A stretch of DNA of 64,000 bases from Squalus acanthias (taxonomy: Eukaryota), in NCBI GenBank assembly GCA_030390025.1, contig CM059432.1, positions 97,776,001-97,840,000 on the forward strand, read 5' to 3'. The translations under genes and the position numbers were made by a program. Below, piece by piece: positions 1 through 64,000 of this stretch (position 1 is its first letter; each line of letters begins with the position of its first letter). Under the pieces are notes generated by a model. The model was not told where the DNA came from. It worked only from the letters and a program-made list of their open reading frames with translations, and did no database searches.

Positions 1-919
1 TGAGGCTAGGGATATTCATGGAGCCTCCTCCTCCTGTTAGTTGTTTAATTGTCCACCACCATTCACGACTGGATGTGGCAGGACTGCAGAGCTTTGATCT
101 AATATGTTGATTGTGGGATCGCTTAGCTCTGCTGTTCAGCAGACATGTAGTCCTGTGTTGCAGCTTCCCCAGGTTGGCACCTCATTTTTAGGTATGCCTG
201 GTGTTGCTTTTCTGCAGTCCTCATTGAACCATGGTTGGTCCCGTGACTTGATGGTAATAGTAGAGTGAGGGATATGCCGGGCCATGAGGTTTCAGATTGT
301 GGTGGAATACAATTCTGCTGCTGCTGATGGCCCACAGCGCCTCATGGATGCCCAGTTTTGAGCTGCTAGATCTGTTCTGAATTTATTCCATTTAGCACAG
401 TGGTAGTGCCACACAACACGATGGAGGGTGTCCTCAGTGTGAAGACAGGACTTCATCTCCACAAGGACTGTGCAGTGGTCACTGCTACCAATACTGTCAT
501 GGACAGATGCGTCTGCGACCGGTAGATTGGTGAGGACGAGGTCAAGTAGGTTTTTCCCTCATGTTGGTTCTCTCACGACCTGTCACAGGCCCAGTCTTGC
601 AGCTATGTCCTTCAGGAGTCGGCCAGCTCAGTCAGTTGTTGTGCTTCCGAGCCACTCTTGGTGATGGACATTGAAGTCCCCCACCCAGAGTACATTCTGT
701 GCCCTTGCTACCCTCGGTGCTTCTTCCAAGTGGTGTTCAACATGGTGGAGTACTGATTCATCAGCTGAGGGAGGGCGGTAGGTGGTAATCAGCAGGAGGT
801 TTCCTTGCCCATGCTTGACCTGAAGCCATGAGACTTCATGGGGTCCGGAGTCAATGTTGAGGACTCCCAGGGCCACTCCCTCCTGACTGTGTACCGCTGT
901 GCTGCCACCTCTGGTGGGT
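1..919 (-). mobile_element. LINE family A (CR1-group non-LTR element), APE endonuclease region; continues beyond the window start
   Basis: ORF 628..876 gives LITTYRPPS...VLWVGDFNVHHQEW (APE motifs YRPP and GDFN). The sequence resumes at 3631 after a nested CR1. Confidence 0.85.
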
Positions 920-3630
920 CATAAGAACATAAGAAATAGGAGCAGGATTAGGCCATTCGGCCCTTCGAGCCTGCTCCGCCATTCAATGAGATCATGGCTG
1001 ATCTTCTGCCTCAACTCCATTCACCGGCCCTATCGCCATATCCCTTGATGCCTTTACTAATCAGAAATCTATCGACTTCTGTTTTGAATACACCCAATGA
1101 CTGAGCCTCCATAGCCCTCTGGGGTAGAGAATTCCAAAGATTCACCACCCTCTATGTGAAGAAATTTCTTCTCATCTCAGTCCTGAATGGCCTACCCTTT
1201 ATCCTGAGGCTGTGGCCCCTGGTTCTAGACTCCCGAGCCAAGGGAAACATTCTCCCAGCATCCACCCTATCAAGCCCTGTAATAATTTTATATGCTTCAA
1301 TGAGATCCCCTCTCATTCTTCTGAATTCAAGAGAATACAGGCCTAGTTTACTCAATTTCTTCTCATACGACAGTCCTGCCATCCCAGGAATCAATCTCGT
1401 GAACCTTCGTTGCACTCCCTCTATGGCAGGTATATCCTTCCTTAGGTAAGGAGACCAAAATTGTACACAGTACTCCAGGTGTGGTCTCACCAAGGCCCTA
1501 TATAATTGGAGTAAGACTTCTTTACTCCTGTACTCAAATCCTCTTGTAATGAAGGCCAGCATACCATTTGCCTTCCTAATGGCTTGCAGCACCTGCACAT
1601 TCACTTTCAGTGACTCATGTAAAAGGACACCCAGGTCCCTTTGAGCATCTGCATTCCCCAATCTTTCACCATTTAGGAAATACTCTGCCCTTCTGTTTTT
1701 TCTACCGAAGTGGATAACCTCACATTTATTCACATTATAATCCATCTGCCATGTTCTCGCCCACTCACTGAGCCTGTCGAGATCCCCTTGAAGCCTCTTC
1801 ACATCCTCTTCGCAACTGACACTGCCACCTAGCTTTGTGTCATCAGCAAATTTGGAAATATTACATTTAGTCCCCTCATCCAAATCATTGATATAGATTG
1901 TGAATAGCTGGGGCCCAAGCACCGATCCTTGCGGTACCCCACTAGTCACAGCCTGCCATCCTGAAAAAGACCCGTTTATCCCTACTCTTTGTTTTCTGTC
2001 TTTTAACCAATTCTCAATCCATGCTAGTATATTACCCCCAATTCCATGTGCCCTAATTTTGTTCACCAACCTCTTATGTGGGACCTTATCGAAGGCCTTC
2101 TGAAAATCCAAATACACCACATCTACCGGTTCCCCTTTGTCTACTCCACTAGTTACATCCTCAAAGAACTCCAATAGGTTTGTCAAACAGGAAGTCCCTT
2201 TCATAAATCCATGTTGACTCTGCCCAATCTTACTTTTAGTTTCTAAGTGCCCAGTTATTGCATCCTATATAATAGATTCCAGCATTTTCCCAACTACTGA
2301 TGTGAGGCTAACAGGTCTGTAGTTCCCCATTTTCTCTCTCCCTCCTTTCTTAAATAGCGGGGTTACATTTGCTATCCTCCAATCTGCAGGAATCGTTCCA
2401 GAATCTATGGAATTTTGGAAGATGACAACCAATGCGTCCACTATCCCAATGGCCATCTCTTTCAAAACCCTAGGATGTTAGTCATCCGGTCCTTGAGATT
2501 TATCGACTTTTAGTCTGATTAATTTTGCTAGTACTGTTTTTTTACTCGTATTAATTTCTTTAAGTTCCTCATTCTCGCCACGCCCTTGGTTTTCTCATAT
2601 TTCTGGGTGGTTTTTTGTGTCTTCCTCCGTGAAGACAGAAACACAGTATTTATTTAATTTCTCGGCCATTTCCTCATTCCCCATTATAAATTCTCCCGTC
2701 TCTGACTGTAAAGGACCTATATTTACCTTCACCAGTCTTTTCCTTTTCACATACCTATAGAAGCTTTTACAATCCATTTTTATATTTTTCGCTAGTTTGT
2801 GCTCATATTCTATTTTCCCTTTCTTTATCAATTTCTTGGTCCCCCTTTGCTGATTTCTAAAATGATCCCAATCCTCAGGCTGACTGCTTTTTCTGGCAAC
2901 TTTATAAGCTTCCTCCTTTGATGTAATACTAGCTTTAATTTCTTTTGTTAGCCATGGTTGGATCACTTTTTCTTTTGGGTTTTTATACCCTAGAGGAATA
3001 TATGTTTTTTGCAAATTATGCATTATTTCCTTGAATGTTAGCCATTGTATGTCCACCTTCATACCTTTTAGTGTAGTCTCCCAATCTACCATGGCCAACT
3101 TGTCCCTCATACCCTTGTAGTTTCCTCTGTTTAGATTGAAGACCTTAGTTTCAGATTGGACTACATCACTCTCAAACTTAATATAAAATTCAATCATATT
3201 ATGGTCACTTGTCCCTAAAGGCCCCTTTACCACAAGATTATTGATTAGCCCTTTCTCATTACACAGTACCAGATCCAGAATAGCCTGTTCCCTGGTTGGT
3301 TCCTCCACATACTGATCCAGGAAACCATCTTGCATGCATTCCAAGAATTCGTCCTCCACACCATTAATGGTAATTTGATTTGCCCAGTCAATATGTAGAT
3401 TAAAGTCCCCCATGATTACCATATTTCCCTTGTTACATGCACTTCTAATCTCTTGATTGATACTGTGCCCTACATTACCACTACTGTTTGGTGGCCTATA
3501 CACAACTCCCACCAATGTTTTCCGCCCTTTGCTGTTTCTTAGCTCCACCCAAATTGATTCCAGTTCTACATCACGATCTGTCAAGCCAAGATCTTTTATT
3601 TCTACCGTACCGATCTCATCCCTTATTAAC
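920..3630 (-). mobile_element. CR1 LINE, 5'-truncated, ORF2 (APE + RT) frameshifted, nested inside LINE family A
   Basis: ORFs show VVYRPP/GDFN/SDH, YRPVSLTS, YLDFQKAFDKVPH, GVPQGSVLGP and KFADD. The 3' tail (TTCTTATG)n reads cataagaacataag at 920. Confidence 0.95.
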
Positions 3631-4220
3631 AGTGGGACAGGACATACCTTGGGATGGTGATGGAGGAGTCTGGGACATTGACTGAAAGGTATGATTCTGT
3701 GAGTATGGCTATGCCAGGCTGCTGTTTGACTAGTCTGTGGGAAAGCTCTCCCAATTTTGGCACAAGCCCCAGATGTTAGTGAGGAGGACTTTGCAAGGTC
3801 GATTGGGCTCGGGGTGCCTTTGTTATGTCCGATGCCGGTGCTAAGGTCGATGCCTGGTTGTCCGTCCAGTTTTATTCTTATTATTGTTTCTTGTAGCAGT
3901 TTGTTACAACTGAGTGGCTTGCTAAGCCATTTCAGAGTCAACTACATTGCTGTGGGTCTGGAGTCACATATAGGCCAGACCAGGTAAGGACGGCAGATTT
4001 TCTTCCCTAAAGGACATTAGTGAACCAGATGGGTTTTTATGACAATCCGATAGTTTCATTGTTACCATTACTGATACTAGCTTTTTATTCCAGAGTTGTT
4101 TAATTAACTGAATTTAAATTCCCCAGCTGCCATGGTGGGATTTGAACTCACGTCTCTGGATCATTAGTCCAGGCCTCTGGATTACTAGTCCAGTAAAATA
4201 ACCACTATGCTTCCGTTCCC
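3631..4220 (-). mobile_element. 5' end of LINE family A: tRNA-like head, 5' UTR and start of the APE domain
   Basis: Minus strand: A-box-like AAGCATAGTGGT (4212..4201), B-box-like GAGTTCAAATCCC (4149..4137). Manual translation from about 3780 gives NIWG/VPKLGELSHRLVKQQPGIAILTESYL with one frameshift. Confidence 0.8.
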
Positions 4221-5656
4221 ATTAATCTTGCTCCTCCTCTTCCTCTCCCTTGTCCTTCTCCTGAGTTGAACCCGCAAACCCTGGTGGCAAGGGCTGCGCC
4301 CTCATGATGGCCAAGTTGTGAATTATGCAGCAGACCTCCATGAAAGGGGTCACCCGCACCGACATGTACTGGAGGGCTCCTCACGTGCAGTCAAGGCAGC
4401 GGACCCGTTGCTTCAGCAGCCCGATGGTCTGCTCGATGATGCGCCTGGTGGAAACATGGCTCTCATTATATGAGTGCTGGGCACGAGTGTTGGGGTTGCG
4501 GAGGGGAGTCATGAGCCAGGTGCAGAGTGGATAGCCCTTGTCTCTGAGCAGCCACCCTCGAGTTTGATGTGATGGCTGGAAAATTGCTGGCACACCGGAC
4601 TGACGCAGGATGAATGCATCATGGCTTCTGCCAGGAATTGACCATCAGGAAGCACTGGGAGTGGTCGCACACCAATTGCACATTAAGTAGCCTTTACAGT
4701 TATGGAAAAGCACAGGATTGTTATGTGGTGCCCGCATAGCCATGCTTGTGCATTCGATGGCACCCTGCACCATGGGGAAGCCCGCTATCCTGGCAAAGCC
4801 ACATACGTGCTCGTACTTCTTCTCTCTGCTGCAGACTGGAAGGATCCACTGGTGAAGAAATTGAGGGCCACGGTGACCTTGACTGCCACTGGGAGAGCCG
4901 TGTTCAGGAGGGGGCAGAGTTCTGTGACCACCTCCTTGGTGAAGCGGAGCCTCCTAATTCACTGCTCCTCGCTTAAGTGGATATAAGAGAAGTGCTCTCA
5001 CAAGACCCTAGGTGGGTAAGGCCTCCTGTTGTGAGCCCGCCTGGCCCTGCTCCCCCTCCCTCTGCACGCATCTTGTCATTTTCTTCGCTGCCTCCGCTCC
5101 CTCTCCCAAAGATACTCGAGCGCGAGGAGGACTGACAGTAGAGCCCCCATGACTGTGAGAAAGTGTTGTGAGCAGAAGCCTTTAAATAAGAATGAAGGCA
5201 TTCTCCACTTGCAACAACATTCCCTGTGACCATAGAATCTTGCAATAAGTTAATAAAGCTGCTGGAGTTGCAGAAAGTTGCACAGAGCCAGTCAAACTGG
5301 ACAAACATGTCAGCTGCAAGTGATTGTTGATGATCCCTTTAAATATCACTGCTGGAGGCTCCTTCAAGCTTGTCAACGCTTGCTCAGCTCGTCGCACTTA
5401 AGGCATGCCGGTATGTTGAACGGCGAACTCCAACCTCGCAGATTGGGCGTCAGGTGAGCGTTGCACAGTCACTGACGGCAAGATCTGCATCATCTACACA
5501 TCCCTTGTGATCGCTGACATCGGCAGCGCTGCCGGCCATCTGAAAATGGCAGCCACCGCAGGACCTGTCAGCAGCGGGCGGAAGTACAGCGGTCGCCATT
5601 TTTTTGCCCGAATCTGGTGGTATCGGGTGGTGCTAAACCCCCGAATTTCTAGGCCC
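4221..5656 (-). mobile_element. PIF/Harbinger transposon remnant (degenerate transposase plus one TIR)
   Basis: ORF 4381..4593 [18 protein letters not shown]...[22 protein letters not shown] is Harbinger DDE-like. The end reads aatttctaggccc (5644..5656). Confidence 0.85.
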
Positions 5657-7844
5657 ATGGCTTTACTTTGACTGAGCTGTCAATCAAATCATTCACTTGA
5701 TAACAGGGACCCAAGACTCTCCTACAGGCGAGTTATCCCTTGCCTTGGGCGGATATGTCCTTGGAGGAATTAATCCTTAGGAGGACAGCTGAGAGAGCTA
5801 CGGGGCGAGGACAAAGAAAGCTTCCAGCTGAATGCTTATCAGCTACACTTCTCTGGTAACTTTTAATTGCCACTGATCATTGAAACTAACTTAACAGGCA
5901 AAAGCTAAAAGATAATATAAAGTATTAACCCTTTCCTTCCACTCTGACTTATAAGCAGCACCATAGGAGAGTTACCATTTAATATCATTGGTTAAATTAT
6001 AGATTTGCACTTGTAAACTCTAAACTGTATTTTAAGTTTTGGACAAATTGCATTTTTGGAGCTGAAAATGGAACTAACATGTCAGAATGCAACGTTTTCA
6101 TAGCAGGGACTCAGTTATTTCATTTGTTTTGTTTTAATAAAGAATTTGCCAGTGCTGCAAAAGAGAATGAAGGTTTTGTGCAGGACATCCTTATTCTTAC
6201 CCAGACTAACGCAGGCAGTTACTGAAAGATTTTTATGACTTTGAACATAACTCTAGCTGTTATATTTAATGGCAAAATGTAACAGTTTATCTTATTATTG
6301 AATCTATTGTTCACTCCCCTCCTGCCCCAAAATAAATCGTACAGAAAATGTTCTAATAGGCTTAGCTTTTGACTGCGATTTAAATCTAGTGGTAAAGCTT
6401 GTTTAATGCTAAGCCATTTATTGTTATTTGTATAATGACTTTGAAGTTCACAATCCTTTCAATAGGTGGCTTTTCAATTTCAATCTGACACGGTATTGTT
6501 ACCTTCTTTATTGCAATTTTCCACCTTTTATGCTCTTCTAAATTCAACAATATTTTCATAGATGTACACACTGTCGTATTCATTTTGGATGATCACAAAA
6601 TGACAGAACACTGCATTTTTGGAGCAAAGACACACAGAAGTAAACATCTCTAATTGCAGCTACTGTTTCGGGACTAGCGTGTGATATTGATTTGTTTGAG
6701 TCTGAGAAAGTCGATAGCCGTGCATGCTCATAGACAGAACAAATAAGCTGGGTGAGCTTGGGCAAAAAGTATGTTTTAAAGATTCAATCTAGGTTTACTC
6801 ATAATATGAAATCTCACAAAATGGACCTGCTTCAAATACAACTAAAAAAACCTTGCGTTTTGTTTTCATTATTTCTTGCACAAGAAAATGGAATTGGAGG
6901 TCAAACGATGGTGCTTGATTGATATGTGCCAAGATTGGCAGAACCTGTCTTTAAGCAGGAGAGGCATGATATTTATTAAAGCATCTGCTTTTAATGTAGG
7001 TCCATGCATGCTGGAATCCATTTGCGTAGCCTTGTTTATGGAAGCTGTGAAGGGGAAGCAGAAATAATTGTTATGCCGGTTCTAGGAGTTTCTATTTGGC
7101 CCTTGTACAACGATCTGATAGTTGCAACATGGTTTGGATCATTGAATATTTATTGGGAATTTGGCGTGCACATTGAGAATTCTGAGTATGGGTCAGATCA
7201 TAGAGTGTCTATTAGACCATTAAACTACTTTAACTACTCAGAGGAACTGAATTTGAATGACTTTCCCAGTAAGTAATTAATTAATTCAGATTTTGGGTTC
7301 AGGCAATCCAAATTTCAGATAAGTCTGAATATGAATCTGATTCTGAAGTCTAAAGAAAACAGTTCAATGCACGAGAAGAATACGCTTTCATTAAACTGTT
7401 AGGGAATAAGATATATTTCATCTGAATAAGACTTTGAGGGCTAGAAATTGGGCTCCTTTGCATCTCCCGTTAGTGCTTCCGGGGGCACCTCCCGCTAAAT
7501 TCAGCAGGAGTTTTGCGGCAGCGGTAAGACCTTGTGCTCCGATCTCCTGCGCCCGGAGATCATGATGTCATTGCTGTGCGCAGCATCCCGGTAGCGCCCC
7601 GGATGAAAAATTCTCTCTCGCCCCCTGCCTGTGCGCCTGCCGTTAACAACGACGGGTAGAGGAGGCGGCTTTCAGTCGGATGTCCCCTGGAGGAGCGCTA
7701 TTTAAAGGCATCCACATCCGGTTTAGTTCTCGTTGGCCAACAATGCAGCGTTGATAGTTTCACATAGGCAAAGAGGCCTTTTGACCGATTTGAGCATTTT
7801 GCATTTTAACGAGTGTTCTGGCATATAAAGATTCTTCAGTTTCA

Positions 7845-9092
7845 TTGAGGGGAAATTTGAAAGTGCAATATTTGTACCCTTTACTGGGGGTTGTACTGGC
7901 ACTGGACCTCACCCTCCAGCGTCAACGTTGGAGGCAACTGAGTCACAGAGAAAGAGTGCAAAATGTGGCCAGAGGTAGAGGGGCCAACAGGGCTCGCAAC
8001 AGGAGGCTTTACCCACCCAGGGTATTCCGGCAGTTCTCCTACATGAATTTCACTGAGGACCAGTATGTTAGAAGGCGCTGCTTCAGCAAGGATGTGGTCA
8101 CAGAGCTCTGCCACCTTCTGCAACCAGACCTTGAGCCTCAGATCAAGAGCACCACGGCTCTCTCAGTGGCAGTCAAGGTCACCATTGCCCTCATTTTCTA
8201 CGCCAGCAGATCATTCCAGTGTGCGACAGGCGACATCTCCAACATCTCCCAGTTTGTCGTCCATTGCTCCATCCGCCAGGTCATAGATGCTCTGTAGAGA
8301 AGGAGAAGGGATTACATTTCCTTCCCCATGACTAGAGAGAGGCAGCACGAGCGTGCATGTGGCTTTGCCAGGATAGTGGGCTTCCCCATGGTGCAGGACG
8401 CCATTGACTGCACCCACATCACTTTGCGGGCACCTCATAACAATCCTGAGGTATTCCATAACTGCAAAGGCTACCACTCACTTAATGTGCAGTTAGTGTG
8501 CAACCACACATGGCGAATCCTGACCGTCAATGCCCACTATCCTGGCAGCAACCACGATGCCTTCATCCTGCACCAGACCGGTGTGCTAGCTCTATTCCAG
8601 CTACCACATCAAGCTTGCGGCTGGCTGCTGGGAAACAAGGGCTATCCACTCTCCACCTGGCTCATGACTCCCCTCCGCAACCCCAACACTCCTGGCCAGC
8701 ACTCATATAATGAGAGCCATGCTGTCACCAGGAGCATCATTGAGCAGACCATCGGAGTGCTCAAGCAATGGTTCTGCTGCCTTGACCACTCGGGAGGAGC
8801 CCTCCAGTACTCGGCTGAGCGGGTGTCACTTTTCATCATCGTCTGCTGCATGCTGCACAACTTGGCCATTATGAGGGCGCAGCCATTGCCACCAGACATA
8901 GCCACACCACCTCAGGAGGAGGAAGATGAGGACGAGGACAAGGACGAGGAAGAGGAGGAGGAAGAGGAGGAGAAGGAAGAAGAGGAGCTGGAGGAACAGG
9001 AGGACGAACAGCAGCGATGGAGGAGGCAGCTACTCTATCGGCATTCTGCAAGGTCGGTCCGTGACCATCTCATCAGACTTCGTTTCCAGTGA
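7845..9092 (+). pseudogene. Harbinger (HARBI1-like) DDE transposase, nearly full length
   Basis: ORFs 7845..8297 and 8328..9092 are in the same frame, split by one TAG at 8295..8297. Motifs AIDCTH, LNVQLVC, YPGSNHDAFIL, LLGNKGY (D to N), IEQTIGVLK, CCMLHN, and an acidic tail. Confidence 0.9.
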
Positions 9093-9257
9093 CTTCCAGT
9101 CCTCTTTCCAGTTGCTGAGCACGTCGCCATCATTCCATCACTTTGTGATTCAATACCACACCTCAGAACTTAAATGAGAGACAGCACCAGATCTGCAACA
9201 TTCCAGTAATAAATTTATCAAAAACCATTAACCACATATATACAACAACAATATTGA

Positions 9258-10890
9258 CTAATCACCCTTGTGCAAACCCTTGCCTCCCCTCTTTACAGTC
9301 CCCTTTCCTAATCTAGTGCTCCTACGTAGTGTCTCCCCAGTGGCTGAAGCAGGGCTGGTGGAAGGCTGCTGAGTGGCGGTGCCAGAGACTACAGATGGCC
9401 TTGCAGGACGCCCTCGACCAGCTCTGGGCCTGGGAGGCCCGGCTGTACACTGCACCACCTCAGGCTGGGCGATGGCAGTCTGGGCTGGCTGGATGACAGG
9501 CAGCGACAAGGGCAATGGCGGAGTGGCAGTGGTGGGATCAGGAATGCTGTCATCCTGAGAGAGGACAGCAGCTTCCTGTTCTACTGACCCACTGCCACTC
9601 CCCTGGGGCAGCACCTCAGCATCCTACCAATCTGCTGCATCACAGATTGCTGGGCTGCTGCGATACTGTGAGATCCCCAGTGGACTGTGGTGGAACCAGC
9701 AATGATGGCAGCAGTCAGAGCTTTCATGGCATCAAGCTGAGACTGCATGAGAGCAGTCTGAGACTCGATGGCAGCAACCATTGCCTGCATTACAGCACTG
9801 AGGTCTGAATCCGTACGGTCTCTCTGGGTGTCCACTATCCTCTGCACAAGGAAATGATGGGCTCCGTGGTGTGCGCAGAGCTCTGTGCAATGTTGGAGGC
9901 GGACTCCTCCTCGCTCCTTACCATTGCTGAGAGGCTCTCAGGCACCCTTGCCATTGCACCTATCATCTCGTTGTGCATGGCCATCACCCTTCTTGTGAAC
10001 ACCTCCCCATCGAGGTCCTCATCTGAGTCCTGTGCAGCAGAACTCGGGCGCACACTCGCCCTCCAGGGAACTGGCTCCCGAGCTACAATTTCCCCCTGGC
10101 TTTGTTGCAGCCCGCTCGTCCCCAGTGCATCACCCAGTGCAGACCCTTCTACTAAACCTGCCTCTAAAGATCATGTAGTGCCAGTATCTGAGGTGGTGCC
10201 TGCGGGTGAGAGGTGCAGTGATGCGGTGCTTTGCTCCTCCTCCACTTCTCCTTCCTCACTCTCAGTGGGGGGCTCAGGGAAGGTTGGTCATCTGGTTGCT
10301 GATTATCTGAAAGCATAAAGGCACAATACTCGCGTTAAGGTGAGGGCAGGGGGGCAGGAATGGAGCAAGGAATGCAGACATTCTCAGGAGGTGGAAAGTG
10401 AGAAAGGTTTGGGGTGTGAGGGGGAAGTGGGATGAGAGAAGAAGAGGGGCTGAAGATACCGTTTTTGCCCCCAATGGGGTCGACATCGCCGACGGCCACG
10501 GCGCCCACCACCTGCTGCCCAATGAGTCACAGCACTCGCTCCTCAAGGTCTGAGAGCTGCTGGAGCTGCGCATCACCCCCGCCTGTTCTCTGCAGCTCCT
10601 TCCTATTGTGGGCCATCTTGGCCTGCAGGAGAAACAAAATGTTTCAGTCAGAGACCAGCTATGTGTTTGGGAGATATGCCTGCGGTCGTTAAATAGCTGT
10701 GATTGTAGGCAAGGCGCGAGATGTGGATGTGAGTTTGAGTAGGTGAAGATGTTTGGTGGGTGAGTGGTGGCGGTGTGGTTGTTTGCGCAGTGTACACAGA
10801 CTGAGGTTCAGATGCTGGTATGTAGGAGCTGGTGAAGCATGTACTCACCTTGACCACCCGACTGATGTTGTTGAATTTCTTGCGGCACTA
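9258..10890 (-). pseudogene. Harbinger Myb/SANT-like accessory gene, three exons, degenerate
   Basis: End of exon 1 RKKFNNISRVVK then gtgagt (10849). Exon 2 is 10622..10460 (cag acceptor, gtatct donor). Exon 3 runs from 10306 to the stop at 9258. Same layout as the copy at 54193..55884. Confidence 0.75.
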
Positions 10891-10914
10891 TGTCAGGCTG
10901 CGTTCCACCACACT

Positions 10915-11388
10915 ACACACTCAAGATGGTCGACAACATCCAGGACAAAGCAGCCCGCTTGATTGGCACCACTTCCACCACCTTAATCATTCACTCCCTC
11001 CACTACCGGCGCACCGTGGCTGCAGTGTGTACCATCTACAAGATGCACTGCAGCAACTCACCAAGGCTTCTTTGACAGCACCTCTCAAACCCGCGACCTC
11101 TACCACCTAGAAGGACAAGGGCAGTAGGCGCATATGAACACCTCCACCTCCTTGTTCCCCTCCAAGTCACACACCATCTTGACTTGGAAATGTATCGCTG
11201 TTCCTTCATCATCGCTGGGTCAAAATCCTGAAATTCCCTACCTAACAGCACTATCAGAGTTACTTCACCACACGAACTGCAGCGGTTCAAGAAGGCGGCT
11301 CACAACCACCTTCTCAAGAGCAATTAGGGATCGACAATGAATGCCGACCTTGCCAGCAATGCCAACATCCCATGAACGAATAAAAAAA
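10915..11388 (+). mobile_element. LINE family A 3' fragment with A tail
   Basis: IQDKAARLIG...SLHYRRTVAAVCTIYKMHC, ending ...gccttgccagcaatgccaacatcccatgaacgaataaaaaaa. Matches 28385..28876. Confidence 0.85.
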
Positions 11389-11431
11389 TGTGGGGCAACA
11401 TTGGTAAAGCAGTAATTATTGCCAAACCATA

Positions 11432-12125
11432 GGGGGCGATTTTGCCAGCCCTGGGGAGGCGGGTATGGAGGTGGGACTGCCGGGAAAATGGCAGAATTTG
11501 GGGGCGGGTGCCCAACCCGCCCCCAACCCGCCTCCATGCCATCTTCCTAGGAGGCGGGTAGCCGTCCCGCGCCGGGTCCCGTCTCCTTGGAGGCGGGAAG
11601 GGATTAAAGCCTATTAACTGCCTGTTAACAGGTAGTTAACAGGCAGAAAATAGGATTATCCCCTTTTTGCCCTCACAAGTGCGGGCTTCCCGAAGGCTCC
11701 AAAACACGCCAGCTCAGTGAGGCGAGTAGGGGGTCTGCGGGGGTTGGGTGGGTGCAAAAATGTGCTGTGAAGGTAAGTGATGTGTGCAAGAGTGTAGAGG
11801 TGAGTATCTGAGGTAAGTGCAAAGTGTTATTAAAAGTGTACTTACCTTTGCTTCCTGCAGGCTTCAGTCGGTGTGTATGCGGAGACTCTCGGCCCTCCGT
11901 GTTGCAGATGAGAGATGGCCATTGCATTCTCAGATGAAATGTCATATGTTGACGTGCTCTGCAACTGGCTTTCCCTTAATTGGCCTGCTAAGCCCGCTGG
12001 GCGGGCTTAACAAGGTCAATCAAGGGAAAATAGCGTGGGTTGGCCACAAATCGATGGAGGCGGGACATCGACCCGCCAAGCAGCAGTCCCGCCTCCAATG
12101 CGCCCCCATTAACAAAATCGCCCCC
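11432..12125. mobile_element. Harbinger-type MITE
   Basis: Perfect 13-bp TIR GGGGGCGATTTTG / CAAAATCGCCCCC, 3-bp flanks ATA/AGA. Confidence 0.8.
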
Positions 12126-12212
12126 AGAGTTTCTCTGAAGGCATTAAGAGTCAACCATGTAATGGGGGACTATAATCACATGTAGGAATGTTGATTCCTT
12201 TCCATAAATGTG

Positions 12213-12650
12213 TCAGCTGTAGGTGGTAGCTCTCTCACCTCCGAGTCAGATGGTTGTGGGTTGAAGTCCCACTCCAGAGTCTTGAGCACAAAATCTAGGC
12301 TGACACTTCAGTGCAGTGCTGAGGAAGTGCTGCACTGTCAGAGGTGCTGTCTTTCAGATGAGATATTAAACTGACCGCCCTCTCAGGTGGCTGTAAAAGA
12401 GCCCATGACACTATTTTGAGGAAGAGCAGGGGAGTTCAATATTTATCCCTCAACCAGCATCAATAAAAAAACATATTATCTGGTCATTATCACATTGCTG
12501 TTTGTGGGATCTTGCTGTGAGCAAATTGGCTGCCACGTTTCATACATTGCAACAATGATTACATTCCAAAAGTACTTCATTGACTGTAGAGTGCTTTGGG
12601 ACATCCTGAAGTCATGAAAGATGCTATAAAAATGCAACTTCTCTCTTTCT
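12213..12650 (+). mobile_element. SacSINE1-like Deu-domain tRNA SINE
   Basis: Head gagtcagatggttgtgggttgaagtccc, body cagtgcagtgctgaggaagtgctgcactg, L2-like tail gctataaaaatgcaac. Homologous copies at 31255, 61060 and 63158. Confidence 0.8.
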
Positions 12651-13427
12651 ATTAGTGAACCAGTTGTGTTTTTAACTACAGATGCATTTATGGTAATTTT
12701 GCTGGTACCAATCTATAAATTACCAGATTTATTGAATTCACTTTCACAACTTGCCAAGTAGAATTTGAACATACAACCTCTGGTTTGCTAGCCCAATAAC
12801 ATAAAGACTAGGCTACCAAACCTGCATAGACTGGTAGACTGGATTAAATACTAGAGTATGATTTAAATCTACAACTTTCTAACTCAAAGACAAGAGTACT
12901 ATTACCTGATCCAAGGTGGCTTGAACTAAAAAGATTCAAACCAAATTAAACATCCAGACCATGTCTGGTTCCCTCGTTTCTACTAGTGATTTGCAATATT
13001 GCTACCCATGATGAACCCAATTACCACAAGTGTCTCAACATTATCATTTATTGATTACGTTAGTTGGCATAAATATTGCATCAAGCAGGACCCATGCTTC
13101 TTCCATTTACTGTTTTGGCAGCAGTAATAGTCTTGCTGTCATGTATTTTCTTGTTCACATGTGTAAAATAATACTTAGCACTTGGCAGCCATGCATGATT
13201 GTCCAGATTCAATTTTATTCCATAGAAGTGGACCCAAGATGCAATTAATTTTACCTATTAAATACTGCAGGGCAAAAAGCTCATTTGGTTCAGCCAAAGT
13301 TCCAAAGCGGAAGCCTGGCTTCAACACAATTAAACAATAAGGGGAAAATTGCTTCCTAAGGTCAGACACCATGGCACTATTGCAGAGTTCACTATTACAG
13401 AGACTTCCTCAGTAATAAATAGATTAT

Positions 13428-14180
13428 AGGGCCGATTTTAACCTACTCGCCCAGCAGGAACATGTGGGCGGGGTCAAGATGGCGGTGGGGTGGGGGGTGC
13501 GCGTGTTTATGTCGCTTTCCTGCCGCATTCCCACATTCCCACCATTTTTACTTGCCTGATTTCAGGCATGGAAAGGTCACCTGCCCTAGAGGAGGAGGGG
13601 CCTAATTTAAATGGTAATGTCACGTCTCTACGATGTCATGGGCCTGGCAAACGCCCACACAGTCTCCAACCCACCAGAAAAAGCAAATTCATTAAAATTG
13701 AAAGCTTTTAAGGCTCAATACCCACAAGTGACTGCCATACAAATATTACAAAACCTCCACCCAGCTTTCCCTGACAGTAGTTGAGGCTACCTTTAATTTT
13801 AACTGGAAATGGTCACCCCCCAACTTGTGCGGCCCATTGTTGGTGAAAGGGAGCGGGAATTAGCAGTAATCTGGCAAGCCAAGGTGAAAGTGGTAATCGT
13901 CTGACCATGATTAGCATAAATCCATGAGCCTTTCACCTGTCTTCGATAGGCTTTCTGGCTGCCAGAATGCAGATCACATGAAAATTCGGACGGACGCCAT
14001 AACAGTGATAAGTCAGTGTGACTACCTGCTCCGTTATTTTGGTCTCACCAGTTGGCCGGTTAAGTGTTTCTAATACTTCACCCTATTAATTTTTTGACAA
14101 TTGAGGTCCTAAAAAAGGAAGCAAGTTAATGAGAAAATTTCTAAGCACAAACGGGGCGGTAGTACACGAAAATCATCCCC
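13428..14180. mobile_element. Degenerate Harbinger-type MITE
   Basis: Ends agggccgatttt / aaaatcatcccc, GC-rich subterminal blocks, no clear TSD. Confidence 0.55.
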
Positions 14181-14919
14181 ACTGTGCATGTGAGTTGTGA
14201 AAGAAAGGTGGGAGAGATTTGCAGCTGAAAATACTGTTCTCGAGGCTGATTATAGTCAGTTCATTTTTCTAGCTTACTTAGCAGAATATAAATTCATCTA
14301 ACCCCTGGCAAGAGAAATCTTCCTAAGCGAAACTTATTTAGTCGCATCCTTTTCTTATCACTTTTAATTACTCAGTTGCAATTATCATTGGCTAGTCTTG
14401 GTCGTGCAATGTGCGGAAGTTCTCTTAAGATCAATTCTGGTTTATCAGGGGAAAGAAAAACTTTTAAGCAGAATTTGGTCTTGAGATATATCAGGGTTGC
14501 TCACTAAAAAAAAGTCCACCCACTTTTGGCATCAGAAGTGACAGGAGCTTTATAAATGTTCTTCTGGAGAACACTTGTAACACATGCCAGAGACGTCAAA
14601 GACTGGAGCTTCCTCTCGATAGGCAACAACAGCTTTTTGGCAGTAAATCATAAATAAATCTTCTGATTTAGTACTGAAGTGCAAATTCAATATTTTATGT
14701 TTTTGCTCGGGCAATAACACTGCTGGCAGGAAGTTAAGTCTTCCAATTAAATAGAAGATAAAAGTATACAAACCTAAAATGAAATTAGTAAATTCCTCAG
14801 CTTTTGACAATCAGAAGTGAACATTTAATCAGACAGATATTGCTTCATCTTTAAGGAGCAAAAATCACAGGACCAGGTTTAGGCAGATGGTGCTGAGTGC
14901 TTTGATCAGGTAACTATTA

Positions 14920-15060
14920 CAGAACATAAGAACGTAAGAACACAAGAAATAGGAGCAGGAGTAGGCCATTTGATCCTTTGAGCCTGCTCTGCCATTCAAT
15001 AAGACCGTGGCTCATCTTCTACCTCAACCCCACCTTCCCGCACTATCCCCGTATCCCTTG
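14920..15060 (-). mobile_element. CR1 3' UTR fragment
   Basis: agaacataagaacgtaagaacacaagaaataggagcaggagtaggcc matches 920..1050. Confidence 0.85.
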
Positions 15061-16261
15061 AAGAGGGTTCACATTTTCAGGGTATCGTACTGTTTGTGCT
15101 GAAATTACCAACAAAGTTTATTCAATGTCTGAAATGAAGAAGGATATTGAGGTCTGTTGTTAGCATATAATATATGTGCAGCACAGGTATGTAAATCTTC
15201 AGACCTTCCTTGAGGCTTCAGACATCTCAGCTGTAGAGATTATTGGGACAGCTTTTGTGACTGAAGTCCTACTCCATTAGAAGCTTCATCCTCCAGGTAT
15301 CTCCATCTGCACTTTAACTAGTGATTTGAGGTACTTTTGCTTTTATCACTGCAGCATTTCAGTGAGTAGAAATTGGTTGGCATATGGAAAACAACCAATC
15401 TTAAGCGTGCTTCAGTTTTATCAGTGCTGATTGTGTGGAACATTTTTAGACATAGTCCTTTCCTTCTTAAGTCTCAAATCAGTATATCCATGAACACTTC
15501 CTTCTTCCGTGTTTTCTTCTTTTATGCCCCCCTAGCCTGAAGGCACTTGCTGCCATGTTTACCTATATAACAATCACTGCACTTCAAAGTAATTCATCGC
15601 ACGCAGAGCACTTCAAACATTTCTGACAGACATGATAGGAGGATATTTATAAGCAAGTATTTCTTTCTGTCCTGAAACCACTGCCTTATGCTGTGGTTGA
15701 ATGAATTCCAGCAGCCTCAGGTATCTCATCAAAGTAGCCGTTCTTTATCCGTAAGCCTAGACAGCGAATGCCAGAAGGCCACTGGATGAACAACTTCCTT
15801 TTTGTAATTTTTCTGGTGCCCAAAATAACATTTCCTCCATTTGACAGAAGTACCGAAATTATGTCCTTGAATTTAGTAGAGAAGGAACAATGTCATCTGA
15901 TTTGATATAATTGATTGGTATCTCAACCAATCAACAGCAACGTTCAGAAATATCAGTACACTATCGACAGCGAAACAGCTGAATATATATATTATTCTCT
16001 GAAATATAGGCATTTCTCAGACCTGATAAAGCCTGTGTCCTCTTGCTTTTTAATGTCTCCTGGCTGAATGAGTATCTCCTAATATTTTCTTCTCTATTAT
16101 ATTGTCCATGTCATTTTTTAAAGCAATGAGATTGATGTAGAAAAATGTCATGAATCACTTGAGGGTACTTATCATAATATAAATTATTTTTCTTTTTATG
16201 AGTTTTTTGTAAACCTTCATGCTTAGTGTCTATGGTGGGGAATGAAAAACTGTCATTGAAA

Positions 16262-16627
16262 ACATCAAGCACTTACAGATCAGGTTTAGCATGGTGTAGC
16301 ACGGTTAAGTGCACATTAAACTCTTTCTACTCTGCCCCTATATTGTACCTTAGCTCCAACCTGAGAAAGCTACCCCTACTTCAGTAGTGAGCCATTTCTC
16401 ATCTCCCACACCAGCCCTCTCTCGCTGAGAATGGCAATTTAATGCGGATAGTGCTGACATTTTGCGCTGTGGTTCCATGGAAGCCAACTCGGAACTGGTT
16501 TGATACCCAAGCTGATTTCAAATAAGACTCTTACAGCCAGCAGGCAAAGGGAGATTTGCACTGGATTCAAACCCAGGTGTTAGAGGTAAAAAGGTCAGTG
16601 TCTAACCCATTCACCACCTAGTCCTCC
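16262..16627 (-). mobile_element. Old tRNA-derived SINE
   Basis: Minus-strand head ggtggtgaatgggttagacactgacc...cctgggtttgaatccag has A/B-box-like motifs. The body is degenerate. Confidence 0.5.
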
Positions 16628-17239
16628 TGGAGATATTGGGGCTGCAGTTCTGGTGGGACCGCTCTGCTGGCGGAGTGGAACACACAATCATCCAAAAAGC
16701 AGGCTGCATCCAAAGTGTGGGGACAGGATCATTAGCACGTCCAGGGTGGGCGGCCCACACCTAAAAGGGCGCATGAAAGACAACCGCTCCAACCCACCTT
16801 AATTGGAATGCTACTCAGCTGCTCCACTAGTTTGCCCTGAGGTCCTATCCAGGCTGAAGTCAAAACTGCAGTAAAGGATCTTTGGGCTAGAAAGTCATGG
16901 CCGCCACGAGAGTTGCTGGTGTCACCGCGACTTCGGGTTAACAGCCACTGAAAATGGTCGCAGCGATAGAAGAGAAAAATTGCGCTGGGGACTAAAGATT
17001 TTTGGCCCCGTGCTAACTCACCGTGTAAAGCCCTCCTGGTGGTGATAGTGCAGGCATCGGTAGCGAAGTTGGCATCAGAAGCGGTGTTCCATCTTCCAAC
17101 AGCCTCTGGAAGCAAGGAAATGAGTTCGCTAGGCTTTGTGGGACATTAAAAGGGCAATGCCTTCGGAACTGATAAAAATAAAAATGAAGTAAAAAAAAAT
17201 GCAATTTTCAGCCCTTACTGCCTTTTAAAAAAAAATTAA

Positions 17240-18390
17240 AGTCCCAAATGGGAATCTTCAGCTCGTAAAACTGAATTCCCTTCAGCACCTCAAAATGGGA
17301 TAAGTGCTTCAGCACCAACACAAATGGCTCAGCAAGCCAGGCAAGGGGCACCCATGGTCTTACACGCAGCACTCCAGCTTTGTGCAGGGGGTCAACACTG
17401 AAAGAGAGGCCCTCTACCCACAGGGCCCAGGAGGCCCTCCAAAAAGAAGGATGTGCGACTACATCACCGAGGCCGTCACTGCCAGCAGTGTCGCCCCCCC
17501 CCATCACCTGGCTCCCGTGCCCAAAGAAGCTTCATGACCTCAGACCAGTGGTTAAGGTCACTGAATGCATCTTCAAAAGCCGTCTCCTACCAACTGAATC
17601 ACTAGCCTCACACACTGCTCATTGCACGACTCTTCCCCCCCCAATCACTCACCTAGCAGCAATCACGAGGCACACCTGCCATTACTAACCACACCTCACC
17701 CCCTTGGAGGAGATGGGGGCTGGCCATTCTTGGCAGGGGCATGACTGAGCCATTGGCCAGTGGCGGGGCAGAAAGGATACAAGATGCTAGTATCCTCATA
17801 CATTATCCTCCTCCTGGCACGCACCTCTTGTTTTCCCGCCTTCCCCTCACCACAACTCCGCCCTTGTGCCTTCATCATTTCACATACCCAAGAAATGCCC
17901 AGCCAGTGGTTGACCAAGAAGAAGGAGAGGAGAGTGAAGAAGAAGATGAAGAAGAAGAAGAAACACCGTCATTCAATTTCATACTCACAGCCACCACGTA
18001 TATACGGAGGATTGGAAGATTATGGCCTGTACCTCTGCGATTTACCGTTCTGTGAGCACCTCCTTCGGAAAGTGCAGATGCATCACACAGTGCTCCTAGC
18101 TCAGGCTGAGATAATAGAATTACTCTCGGAAGATCCTAGGTGGGTAAGGCCTCCTGCTGAGAGCCCTTATCCCCCTCCTCCCCCTCCCTCTGTGAGCAGC
18201 TTGTCCTCTTTGCTGCCTCTGCTCCATCTCCCTGTCATGCTGCAGGCCAAGGGGAATGACAATTAGAGCACCCATGACTGGGAGCAAGTGATCTGACCAG
18301 AACCCTTGGGGTCAGAAGCAAGGCCTTCTCCACTTGCAGCACCACTCCCTGTCACCTCACCAACTTTAGCAACTCTGGAAAATGTTAAAC
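17240..18390. mobile_element. Internally deleted Harbinger: Myb gene 5' part on + joined to transposase 5' part on -
   Basis: 17330..17995 matches Myb exons (AEPLASGGAERIQDA). 18010..18390 is the reverse complement of 53100..53480. Confidence 0.75.
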
Positions 18391-18394
18391 AACT

Positions 18395-18720
18395 CTGGAA
18401 AGCTCGAAGCAGTTCCACAAACTGCCCCATTTCCAACCTCCCTTTATGCTCCAAAGTCCTTGAACGCATAGTCGCCTCCCAAATTTATGCCCATCTTCCT
18501 GCAGCTCCATGGTTAAACCTCTCCAATCAGGTTTCTGCCCCTGCCACAGCTCTGAGACAGCCCTAAGCATAGTGACACATGACATCCTATGACAGTGATC
18601 ATGGTGAACAATCCCTGCTCATCCTTCTCAACCTCCCTGCGGCCATTGAAATAGTTAACCATGCCATCCTCCTTCAACATTGTCCACCTCAGTGGGTCTG
18701 CTCTTAGCTTTCCACTTTTA
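18395..18720 (+). mobile_element. L2 LINE RT fragment
   Basis: PISNLPLCSKVLERIVASQI is the L2-type RT N-terminal motif, followed by degenerate QSGFR/HSTETAL-like sequence. Confidence 0.7.
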
Positions 18721-19444
18721 GCTATTAATCGTACACAGAGCATCTTCAGCAGTGGATTCCGCCCCCCTCACCTGAGATCTGGGATGGATTCAGCAGCAGA
18801 TCAAAGCAGCGGGGGGAAGTTCCACACCACCGCATTTCTGCAGGTGAAATGGTGCCAGAGAATTTCTGTCCTACAGAGGACCTGTTGTGGAAAATGGGGG
18901 AAAAAATATGCTAGTGCACTAAAGGATGATGTACAATGTTACAGTTCTGACAGATCATTGGTAGAGTAGAGGAAAATTTATTTTGGTTTGGGTCTTGCTA
19001 TATATAACATGGATGTTTTGATGCTAAACCCAGGTTCAAAAACTTTAGAATTGAAGTCCCTTACTCTAATGGGCAAAAAAATCATGTAAATCTAAATTCA
19101 GCATTCCATCGACATGGTCTGCGTAAAGATACAAAGAAATTGTATCCAACAATCTGTAAGTCAATGACACTGTGTCATTTGCTCATAATTATAGTTTTTT
19201 AATGCTGCCATGTACTAAACACACTATTCTTACCTGTACTAGTGGGTGTAAAATTGCCATGGCATGGAAATGCCATTACTCATTAGAAGAATATTCTTTG
19301 ATCATGAATAGCTATTTGACAAATTACAGGGTTAATTTTCTCCACTTGCAAAAATCAGAAAGATAAAGATATTTCATACATGCTAATAACTGAAACAATA
19401 AGCAGCAACAGCACAACATTTAAAGAGACAGTCAAGAAGACCAT

Positions 19445-21525
19445 CAGGCTTCGGACTGCACCATCTTGGCATGGGCAGCAGCAGTCTGAGCTGGCTGGCT
19501 GACAGGCAACATCAAGGGCACTAGCGGAGTGGCAGTGGTGGGAGGACGAATGCTGTCATCCTGAGAGAAGACAGCAGGGTTATCCTCCACGGATCCATTG
19601 CCACTCCCCCGGGGCCTCAGAAATCCTTGTCATCTGCTGGTGTACGGGCTCCTTGACTGCTGTGACACCCTGCAAGCCCCTTTCAACACTGTTAAACCCA
19701 GCCATGATGGTAGCAGTCTGTGCTTGCATGACTTCAGTCTGAGCTTTCATTGCAGCACTCAAATGTTAGGTGGCTTGTGTTTGTGTTGCAATATAAGCTA
19801 AAACTTCAGCCATCAGACGCGGCATGATGTTTGGGTCCACAAGTGCGTTGATGAATCTGCCCAACCCTTCCACACTGGAAAGGATGGGCACCAAGCTCTG
19901 CACAAAGCCCTTTGCAAGGCTGGAGCCAGACTCCTCCATGCTCCTTGAAAGTGACGACAGGCTCACTGACAGCCCTGCCAATGCACCACGCATTTCATTG
20001 TGCATACCAATTAATGTTCTTCTCTAGGCTGCTCCAACGAGGTCTTCATCTGAGTTCTGTACAGCAGAACTCATGTGCAAACCTCGCTTTCCAGGGAACT
20101 GGCACCTAAGCTACCCTTTTCCCCTGCCCTGGCTGCAGGCCACTCATGCCCAGTGTCTCACCATGTGCAGATCCCGCATCTAACCTATCCTCCAAAGTAC
20201 GCGGAGTGTCAGTATCTGAGCTGGTGGCTGGGAGTGTGAAATCGATTGACGGTCTCCGTCTCCTCCTCCTCCTCCATTTCCTCCTCCTCCGTCTCCTCCT
20301 CCTTCTTCTTCTTCTTCACTCTCCTCTCCCTCTTCTTGTTGAACTACTGGCTGGGCAGGCTGGATTTCTTGGATGTCTGAAATGAGAAATGCACTAGGGT
20401 TGTGATGAGGAGAGCGGGGGAAATCAAGAGCTGCAATCTTACACCATGTGCAGATTTTAAATCAGAAAAGATTGTGGGATGAGGGGGAAGTGGGATATGA
20501 GAAGAAGGATAATGTATGAGGATACTGGCATCTTGTATTCTTTCAGCCCCGCCGCTGGCCACAGGCTCAGCCATGCCCCTGCCAAGAATGACCAGCACCA
20601 TCTACTCCAAGGAGGTCATGTGATGCAGGTGAGCCTGTCCCCTGTCGGTTAATGTCTGCTGGTGCCGTTTATGCACCACCTTTTCCTGCAAGAGAGAGGG
20701 AAGTTTGTCAGTCAGTGTGGTGTAATGTGTTTGGGTGATGTGCCTGTCATGATTCAATAGCTGACAATGTGTTGAAGCTGTGAGATGTGGGTGTGAGGCT
20801 TGCAGCAGTGGCAAGTGTGTGCGGGTGATTTGAAGCTATGAATGTGAGGTGTGAGTCATGTTTGGTAGAGACTGTTGGTAGGTGAGCTATGGGAGTGTGG
20901 TGTATTGAGCAGTGTGTGAGGTTAGTGGTGCAGATGCTGGGATATGGCATTTGAAGATGAATTCACTGACTTTGACCACTCATGTGATGTCATTAAACTT
21001 CTTCCTGCACTGAGTCCAGGTCTTCGCGGCTATACTACTGGCATTGACCACATCGGCTATCTGCTAACACTGCAGTCTTGACTGTTGCCTGGAGGGCCTC
21101 CTGGCCCCCTGTGGGAAGAGGACCTCTCTCCTGGAGTTGACCTCCTGGATCAAAGCCTCCAGTGCTGCATTTGAGAATCTTAGAGCCCTTTCTCTGGCCT
21201 GTTGATCCATTACACAGTCTTCTGGTTTATAACACTTGCCTCCACAAGCAGTTGCAGGCAGAAGGCTCCTCCACTTTAAGAGGTGCAGACTGCCTTTAAG
21301 TAGTGCAGACTAGCTTTAATTGGATCTAGCCTCACACGAACTTGGGCCCCCTGCTGTGTGTTCAGCCACTGAGCAGCACTTTCAGCACTCAGCTGAATGC
21401 TACAATCATGAAGATTAGTAGGCAGGATGAACTTTATGTGCTGCTTGCAGTCTTCCGAACTGGTGCAGGTTGCTAGCGCATTGCGATCCCCGTGCCTGTT
21501 TTCGGGGATACTGAATCTCTAGGCC
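19445..21525 (-). mobile_element. Harbinger remnant with three-exon Myb/SANT gene and one TIR
   Basis: Collinear with 54193..56205 (QEKVVHKRHQQTLT, GRGMAEPVASGGAERIQDA). Ends aatctctaggcc. Confidence 0.85.
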
Positions 21526-21559
21526 TAAAAGTTTTACTGGGGACAAGAGCTTCAAAGGT

Positions 21560-22160
21560 GTAGGTGAAGGGATGGTTGAGCAGATCGACAGCTGCAGGAG
21601 TATTGTGGCAAATGGAAGGCCACAGGCTAGGCATTTGGGAATTTGAAAGTGTAATTGTTAATGGCTTGGGGGTGAGGTTTTTTTTCAGAGGAGGACACAG
21701 AAGGAAGAGAAGGGGGGTGGGGGATGTGGCTGGTTAAGGATACAGGGAAGTGGTTGGAGAGGACCATGTATGTGATCTAGACCATGGTAGTAGAGAGGCC
21801 CTGTGATATGGCAAGCTCAAGGGGGTGACCGTGAATATGGGTAGGAGAGTTTAAATGGAGAGAGACATTTTGGGAGGGCTTGAGTGCAGTGAAATCAGTG
21901 GAGAGAGGGTATGGCGAGTTGAGATGGAGATTGAAGTCACTGAGAATGAGGAATCGTTCTGTGCAGAAGCTGGGGGAGGAAAGGAAGGAGAATATCTCAG
22001 GGAAAAGCTCAGGATGGGGCTGGTAGATGGTGGAGATTTTAAAGGAGGAGCAATAGTGGTGCAACAAGATGAAGTGCTCGAAGATGACTCGGTGCCAAGG
22101 GAGTAAAGGGAGAGAATAAGGTATGATTTGGTGCTAAGGGCCACACTGCCACCACAATCA
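21560..22160 (-). mobile_element. L2 LINE endonuclease fragment
   Basis: ORF 21777..22067 contains FLILSDFNLHLN...NSPTHIHGHPLELAISQGLS. Confidence 0.75.
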
Positions 22161-24875
22161 AGATTAATTGCAATAAAAAAATAAAAAGTTAACATACTTT
22201 TAGGGAGCTATATTTATATTTTATAAGTGCATTCTGTAATGGTAGGTATTTTTTGTCCTATTTTATTCAGTTGCAAAGTGACATTTGTGCCAGCATGTAT
22301 GTATATTAATGAGGCCACTTCTGCTGCACTTTCATATTAGCTTTGCAGAATTCCCTATGGAAATAAGGGAAAAAATGGCCTCAAACAGTACAGCACAAAG
22401 GAAAAGGTTACTTGTTCTGCATGTTGATAAAGTGTAAGCCACAAAGGAATTTGTGACTCACCAAGTTCAAAAGAAGTACTTTTTCAACAAAAATAATAAA
22501 GTGAAATGTCACATAGCTTAGTTACTGTGAATACTTCACTGCTCTGTGGAGCATCGCATGGTACAACGATCATTATATTTTGATCAGCTGGATGTCTGAC
22601 ACACGTGGAAATCCATCACTATGTTCAAGAGTCTCTAAACCAAACTACTGAGAAATCTATATATTAATATGTTGTTTGCCTAATATGGAGTGCACACTTT
22701 CTTCCAATGGAGAAACACCCACTTCCCTCAGTCCAGAAAGCTTAGATGCAGGTTGGCAGATGCAACACTTAAGAGCCTGCCAAAAGTGCATGGGAGGGCT
22801 GGGGGTGACTGCGAAGAATTCGAGCAGCTAAAACCTCACAGCTTGTCAATACGGAGTACTGGTAACTTTCTGTTGCTTGTCTATCTCCTTACCCATTACA
22901 ACATTGGCTTACTGAAGCTACGTGAGAAGAATCTAGAGCCCCAATGATGGATTTAGGTGAGTCAGAGAGTTGAGTCAGGCTAGCAACAGTACTCTGGATT
23001 CTGGAGTACAACAGGCCTACCAGCTTCAGGTGCCTCAGAGAGTTGACTTCATTCTGAACTTCATTATCAGATAGGTAATCTTAGAGCTCTCTCTATCCCA
23101 AAGAGGGAAAGCTTACCTTCACACCACTGCCAGCCCCACCCCCCTCCCCACCACCCCCCCACGCCCCCCCACAACCACACCCCCGTGCCCCCCCCCCCCC
23201 CGCCGCCACCAATGGAAAATAGTTAAATGGAGAGAGGGGGTGGTTAACCTTAAGAAAATGAAAATACTACTGTTGAATTGTATACATAGGCTCCAATTCC
23301 AGTTTTGTGGTGCAACACAAACAAATTTCTCATGGTACCAGCATGTAGGTTTGTATAAGAAACGTATTAACTCCACAATAGGTAAAGGAAAAATATTTTC
23401 CTCCTTCACACAAAAACACATACGCACTTTTGGGTTCAAAAATATGTGCTCAAACACCACTAACATAATAATTTATTACATATGGACATTGCTATTTCAT
23501 CGTAGCTAAATATGAACAAGCACAACATCAGAAGTCAAATTCCAGTCTGCAACAAGTGCTCTAATTCTATTTGCAAATACTTTGCTGCATTTTATACCAT
23601 TGTTTTTCCCTGTAGTCTGTAGACTATTTGTCCCTGAACAAAATATAGGAGGACGATTTTCCTCTGTTTCACGCTGGAAGTGTACCTAAATTACAGACAG
23701 GATGTGGAGGAAAAATGGGAGGCAATGTGTTACGCCGGGTCTGTACTCCAATTACATTCTGCCCAGAATACCTCTGCCCTTTTGTGCACACTGACTGTGA
23801 CCCCTTCTAGTGCAATGGATCACATTCAACTAATATTTAAGTTGACATCAAGTGACATCACTTAGGACTGCAACCAGATTTCCAACTCTTATACTGGTTA
23901 CAAATTGAGATGCTGTCCCCGTAAACAGCTTGTATTCCTTGCTCTTGTGTTGAGTTTCTGTGGCTGGCTGATTTAAAGGGACAGTCTGAACATTTTCACG
24001 AGGTTTAATGCTTATTTTTTGCTGAAATTTCTGGAACTCTACTTTTGTTCAAAGGGTGCAATGTGGATAGAAGTCAAAGGGAGATGCTGCCTCAATCACT
24101 TTTGTAGTATTGATGCACCATTTGGAATACCTTTGGAATAGTTGGAGCGAAGAGAAGCAGGACCAGAAAGAGGCCATTCAGGAAGTGAGGCATCGGCACC
24201 TCATTTAGACAAGCTCATCTCCTATCCTGCCCAGTAAAGAGGTCAGATTCTGTCTGAGGTTCAGAATGGCCTCTGTTGTGAAGAGCTGTGCTGTAGATGA
24301 CCCTGGATATTCCACTTCTCCCAAGGCTGACTGCATGCTTTCCATGCCACCCCTGAACTCTATACACATGTAGGTTGTGGACTCCTCCATTGAGCAACAA
24401 AGATCTGGATCCCTGCCTTCATCAGCTGTAGAGGATGACTCCCTCATTCTAGTGCTCCTCTCCCACCACCTCCACCTGCTCTTGCTCAGCTATGCATCAC
24501 CATCTCTATTCCCTTCATTTGACTTTTGAAATCCCTCAGATTTGACAGCTTTGTGTTGCTTTTTGGAATAGTGAGATGCAGTAAGCGCTGTGTGAACTGC
24601 TGGATGAATGGTCTCAGGAGGGTCCTGCTTCAGAATCCTGAGTCATTTCTGCAAAGACAGAAAGAAGGCATTGTTAGAAGAGGTAGCATTAAGGAGCCCT
24701 GGGCAAGCGTATGGCATTGTGTTGTAGATGTATGTCAGCTTGTGTGATAAAGTAAATGTTATAATCAAATAATGACAACCTTCATCATGACTTTCAATGT
24801 ATCACATTAATAATGTGCTACTAGATATTTTTAGATATTTTGTTTGAATAACAGCACCAGAAGTCACAGAAAAGG

Positions 24876-26029
24876 TGAAGGGATATTTACTAGTCCTAGC
24901 CCCTTTGGGGCTATCCCGGATCAGGCATATTTCTCAGATGTTCACTTTCAACTAAAGTTTGAGATGGCCGAATCCTAAAGATGCTTAATTCGGTCTAAAG
25001 GTCTGAGCTATCTCTCCCTAAAGGAAAGGATTAACCCGGGAATGTTACCATCCCCCAGATAGCGCTTTTAATAAGTTTAGCTAGACTGTACCATCCCAGG
25101 TATAATGAGGGTCCGGAAAACTCCTTCAGAATTCTGTAACTCTTCACCAAAGAGTTTACAGAGATTGAGTTTGTGAGTTATTGATACAGAAGACTTATGT
25201 GAGATAATTCTAAAAATATATAGAGATTTATTAAAAGAACTGACATGCAATTTTCAGTTGGTGAATCAGTCAATCGCAACGTTAACAGTTCTAAAAAGAG
25301 AAAAAATACTATCTTATTATTAACAGAGAATCTTACTTTTAAATCTTAACTTCGCTGCAGTATTACAGTTCTTAAAGTTTTCTATACAGGATATCCATCA
25401 ATATCAAATACCTTTGATCCCCAAGGTACAAAGAGTTGGAGACCACAGAGCTGCCTCTGTGGTCGAGAATCACTTTGCTTGATTAAAGCGAGTCTGATAT
25501 CCCATTTGAGACTTCAATATTTATACCCTTTTTCAGTGGTATTTCCTTTAAAGTTTCTGCTGATCCAAGTTAATTATCCCTATTCATCTTTCTGCCAACC
25601 TCTGCAATTCTTACTGCTACATCAGCTTGTAATATTCCAGAATCTTGTCTCATCTCCAGGTGTTCTGGGTTGACCATATAAAATGGTGTGAAGAGCAGGC
25701 TTTCCTTATTTTATGTCATCTTTACGAGGGCAGATGTTCCTTATCTTACGTGCCATCTTTACAAAGTTTAAATTAAAACACCTTAATCCAGTATGGACCA
25801 TGTTTTGTTCCCAAAAGGTCAGCTTGTCAGAGCCATGCACCTTCTGTTTCAATAAGGTTATTTATTCAGGGTCAACAACTGTCTTATCTCAATAGCCAGA
25901 ATTCTTTCATAGCTATTTCATAGTTAGGTTTCTAAATTTCCAAACCCAGTTCATCATGTTTTAATAAGGCCAGAATTCTTTCATAAGATAGTGTATTTTT
26001 CTGAATAGGTTATATGGCTTATTCCTTCA
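24876..26029 (-). mobile_element. Putative solo LTR
   Basis: Termini TGAAGGGATA...TATTCCTTCA, flanks aaaagg/caaagg. On the minus strand TATAAATA (25525..25518) lies upstream of AATAAA (25232..25227). Direct repeat gccagaattctttcata occurs twice in the putative U3. Confidence 0.55.
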
Positions 26030-26199
26030 CAAAGGTTGCCACCGTGTAGTAATAGAAAGGACTCCAACTGCTGTTCCACTGCAGCTTTGAAGAGTTTAAG
26101 CCATCTTCAGACTTCGTACTGTAATGTGTTAGATCAGCCTGAGACCTGCAGTTGAAACCAGCCCAGACTGCTAAGTAAAAATCAGTAAGACTCTCTTTT

Positions 26200-26803
26200 T
26201 AAGAAGGCATATGGGATACTTTCCTATATTAGCCGAGGCATAGAATATAAGAGCAGAGAGGTTATGCTTGAACTGTATAAACCACTAGTTAGGACACAGC
26301 TAGGATACTACGTACAGTTCTGGTCACCACATTACAGGAAAGATGTGATTGCACTAGAGAGGGGACAGAAGAGATTTACGAGGATGTTGCTAGGACTGGA
26401 GAATTTTAGCTATGAGGAAAGATTGGATAGGCTTGGGTTGTTTTCTTTGGAACAGAGGAGGCTGAGGGGATACTTGATGGAGGTGTAAAAATTATGAGGG
26501 GCCTAGATAGAATGGATAGGAAGGATCTATTTCCCCTAGCAGAGAGGTCAATAACCAAGGGATTTAGATTTTAAGTAATTGGTAGAAGGATTAGAGAGGA
26601 GTTGAGGAGAACTTTTTGCACCCAGAGGGTGGTGGGGGGTCTGGAACTCACTGTCTGATAGGGTGGTAGAGGCAGAAACCCTCATCGCTTTTAAAAAGTA
26701 CTTGGATATGCATTTGAAGTGCCATAACCTACAAGGCTACGGACCAAGAGCTGGAAAGTGGAATAGGCTAGATAGCTCTTTTTTGGCTGGCACAGACACG
26801 ATA
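26200..26803 (+). mobile_element. CR1 3' fragment; its last ~50 bp resume at 27700..27750
   Basis: LYKPLVRTQLGYYVQFWSPHYRKD. The tail ttctatgattttatgatt follows the nested copy. Confidence 0.85.
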
Positions 26804-27699
26804 GCAGTATCAGTTGCGAAGAGGATGTGAAGAGGCTTCAAGGGGATCTCGACAGGCTCAATGAGTGGGCGAGAACATGGCAGATGGAATATAACGTGGA
26901 TAAATGTGAAGTTATCAACTTTGGTAGAAAAAACAGAAAGTTAGAGTATTTCCTAAATGGTGAAAGATTGGGGAATGCAGATGCTCAAAGGGTCCTGGGT
27001 GTCCTTGTACATGAGTCACTGAAAGTGAATGTGCAGGTGCAGCAAGCCATTAGGAAGGCAAATGGTATGCTGGCCTTCATTACAAGAGGATTTGAGTACA
27101 GGAGTAAAGAAATCTTACTCCAATTATATAGGGCCTTGGTGAGACCACACCTGGAGTACTGTGTACAATTTTGGTTGCCTTATCTAAGGAAGGATATACT
27201 TGCCATAGAGGGAATGCAACAAAGGTTCACGAGATTGATTCCTGGGATGGCGGGACTGTCGTATGAGAAGAGATTGAGTAAACTAGGCCTGTATTCTCTT
27301 GAATTCAGAAGAGTGAGAGGGAATCACATTGAAGCATACAAAGTTATTATAGGATGGATGCTGGGAGAATGTTTCCCTTGTCTGGGGAGCCTAGAACCAG
27401 GGGCCACAGCCTCAAGATAAAGGGTAGGCCATTCAGGACTGAGATGAGAAGAAATTTCTTCACACAGAGGGTGGTGAATCTTTGGAATTCTCTACCCCAG
27501 AGGGCTATGGAGGCTCAGTCATTGGGTATATTCAAAACAGAAGTCGATAGATTTCTGACTAGTAAGGGCATCAAGGGATATGGCGATAGGGCCGGTGAAT
27601 GGAGTTGAGGCAGAAGATCAGCCATGATCTCATTGAATGGCGGAGCAGGCTCGAAGGGCCGAATTGCCTACTCCTGCTCCTATTTCTTATGTTCTTATG
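26804..27699 (+). mobile_element. CR1 3' fragment of the same subfamily as 920..3630, nested in another CR1
   Basis: Peptide nearly identical to ORF 1152..2204, tail ttcttatgttcttatg, short atag duplication at the flanks. Confidence 0.92.
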
Positions 27700-28384
27700 A
27701 TAGGTAGAATGGCCTCCTTCTGTGCTGTAAATTTCTATGATTTTATGATTTTCTCTAATAGCATAAAGGGTCCTGTTAGCAGATTTCCCATGGTAACTGT
27801 CGCAACAAAGGGTCCTAAGGAATTAACTGGCATTCAAATGAAGCATTCCATCTGAAATATTAACCTCTCTTCATTTTCAGTCATTGACCAACCTGCAATG
27901 TGTTTCCAGCCTTTCCTAGTTTTATTTCAAATTTCGAACATTCAGTTTTTCTTTTAGTTGCTGCTAAGTGAAAATTGCTTAGAGCAGTTTCGACCAGCTC
28001 TTAATGAATGCAAGTTCACAACAAAAAACCTGTCATAACATATGACTAATTGGTATGAAATTGGCTCTCTCACGTTGAGAGACTAATGATGGCTGATGTG
28101 GGAAAAGAAATGTCAAACTGCTGCAACATTGGATCTTTTCTGAGATTGGAATTAAAGTATATTGTTGGGGCTATGAGATGTCTAACCTTGGAATCCTTGA
28201 TGCTGGCACTGAGTGCACAAGCCAGAAGGAAATATTAGTCTGCACACTCCTCAGCAGTGAGGCTTTGAAGATCACAAAATTTAACCAAAAACATGAAACA
28301 AAGCAAAGACGAGCCAAAAATCTGCACTGCCTTTGGTGAGATAGGGACAATACATGGCACATCTTAATTTTAGGCATTGGATTT

Positions 28385-28876
28385 TTTTTTAAATTAATTC
28401 ATGGGATGTGGGCATTGCTGGCAAAGCCAGCATTTATTGACCATCCCTAGTTGTCCTTGAGAAGGTGGTGGTGAGTTGCCTATTGAACCGCTGAAGTCTG
28501 TGTGGTGAAGGTACTCCCACAGTGCTGTTAGGGAGGGAATTCCAGGATTTGGACCCAGCGATGATGAAGGAACGGAAATATACTTCCAAGTCAGAATGGT
28601 GTGTGACTTCGAGGGGAACTTGGTGGTGTTTCCATGCGCCTGCTGCCCTTGCTCTTCTCGGTGGTAGAGGTCGCAGGTTTGGGAGGTGCTGCCGAAGAAG
28701 CCTTGGCGAGTTGCTGCAGTGCATCTTGTAGATGGTACACACTGCAGCTACGGTACGCCGGTGGTGGAGGGAGTGAATGTTTAAGGTGGTCAATGGGGTG
28801 GCAATCAAGCAGGCTGCTTTATCCTGGATGGTGTCGAGCTTCTTGAGTGTTGTTGGAGCTGCACTCATCCAGGCAA
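28385..28876 (-). mobile_element. LINE family A 3' end
   Basis: MSAAPTTLKKLDTIQDKAACLI...SLHHRRTVAAVCTIYKMHC, with an A tail at 28382..28390. Confidence 0.88.
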
Positions 28877-29530
28877 CAGGCTATCCTAGACTGGGTATTG
28901 AGCAATGAGAAGGGGTGAATTCATAATCTTGTTGTGCGGGGTCCTTTAGGGAAAAGTGACCATAACATGATAAAATTATTCATTAAGATGGAAAGTGAAG
29001 AAGTCCAATCCGAAACTAGGGTCCTAAATCTAAACAAAGGAAACTACAAAGGTATGAGGAGTGAGTTGGCTATGATAGATTGGGGAGCTTCATTAAAAGG
29101 CATGATGGTGGATAGGCAATGGCTAACATTTAAGGAACGAATGCATGAATTGCAACAGTTATACATTCCTTTCAGGTGCAAAAACACAAAAGGAAAAGCG
29201 GCCCAACCATGGCTAACAAAAGAAATTAAGGATAGTATTAGATCCAAAGAGGAGTCATATAAAGTTGCCAGAAAAAGTAGCAAGTCTGAGGATTGGGAGC
29301 TGTTTAGAGTTCAGCAAAAAAGGACCAAGAGATTGATTAAGAGGGGAAAAATAGAATATGAGAGTAAACTTGCAAGGAACATAAAAGTGGACTGTAAAAG
29401 CTTCTACAAGTATGTAAAAAGAAAAAGATTAGTGAAGACAAATGTAGGTCCCTTACAGTCAGAAACGGGAGAATTTATAATGGGGAACAAGGAAATGGTT
29501 GAGCAATTAAACAAATACTTTGGTTCTGTC
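28877..29530 (+). mobile_element. Internal CR1 ORF2 fragment
   Basis: GPLGKSDHNMI...QPWLTKEIK...KSFYKYVKRKR. Confidence 0.9.
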
Positions 29531-30270
29531 ATCAAGATCTTGTTGCATGCGGGCATAGACTGCTTCATTACCTGAGGAGTTGCAAATGGCACTGAACACT
29601 GTGCAGTCGTCAGCGAACATCCCCATTTCTGACCTTATGTTGGAGGGAAGGTCACTGATGAAGCAGCTGAAGATGGTTGGGCCTTGGACACTGCCGTGTG
29701 GAACTCTGCAGCGATGTCCTGGGTCTGAGATGATTGACCTCCAACCATCACAACCATCTTCCTTTGTGCTAGATAAGACTCCAGCCAGTGGAGAGTTTTC
29801 CCCCAATTCCCATTGACTTCAGTTTTACTAGGGCTCCTTGATGCCACACACGGTCAAATGCTGCCTTGATGTCAAGGGCAGTCACTCTCACCTCACCTCT
29901 AGAATTCAGCTGCTTTGTCCATGTTCGGACCAAGGCTGTAATGAGGTCTGGAGCCTAGTGGTCCTGCCGGAAACCAAACTGGGCATCGGTGAGCAGTTTA
30001 TTGGTGAGTAAGTGCTGCTTGATAGCACTATCAACGACACCTTCCATCACTTTGCTGATGATTGAGAGTAGGCTGATGGGGCGGTAATTGGCCGGATTGG
30101 ATTTGCCCTGCTTTTTGTGGACAGGACATACCCAGGCAGTTTTCCACATTGTCGGATAGATGTCAGTGTTGTAGCTGTACTGGAACAGTTTGGCGAGGGG
30201 CGCGGCTAGTTCTGGAGCACAAGTCTGCAGCATTACAGCCGGGATGTTGTCGGGGCCCATAGCCTTTGCT
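29531..30270 (-). mobile_element. LINE family A RT fragment
   Basis: GPDNIP...NYRPISLLSIISKVME...QFGFR and VPHGSVQGP...MFADD. Confidence 0.88.
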
Positions 30271-30494
30271 TTAGGGGGCTATTTTTTTCCATCAGGTTTA
30301 CACCCCATTTTCGTTCCACTAACATTTCCATCCCAGAGGGGAAGGACTGCTTCCTTTGCCTGCCCCTTCCCCAGTGCGCACCTGAGATGGATAGCGTAAG
30401 GCGTCAGAATTATTGGCATTTAAGCTGGTGTGTGGGTGATGAAAATGGACGGGGGTGGTCAAGGGTATCAGTAGCACATGGGTCAGGATGGTCA

Positions 30495-30740
30495 TTATTA
30501 CCATAATCTAAAACTCCTCCTCCTGCCCCTCCTCCTCCAATCCCTCCCCCTTCTAAACCTTCCCTACTTGCCTCCCTCTTGCTACACCTTCTCCTCCCTC
30601 TCCTCTCTTTCTCTTTATCTCCCCATCCCATCCTTCCCCTCTCCTTCTCTTCCCCCCTTCCTACTCCTCCCCTTTGCCCCTCCCCTCCTGCCCCTCCCCT
30701 CACTCCTGTTCTCCCCCACCTCCTCCCTCTCCTTCCTATA
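30495..30740 (+). repeat. Polypyrimidine low-complexity tract
   Basis: About 240 nt almost entirely C/T, downstream of a MITE-like end (gggggctatttt near 30274). Confidence 0.8.
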
Positions 30741-31254
30741 TCAAGTTCAGGTTCTGCTGTGTACCCACTCACCTGCAGTTAGCATTGGCCTGGTGACACT
30801 TTCTCTGCAGCAGCTCAGAAGCTTGCTCCTTGAATTCAGTGAGCTCCTAAAGATTTAAAAATCTGGGGTTCTGCTGCCAGTGGACTGCCTCTACTGGGCA
30901 TTGCGTGCCATTTTCTCTTGGGAAAATATTAACACATTTAGACAAAAGTAAAGATACCTCCAAGGTGGCAGCAGACAGCTGAAGTAACAAGGAGGACAAG
31001 TGCTAGAAGGACTCTGTAACATGAAAAGTTGGAGTTGTAAGGGGTTGCATACAAGAACCAATACAACAACTTGCATGCCTTCAATATAGAGAAACATCCC
31101 AGATGGAGGAGCCAGAGAGTTATTGATGTCAGGTGCACTGTGAATGAAGACTTGTCATTCTATTTAAGTAATGGGAGTGCTCAGTAGAAGCGGTCTCATG
31201 GTGCAAGATGAACAGGGGAAGGTGACTGTACTCTTCCCTTGCCTGCTTCAATCA

Positions 31255-31675
31255 GAAAGACAAAAAGACTTGCATTTATATAGCACCTCTCATGACCTCA
31301 GGATGCTCCAAAGCACTTTATAGCCAATTAAGTACTTTTTGAAGTGTAGTCACTGTTGTAATGTAGGAAATGCAGCAACCAATTTGCACACAGCAAGGTC
31401 CCATAAACAACAATGTGATGAACAGATTTAGTGACATTGGTTGAGGGGTAAATATTGGCCAGGATACTGGGGAGAACTCCCCTACTCTTCATTGAGATAT
31501 GTCATAGGACCTATTATGTCCACCTGAGAGGGCAAACGGAGCCTTAGCTTAACGTCTCATCCAAAAGACGGCACATCCGACAGTGCAGCATTCCCTCAGT
31601 ACTGCACTGGCGTGGGACTTGAACCCACAACCTTCTAACTCAGAGGCGAGAGTGCTACCCTCTAAACCACAGCTA
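31255..31675 (-). mobile_element. SacSINE1-like SINE
   Basis: Reverse complement of the family at 12213..12650. Confidence 0.8.
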
Positions 31676-32458
31676 ACACCTAATCAGATCATTAAACTTT
31701 TTGTGGCCCTGGTCTACTGCCCAGGGGGTGATAAATATCCAGTTGGTGTCACTGCCACCACCCTTCACACTGCTCTGGTAACCTCCTTTCCTGTGAGGTC
31801 AGACAGTCTCTCCTCTGGAAAATCTCAAGCAGAAGGACCTGTAAGTCAGCCTCTGAAACATTCTGGGCTTGTCTCCTTGTTCTGCCTCCGATGCGCTGTG
31901 TTGCAATTCCCCAGTACTTGATGTGGATGCCATGACATCTTGAGAAAACAGGAGGAATCCTTTAGCAATAAATTACTGCAGTTCAACATTGTTGTCAAAA
32001 CCTGGAGGAGAGAATAATCTAATTACCGGCTGTGCCTCCAGGAAACTGCTGTCACATTAAGTTGTTGCCCGCTTTTATATCCTGCAGCAACAAGTTTCCG
32101 TTCACCCCCACCCACAAGGATTTACTGATTTACTCCTCTGTTACATGGACATTGCACTCCTGGTCCTCCAATCAATATGGTAATGAGCTGGCCATGCAAA
32201 TTCTGGCAGGGTAAATGGCACACTTGATCAGCAGGCAGGACTGCTGCCCGGTAACATTCCTGCAGCATAAACAGCCTTGTGAATCCTCAGCCCCAGAGTT
32301 CATTAAAAAAAAATCAAAGGGATGACTACAAGTATCATTCCTTAGAATGGCTGTCATTAAATGGATATAATCTGCACATTGGAACAAAAGTAGATTTATT
32401 TATTAATTTTACAGTCATTTGCATTAGTCAGTGTACTGCTGTCCTGTTCAGTTAGCAA

Positions 32459-33312
32459 GGGCTGGATATTTACTGGGGTGAGTTGCATAGGCGGGTGCGG
32501 GAAGTTTCAGATGGGGAACCCGGAAGTCTGGGTTTCCCCGCACGCTGTGGAGATTTAACTCCACAACGTTGGACTTTTGCCCTCACAGGATTGGCTTCCA
32601 GTCGGGTGGGGAGCATGCTGGAGGAGGCCGCAGGACCAGGTCGGTCCAATCCCGAGGAGGGTGTTCGATCCCAAAGGGGGGTCCGATCCCTGACCCGGGG
32701 CGGGCACTGGATCCGATCCCAGGGGTGGTTCCGATCCCCGAACCTTGGGGGGATCCAATCCTGGGGGGGTGAGATCCCCGACCTTGAGGGATTAGTCTGA
32801 TCCCAGGGAGGTCCAATCCTTTACCTCGAGGTGGGGGGGGGGGAGCGGGGTTCCGATGCAGAAGAGGGGTCTGATCCTCGAACACGAAGTGGGGGTCCAA
32901 TTCCAGGGTATTTTGTATAGGAGGGGGGTCTGATGGTGGGGGAGCTTGGGGGACTGTGAGGAAGCACTCCAGCTCCTCCTGTTCCACAAGGAGTGCTGTG
33001 AAGGCACTTAACTTCTCCCCGGGCTGTCCTCACCTTGCTGCAGCTGCCGGGTTTCCCAAGGCCTGGGAAACCCGGCTGGCCACAGTAAAACCTACAAAGC
33101 AAGTTATATCCAAGGCATCCTGCCTCATTAACATATTTAAAATGCCATCCTGCCTCCTGGGACCAGGTTGGCTGTCTGCCTGTTGTCCCACCTCAGTAAA
33201 ACCCGAAAGTCGGCAGGTTGGAGCCGGCTTTCTGACGCGCTCGGAATTTTTGCCCATTTAACCCCCCACCCGCACCCACTTCCTCCCGGTCACCCATGCT
33301 AAAATTCGCCCC
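32459..33312. mobile_element. Harbinger-type MITE with an internal minisatellite
   Basis: Ends gggctggatatttt / aaaattcgcccc, flanks CAA/CAA. Confidence 0.65.
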
Positions 33313-33589
33313 CAAGTCTCTGCAGGAGAAATCAATACAACCGGTAAGTACTGCAATACAATGGTTGATTAATAGGCTAGCTTTGAAACCTCAACACAGT
33401 CCAATTTGATACTCAGGAGATAGTTGCATCACAGTTAGGTTTCACAGTGTGAATAGTTGCCAACAGTGTTATACAGAGTGTTAACACTTCTATAGTCCCA
33501 TGTGACAAAACACCATTTACATGCAGAAATCAATTCGTTTTTTCATACTTCAAGCCTGTAGGATTTTCTCATTATTTTCTCAGTATTTC

Positions 33590-34212
33590 TGTGAGGCTTG
33601 GCTTAAACACGTTACTGAGTGAGGGATAAACTTAGCCACAGACAAAAAGAGTAGTTCCCTTTTTGTTCACTTTATTAAAACAAAAATGAATACTCATTAC
33701 ACAATCCCAATTTTCATTACAAGGTTTAACAAAACTTAGTAACTAAATTTACTATAAAATTCAGTAGCCAAATACATGCAACCTTTGTTTAGACTGTACT
33801 GCACCCAGAATCAAGAAGTGATCAGCTCCGTCGCTCTCTGGAGGTTCTCCTATGCACGTCTGCCCACTTCTTCCTTATAGACAGTTTCTTCATCTCCACC
33901 GTTGGTTAACAACTTAGGTGAGCCCAATGGTCTCCTTGTGTCCACCCACTTTGTCACTCCTTGTTTCTTGGTTTCTCTGCATTGTTGTTCGAATCTGCCA
34001 ATCCCATCTTGTCTCCGGGTATATGTTCTCCTGTTATTAATGACACGGTTTCAGCCAGTGGTGCTTCAGGGCTCTTATGATCTCAGTCTTTTGTTTCTAC
34101 ACTTAACGTTGTTTAAGTCTGTTCCTTGGTTCAACACCTTTTTACAGAACTAATCAGTCATCTGCTCTTCAATGATCTGCAGGCCCATCACACTTTGTTT
34201 TCTGGTCTCACA
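33590..34212 (-). mobile_element. Possible solo LTR
   Basis: Termini tgtgaggc...gtctcaca. Minus-strand TATAA near 33878 and AATAAA near 33675. No TSD seen. Confidence 0.35.
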
Positions 34213-34356
34213 CCTTTGTCACATTTATTGTCCTTAACACATCACACCCTTTGATCCTTTGCTTTTCTGTCTTGCATTAATTTTACACAGGATAGCTCGA
34301 AGACAAGGTTACTGTTGCATTTACAAAAAATGTTTCTTGCTCAACATAGTCGAGTA

Positions 34357-34522
34357 CAAAAGCAAAATACTGCGGACGCTGGAAAACTGTAATAAAAACA
34401 GAATGCCACTTCTGATGAAAGGCCATCGACCTGAAACATTACCTCTGTTTCTCTCTCCACAGATGCTGCCTGGCCTGCTGAGTATTTCCAGCATTCTGTT
34501 TTTATTTATAGTTAAATACAAA
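34357..34522 (+). mobile_element. Short Penelope-like insert with inverted terminal piece and degenerate hammerhead
   Basis: TSD-like atagtcgagta (34346..34356) / atagtcaagta (34523..34533). CTGATGA at 34412..34418 and GAAAC at 34433..34437. Confidence 0.7.
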
Positions 34523-34674
34523 ATAGTCAAGTATCCCGTGATGCACCAGCACACTGTAGTTCAACGTTGCCTTCAGTCATTTTATTCAATCAATCTCTAC
34601 AAGCCCAGATGATTGTCACGTGATTTTTTTTTGCCATTTATTTTCACTTAAGGTTTCATCAGTATGTTTAAAGC

Positions 34675-34945
34675 AACAACAACAACAACTTGCATTTATA
34701 TAGCACATTTAACGTAGTAAAAACATCCCAAGGCACTTCACAGGAGCGTTACCAAACTAAGCCACATAAGGAGATTTTAGGACAGCTGACCAAAAGCTTG
34801 GTCAAAGAGGTAGGTTTTAAGGAGCATCTTAAAGGAGGCGAGCGAGAGGTAGAGATACGGAAAGGTTTAGAGAGGGAATTCCAGCGCTTTGGACCTCAGC
34901 AGCCGAAGGCACGGCCGCCAATGGTGGAGCGATTAAAATCGTCAC
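34675..34945 (-). mobile_element. L2 LINE 3' end
   Basis: (aac)n ttgcatttatatagcac tail shared with the SacSINE1-like tail, followed by L2-like terminal sequence. Confidence 0.7.
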
Positions 34946-36358
34946 ATGTAATTTTACACTGAGTGCTAACTTAATATTGCTGCTATGCAATTGGATTTGG
35001 ATTGGATTGTGTTAGACATTTGACAGGAAATACCTAAGGTATGTGTGATATGTACTAAAGAATGATGTTCTATGCAGTTAGTTGTCTTTTTTTAAATAGC
35101 AGTTTATGGCCTATCATCCAAAGGATTGGGAAAGCAGATACAATAATCTACCAGCATTCAAAGGCATAGTATAATAAGACTGGCACCTTACTATGTAAAC
35201 AAAAGCCAGCAAACGACTGTCAGTATTATACCTAATGCCTGCGATATCGATGGGTTACTGAGAAAACATTTCAGGAGTATTGTTTCAGGAAGTACCCTGT
35301 TTGTTGCATGCTGCCAAATTACAGTTGAGAGAAAGTGGGTTCTGTGCATTACAGCACTGATAATGTTCATTATGATTATAGCTGCTAGAATATATACTGC
35401 AATAGATTAGGTCCTGACCTTTGTGCTGTTTAGGCAATGGCCTCATGATGGGATTGGAGCTCCTGAGCAATGCTCCAGCCACACAATGCCCGTTCTAAAT
35501 GGGTATTGAAAGGGTGGTCACCAAAAAACTGTGACCTAAAAAATTTGGCTCCCTGTGCCTTGCCTGTTGCATCCAATATCTCTGCCCCCGCCCTTAGTCC
35601 TTTGCTCCATGCCGGTACCACTTCCCTTAGCCTTGGAAAGTCTTCAGTGTCACGAGAGACACATCCAGAAAGCTAGTAAATTATGCAAGTGAACTAACCA
35701 TGCATTATCTGGTGTCATATACTGTCTGTACAGTACCAGAAGTATGACACTCAGCATGATCAGCCCAACAATGTGACTAAGGGGAAGCATTAGGGCAAAA
35801 ACAAACAGTAGGCACATATGCAAATCACTCCTAATGTTATATATTTGATTTCACTTTATTTCACCTGTGTTAAGCCTTTTCTTGAGATAGTAATAGCAGA
35901 TGAAAAGAATGGAATCCATAGTACTTGAATTATTGTAGAGGTCAATGTTGGTGAGAGTGCATTTAGCCCGTGTAATATGCACATGTGGAGAAGAATGATG
36001 ATGCATTGGGCAAGTGGGACATTTAGGTGAAAGTCTTATTACTGAGAACCTACCACACGGCAGTTGCTGCCCGCAAAGGCGCTTCAGCAAGAATATCTTC
36101 TGGATCTGTGATCTTGTCTTGCTCTATTGTTGGTTGTGGATGAGGGTTTTCCTCCACCACCTGTTCTATGCTTAAGCATCTTTAGATGGAACAGGCTATG
36201 ATGATCTTGGAGACCCTGATAGATTTGTATTTTATGACACCTAGTGATCTGCCCAGACATCTGAAATGTTGATTCAAAATGCCTACGGTGAGTTCAGTAA
36301 TGATCTTGTGCTGACGGTCATGGCTGTGTTCAGAGGAGTGAGGAGCCAGAGTTGAAGA

Positions 36359-37172
36359 CCAGAACCTTCATAGTCAATATGTTTGAAACTTCTGGAGTGT
36401 TAGCTGAGCTAGCTAACTCCCATAGTTGATGAAAATGGGGAAAAGAATCATTGTGCAAAAGGTTAATTATAGCATAGTTTATCTTTGAAGACACAAAGGA
36501 TCCCATGGAGGCACGGAAAAGAACCAATAGCTGAAATAATATATAAAGGGATCTCTGTTTATTATCCTGGGCATTCTATGATATTTTAAATAGATAACAG
36601 GGCAAATGAAGACACTATCCTTGCACTCTACTTCCTCTATTAAATACCCCTAGTAGTTTGGGTTACCTTAAAATGAAGTCATTATGATTGCTACCTGAGA
36701 TACAGCATTCATTTGCATAATTATGTATTGTTGGTCACAGATGACTTACATTCTAATGTAATGCTAGCTGTTTCAGTTCATGAAGGCAATGACTTTATGT
36801 GCAGGGGCCTGTACTTTTTGGGGGTTTCTTTTACTCTTTTCCACTCTGGTTATTTTTCACTCCTGTGCTTTAGACTATTCTTGTTGGTTAACCCTTGTTC
36901 CCTACATCCTTGATAGTGTCTTCATTTGCCCTGTTATCTATTTAAAATATCATAGAATGCCCAGGATAATAAACAGAGATCCCTTTATATATTATTTCAG
37001 CTATTGGTTCTTTTCTGTGCCTCCACGGGATCCTTTGTGTCTTCAAAGATAAACTATGCTATAATTAACTTTTTGCACAATGATTCTTTTCCCCATTTTC
37101 ATCAACCATGGGAGTTAGCTAGCTGAGCTATCTCTCCAGAAGTTTCAAACATATTGACTGTGAAGGTTCTGG
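36359..37172. repeat. Long inverted repeat: 261-bp arms at 36359..36619 and 36912..37172
   Basis: Direct comparison gives about 8 substitutions and no indels seen, with a 292-bp spacer. Confidence 0.95.
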
Positions 37173-37639
37173 ATCAAACTCCAAGATTTAACTGGAGTTT
37201 CATGAATTTAAGTAGCTGTCTGTTAACTTTAGACAAATCATACAGCATGTTTGTATCTGAATTGAGTGACTTGGTTCTTTTCTCAAACATACAAATCCTA
37301 ATTGCAACCAGAGCATATGACCTCTTCCCTATTCAAATAATGCTTTCCTTGTTTTGGTACTGTTATGGCAGCACTGCATCTAGATAACCTACTTCTACTC
37401 CTTTGTTTCTTCCAGCATTAAATGATTACACTTTCGAAATGACATCTTTGCATGTTTACATAGCCCAGGTAATTGACTTTAAGTGCAGTATTGTTGGCTT
37501 AAATTAGCAGGTGGCTTGAAATGTAAAATTTTCTTCTAATATTGTTCCAACTCCCGCAGAACCTGGACACTGTGGGCACTGCATTTACCCTTTCTGCCAC
37601 CTCTCCCCATGTCTCCTGCGCAGGTACTTCTGGAGGGGA

Positions 37640-39950
37640 AGGTCAGTAGTGAGAAAGGATTTTGGATCAGAAGATCAGGAAGTAGAATTAGTATGGGTGG
37701 AGATAAGAAACAACAAGGGGCAGAAAACACTGGTGGGAGTAGTTTATAGACCCTCTAACAGCAGCTATACCGTTGGATAGAGTATTAATCAACAAATAAT
37801 AGGCGCTTGTAATCTTCATATAGACTGGGCAAATCAAATTAGCAAAGGTAGTCTGGAGGACGAGTTCATGGAATGCATTCAAGACAGTTTCCTAGAACAA
37901 TATGTCATGGAACCAACAAGGGAACAGGCTATTTTTGATCTTTTATTGTGTAATGAGACAGGGTTAATTAGTAATCTTATAGTAAAGGATCCTCTGGGGA
38001 AGAGTGATCATAATATGAAATAAATTCATGTTGAGTTTGAGAGTGAAATACTTCAGCAGAAAATGAGTGTCTTAAACTTAAATAAAGCCAATTACATAGG
38101 TATGATGGGTGAGTTGGCTAAGGTAGATTGGAAAATTAAATTAAAAGGTATGATGGTAGATAAGCAGTGGTAAACATTTAAAGAAATATTCCAAAATTCT
38201 CAACGAATATACATTCCATTGTGAAATAAAAACGCCATGGAAAAAGTAAACCATCCATGGATAACTAAAGAAGTTAAGGATAGTATTAAATTAAAAGAAG
38301 ATGCTTATAATGTTGCAATGAATAGTAGTAAGCCTAAGAATTGGGAGAGTTTTAGAAAGCAGCAAAGGATGACCAAAAAATTGTTAAAAAGGGAGAAAAC
38401 AGGATATGACAGTAAACTAACATGAAATATAAAAACAGATTATCAGATTGACAGAGCTTCTACAAGTATGTAAAAAGGAAGAGAGTAGCAAAAGTAAGCA
38501 TTGGTCCCTTAGAGGCTGAGATGGGAGAAATTACAATGGGGAATAAGGACATGGCAGAGACTTTAAACAAATATTTTGTATCTGCCTTCACAGTAGAAGA
38601 CACAAAAAGCATACCAAAAATAATGGGAAACCAAATGGCCAATGAGAGTGAGGAACTTAAAGTATTTAAGATCAGTAGAGAAAAAGTACTTGAGAAACTA
38701 ATGGGACTAAAAGCCAACAAATCCCCGAGAACTGATGGATTACATCCGAGGGTTCTAAAAGAGGTGGCTGCAGAGATAGTGGATGCATTGGTTGTGATCT
38801 TCCAAAATTCCCCAGATTCTAGAATGATCCTAGCAGATTGGAAGGTAGCAAATGTAACCACTATTCAAGAAATGAGGGAGAGAGAAAACAGGGAACTACA
38901 GGCCAGTTAGCCTGACATCAGTCACCGAGAAAATGCTGGGATCCATTATAAAGGAAGTGGTAACAGGGCACTTAGAAAATCATAATATGATTGGGCAGAG
39001 TCAACATGGTTTTATGAAAGGGAAATTGTGTTTAACAAATTTATTAGAGTTTTTGAGGATGTAACCAACAGGGTAGATAAAGGAGAACCAATGGATGTAG
39101 TATATTTGGATTTCCAAAAAGGCTTTCGATAAGGTCCCATATAAAAGATTGTTATGCAAGATAAGGGCTCATGGTTGGGGGTAATATATTAGCATGGATA
39201 GAGGATTGGTTAATGGACAGAAAACAGAGAGTAGGAATAAATGCATCATTTTCCAGTTGGCAGGCTGTAACTAGTGGGGTGCGGCAAGGATCAGTGCTTG
39301 GGCCTCAGCTATTAACAACCTATACTAATGACTTAGATGAAGGGACTGTACCGGGCGTAATGTATCCAAGTTTGCTGATGATACAAAGCTAGGTGGGAAA
39401 GTAAGCGTACTGTGCACAATTTTGGTCTCCTTATCTGAGGAAGGATATACTTGCCTTACAGGGATGCAACGAAGGTACACTAGATTGCTTCCTGTGATGA
39501 GTATGCTGTCCTATGAGGAGAGATTGAGTAGAATGGATCTTTAGTCTCTGGAGTTTAGAAGAATGAGAGGTGATCTCATTGAAACCTATAAAATGCTTAG
39601 AGGGCTTGACAGGGTAAATACTCAAAGGCTGTTTCCCCTGGCTGGAGAGTCTAGAACTAGGGGTCATAGTCTCAGGATAAGGGGTCGGCCACTTAGGACT
39701 GAGATGAGGAGAAATTTCTTCACTCAGAGGGTTTTGAAAATTCTTTACGCCAGAGGGCTGTGGATGCTCAGTTGTTGATTATATTCAAGACTGAGATTGA
39801 TAGATTTTTGGGCACTATGGGAATCAAGGGATAAGGGAATAAGGCGGGAAAGTGGAGTTGATTTAAAAGTTCAGCCATGACCTTATTGAATGGCAGAGCA
39901 GGCGCAATGGGCCACATGGCCTACTCCTGCTCCTATTTCTTATGTTATTA
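37640..39950 (+). mobile_element. CR1 LINE ORF2 relic with internal deletions
   Basis: KSPRTDGLHPRVLKE and SGVRQGSVLGP; 3' UTR ends ctcctatttcttatg. Confidence 0.92.
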
Positions 39951-39994
39951 GTTCACCTGTTTTATGACTCACAATTGAAGCTCACAGCTAATTT

Positions 39995-42201
39995 GTAGTG
40001 TTTGAAAGGGAGAAACGCGAAACAGCTACTGAGATTCTCGGTTTAGGTAAGGCCGACTTGAACAGGATGAGGCAGAGACTGTCCACAGTAAACTGGGTAA
40101 ATCTGTTAATGAGTAAAATGACAGAACATCAGTGGGAGATGTCTAAAAAAAAATTGAATGTGATACAGAACCAGTTTATACCCCTGAGGGGAAAGAGCTC
40201 TACTTGCCAAAAAAAAGCCATGGACAACTAAAGAGGTAAGGGACAGTATAAAACTAAAGAAAGGGCATACAAAAATGCAAAAACTGGCACAGATCCTGGT
40301 GAATAGGAAAGCTACAAAGAACAGCAAAGGGTCACAAAACAGACAGTAAGAGCTACAAAAAAGGAATATGAAAAGAAACTTGCAAGGGATATCAAAATCA
40401 ATATGAAGAACTTTTATAGTTACACTAGGAAAAAGGGGGTGGTCAGGAGCAATGTTGGCCCCTTAAAAACTGAAAGTGGTGATATTGTCAATGACAATGG
40501 GGAAATGGTGGACAGTAGAAGAAGAGGATAGCATGCCAGAAATCCCAAGGAAACTAATATTGAATCGGTTACAGGGACTCAATAAAATTAATGTAAGTAA
40601 AATAACAGTAATGAAGAAAGTAATGGCACTAAAGAGTGACAAATCCCCAGGGCCATATAGTTTCCATCCCAGGGTTTTAAAGGAAATAGGTGAGCACATT
40701 GCAGATGCCCTAACTATAATCTTCCAAAGTTCTCTCGATTCAGGATCCGTCCCTTTAGATTGGAAAATTGCACATGTCACTCCGCTTTTTAAGAATGGAG
40801 AGAGCGGCCAGGGAATTATAGATCAGTTAGCCTAACATCTGTTGTCGGGAAATTGCTAGAGTCTATAATTAAGGATAGGGTGACTGAACACCTCAAAAAT
40901 TTTCAGTTGATCAGAGAGAGCCAGCATGGATTTGTGAAAGGTAGGTCATGCCTGACGAAACTGATTGAAATTTTTGAAGAGGTGACTAAAGTAGTGGACA
41001 GGGGAATGTCCATGGATGTTATTTATATGGACTTCCAGAAAGCATTTGATAAAGTCCCACATAAGAGATTGTTATCTAAGGTAGAAGCCCACGGAATTGA
41101 GGGCAAATTATTGACCTGGTTAGGAAATTGGCTGAGCGGCAGGAGACAGAGAGTAGGGATAATGGGCAGGTACTCTAATTGGCAGGATGTGACTAGTGGT
41201 GTCCCGTGGGGAGCTGTGTTGGGGCCTCAACTATTCACAATATTTATTAATGACTTAGATGATGGCATAGAAAATCATATATCCAAATTTGCCGATGACA
41301 CAAAGATAGGCAGCATTGTAGGCAATGTAGATGAAAGCATAAAATTACAAAGGGATATTGATAGATTAAATGAATGGGCAAAACTGTGGCAAATGGATTT
41401 CAATGTAAGCAAATGTGAAGTCATCCACTTTGGACCTAAAAAAGATAGAACAGCGTACTTTCTAAATGGTGAAAAGATAAAAACAGTGGATGTCCAAAGA
41501 GACTTGGGGGCTCAGGTACATAGATCATTAAAATGTCATAAACAGGTACAGAAAGTAATTAACAAGGCTAATGGAATGCTAGCCTTTATATCTAGAGTAC
41601 AAGGTGGTAGAAGTTATGCTGCAACTATACAAAACCCTGGTTAGACCACAACTGGAGTACTGTAAGCAGTTCTGGGCACCACACCTTAGGAAGGATATAT
41701 TGGCCTTGGAGGGAGTGCAGCGTAGGTTTACCAAAATGATACCTGGACTTCAAGGGTTAAGTTACGAGGAGAGATTACACAAATTAGGGTTGTATTCCCT
41801 AGAATTTAGAAGGTTATGGGGTGATCTGATCGAAGTTTTCAGGATATTAAGGGGAACAGATAGGGTAGAGAGATTGAAACTATTTCCACTGGTAGGGGAT
41901 TCTAGGACTAGGGGGCATAATCTAAAAATTAGAGCCAGATCTTTCAAGAGTGAAATTAGGAAACACTTCTACACACAAAGGGTGGTAGAAGTTTGGAACT
42001 CTCTTCCGTAAACAGCAATTGATGCTAGATCATTTGTTAATTTTAAATCGGAGATTGATAGCTTTTTGTTAACCAAAGGTATTAAGGGATATGGGCCAAA
42101 GGCGGGTATATGGAGTTAGATCGCAGATCAGCCATGATCTCCATGAATGGCAGAACAGGCTCAAGGGGCTGAATGGCCTACTCCTGTTCCTATGTTCCTA
42201 T
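39995..42201 (+). mobile_element. CR1 LINE ORF2 relic, different subfamily
   Basis: QHGFVKGRSCLT, YMDFQKAFDKVPH, KFADD; tail gttcctatgttcctat. Confidence 0.93.
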
Positions 42202-43579
42202 TGTCAGGATTATTGATTCTGCCAATTTATTGATGCCCTCAAATGGGTGCTAAATATGTCTATTAGAACAAACCTAGAAAATAGTAAAATGGAGATGGGG
42301 TGGGGGGGGGAAGTGGTGTTAACCAGCATTCTTAATGAGTCTGAAGAACCTAAAGTAACAATAAGTTGACTCCTCAATAATGTACCAATAGCAATTTCTA
42401 GACTAATAGGATCAAGCAAATGAATCTCCAGATGATTTCAATTATTTAACATTCAGGCATCACTTGATGTTAATTAGTCAGTCAAAAGCATGCCAACAAA
42501 TATAAAGAGCTTACTATTTACATTGAGGAATTGCATGAATTGTACAGTCACAGATATTCAAGTTCTGTCAATGCAAAGCAATGAAGAATGAAATCAGAGT
42601 CTTTCAGTGACATATGTAATAAGACATTCCTTTTTTCAAGACTGTAAAGTGCAGGAAAAAGTAATGCATGTTTGGAAGCTAATATTGTGGTACAGTGACA
42701 GCCATCTCCGTCATGTTTTATTACCCAAAGTGAACAGATTAGGCACTATGTAACAATTTTTAAACAACATGTATGAAACTTGCAGGAGTGATGCTTCTCA
42801 AGAGTCAGTGCTGGACTTGTATTAAATCATTCTGATGCCACTTGGGGAATAGCCAAGCACCTCCTAGCTGTGGACAAGTACACAGCAGGGGAGCAGTGAA
42901 AATGTGATTTGAAGATCCAATACTTAAGATGGTTGCCTGACATGACATCTGCTGCAGTATATTTAATGTCTCATTTAACTGAGTACATTTATACTTCCTT
43001 GGACTTTTCTGAATCATTTGATATCTTTACAAATTGAAACTAAATTTGTCTTACCTTTAATATCTGTGCTTTCCCTTACTGCAACTGTTAACAGTTACCC
43101 TAAAATTAATAAGCAAAATAAAATGTCATGCCTTTGATTTTGCTTGTTCTTTCCCATATCATTTTCATATTGTCATTCTTTGAGTCATGATCAGGACTCC
43201 ACTGAAATTGAAATATTTCTATTTATTATGCATTAAGTGAATTAAAAATGATCAAGAATTTGAAATTACTTATTACACCCCAGTTGGTATTGGAAGATTT
43301 CAGAGAACAGTGCAAGCAGACAGCTGCTGTTATAGTGCTCGCTTACATTATTCTTGAAGTTGTGGGAAAAGAGTTGCTCGCTTGCATTGTTAAATCCAGG
43401 CACAGCGCTGTGCTCACTCGTCTCTGACTGACAGTGACATTTCTAAAAAAAAAAGCTGACAGGACACTCTGCTCCCTTTTTCTCATTAGAAACTTAAAGG
43501 TGGCTTTGGGAGTTTTGTTTTCAAGTCTAAAAGTTCACCTGCGGATTATGCACAATGCTAGATGAGGCTACTGACACCA

Positions 43580-43735
43580 AGGACAGAAATTTCATTGGAG
43601 CTGATCCCGCTCCGCCACCGTAACTTCGGCAGAAGTGCGGAGAAACCCCAAATTACGCACAGAAATGGGGTTTGCACCGCACCTCCTGTGAAATTATGCC
43701 GGCAGAACGGGAGCAGCTTGGAGCAAATTCACCCC
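43580..43735. mobile_element. Short palindromic MITE
   Basis: Arms cccgctccgcc...gaagtgcggagaaacccca and tggggtttgcaccgcacctc...ggcagaacggga; ends ggacagaaattt / aaattcacccc. Confidence 0.65.
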
Positions 43736-44199
43736 GAGGTTTCAGTGAAATTTGTGGTGTTAAACTACAGTTTATGGCGCCAAACACCATGCTGCATTGA
43801 TACTATTTTCCAATTGGTAGCAGCCGATTTACAGGGCGCAAAGTCGGCATTACTGACTGGAAAATCAGATAAAATAGGCAAGAACTTAATTTGAATATTT
43901 TAATGAATTATGTAATTTAGCCAGCCATACAATTTCTCAACATATGTACGTGTCCAACACCAAGCCATCTACCCACCCATGTTAATAAGTGTCTAGGGTT
44001 GCTAGGGACTCAATTATATATAGAAGTTATTTTTATAAAAGTTCAGTAAGAAGATTGGTTTTCAAATTTTCAAGTAATCACTCAACCATTGTTGTGCCTT
44101 TTTTGAGCGGGGGAGTGGTGGGGGTAATTGCTAATATAATTTAGATATTCAAGAATCTCTGTGCCAATTGTAGTGCAATATTTTTCCCCAAATAGCTCC

Positions 44200-45530
44200 A
44201 GAGGGCTTCCGATGGAAATGCCCTTTATCTGTGCATTTTGGAGGAAGAGGCGGAGAATCAACAAAGGGATGCCAGGCAGAAATAACAGAGCTGACAGATA
44301 AAATGAACTGTGGTTTATTTGAAAAGCATTTGACAAGATAGCATGTAAAAGACGTGTGATCAATACAATGGCACATGGAATTAAGGGGACTGTGGCCCAA
44401 TGGCTGGAGATAGTTGGAGGACAGAAAGCAAAAGGAAGTATTTCAGACTGGAAAGATGTGATGAATTGTATTCCAAAAAGTTATTATTCACCATATATAT
44501 AAATGATCTGAAATTAGGAATTGAGGGAACAACACTGAAATTTGCTGATGACACCAAATTGAGGAAGTAGCGATGAGGATTGTGAAAGACTGCAGGAGCT
44601 AAAGCATTATTGGACGAGGTTTAAAGCAAGCTGCCGATTCGCCATCACCCGTTCTTTGTCCAGCGGTAAAAGTTAAAATGTCCCCTGGTGTGTGGTAAAA
44701 TTCTAAATTGAATAAAAAAGAGGGACCTTGGTGTGTAGCTACAAAGGTCATTAGGTGGGACAGTGCAAGTGGATAAGGCCAGAAATAAGTCACACAGAAT
44801 TCTGGGTTTTGTATCTACAAGCATAGAATACAAAAGGAGATAGTTTTGGAGACCTCGGGCTGCAGTTGGAATATTGTTTAGAGTTTTGGGCAATCCATTA
44901 TAGGAAGCATACAAAACCAATCAAAAAGATGCAATAGCAAAATACTGCGGATGCTGGAAATCCGAAATAACAACAGAAAACGCTGGAAAAACTCAGCAGG
45001 CCAGGCAGCATCTGTGGAGAGAGAAACAGAGTTAACGTTTCAGGTCGAAGACGAAAGGCCATCGACCTGAAACGTTAACTCTGTTTCTCTCTCCACGGAT
45101 GCTGCCTGGCCTGCTGAGTTTGTCCAACGTTTTCTGTTGTTATAAAAAGATGCAACCTAGATTCACTGGGATGGTGCCAGGGATGAGAGATTACAATAAT
45201 GAAAAGACTTAAGAAGTTAGGACGTTTTGACCACAGCTGAGAAGGTTGCATGCTGACCTGTTAGAGGTCTTCATAAGTATAATAGGTTACAATAAGGTAA
45301 ATAATGATAGATTGTTTCCACCAGCAAGTTGGTAGTAGGAGGGCACACATTTAATATCATAAAATGAATGAAGGGGCAGGATAAAAAAATGTGTTTAAAC
45401 AAGAGGATGGTTGGAATGTAGAAGGCTCTGCGATAAATCTTCTGCAGCAGTCTATAAATATGTTTTAAAAATAATTAGACAGTTGCTTAACAAAGAGGAA
45501 TATTAAAGAGTATGGCGAACAAAAAGGAGG
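44200..45530 (+). mobile_element. Old, highly degenerate CR1 RT relic
   Basis: aaagcatttgacaag (KAFDK) and aaatttgctgatgacacc (KFADDT). Interrupted at 44935..45143. Confidence 0.75.
44935..45143. mobile_element. Foldback Penelope-like insert with a 12-bp TSD
   Basis: TSD aaaaagatgcaa at 44923..44934 and 45144..45155. Inverted 82-bp arms at 44967..45048 and 45062..45143. Confidence 0.85.
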
Positions 45531-47370
45531 GAGTAGACCAGGTCGCTCATTTTGTTACGCGAAAGGTGTTATAAAAGTAAAAAGCTGGATGTAGTTCCTA
45601 TTGTATGAATTTGATCCTCATTCAAAAACAAATGTGATTACAATTCTGGTAACAAACTATGATTATAGAACTGGAAGAGCAAAATACTGTTCCATGTCTG
45701 GACACAATCCCTGGCTGACCAAATTTGGAAGATTTAGTCATAAGTGCTGCACTTCCAGATGGGATCAGCGACAGCTTTTCATTCCAATGGAGTTTCTTGA
45801 TTTCAGGTATCTGGGTGTTCAGATCAGCAAGAACTCTAGATCTTTATGTAAAGTGAAATTACTTCCTTTACCCTGTGGGACGGCACAGATATGTCACGTG
45901 GTGGTGGTGAGGAGAGGAGTTGATGGTTGAGGTCTAACACATCGGGAGATCAAAGGAACTGATTCAGTGATCCTCGCAAAAATGGGATTGTGATTGTAGC
46001 ATTCCCTTAATCATTCGCACAAGTAGAGAGGAGAGCTAACCTTGCTGGATTCAGTGAGGTCATCTTATTATAGTAATCCGAATGTGTTTCCCTATTTGTT
46101 TTCCATGAGTATAGGGGACACACAGAATGAAAGAGGGGCAGTGATTCATGAGTGCAGAAGCTCTTAAATAGCTGCTGCTCCATTTTAACATTACTTTGGC
46201 TGCACTGAAGGGTACGTGGGCAGAAATGTCCCGGATGAAAGAGATGCCTCAGTGGAGGGTGTATACGATATCACTTGTTTTATACCCTTGCCAAAAGTTG
46301 AAAATTCCGGCGATTGCCAAGACTATAGTAAAGATAGGCCCAGCTTTGTGTTTGTTTAGTTAAAAGAAAAACATCCTATAATAGCGCAGTAATACTTCTG
46401 AAGTCTTTGACCTTTTTAGATTGACCAAAGCAGAGGCAAAAGTAAGAAAGTTAGCGCTCGATCCCTTTTACTATTGCTCCTGCATCAAAAGTCACTGTAA
46501 GGCTTGCAGTAACACTCCCACCGGTTATCCTCAGGAAAACAAGACACATCAGGTATGGCATAGCCTCAAATGAAGCGGGTGGGTGAAAGACTGTTTAGCT
46601 TCAGCTACTTTACACGGAGCGTGGTACTGTCCCCATCACTTACACTGTCCCCGCTTTTCCCGGACAGCCTACTTCGGGCAGCTCAAGCAGCTGTTTGCAC
46701 CTGGTCAAAGTGTGATTACCTGTCATTAAATCCTAACCCCCGTGGCCTCTAGAACTCCTGCCACTGCAGCGAGCCCTTCTTGCTGGTTTGCTGTTCTGGA
46801 CCCTTCCAGCTCCGTTTTAAAATGAACGTGACGGTCTGGCCGCCTCTTAAACGGACCCGGGTCTTTAATCTCCAGCACAAGTTGCTGAGGAAGAGCTGGC
46901 AGTGAGATTTCAAAGTCCTCATCGTTATCTTAAAATCCCTCCATGATCAGTTTCCCGTTTGAATGATTACCGCGGTGTGTCTATTATCATGTGGCATTTA
47001 GGTGAATGTACACAGAACGGGAAGTGGAGAGATGGAGCATAAAGATTCCCTCACTAAGTTTTAAAAAATGATTTTTAATTTGATTATTTCTTAAATAACG
47101 CTACCACCATATACCGGCCATCGCGTATAGCGGGCAAATCACGTTCGCACGGTGGAGACTGTATGTGCATGAAATGGACTGCAAAGGAGACAAATGGAGG
47201 GTAAATGTGTCCGAAAATACTGGAGATAAGGACCTGGAGAAAAATGATGAGAGGTTTTAGAGATATCATGGGATATGGTGGTCCCTAGACATTGTGACTG
47301 GACAGATGGGCAGCAGTGATATTCTTTCATTCCCGTACATTCCTATGTTCATATGAACAATCTAATCAAT

Positions 47371-48114
47371 GGCCCAGAAATTGATCTCGCTCTGTTCCCG
47401 CGGGGGTAAGGCTTCCCCGCGATCTCTCACTCCGCGTGTGCTTTTTCAGATCCAGCTCGCACGAACTTGATGTTCCAGACATCAGCTGGGCAGTGCTTGC
47501 GTATCCCACCGGCGTAGTGAATTCGTGCGAGCTGTGGGATCACGTGACTCAGTTAGAGCCAATGGTAGCACACCATCTTTCATTCATAAGTTTCACATAC
47601 GTGCTGTGAAATCTATGAATCTTACACCCCCCCAAAATAACAGCTAAACCTCAATTAAATTTAAAAAAAAAACCATCACATTAATAAAATAAGTATAGTT
47701 AAATAAATTAACCATTTTAAATAAAAAATTAAATTTTTGAAAAAATTTAAAATCTTTTAAAAAGTTATAAAAATAAACTTACCTGTCTTTAAAGTCTCTA
47801 AAAAAGATATACCTGTTAAAAAAAATTCAAAAAAATACTTAATTCACTACTTACCTTGTTAAAAGTGGGTCTTACTCCTCCTTTTTCCATTTCTAAAATC
47901 TTCCGTACTTACCTGCGCGTCCAAAGCATGAAGTGCACAGCGTGCGCGCAGCCTGTAGCGCGCACGCGATGCACCGAGGAACCGCCCCCTTTTCAAAAGA
48001 CCAAGTGCCGGTTTTCAGCGCATGCGCAGGGCATGCAGAAAACCGGCAATTGGAGAGAGAATACGCGAGAGTACGCAGTGCGTACTCTCGCGTCGCGGGA
48101 TGAATTTTTGGCCC
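47371..48114. mobile_element. Harbinger-type MITE with CpG-rich hairpin ends and an A-rich core
   Basis: TIR ggcccagaaatt / aatttttggccc, flanks AAT/ATT. Confidence 0.75.
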
Positions 48115-50015
48115 ATTATTAGGTGAAGTCTAGAGAGAATATCAAATTGCATATAATCACATTGTACATGATCCAGGGTATCGATACTAAAACTGGGACA
48201 AAGTAAAGATATTCTATTCCCCAGCTACCTCCCACTCTCTCACCCCCTCCTTTCCCCACACACATATATTAAAAGGGTTACAACATAGATTGAGGGTGCA
48301 CTGAAGACTTTTTTTTTTACAATCGTGTGATTCAAATCCCAGCCACACAAGTTGTTTTCTTTCTTTCTGGCACAGGTTCGGATTCAGAAACACCTGAGCA
48401 AAAGTGGAGATGTGTGAATTAACAAGTTAATAAAGGGTAGCTTTAATCATGCAACCCATGAGCCTTATAATTTTAAACATTTCTACTTCTAATTGCATTC
48501 ATTAAGCACTTTTACTCAGAGTGACTCAGAGCCATAACAGGAATGGACTTCTGCCCTTCATCTCAGATGCAAAATGAGTCCTAAAGGTCACATTATCCTG
48601 CTCATTAACTTTAATAACAATCACAATGGATTCTGACACAGTAAAGCACTTCAGCAACATACTTAATGCAAATAAACTGCGATGAAGCTTAATGGCATTT
48701 GACACTTAATAACTTTCCATTTTACCTTTGGTTCGCCTTGATCAAAGAAAGTTTCATCCCAAATCAGTACCTCGGCCATGGCATTTCTGGCATCATGACC
48801 ATTGATTGGACACATTGTCCTTGGTTTGTTCAATGAAGGCAATTCTGCACAATGTTACTTTATCCACCCACTAATCGACATTTGACTGGACTTTACTATG
48901 CAAATGTATTTGAATAATCAGGCAGTGTCTGAAATATAAATTGATATATTTATCTACAGTCTGCACACTGTACTCCTTAATACTTGAAATATGTATTCAA
49001 GATGAGATGTGATTTCTTTAGGTTTGTGGAATTAAAGGCAGTTTGTTATCAGCTTTGATTTTCAATTTGCAGGGTTTCGGGGATAATATGTACAAAGACA
49101 TTTTCAGTACTTTATTTCTTTTTAGCACGAATGAAAATTAAAAATATCACTGTTGCAAAATTATTTTCTACTTGTTGTACCCAATGTTAGAATCAAACAC
49201 TCCAAGGGTAGGCACGATAAGCATCCTTCCGAATCTCAGCCACGGCCCGGTAATTCAACAGCTTCCTCCGGTCTCCTTTCATAAGTCTAGCAGGGCACTG
49301 GTGGAATCCACAGGGAAATAGTGTAAGCGGCTGAAAAAGGTCTTTTATACTATTTCTCTGGGGTTCTGTCAGTCTCCTGCCATAGTTACGCCAAGAGGCC
49401 GGGAGAGCCCCAGAAGAATATGTTTAAACCCAAACTTAGATGATCACTCTCGCTACAAAATGGTGGCGTTTGTGGTTCTCATAACAATCATCCCAATTAT
49501 TCATAGCCACCTGTGAATGAGCTATTAGTGTAATACTGAATTATGAGCAGTTTATTTACTGTTGGTTCCTACTCATTTGGAGCTGGTTGAGACTTCCCAA
49601 ACTTCACTTAGGGTTCTTGAGCTGTCATTTATGAGAACAGTAGAGCTGGATGCACACCTGGGTCCATAGGTCACCATCTTTTCATATCTTCACACTCTTC
49701 CCTTGGAGAATAGCATGAAAGTGTGAAGTTGTGGAAGTATTAACAGTCTGATAGGCCACGACGTGAAGACTCTCTCCATGTTTTATACCAGTCTATATAG
49801 CAGAAAGGTTTTATGGGCTCCTAAAACCCATATGATGAGAAGGGGGCCACTTACACCCATCAGAAGTGAGTATCCCACTGGATATCAACCCAGAATTCAG
49901 AACCAGAGCTCCGGTTTCCACTCGCCTGGACTGTCTGGAGTGGGGTTTGAACCTGGCATCTTCTGGCTCAGAGACGGGAATGCTACCACTAAGGTTCCAG
50001 AGTTAAAAGGTCAGT

Positions 50016-50565
50016 AGGGTCTAAATTTATCATTGCCCATTTAATGGGCCTAAAGTGGGCGCAACAATAACCAATTTTGCTGTGTATGAGGCCCGAGCCC
50101 GATCTGCTAAATTATTTGGGGCCTTTATGTAGCCAGCCCTGGCAATTGCCTGAAGTGAGTGCAGGTCTCATTTCAGTATTTCAGTGTGCTCATTTCAGAT
50201 CCAGACTCCTAAATTCGCTTGCCCTAGTCGGAGCTTGCTCAAAAAAAGCCCCAAACCTATTTTGTGGAATCGGAAGGAGCAGGAGTGCTCCTCCTAGCTC
50301 CAGGAAACAACTGCGGGCCACTACCGACCTGCTCTCATACTCCTTATCGCCCCCCTCCTGATCGGCTTCCCCATCCTGACTTACCTCTGGGCCTAGGCGC
50401 AGGCCGCAATTCACGAGGCACCGAAAGGTGAGCTGCATCAGGGCGCCTAATTTATTCTGATGAGATCCAACGATGAATTTATTTTGGTCCTCAAGCCTCC
50501 CAGTTCTGGTGCACTATTGCTGCCCGAAGTGCGCCTGGTTTCAAACACTAAGAAATTTAAGCCCC
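50016..50565. mobile_element. Harbinger-type MITE
   Basis: TIR agggtctaaattt / aaatttaagcccc, TSD AGT/AGT. Confidence 0.7.
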
Positions 50566-50789
50566 AGTGTGTTATCCAACTGCACCATTCACGCCAAAAT
50601 TTAAAAGCATAAATGTTATCAAATTTCTACAAAAAATAAAGGAATCTCGTAAAATACTGAAGGATGCCATTTTGGTGAATGTTTTTCTTTATTCATTCTC
50701 AGGATTTGGGCGTTGCAGGCAAGGTCAGCTTTTATTATCCATCGCTAAAAGCCCTGAGAAGATAATGGCAGGGCTTGTACACAAATGTA

Positions 50790-51600
50790 AACATAGGAAT
50801 AGGAGTAGGCCATTCAGACCCTCGAGCCTGTTCTGCCATTCAATTAGATCATGACTGATCTGTATCTTAACTCCAACTACCTGCGTTGGTTCCGTAACCC
50901 TTAATACCCTTGCCTAACAAAAATCTATTTGAATCATAGAATGGTTACAGCACGGAAGGAGGCCATTCGGCCCGTTGAGCCCGTGCCGGCTCTCTGCAAG
51001 AGCACTTCAGCTAGTCCCACTCCCCCGCCCTTTCTCCGTAGCCCTGTAAATTGTTTTCCTTCAGGTACTTATCCAATTCCCTTTTGAAAGCCACGATTGA
51101 GTCTGCCTCCACCACCCTTTCAGGCAGTGCATTCCAGTTTTGAAATTTTCGATTGACCTAGCCTCAACAGCTATTTGGGGGAGACAGTTCCAGATTTCCA
51201 CTACCCTTGTGTGAAGAAGTGCTTCCTGACATCACCTCTGAATGGCCGAGCTCTAATTTTAAGGTTATGCCCCCTTGTTCTGGACACCCCCACCAGAGGA
51301 AATAGTTTCTTTCTATCTACCCTATCAACTCCTTTAATCACCTTAAACACCTGAACTAGATCACCCCTTAATCTTCTATACGCAATGGAATAGAAGCCTT
51401 GCCTATGCAACCTGTTCTCATAGTGTAAACCCTTTTAGCCCCGGTATCATTCTGGTGAATTTGCGCTGCACCCCCTCCAAGGCCAATATAACTAACCTTC
51501 CTGAGGTGTGGTGTCCCGAACCGAATGCAGTACTCTACATGAAGTCTAACTAGAGCTCTATACAACTGCAGCATAAATTCTATCCCTTTGTATACCAGCC
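50790..51600 (-). mobile_element. CR1 3' fragment with a second CR1 3' piece nested at about 50931..51137
   Basis: LYRALVRLHVEYC and SRTRGHNLKIRARPF. Two different 3' tails are present (cataggaatagg and gaatcatagaat). Confidence 0.85.
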
Positions 51601-53205
51601 TGATAGAGAACAGGCCAACACAATAGAACTATACGAATAAGCCAGCAAACCTATCAATTCTATTTATTCTGGTTCATTTTAAACTCAGAATGTACTTACA
51701 AAAATAAATGCTTAACAAGGTTACCCAGAGTAACAGGAACAAAAGTTAAATACTACCAGAAAAAATGAGATACAGGTCTGCTGTATAAAATGATGAAACA
51801 AGGTCCCCAATTTTCGGCTCTCTGTTGCTCCGATTTTCAGCATGAACAGGTCAGTAAAATAGCAGATGAAAATAGCAAAAATAAACTTCCCACCAACTTC
51901 CTGACTGAGGTGGGCCTTGAATTAGGTGACAGCGCTCCACCAGAAAAAGGCAGGAGCTTGACTACTGCATGTAAATCAGGGTCCTGTAGTGTCATTGGGA
52001 CCCCAATGCCATTTTGGTCATCATCAGCATGGCACCCATTCAGGGGTAGGCGGCATGGAGTGGGATATGGTCAGGACCAGCACAGGTCAAAGGAATTGAT
52101 GGAAGCAGGTCTGACAATTTTATTAATTGATGGTTTTGCAAGATTTATGCCTTCACGGTCAACTTAATTGTTCCCTTTGTATCACCTTCAACGTCCTCAA
52201 CTCCTTTATTGATGCCTTCTATCTCTCCCCAATCAGCCCAACCCTCCCTTTTAATGTGCTGCTGCAGGCCCTTGCTCCGTGGCTGTTCTGCTGGATTTCC
52301 CACCCTCACAATACAGTGAGCTGCCAGTCAGCACCTGAAATGCATGGGCAGCTCACCAATTCGATGTAAATGAGGCCCTAGTGTCAAAATGGTTCGGGCA
52401 TCTCACCAATAACATCAGGCAGGCGTTGCTATCGCTCCGCCCAATGTCTGCTGAAGAGCAAAACCATAGGCACTATGTCTCACAGTCCCTCAGGTGAAAC
52501 TTATGTTAGTGAGGACTAGTGGATGCATATTTAACAAAATCAAGATATGTCAAGAATAAACCTTATAGTTATTTTCAATGATTTTATAATAATAGTTTCC
52601 TAGTTTATATTGCAGTAAAGTAGTATTTGCAATGCAGTAAGAGCTTTAAAAAATGTAAGTGCAGTGAGTTGCCATGACCTGTGTCTCTTTCTGGGTAAAA
52701 TAAGGGTAGTTAGGACAGAACAGGCTAAAAATTCAGTTGTGTAGCGCCCGTTGCTTGGGCACTACAGGTGTCAAATTGGGCCCAAAATGGCGTCCAAGCA
52801 ACATGCGCACACTTCTGGTGCGGGCCATGCCAGAGGCCATATTAGTGAGGGCAGTAGGGTGGCCGTTAGGAGCGTGCGCTGGAAGTATGGTAAGTAGACA
52901 GATTGTGATGTCAATCAGCGTGCAACACTGATTTGATGCCAGCGCTGCCATGTTCATCATCATTGCTGGAGCTAACACCCTCTCTTAACCTCGCACAGCA
53001 GCAGGAAGGACCCACCAACAGCATTATTTAAAGGGATCATCACCAACTTTCAGGTAATTTGCTTTTTGATTTCTATTGGCTCTGTGTACATTTGTGGAAG
53101 TGTTTGGAGCTTTCTAGAGTTGTTTAAAGTTGGGGAGGTGACAGGGAATGGTGCTACAAGTGGAGAAGGTCTTGCTTCTGACTTCAAGGGTTCTGGTCAG
53201 ACCAC

Positions 53206-54092
53206 TTGCTCCCAGTCATGGGTGCTCTAGTTGCCATCCCCCTTGGCCTGCAGCATGACAGGGAAATGGAGCAGAGGCAGCAAAGAAGAGGAAAAGCAGC
53301 TCACAGAGGGAGGAGGAGGAGGGGGAAAAGGGCTCTCAGCAGGAGGCCTTACCCACCTACTGTCTTCCAAGAGCAATTCTCTTACCTCAGCCTGAACCAG
53401 GAGCAGTGTGTGAGGCGTCTGTGCTTCACAAAGGAGGTGCTCACAGAACTCTGCCACCCGCTGCAACCAGACCTGCAGCCTCACTCCAGGGCAAGGGCAG
53501 CGCTGCCAGTGGCTGTGAAGGTGACCGTGGCCCCGAATTTCTTTGCATCGGGATTCTTCAAGGCTGGAGCAGTCAACATCAGTAACATCTCGCAGATTGT
53601 CATCCACTGCTGCATAAGAGAGGTGAGAGAAGTTCTTTATGCCAGGAGAGGGGAGTTCATTGTCTTCTCTCCGGCCAGAAAGAAGCAGGCAGAGCCTGCA
53701 CGTGGCTTTGTCAGGATAGTTGCCTTCCCCAGAGTGCAGGACACTATCGACAGCACACACGTGGCCTTGCAGGCAGCGCTTCTAAATGCTGAGATGTACT
53801 GCAACTGCAAAGGTTTCCACTTGGTAAATGTGCAGTTGGTGTGCGACCATGCTCAGCACATCATGATGGTGAATGCCTAGTATCCTGGCAGCAGTCATGA
53901 TGCTTTTATTCTGCACCAGTCCGCTGTTCCCTCAGTCTTTGAGCCACCACGACAAACCAGAGGATAGCTCCTGGGCAACAAGGGCTATCCCATGACCACC
54001 TGGTTCATGATTCTGTTCCTTAACCCAACCACACGTGGCCAGCATACGTACAACGAGAGCCATACTGCCTCACGAAACATCATAGAGCAGAC
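53206..54092 (+). pseudogene. Harbinger transposase, 3'-truncated with stops
   Basis: RRPYPP, TIDSTHV, VNVQLVCDH, stop at 53878..53880, then YPGSSHDAFIL and LLGNKGYP. Confidence 0.88.
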
Positions 54093-54192
54093 ATAAAAAC
54101 AGAAAATGCTGGAAATACTCAGCAGGTCAGGCAGCATCTGTGGAGAGAGAAACAGAATTAACGTTTCAGGTCGATGACCTTTCGTCAGAACT
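54093..54192 (-). mobile_element. Penelope-like terminal fragment
   Basis: Same family as 44967..45048 and 34409..34510. Confidence 0.8.
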
Positions 54193-54196
54193 CTGT
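54152..54196 (-). ncRNA. Minimal type I hammerhead ribozyme motif
   Basis: Minus strand: ACAGAGUU-CUGACGA-A-AGGUC-AUC-GACCU-GAAAC-GUU-AAUUCUGU (stem I, core, stem II, palindromic AACGUU helix III). Confidence 0.7.
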
Positions 54197-55884
54197 CTGG
54201 GCTGATAGGCAACAGCAAGAGCACTGTTGGAGTGGCAGTGGTGGGAGTACAAATGCTGTCATCCTGAGAGAGGACAGCAGGGTCATCCTCCACCGATCCA
54301 TTGCCACTGTTCTAGGGCGGCACCTCAGCAATCCTAGTAATCTACCGGAGTACAGACTGCTGGACTGCTGTGACACCCAGCAAGTCCCCTTCAACACTGT
54401 TAAACCCAGCCATGATGACATCAGTCTGAATTTGCGTGGCAGAAAGCTGAGCTTGCATGACTTCAGTCTGAGCTTCCATTGGAGCACTCCGACATTGAGT
54501 GGCTTCTGCTTGTGCTGCAATGTCTGAGACTTTGGCCATCAGACGCAGCATGATGGTTGGCTTCACAAGTGCGTTAATGGATCTGCCCAGCCCTTCCAGG
54601 CTGGAAAGGATGGGCTCCTAGCTCTACACAAAGCCCTGTGCAAGGTTGAAGCTGGACTCCTCCATGCTCCTTGACATTGCATTCAGGCTTTCTGGCAGGC
54701 CTGCCAATGCACCAAGAATTTTATTGTGTATACCCATCAGAGTTCTTCTGTAAGCCGCCCCCATCGAAGTCTTCATCTGAGTCCTGTGCAGCAGAACTCA
54801 TGTGCGCCCTCGCCCTCCGGAGAGCTGGCACCTGCACTACCATTTCCCCCTGCCCTGGCTGCAGCCCACTCGTGCCCAGTGTCTCATCACGTGCAGATCC
54901 CACGTCTAACCTATCCTCTAATGTATGCGAAGTGTCAGTGGCTGAACTGGTGGCTGGCAATGTGAAATCGAGTGACCATGTTTCTTCTTCTTCTTCACTC
55001 TCCTCTCCCTCTTCTTGTTGAAGCTCTCGCTGGCAGGCTGTATTTCTTGGGTGCCTGAAATGAGAAAGGCACAAGGGTAGGGTTGTGGTGAGGGGACGGG
55101 GGGAAAGCAGGAGGTGTATGCCTCCACCATGTACAGCTTTTAAATCAGCTGGGATTGTGGGATGAGGGGGAAGTGGGATGTGGGAAGGAGGATAATGTAT
55201 GAGGATACCGGCATCTTGTGTTCTTTCAGCCCGGCCGATGGCCACAGGCTCAGCCATGCCCCTGCCGAGAATGGCCAGCACCGTCTCCTCCAAGGGGTTA
55301 AGGTCATGCATATGAGTCTGTCGCCCGCCGGTTAAGTTCTGCTGGCGTCTGTTATGCGCCACCTTTTCCTGCAAGAGAAAGGGAAGTGTGTCATTGAGTG
55401 TGGTATAATGTGTTTGGGTGATGTGGCTGTCATGATTGAATAGCTGACAATGTGTTCAAGCTGTGAGATGTGGGTGTGAGGCTTGCAACAGTGGTAAGTG
55501 TGTGTGGGTGATTTGAAGTCATTAATGTGAGGTGAGTCATGTTTGGTAGAGATTGTTGGTAGGTGAGTGATGGGGGTGTGGTGCATTGAGCAGTGTGTGA
55601 GGCAGTTAGTGGGATATAGAATTTGAAGTTAATTTCACTGACCTTGACCACTCGTGTGATGTCATGAAACTTCTTCCTGCACTGAGTCCTGGTCCTCGGG
55701 CTGCACTGCTGGCATTTACCACAGTGGCGATCTGCTCCCACTGAACTCTAATCTGTTGCCTGGAGGGCTTCCTGGCCCCCTGTGGAAAGAGGACCTCTCT
55801 CCTGGAGTTGACCTCCTGGACCAAGGCCTCCAGTGCTGCATCAGAGAACCTAGGTGTATGCTCTCTCCCCTGTTGTGCCATCAT
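54193..55884 (-). pseudogene. Harbinger Myb/SANT-like accessory gene, three exons
   Basis: Exon 1 55884..55643 PRFSDAALEALVQEV...WEQIATVVNA...RTRTQCRKKFHDITRVVK then gtcagt (one frameshift). Exon 2 55368..55209. Exon 3 starts at 55054. Boundaries are GT-AG. Confidence 0.82.
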
Positions 55885-56335
55885 TATAACTTTGTTGTCC
55901 ATTGTCTTCCCAGCCACTTCAATCACCTGTTGCAGGCAGAGGCACCTCCCCTTCAAGAGGTGCAGACTGCCTTTAAGTAGTACAGACTATCTTTTATTAA
56001 GTCTAGCCTCGATCAAACTTTGGCCCCCTGCTGAGTGTTCAACCACTCAGCAGCATGTTCAGCGCTGGGCTGAACGCTACAATCATGCTACAATCAGCAG
56101 ACAGCACAAAGTTTGCTTGCTGCCTGCAGTCCTCCGAATGGGCATGGGTTGATAGCGCATCGCGATCCCAGCGCCCGTTTTCGGGCCTTATCCAATTTCT
56201 AGGCCAACGTGTCTACGCATGTTCAAAGTAACTTCTCAAAATACTGTTGATTTCACCATATTACTTCTTCATAAATTACAATAGCTGCTTCAGGGAGCAG
56301 AATAGATTAGTTACTATGTGCGGCAAAAACATATA

Positions 56336-57229
56336 GGGGTAGAAATTAGGTCGCGCCCCATTTGGGGCGCAAATATCGTCCGGACGCAAATATTAGCGCC
56401 TGGCGCTAATTATCGGCACTGACGGGAAACTTCACTTTTACCGCCCCGGGAGGTGAGTGGAGCGCTAAAGCAGGCGCTGCACACCTCTCTTAAGGCGCAA
56501 AGGCCGAGCAGTGAGGCGCTAACTCGGAGCGCTGGCGAAGCTCATGTAATGTCAGTCAGCAATGGAACACACACACAATGGCACGGGCCAGTTCTTAAAG
56601 GGGATGGTTAATCTTGCTTTCCATCCACATCCTGTTCATTGCTGCCTTGAATCTCGGCCTGGAGAGACTTGCACATCAAATGTGCTGGAAAGAACAATGG
56701 AGAGCACCAGGCAAAGAGCTCAGAGTGCAGCTCCCACGGTCTCTGCTAAATCGATACAAGGAATGGCAAATCAAAATGAACCTGCAAAGTGCTGCTCAGT
56801 ACCCAAAACTCCTTCACACAACGTTGAATCTCTCCAGAAGTCTCTCCCTCTCTCTCTCAGAATGCGTAGTTCAAAAATGCCACCAACAATAAAAGACAGG
56901 AAGAGGCCCCCTTTAAATAGCGCCCCCCCCCAGCCCCACAGCGATTGACAGCGTTCCAGTCTTCTGGTCGTTGGAAGCGCCAGGCGGTAAGGCAGGGGGC
57001 GCCACTCAATTTCCGCTACGGGGCGCCCCAAGGGCGTTGCACCATGGAATGACGTCACAATCTGCGCGCGCAGGTGGTCGCAGCGGTAAGTTTTAGCGCC
57101 GCCGCACAATCTCAAGTTAAGTTCTCGAGCGGCGCAAACATCGCTGCGCCCGGGCGTTAGCGGCTTTGCGCCCCATTAGCGCCCTCTTAAGGCGCTAACG
57201 GGTGGCGCAACCAAGTGAATTTTTACCCC
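56336..57229. mobile_element. Young Harbinger-type non-autonomous element
   Basis: TIR ggggtagaaatt / aatttttacccc, TSD ATA/ATA, many retained CpG and GGCGC motifs. Confidence 0.85.
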
Positions 57230-57882
57230 ATAGGCTTTTAGCTTCATTCTACCTGTAATATGATTAATCACTGGCCTGTCTAATTCGACAGTAGAAGCTT
57301 TAGATTCTCTTAAAAGTTAGCAAGCATAACTGAAAATGACTTGTCATTTATTATATCTAACCCAATCATGTGTATATTATTTTTTTTCTAGTAATCCAGA
57401 GACTCTACTGGTCTGCTTTGAAATTAATCTGAAGTAGAATAAACTTTTCTTGCATATAAAATATGAAAGAAAGAGCATGAAAAATAGAATGACATATGAA
57501 TGGAGATGTAGGTGGCTAACTAGCATGCTTTAACTTCCTACTTGTGATCAAATAGGGATAAATTAATGGAACCAGGACTACACTCAAGCTTTCCTGCTGT
57601 CATTTCTATGTTGCATCTGTGGATTTATTTTGAGCTGTGACTTCATTTTCACTCAGTGCATTCATATCATTTTTAACACTGAGCATGCTGTGATGTGTAA
57701 TAATACGGCAATATTATCCTTTCAAGTGAACTGCCAATTGAATATCTGAGTAAATGCTTGACTGAAGCTCAGATTTTCTGAATTACAAAGTTTGGTTTCT
57801 TCTGAAACTTAGTCACTTACATAATACGGTGTTAATTGAGGCTACTTCTCCATATTAACATGTTAATGTACCACAGGCCCTA

Positions 57883-57946
57883 TTTTCTGATGAAAGGCAA
57901 TCGACCTGAAACATTAACCCTACCTTCCTCTCTCCACAGATGCTGC
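57883..57946 (+). mobile_element. Penelope-like remnant with degenerate hammerhead
   Basis: ctgatgaaaggcaatcgacctgaaacattaac...ctctccacagatgctgc. Confidence 0.65.
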
Positions 57947-60900
57947 TTAACGGTCACCTGGACAGCCACTGACACATGCTGTCCTTGCGGTAGTCATTTT
58001 CCTGTAGCAGACATGATAGCTGTATAACAGCTTCCCTGCTAAAACTGATCCTCTGGACACAGTGGTCTTCAGTTATCAACAGGTAGCTGTGCCTGGGTCT
58101 GTAGGCGTTGTAGGTGGGCTAGTGGCAGGTACCAACAGTATGTCTGTGCTGCTTTCTGAGATGTCTGGCACCCTTCTATCCTCCTACTCATTTTGTTTCA
58201 TTAAACCACATGATAAGTAAGCATTGAAGGCATTCCCATTTGTACTGAAATTTCTGTCTGCACAAACTGTGTGAAACTGCTGCAGTTCTCTTCTGATTCC
58301 CGACGTGAGGGAAACTGGCTCCGCTGGAACATGTTTCTACTTTTCATGTGCAGAATTAGCACTGCATGTGCATTAGAAGAACATTGAAATTTCACGGGCT
58401 TCCCCTTTAACAACCAATAATCCAATAATTAACATGTGCAGCAAGAGTAAAGCATGGGGTAAGTACTGTAGCGTGCTGCTAGATCAGAATTGCTGCAGCA
58501 ATAGTCTGACAGGAGCACTGAAGCCAGCAATCACCAACAGGAATGTCTAGGCTAATATGACCACGGTATACGCATGCAGTTATGATGGTGTCATTTCAAT
58601 TAAACCCAACTGAGCAAGTTAATCTTGCACACCTAAATGAATAGTCAAATGGATAAGCCAATTTGAAAGATCCAGACAGGTGTCAGAGTTGATAAAGAAA
58701 GTAGATGAAAACCAAATAAATATACTGATGTACTTTAGGAGAGATGAAGCACAGGAACATCACGAGCTCCTTTGATCTAACTGATGAGGATAAAAAGAAA
58801 TAAAGAAAGCAATTTCTGAAATTATTTCAAGTCTGGGGGAAAAGAGAAGGCATGTGCAGAATAAAGCCTAAATCAGATAGTTCAGTTTGTGCTCTCACAA
58901 TCATCCAACATAATTGTAACTGCAAAAGGTACATTATTTTTGAATTCATGTTCCTGGTTTCACCCACTGGGAGTGCATATGAAGGATTTAGCCTTGCACT
59001 GCTCATGATCTTCCATCTATTAATTTTAGTGGATTCTTGATATATGCTCCCAGTGGATGAAGCTGTGCGCTGGAAGCACAAATTCATAAACCTACTCCTC
59101 TGATGTCTAAGGTAAAGAATGCATGGGGCCCACATGGAATAGGTGGACATAACAGGAGGGTAGAGGACTTGACAGGATAGTGTGTGGAATGGTGATGGCA
59201 CATCCCCCATTTATGGTGGGACTTCAGCTGCCGCCATCTTGGGTAGGGTCCTAATATGGGTGACCGGAGCATTCATCTGTTTCAGGCGGACACTTGCAGC
59301 ATACAAATCAGAGTCCTATGATGTGCAGAGGCCCCAAATTGTAATTTTGAGGTAAGAATGGGTGGAGCATGAATCACGCACACTTCATTCATTTGTATCA
59401 GGCCTTGAGCAGCCTAACCAGTGGTCCTTAAAGGGACTGCTGGAGGCTGCTCAGAAAACAATACAGGAAATGTTTTTATTTATTATTTTGATGGGGCCAG
59501 GAGGGACACTCCTGCTCCTCCTCGGCCCCCCCAAAAAACTCTGACGCACTGGCGGCCATGTGTGAAGCCTTCCTGTCAAGATCACCTCCCATCCCAGACT
59601 CCAACTATCGGCCGGCTCAGCGTGGGAGCCAGCCGATTCTCCACCTGCCTGCAACTGGCATGCTGCAACAGGGTGCCTGCCTGGCAGTGACAGCTCGCTG
59701 GCTGTATGAGGCCCAGGCCTTAAATTGGCTTGGGCCTCATGCCTCGGTCTGCTACCCGCCTGTTGTATGCCTGAAGTTAAAATTACCCCTAATACATTTG
59801 AGGGTTCAGATTGCATAGCAAAGTAATAACTGAGCTAAGATAAGGCAGGACATGTATGGAGGGGTCCTCAGTGACTCCAACTACTATGCCTGTGGCAACT
59901 AACTGACAGCAAACATCACTTTCCAGACCATGGATTCATCCTGGCAGTAGGAAGCAAATTCACTGGCATAAGCCAGGGCTCCCTGTCCAAGTACATTTAG
60001 TTGTGTTTCTGTGCCAGAAGGAACACAAGTTCCTCCTTTAAGACATTGGGCTTGATTTTCCTCCATGATACCACCCAAAATCAGATGTGATACCGTCAGA
60101 AAACAGGGGCAAAATCGGCAGTGAGGTCGCCCGTCACCTTCCACCCAGATCTTAAATTCCCTCCACCCATCTCTGCCAGGACTGCCACTTGCTACCCTTT
60201 CCCCACTACTGACACACGTAGCAGGGTTCGATTCCCAGTGGATTTTCCTGCCATGCACCCTGTTCTCACCACTCCTCAGGACTGCCAAGAGAAGCCTGGC
60301 GGAGGTCTCTGGGGTAGCAGCGGGAAAGCTCCAATGTGTCAGGATGGAAGGAGAGCGTCTAGTAGTGGCCTCTTCTCCCTCAAAGAGGTCCTCTTTTGTA
60401 GGCCTCGGTTGAATGAGAAACACACTGATTAAAATTTTGATGCAAGGTTAAAATGAGCTTTGAAGTTGGGATGCCATCACAATTAAATCTGTCACAAAGG
60501 AGGAACTTGAAAGAAATGTGTTGCTTCAGTGACATTGCTGTGATCTGTGTCCTTTCTGACTAATTGGCACAGAGACATAACTGCGGCTAAGTTTTCTACC
60601 CCCCATTTCAAGCTAGCGACCACTGCTATTGACGCTAAACCTGGCAGAGGAAATTCAGAACTGAGTTGGCAACTGCAACTGCCAATGAAAGTTAGAGTGC
60701 TTTGTCAGTGCCAAATTGGGGCTAAAGTCTTTAGCTGGGTTTTTAGTTGGTACCAAATTTGTAACGACCAATTAAGTCCAATTTTCAGCAGAATCAATTC
60801 CATCAGCACTGTCTTCCGCTGATCCTACTAAACTACTCCAGCCGTTGCCTGTTTTTACTTTGAAATGAAGTTAAAATAATGTCAACGCTGTAAGTGCTAC

Positions 60901-61059
60901 AAAGTCAACATGATGAGCCATGCCAAAACAAGGTTTCTGATTAAGCAGAAGCAAAGGGGATCATTTTTAACCTAACCCGCTCATTGGGAAACTGCCAAGA
61001 TTGGGTGCAACTCTGATTTTCAACTCACCCAATTTTACTCTCCATTGAAGTTAGCCATG

Positions 61060-61343
61060 ACAGCTGTGTCTCAGGGGGTAGCATCTCGCCTGAGTCAGAA
61101 GGTTTTGTGTTCAAGTTCCACTCCAGAGATTTAAGCACAAAATCCAGGCTGACACTTCAGTGCTGTACTGAGGGAGTGCTGCACTGTCAGCAGTGCCGTC
61201 TTTCAGATGAGACATTAAACCAAGGCCCCGTCTGCCCTCCCAGGTTGACATAAAAGGTCCCATGGCACTATTTAGAAGAAGAATAGGAGGAGTTCTCCCC
61301 GGTGTTCTGGCCAATATTTATCACTCAACCAACACCAAAAACA
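61060..61343 (+). mobile_element. SacSINE1-like SINE, 5' two-thirds, cut by a Harbinger insertion
   Basis: gagtcagaaggttttgtgttcaagttcc head plus Deu-like body. Confidence 0.8.
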
Positions 61344-61631
61344 GTGGGGGTGAAATTGGATTGGGCCCGAAAACGGGCGCAGGGATCACGATGTCTGATC
61401 TGCCTGTGCCTGTTGAAAGTAGTGCAGGCAGCACACAAAGTTCATGCTGCCTGTACATTAGCATGATTGTAGCACTGAGCCCGCACTAAATCAGCTGCTG
61501 GTTGGCTCAGTGCTCAACAGGGGGATCAATATTGGGTGCAGTCTGGTGTCCAATTAAAGTTTGCCTGCAGAGTGAAAGGAACTCTGCACTTCTTAAAGGG
61601 GAGGTGCTTTCTTACAGAAGTACTTCATTGT

Positions 61632-61978
61632 CAGAAACAGAGTTACTGTTTCAGGTCGATGACCCTTCGTCAGAACTAGAAAAAGTTGGAGATGGAACAG
61701 GTTTTTAAGCAAGTGTATGGGCAGGGAAAGGGGGAAGGGGAGGAAAGAACAAAAGGTAAGGTCTGTGATAGGGTGGAAGGCAGGAGAGATTAAGAGTCAA
61801 AAGGGATGATGGTGCAAGGCAAAAGGAGATGGTAATGGGACAAGTTAAGAAACAAAAGATAACTCTAGATGAAGTGTAAATGGTAATGGCAGAATGATCA
61901 ACAGCTGACCTGCTGAGTACTTCCAGCATTTCTGTTTTTATTTCAGAATTCCAGCATCCGCAGTATTTTGCTTTTGTA
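61632..61978 (-). mobile_element. Penelope-like fragment with inverted 3' piece and hammerhead-like motif at 61641..61677
   Basis: Minus strand agttctgacgaagggtcatcgacctgaaacagtaact. 61903..61978 is the element terminus in the opposite orientation. Confidence 0.75.
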
Positions 61979-62343
61979 CCTCATTGTCAGTGTAGTTTCA
62001 GCAATGACACAGGGGAGAGAAAGGGTACCTCACTTCTCTGATGCGGCACTGGAGGCCTTGGTCCAGGGGATGTATAGAAGGAGTCACGTCCTCTACCCGC
62101 AGGGGGGCAGGAGGCCTTCCAGACAACATCAGAAGGCAGTGGCAGTGTCATCAATGTTGGCCCCAGGACCTGGATCCAGTGCTGCAAGAAGTTTAATGAC
62201 CTCACACGAGTGGTCAAGATGAGTAAAAGTATCTTCAAATGCCATACACACTGCTCAATACACCACACCCCCATCACTCACCTACCAACAATCTCTAGCA
62301 ATCACGACTCATACCTCACAATCATAACCTTTTCCAGCCTCTC

Positions 62344-62997
62344 TGAAATTCCCATTTTTTGCTCCAAGAGGGAAGTGGAGCACTAAATCAAGCGCTCCAC
62401 TTCCTTCTTGGAGCGCAAGAGGGGGGGAAGTTCATGACCCGGGGCGCACCCACGGCGATGTGCTCAGCAGCGCCACGAGTGGCCAAGTGTGGCGCTGCCG
62501 CCTTGCAGGGGCTCTTCCCTGAATTAAAGGGAAGGGCCCCACGCTGCGAACTCTGCAGTATTTTTTAAACTTACCTGGATTACTGGGGAGTGGGGGCACT
62601 GAAACAGAGTGCCATGCTGACCGATCGCGGCAAGGACCACACGTCCGGAGGCACAAAAAAAACGTTTTTTAAAAATCCAACTTTTTTTCATGGCGGCCGG
62701 CCACCTCACCTTTAACTTCTGCCCCGCTAGCGGCCGGCCGCCCTGCTCACGTCCCCTGCAGAAGTCGCTGCTATCGCCCGGCGCTGCTGCAGGGGGCGAA
62801 GGGGAATTTTTGTGCCAGGGCAATGTGTCGGGCGATGACCTCATGATCTCCGGGCGCATGAGATTGGGGCACAACCCAATAGCGCCGGCGCTAACCTCCC
62901 GCGGAATTTGGCGGTCAGCGCCACGCCCGGGCGAAAAGGCTTTTGCACCTCATTAGCGCCCCCCACGGGAGGTGCAAAGGAGGGGAATTTCTCCCCC
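62344..62997. mobile_element. CpG-rich Harbinger-type MITE, left TIR clipped
   Basis: gaaattccc ... gggaatttctcccc followed by ata. Confidence 0.65.
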
Positions 62998-63157
62998 ATA
63001 GTCTCAGGATAAGGGGTCGGCCTTTTAAGACTGAGATGAGGAGGAATTTCTTCACTCAGAGGGTTGTGAATCTTTGGAGTTCTCTGCAACTAAAGAGCTG
63101 TGGATGCTGAGTCGTTGATTATATTCAAGGCTGAGATAGATAGATGTTTGGACTCTG

Positions 63158-63486
63158 GAGACTTGAGCACACAAATCTAATTTGATACTCCAGTGCAGTA
63201 CTGAGGGAGTGCTGCACTGTCAGAGGTGCCGTCTTCGGATGAGACTTTAAACCAAGGCCCCGCCTACTCTCTCAAGTGGATGTAAAAGATCCCATGGCAT
63301 TATTTTGAAGAAGAGCGGGGGAGTTATCCCCGGTGTCCTGGCCAATATTTATCCCTCAATCAACATCTGGTCATTATCACATTGCTGTTTGTGGGAGCTT
63401 GCTGTGTGCAAATTGGCTGCCATGTTTCCTACATTACAACAGTGACTACACTTCAAAAACACCTTCATTGGCTGTAAAACGCCTTG
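63158..63486 (+). mobile_element. SacSINE1-like SINE body inside a CR1 3' fragment (62998..63157 and 63487..63541)
   Basis: cagtgcagtactgagggagtgctgcactg, flanked by CR1 3' sequence ending ttcttatgttcttatg. Confidence 0.8.
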
Positions 63487-64000
63487 AGGCGAGGGGCCAA
63501 ATGGCCTACTCCAGCTCCTATTTCTTATGTTCTTATGTTCTTAACTGGAGGGGCCGTCACTGAGTCCACGGCGACAGGTGAGACTGAAAGCATTGATGAT
63601 GGTATACTCATACCTAATCCTTCTTCTCACATCCCACTTCTCCCTCATCCCACAATCGTTTCTCACTTCCAAGCTGCTGATGGTGTAAGCATGCACATCT
63701 TGCTTCCCCCCCTCCCCTCAAAACAATCCAACCCTTGGGCATTTTTCCTTTTAGATACCCAAGAACTGTCAGTGCACAAACAATTAGAGGAGGAGAGTGA
63801 TGGAGAAGAAGAGGCACCGTGATTCAATCTGACACTCCCAGGCACCAGCTTAGAAAATGGCACTACGAGAACTTTAGAGGATAGTATAGAGACGGGATCT
63901 GCTCATGGTGAGTCACCAGGCACGAGTGGGCTGCAGCCAAGCCAGGGGGAAAGGGTAGCTCAGGTGCCAGCTATCTGGAGGCGAGGTCGCACATGGGTTC

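Follow-up and report, generated by a model that had tools for sequence, protein, structure and literature searches.

A shark Zenon LINE with a tRNA-Gln-derived head and a terminator-poor sense strand is a candidate for Pol III transcription

In the textbook division, LINEs are transcribed by Pol II and SINEs by Pol III, and long coding RNAs are thought to lie beyond Pol III (PMC10886601). Non-SINE retrotransposons with small-RNA-derived Pol III promoters are nevertheless known, namely the TRIMp3 elements Cassandra, Helenus, and Ajax, but unlike the element described here these are non-autonomous, LTR-type, and 0.3–1.3 kb long, and their autonomous partners must, according to the same author, use Pol II (PMC10886601). 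The tRNA-derived SINEs (SINE2), including the shark SacSINE1 (DeuSINE; PMC5499810), have the same A/B-box head, a conserved body, and a LINE-type tail, whereas shark Zenon is coding, 3.3 kb long, and has a body that is not the Deu domain. Single-ORF non-LTR elements whose RNA is uncapped, with translation proposed to be IRES-like, include the R2, L1Tc, and RTE elements that carry HDV-like ribozymes and cut themselves from co-transcripts (PMC6765202). By contrast, shark Zenon has a tRNA-type promoter at its 5' end; Rfam gave no ribozyme family at E ≤5, and a loose HDV descriptor had no match in the first 480 nt. Lepidopteran Zenon LINEs, at 3.1–3.7 kb, likewise spawn, time and again, internally deleted derivatives that keep both ends, such as the SIDE Persaeus (PMC6740152), but Persaeus is stated to be without tRNA homology or a Pol III promoter, while shark Zenon and its derivatives carry a tRNA-type promoter. 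The elasmobranch Zenons (SquAca_Zenon-1/2/3 and CarCar, HypSab, RhiTyp, and ScyCan_Zenon-1; Stuart et al. 2026, PMC13343379) have the same ~3.3 kb length, APE and RT, lack of ORF1, and poly-A tail as our element; the missing ORF1 is common to all Zenons and nothing special to the shark element. Neither "tRNA" nor "polymerase III" occurs in the main text of that paper or in its preprint, and in the available part of it we found no mention of the head, the terminator depletion, the AUG-less start, or the SINE derivatives; the first three appear to have gone unremarked so far.

The window, by which we mean the whole 64,000-nt stretch of Squalus acanthias DNA analyzed here (GCA_030390025.1, CM059432.1, positions 97,776,001 to 97,840,000), contains a dead Zenon copy split by a CR1 insertion, together with separate Zenon fragments (Table 1). 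Alignment to the family consensus places all five window pieces in the same single family. The interval 1..4220 singled out in an earlier note on this DNA holds the head and ORF pieces of the element and, at 921..3631, 2.7 kb of an unrelated CR1. The split copy extends ~500 nt beyond the window start, to consensus position 2080.

Table 1. Positions of Zenon-related features in the window (numbered from its first letter).
Feature	Position	Strand	Remarks
Zenon piece	4220..3632	-	consensus 1-602
Zenon piece	920..1	-	consensus 613-1563; locus L050
ORF continuation, APE and linker	1..920	-	several stops
Separate Zenon fragment, RT region	30273..29528	-	consensus 1751-2498
Separate Zenon 3' fragment, with stem-loop tail	28876..28398	-	consensus 2815-3300
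Separate Zenon 3' fragment, with tail	10917..11381	+	consensus 2841-3305
CR1 LINE, unrelated, 5'-truncated, ~2.7 kb, inserted in Zenon copy	921..3631	-	served as control
tRNA-Gln-derived head (by alignment)	4129..4220	-	4220 = element 5' end; aligns to this genome's tRNA-Gln genes
A box	4202..4212	-	from sequence; consensus 9-19; first base mutated in window copy
B box	4138..4149	-	from sequence; consensus 71-82
Single T4 run	4195..4198	-	private to window copy
Conserved 5' UTR block, candidate ribosome-recruiting element	3907..4040	-	consensus 181-326; ends at ORF start
In-frame TAA (3906..3904), then AUG-less ORF start	3632..3906	-	basic linker and first APE motifs

The Zenon family consensus is ~3.3 kb long (3305 nt) and encodes APE and RT in one ORF of 973 codons (consensus 330–3248) with no ORF1, which bears out the single-ORF structure originally proposed. 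Pfam PF14529, PF03372, and PF00078 were matched on natural copies. All 13 copies shown have A-rich ends, a poly-A tail of the Zenon type, and no target-site duplications were evident in these 13. Over its first 400 nt, SquAca_Zenon-1 agrees with our consensus almost letter for letter (by eye), and by sequence the window element is a member of the published elasmobranch Zenon family (PMC13343379). In an RT tree the shark element stood apart from the window CR1s (support 0.95) and on the side of a lepidopteran protein, with low support within that group and with labelled Zenon proteins not among the sequences. Copies had a median identity of 96.6% to the consensus, and no intact full-length copy was present among those fetched. 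A metagenome scan and a viral scan gave no finds. The sequencing runs covered consisted of contigs or DNA reads, neither of which carries information on strand, start, or polymerase; an RNA-labelled run contained Zenon sequence as contigs only, and with a repeat of this abundance such contigs say nothing about expression.

On the minus strand, the element had been described as starting with A- and B-box-like motifs, and both were seen, at 4212..4202 and 4149..4138. The 51 nt between them fall within the range tolerated by type 2 Pol III promoters. The head is of tRNA-Gln origin: it aligns to tRNA-Gln genes of the same genome, and its B-box core is identical to the tRNA-Gln T-arm. Zenon begins within ~1 nt of where the mature tRNA begins. 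A tandem repeat at 4154..4193 reflects a duplication of 21 nt from the anticodon arm. ARAGORN called no tRNA in the head, and the Rfam tRNA match on a sister copy was weak (E=1.2, below gathering).

The coding element carries this head as a constant component. Among 29 copies chosen by APE, with the head not used in selection, 19 reached consensus position 196 or earlier and 15 position 13 or earlier; the remaining 10 were truncated at 317–555 and shared no common alternative upstream sequence. Exact block-to-ORF (LINE-type) junctions numbered 2693 genome-wide, and the B box retained 97.6% identity over copies (non-CpG columns). The published consensuses of CarCar, HypSab, RhiTyp, ScyCan, and SquAca_Zenon all begin with the head (by eye), and all five keep both boxes while the sequence between them has diverged, with changes that preserve pairing (by eye). 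Both the head-blind sample and the five species speak against the head being a one-off. The head was absent from the first 400 nt of hagfish and coelacanth Zenons, and the 5' ends of hagfish Zenon-1 and -2 contain T4+ runs. No B box occurred upstream of the ORFs of 63 control APE-RT LINEs, many of which have little upstream DNA. An older subfamily with the head of the other species was sought by a single 33-nt pattern, which had no exact match; absence does not follow from this.

The sense strands of the five window pieces contain exactly one T4 run, and 1..919 has no TTT, reproducing the counts in the earlier note. Because the family consensus has no T4 on its sense strand, the run at 4195..4198 is a private mutation. 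Many T runs had been remarked on the antisense strand and on the neighboring CR1 sense strand. The antisense consensus carries 40 motifs of the terminator panel (T4+, TVT3, T2VT2, and T3VT, from PMC3141230), and CR1 has 3.14 T4/kb (35 kb) vs. 0.16/kb in Zenon copies (262 kb) of the same genome; Harbinger, also of this genome, has 1.9/kb (5.8 kb). The claim of TTTT depletion fared less well when taken literally, as the lack of T4 alone was not significant (P=0.11 by codon permutation and 0.21 by dinucleotide shuffle; P=0.10–0.21 over all tests), but it stood with the full panel. The 3305-nt sense strand holds only one weak T2CT2 and no canonical or strong motif, vs. 12.1 panel motifs expected under mononucleotide shuffling (0/5000 shuffles), 5.7 under codon permutation (P=0.007), and 6.6 under dinucleotide shuffling (P=0.005). 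Panels rebuilt on A, C, or G gave counts at expectation. For TTT, 5 were observed vs. 11.2 expected by codon permutation (P=0.005), and 7 vs. 10.9 by dinucleotide shuffle, which was not significant (P=0.08). The sense strand is thus strongly depleted of Pol III terminator-type motifs.

None of 63 related APE-RT LINEs had a T4-free ORF, including all six with T ≤22.5%, and the lowest panel ratio among these controls was 0.71, vs. 0.08 in shark Zenon. The T content of the Zenon consensus is only 19–20%. Depletion of TA (z −3.9) is nearly as strong as that of TT (z −4.2), and some control ORFs reach a similar codon-permutation z (TT −4.2 in L169, T3 −3.1 in L199). Phe makes up 1.85% of the Zenon ORF, and after GC correction the residual is no more than z −1.9. 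The nearest non-shark relatives are also Phe-poor (amphioxus, 1.56%), which weakens low Phe as evidence specific to sharks, and some of the T poverty may accordingly be inherited from an ancestor. Of 71 shared variants none creates a T-run, though only ~2 would be expected to.

APE coding was initially placed ~440 nt after the head. This is correct for the APE fold, but the window reading frame itself opens earlier, at 3903 (consensus 330), immediately after the in-frame TAA, with a stop and a frameshift inside 3632..3906. The first in-frame Met of the ORF is at codon 287, leaving no AUG ahead of the APE domain, and none of the eight upstream AUGs in the 5' UTR is joined to the ORF. That no in-frame AUG precedes codon 287 is a further reason to expect unconventional translation. 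The shared variants comprise 31 N, 40 S, and 0 stops, for a dN/dS of ~0.23; the APE part of the ORF is under purifying selection, and was so while the element carried the head. Several possible starts were rejected. A near-cognate ACG at codon 4 is not conserved, since the other four species either have ACA in its place or lack it. An in-frame TTG is followed by a stop in the shark family. Conserved −1 frameshifting from the consensus-274 AUG was dismissed as well, the slippery-looking A-run differing between subfamilies. An ATG at codon 4 occurs in just 5/48 copies and fits CpG decay of ACG. Ahead of the ORF, the 146-nt block at consensus 181–326 is ~94–98% identical over the five published species consensuses (by eye), and we regard it as a candidate ribosome-recruiting element. 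It had no match to Rfam IRES families, and strong RNA structure was unsupported by its folding energy (MFE z only −0.6 vs. shuffles).

Judging from these sequence features, Pol III likely transcribes the family over its whole length, and translation likely proceeds with neither a cap nor an AUG. TFIIIC would bind the A and B boxes, and Pol III would initiate at or just upstream of the head. It would then traverse 3.3 kb from which terminators had been selected away, terminating where the flanking DNA past the A-tail offers its first T-run. The 146-nt block would recruit ribosomes to a non-AUG start near consensus 330–341, and the resulting protein would engage the 3' stem-loop together with the A-tail to carry out target-primed reverse transcription. 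Deletion of the ORF would leave head, block, and tail as a ready-made SINE, many times over. With a little less assurance, we lean toward the broader reading that an elasmobranch autonomous coding lineage switched to Pol III, such that, given a tRNA-Gln promoter, a 3.3-kb coding strand cleared of terminators, and an IRES-type non-AUG start, one uncapped RNA would be both mRNA and template, ORF deletion would yield SINEs, and the block would be a ribosome-binding module explaining conserved SINE bodies. The earlier reading of a Pol III-transcribed autonomous LINE is partly supported: at the level of sequence none of its refuting conditions holds, as the head is constant in the family, an ORF1 is missing, and terminator-like motifs are depleted. 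R2 offers a precedent, as a LINE with uncapped RNA for which IRES-like translation is proposed (PMC6765202). Counting against the model, Pol III processivity has been held to limit such elements to ~0.1–1.3 kb (PMC10886601).

The coding RNA could instead be made by Pol II, from an internal promoter in the head region or by read-through trimmed at the tRNA-like head, with T poverty arising from another pressure such as avoidance of UU/UA-cutting nucleases or of U-rich 3'-processing signals. Such an arrangement is favored by the example of L1, whose ORF2 is translated AUG-independently from capped RNA, and by a 5' end so close to that of the mature tRNA, where RNase P-type trimming would put it. 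LINEs are also described as Pol II units (PMC10886601; PMC5786205), TA depletion accompanies TT depletion, and low Phe is common to non-shark relatives. However, terminator-type motifs remain depleted vs. the dinucleotide shuffle, CR1 and Harbinger of the same genome show no such depletion, five species keep both boxes, and ribosomes that scan would run into eight upstream AUGs without reaching one for the ORF. We consider Pol II transcription unlikely, though it is the strongest of the rivals.

A division of labor would require neither an IRES nor a coding role for the Pol III RNA: that RNA would be only the reverse-transcribed template, the protein would be supplied in trans by less common capped Pol II transcripts, either read-through or spliced, and the headed element would be a very long SINE-like template with an ORF. 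This accounts for both the head and the terminator depletion and agrees with the unremarkable folding energy of the block. Yet the purifying selection seen on ORFs of head-carrying lineages is easiest to explain by action in cis. A source subfamily lacking the head or bearing an AUG did not turn up, given that the 10 truncated copies share no other 5' end and a codon-4 ATG occurs in 5/48. We regard this scenario as rather improbable. That the head is a one-off SINE beside a truncated LINE, with T poverty as compositional chance, has a negligible probability. Head-bearing SINE-like elements do exist and T content is modest, but the LINE-type junctions, the head-blind sampling, and the five species consensuses refute the former, and the panel statistics contradict the latter.

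If Pol III transcription is correct, a high-copy vertebrate LINE would break the LINE/Pol II rule and supply a naturally occurring Pol III mRNA whose translation element works independently of cap and AUG. SINEs could also be born directly by deletion from a headed LINE, a route not listed in PMC5786205, where the sources named for bipartite elements are only RTE, Ingi, Vingi, and R2, with heads added later. The role of conserved SINE bodies, an old question, would become testable via simple reporters. SINE-like internal-deletion derivatives of Zenon, ~390 nt long, have arisen repeatedly, and 192 exact junctions of such head-bearing derivatives were counted. Their breakpoints lie at consensus 325–333, and full-length SINE-like derivatives keep the conserved block. 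Only these ~390-nt derivatives, and not the 3.3-kb LINE, are "short and non-coding" in the sense of SINE2. Identity of the body with Deu/SacSINE1 was rejected: of the diagnostic Deu motifs, taken from PMC7245038 Fig. S4, two were absent at 2 mismatches and the third was loosely matched. True Deu copies, 13 in number, were located elsewhere in the fetched DNA, and a true DeuSINE, a family apart from Zenon, also occurs in the window.

The tRNA-like head is a constant part of the LINE. All 40 candidates scored (one of them the window itself), out of 8967 returned by a genome search with the head plus the APE start, spanned the head-APE junction. Because this sample was biased toward headed copies, we resampled head-blind, choosing copies by APE sequence only and fetching 29 non-self copies. 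Fifteen extended to consensus position 13 or lower and four more to 35-196; the remaining 10 were 5′-truncated at 317-555 and shared no alternative upstream sequence. Whether copies routinely carry the head, a question raised by the earlier note, is thus answered affirmatively, with 19/29 head-blind copies reaching position 196 or lower and 2693 exact block-to-ORF junctions genome-wide. Among 20 RT-selected copies, nine extended into the 5′ UTR and the others were truncated within the ORF.

The head derives from tRNA-Gln, being alignable to tRNA-Gln genes of the same genome, with a 21-nt duplication of the anticodon arm. It is degenerate as a tRNA, as ARAGORN made no tRNA call on it and Rfam gave E = 1.2. 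We note that tRNA-Gln-like genes form a long tandem array in this genome (contig G000:C21:3337426-3408704 and beyond), with alternating CTG and TTG anticodons and a repeat unit of ~1.19 kb.

Zenon is a known LINE family, described in elasmobranchs, coelacanth, and hagfish in PMC13343379; every Zenon there has a poly-A tail and no ORF1. Judged from the initial 400 nt of each consensus, the head opens 7/7 elasmobranch entries from five species, and by eye the 146-nt block is ~94-98% identical to ours; identity of >84% is quoted for whole consensuses. These published consensuses show, by eye, pairing-preserving changes in one stem of the block and one of the head. Their ORFs, where readable, open without ATG, and the RhiTyp consensus is one base off just upstream of the shared Ala codon. 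By contrast, the head is missing and T4+ runs occur in the first 400 nt of hagfish Zenon-1 and -2; the coelacanth entry has low-confidence sequence at its start. Term searches of the accessible text found no mention of tRNA in the paper or its preprint, or of Pol III or promoter in the preprint. Our literature search, with most subscription papers and Repbase notes outside it, found no report of an autonomous LINE with a Pol III promoter head, and this surprising expression design is apparently unreported.

A majority consensus from 97 loci (3305 nt) contains one ORF only (330-3248, 973 codons), in agreement with the single-ORF structure originally proposed. APE and RT Pfam domains are present on natural copies, and the element closes at its 3′ side with a stem-loop (z −2.7) and then an A-tail; no target-site duplications were evident in 13 copies examined. 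An in-frame TAA lies directly before the ORF, whose first Met comes only at codon 287, beyond the entire APE domain; none of the eight AUGs in the 5′ UTR is continuous with the ORF. From block to first APE motif, the distance is 129 nt in 30/48 copies. Shared variants (non-CpG, frequency at least 12% among copies) comprised 31 nonsynonymous and 40 synonymous changes and no stops, with dN/dS ~0.23 vs. 0.65 for rare changes; the APE part past the linker held 6 nonsynonymous and 7 synonymous. Therefore, the Zenon protein, including its AUG-less part, was under selection while the head was attached. Activity today seems doubtful because copies match the consensus at a median of 96.6% identity and no natural open frame among 150 RT matches exceeds 874 codons.

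A two-codon uORF (Met-Ala-stop; consensus 303-311, window about 3930..3922, minus strand) lies in the ORF frame, stops 18 nt upstream of the ORF start, and is present in the first consensus of 5/5 species; it is a possible termination-reinitiation signal. The last block hairpin (consensus 298-326, window about 3907..3930, minus strand) may resemble the CORE-SINE domain.

The near absence of TTTT from the sense strand, also claimed previously, was confirmed. The consensus has no T4 run, but this is unremarkable by itself at 19% T (P = 0.11, synonymous-codon permutation; P = 0.21, dinucleotide shuffle). TTT occurred 5 times vs. 11.2 expected (P = 0.005, codon permutation), which was marginal against dinucleotide shuffles (P = 0.08). 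Terminators as a class are depleted. Our panel (T4+, TVT3, T2VT2, T3VT) comprised motif classes at which human Pol III terminates according to PMC3141230. The consensus sense strand contained one panel motif (a weak T2CT2), compared to expectations of 12.1 by mononucleotide shuffling (0 of 5000 as low), 6.6 by dinucleotide shuffling (P = 0.005), and 5.7 when the codons of the ORF were permuted (P = 0.007). On the antisense strand there were 40, and equivalent motifs built on A, C, or G occurred at expectation. Genomic Zenon copies contained 0.16 T4/kb (262 kb) vs. 3.14 in CR1 (35 kb) and 1.9 in Harbinger (5.8 kb). Of 80 related metagenome control loci, 63 with ORFs of at least 400 codons were used and 17 dropped; none of the 63 ORFs was T4-free, and the lowest observed/expected panel ratio was 0.71 vs. 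0.08 for Zenon. Phe makes up 1.85% of the Zenon ORF and is lower in 1/144 homologs.

Taken at the sequence level, these features make it fairly probable that Pol III transcribes the whole element, with an uncapped RNA, non-AUG translation, and retrotransposition via the 3′ tail. Pol III would start from the tRNA-Gln boxes, and the transcript would end at T-runs in flanking DNA. The conserved block, perhaps as an IRES, would set the putative exact non-AUG start on the uncapped RNA, and the resulting protein would retrotranspose the RNA. Dicistrovirus IGR IRESs initiate at Ala or Gln codons, and the Zenon ORF likewise opens with Ala/Gln codons, which may be coincidence.

Pol II transcription, with T poverty of another cause, is an unlikely alternative. 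Counter to selection against terminators, TA is depleted too (z −3.9), similar codon-permutation z values for TT or T3 occur in a few controls, and the nearest relatives are Phe-poor as well; set against this are the promoter-like boxes and a panel depletion that persists under dinucleotide shuffling. That Pol III makes the template while protein is supplied in trans would account for the head and the terminator depletion with no IRES required, yet seems improbable beside the selection on the ORF with the head attached. A one-off chimera of head and LINE is scarcely credible with so recurrent a junction. The proposed Pol III design, headed and terminator-poor, may extend beyond sharks. The nearest non-shark relatives, P0029 (Branchiostoma lanceolatum, CAH1239463.1), P0024, P0032, and P0052, are 38-40% identical, with 1.6-2.6% Phe.

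SINE-like derivatives are also present, with 192 exact junctions of the 5′ block end to the 3′ tail in the genome and 14 distinct junction sequences among 30 fetched derivatives. Those of sufficient length carry a head identical in kind to that of the LINE, and the block-tail joint recurs in contigs of 3/4 other sequencing runs, from three organisms. By their appearance, the derivatives arose from the headed LINE through internal deletion, more than once. Persaeus, from a lepidopteran Zenon, is likewise an internal-deletion derivative but, unlike the shark elements, lacks a Pol III promoter, according to PMC6740152. We rejected a Deu domain as the derivative or LINE body by comparison with the Deu motifs in Fig. 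S4 of PMC7245038; true DeuSINEs are a separate family here. Three shark gene models (P0002, aldo-keto reductase; P0013, SVEP1-like; P0022, LRRC32-like) contain Zenon ORF fragments, as either prediction chimeras or exonization.

Within the window, A- and B-box-like motifs were found at the minus-strand start, as described from the sequence alone, and the five pieces grouped there proved to be a single family with one T4 run in all and no TTT in the sense strand of 1..919. The copy is dead (stops, frameshifts) and extends ~500 nt past the window start. It lost ~10 nt at the CR1 insertion and appears to adjoin the acidic C-terminal end of one Harbinger/PIF-type remnant.

Zenon copy and neighboring features in the window
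Feature	Position	Strand	Basis or remarks
Zenon copy 5′ end	4220	-	sequence
A-box-like motif	4212..4202	-	sequence
B-box-like motif	4149..4138	-	sequence
Sole T4 run in sense strands of five pieces	4195..4198	-	
Unrelated 5′-truncated CR1 inserted in Zenon ORF	921..3631	-	APE + RT remnants, microsatellite tail
Harbinger/PIF-type transposase remnant	4230..4950	-	
Harbinger/PIF-type transposase remnant	7794..9092	+	DDE_Tnp_4 on 8298-9089
Harbinger/PIF-type transposase remnant	53182..53880	+	
True Deu-domain SINE, SacSINE1-like, family distinct from Zenon head	about 63180..63460	+	

Further CR1 pieces lie at 26776-27420, 28919-29575, 38452-38910, and 40467-42011. Elsewhere in the genome, four Zenon loci (L122, L089, L097, L098) have an inverted segment joined to the remaining element and resemble twin-priming products.
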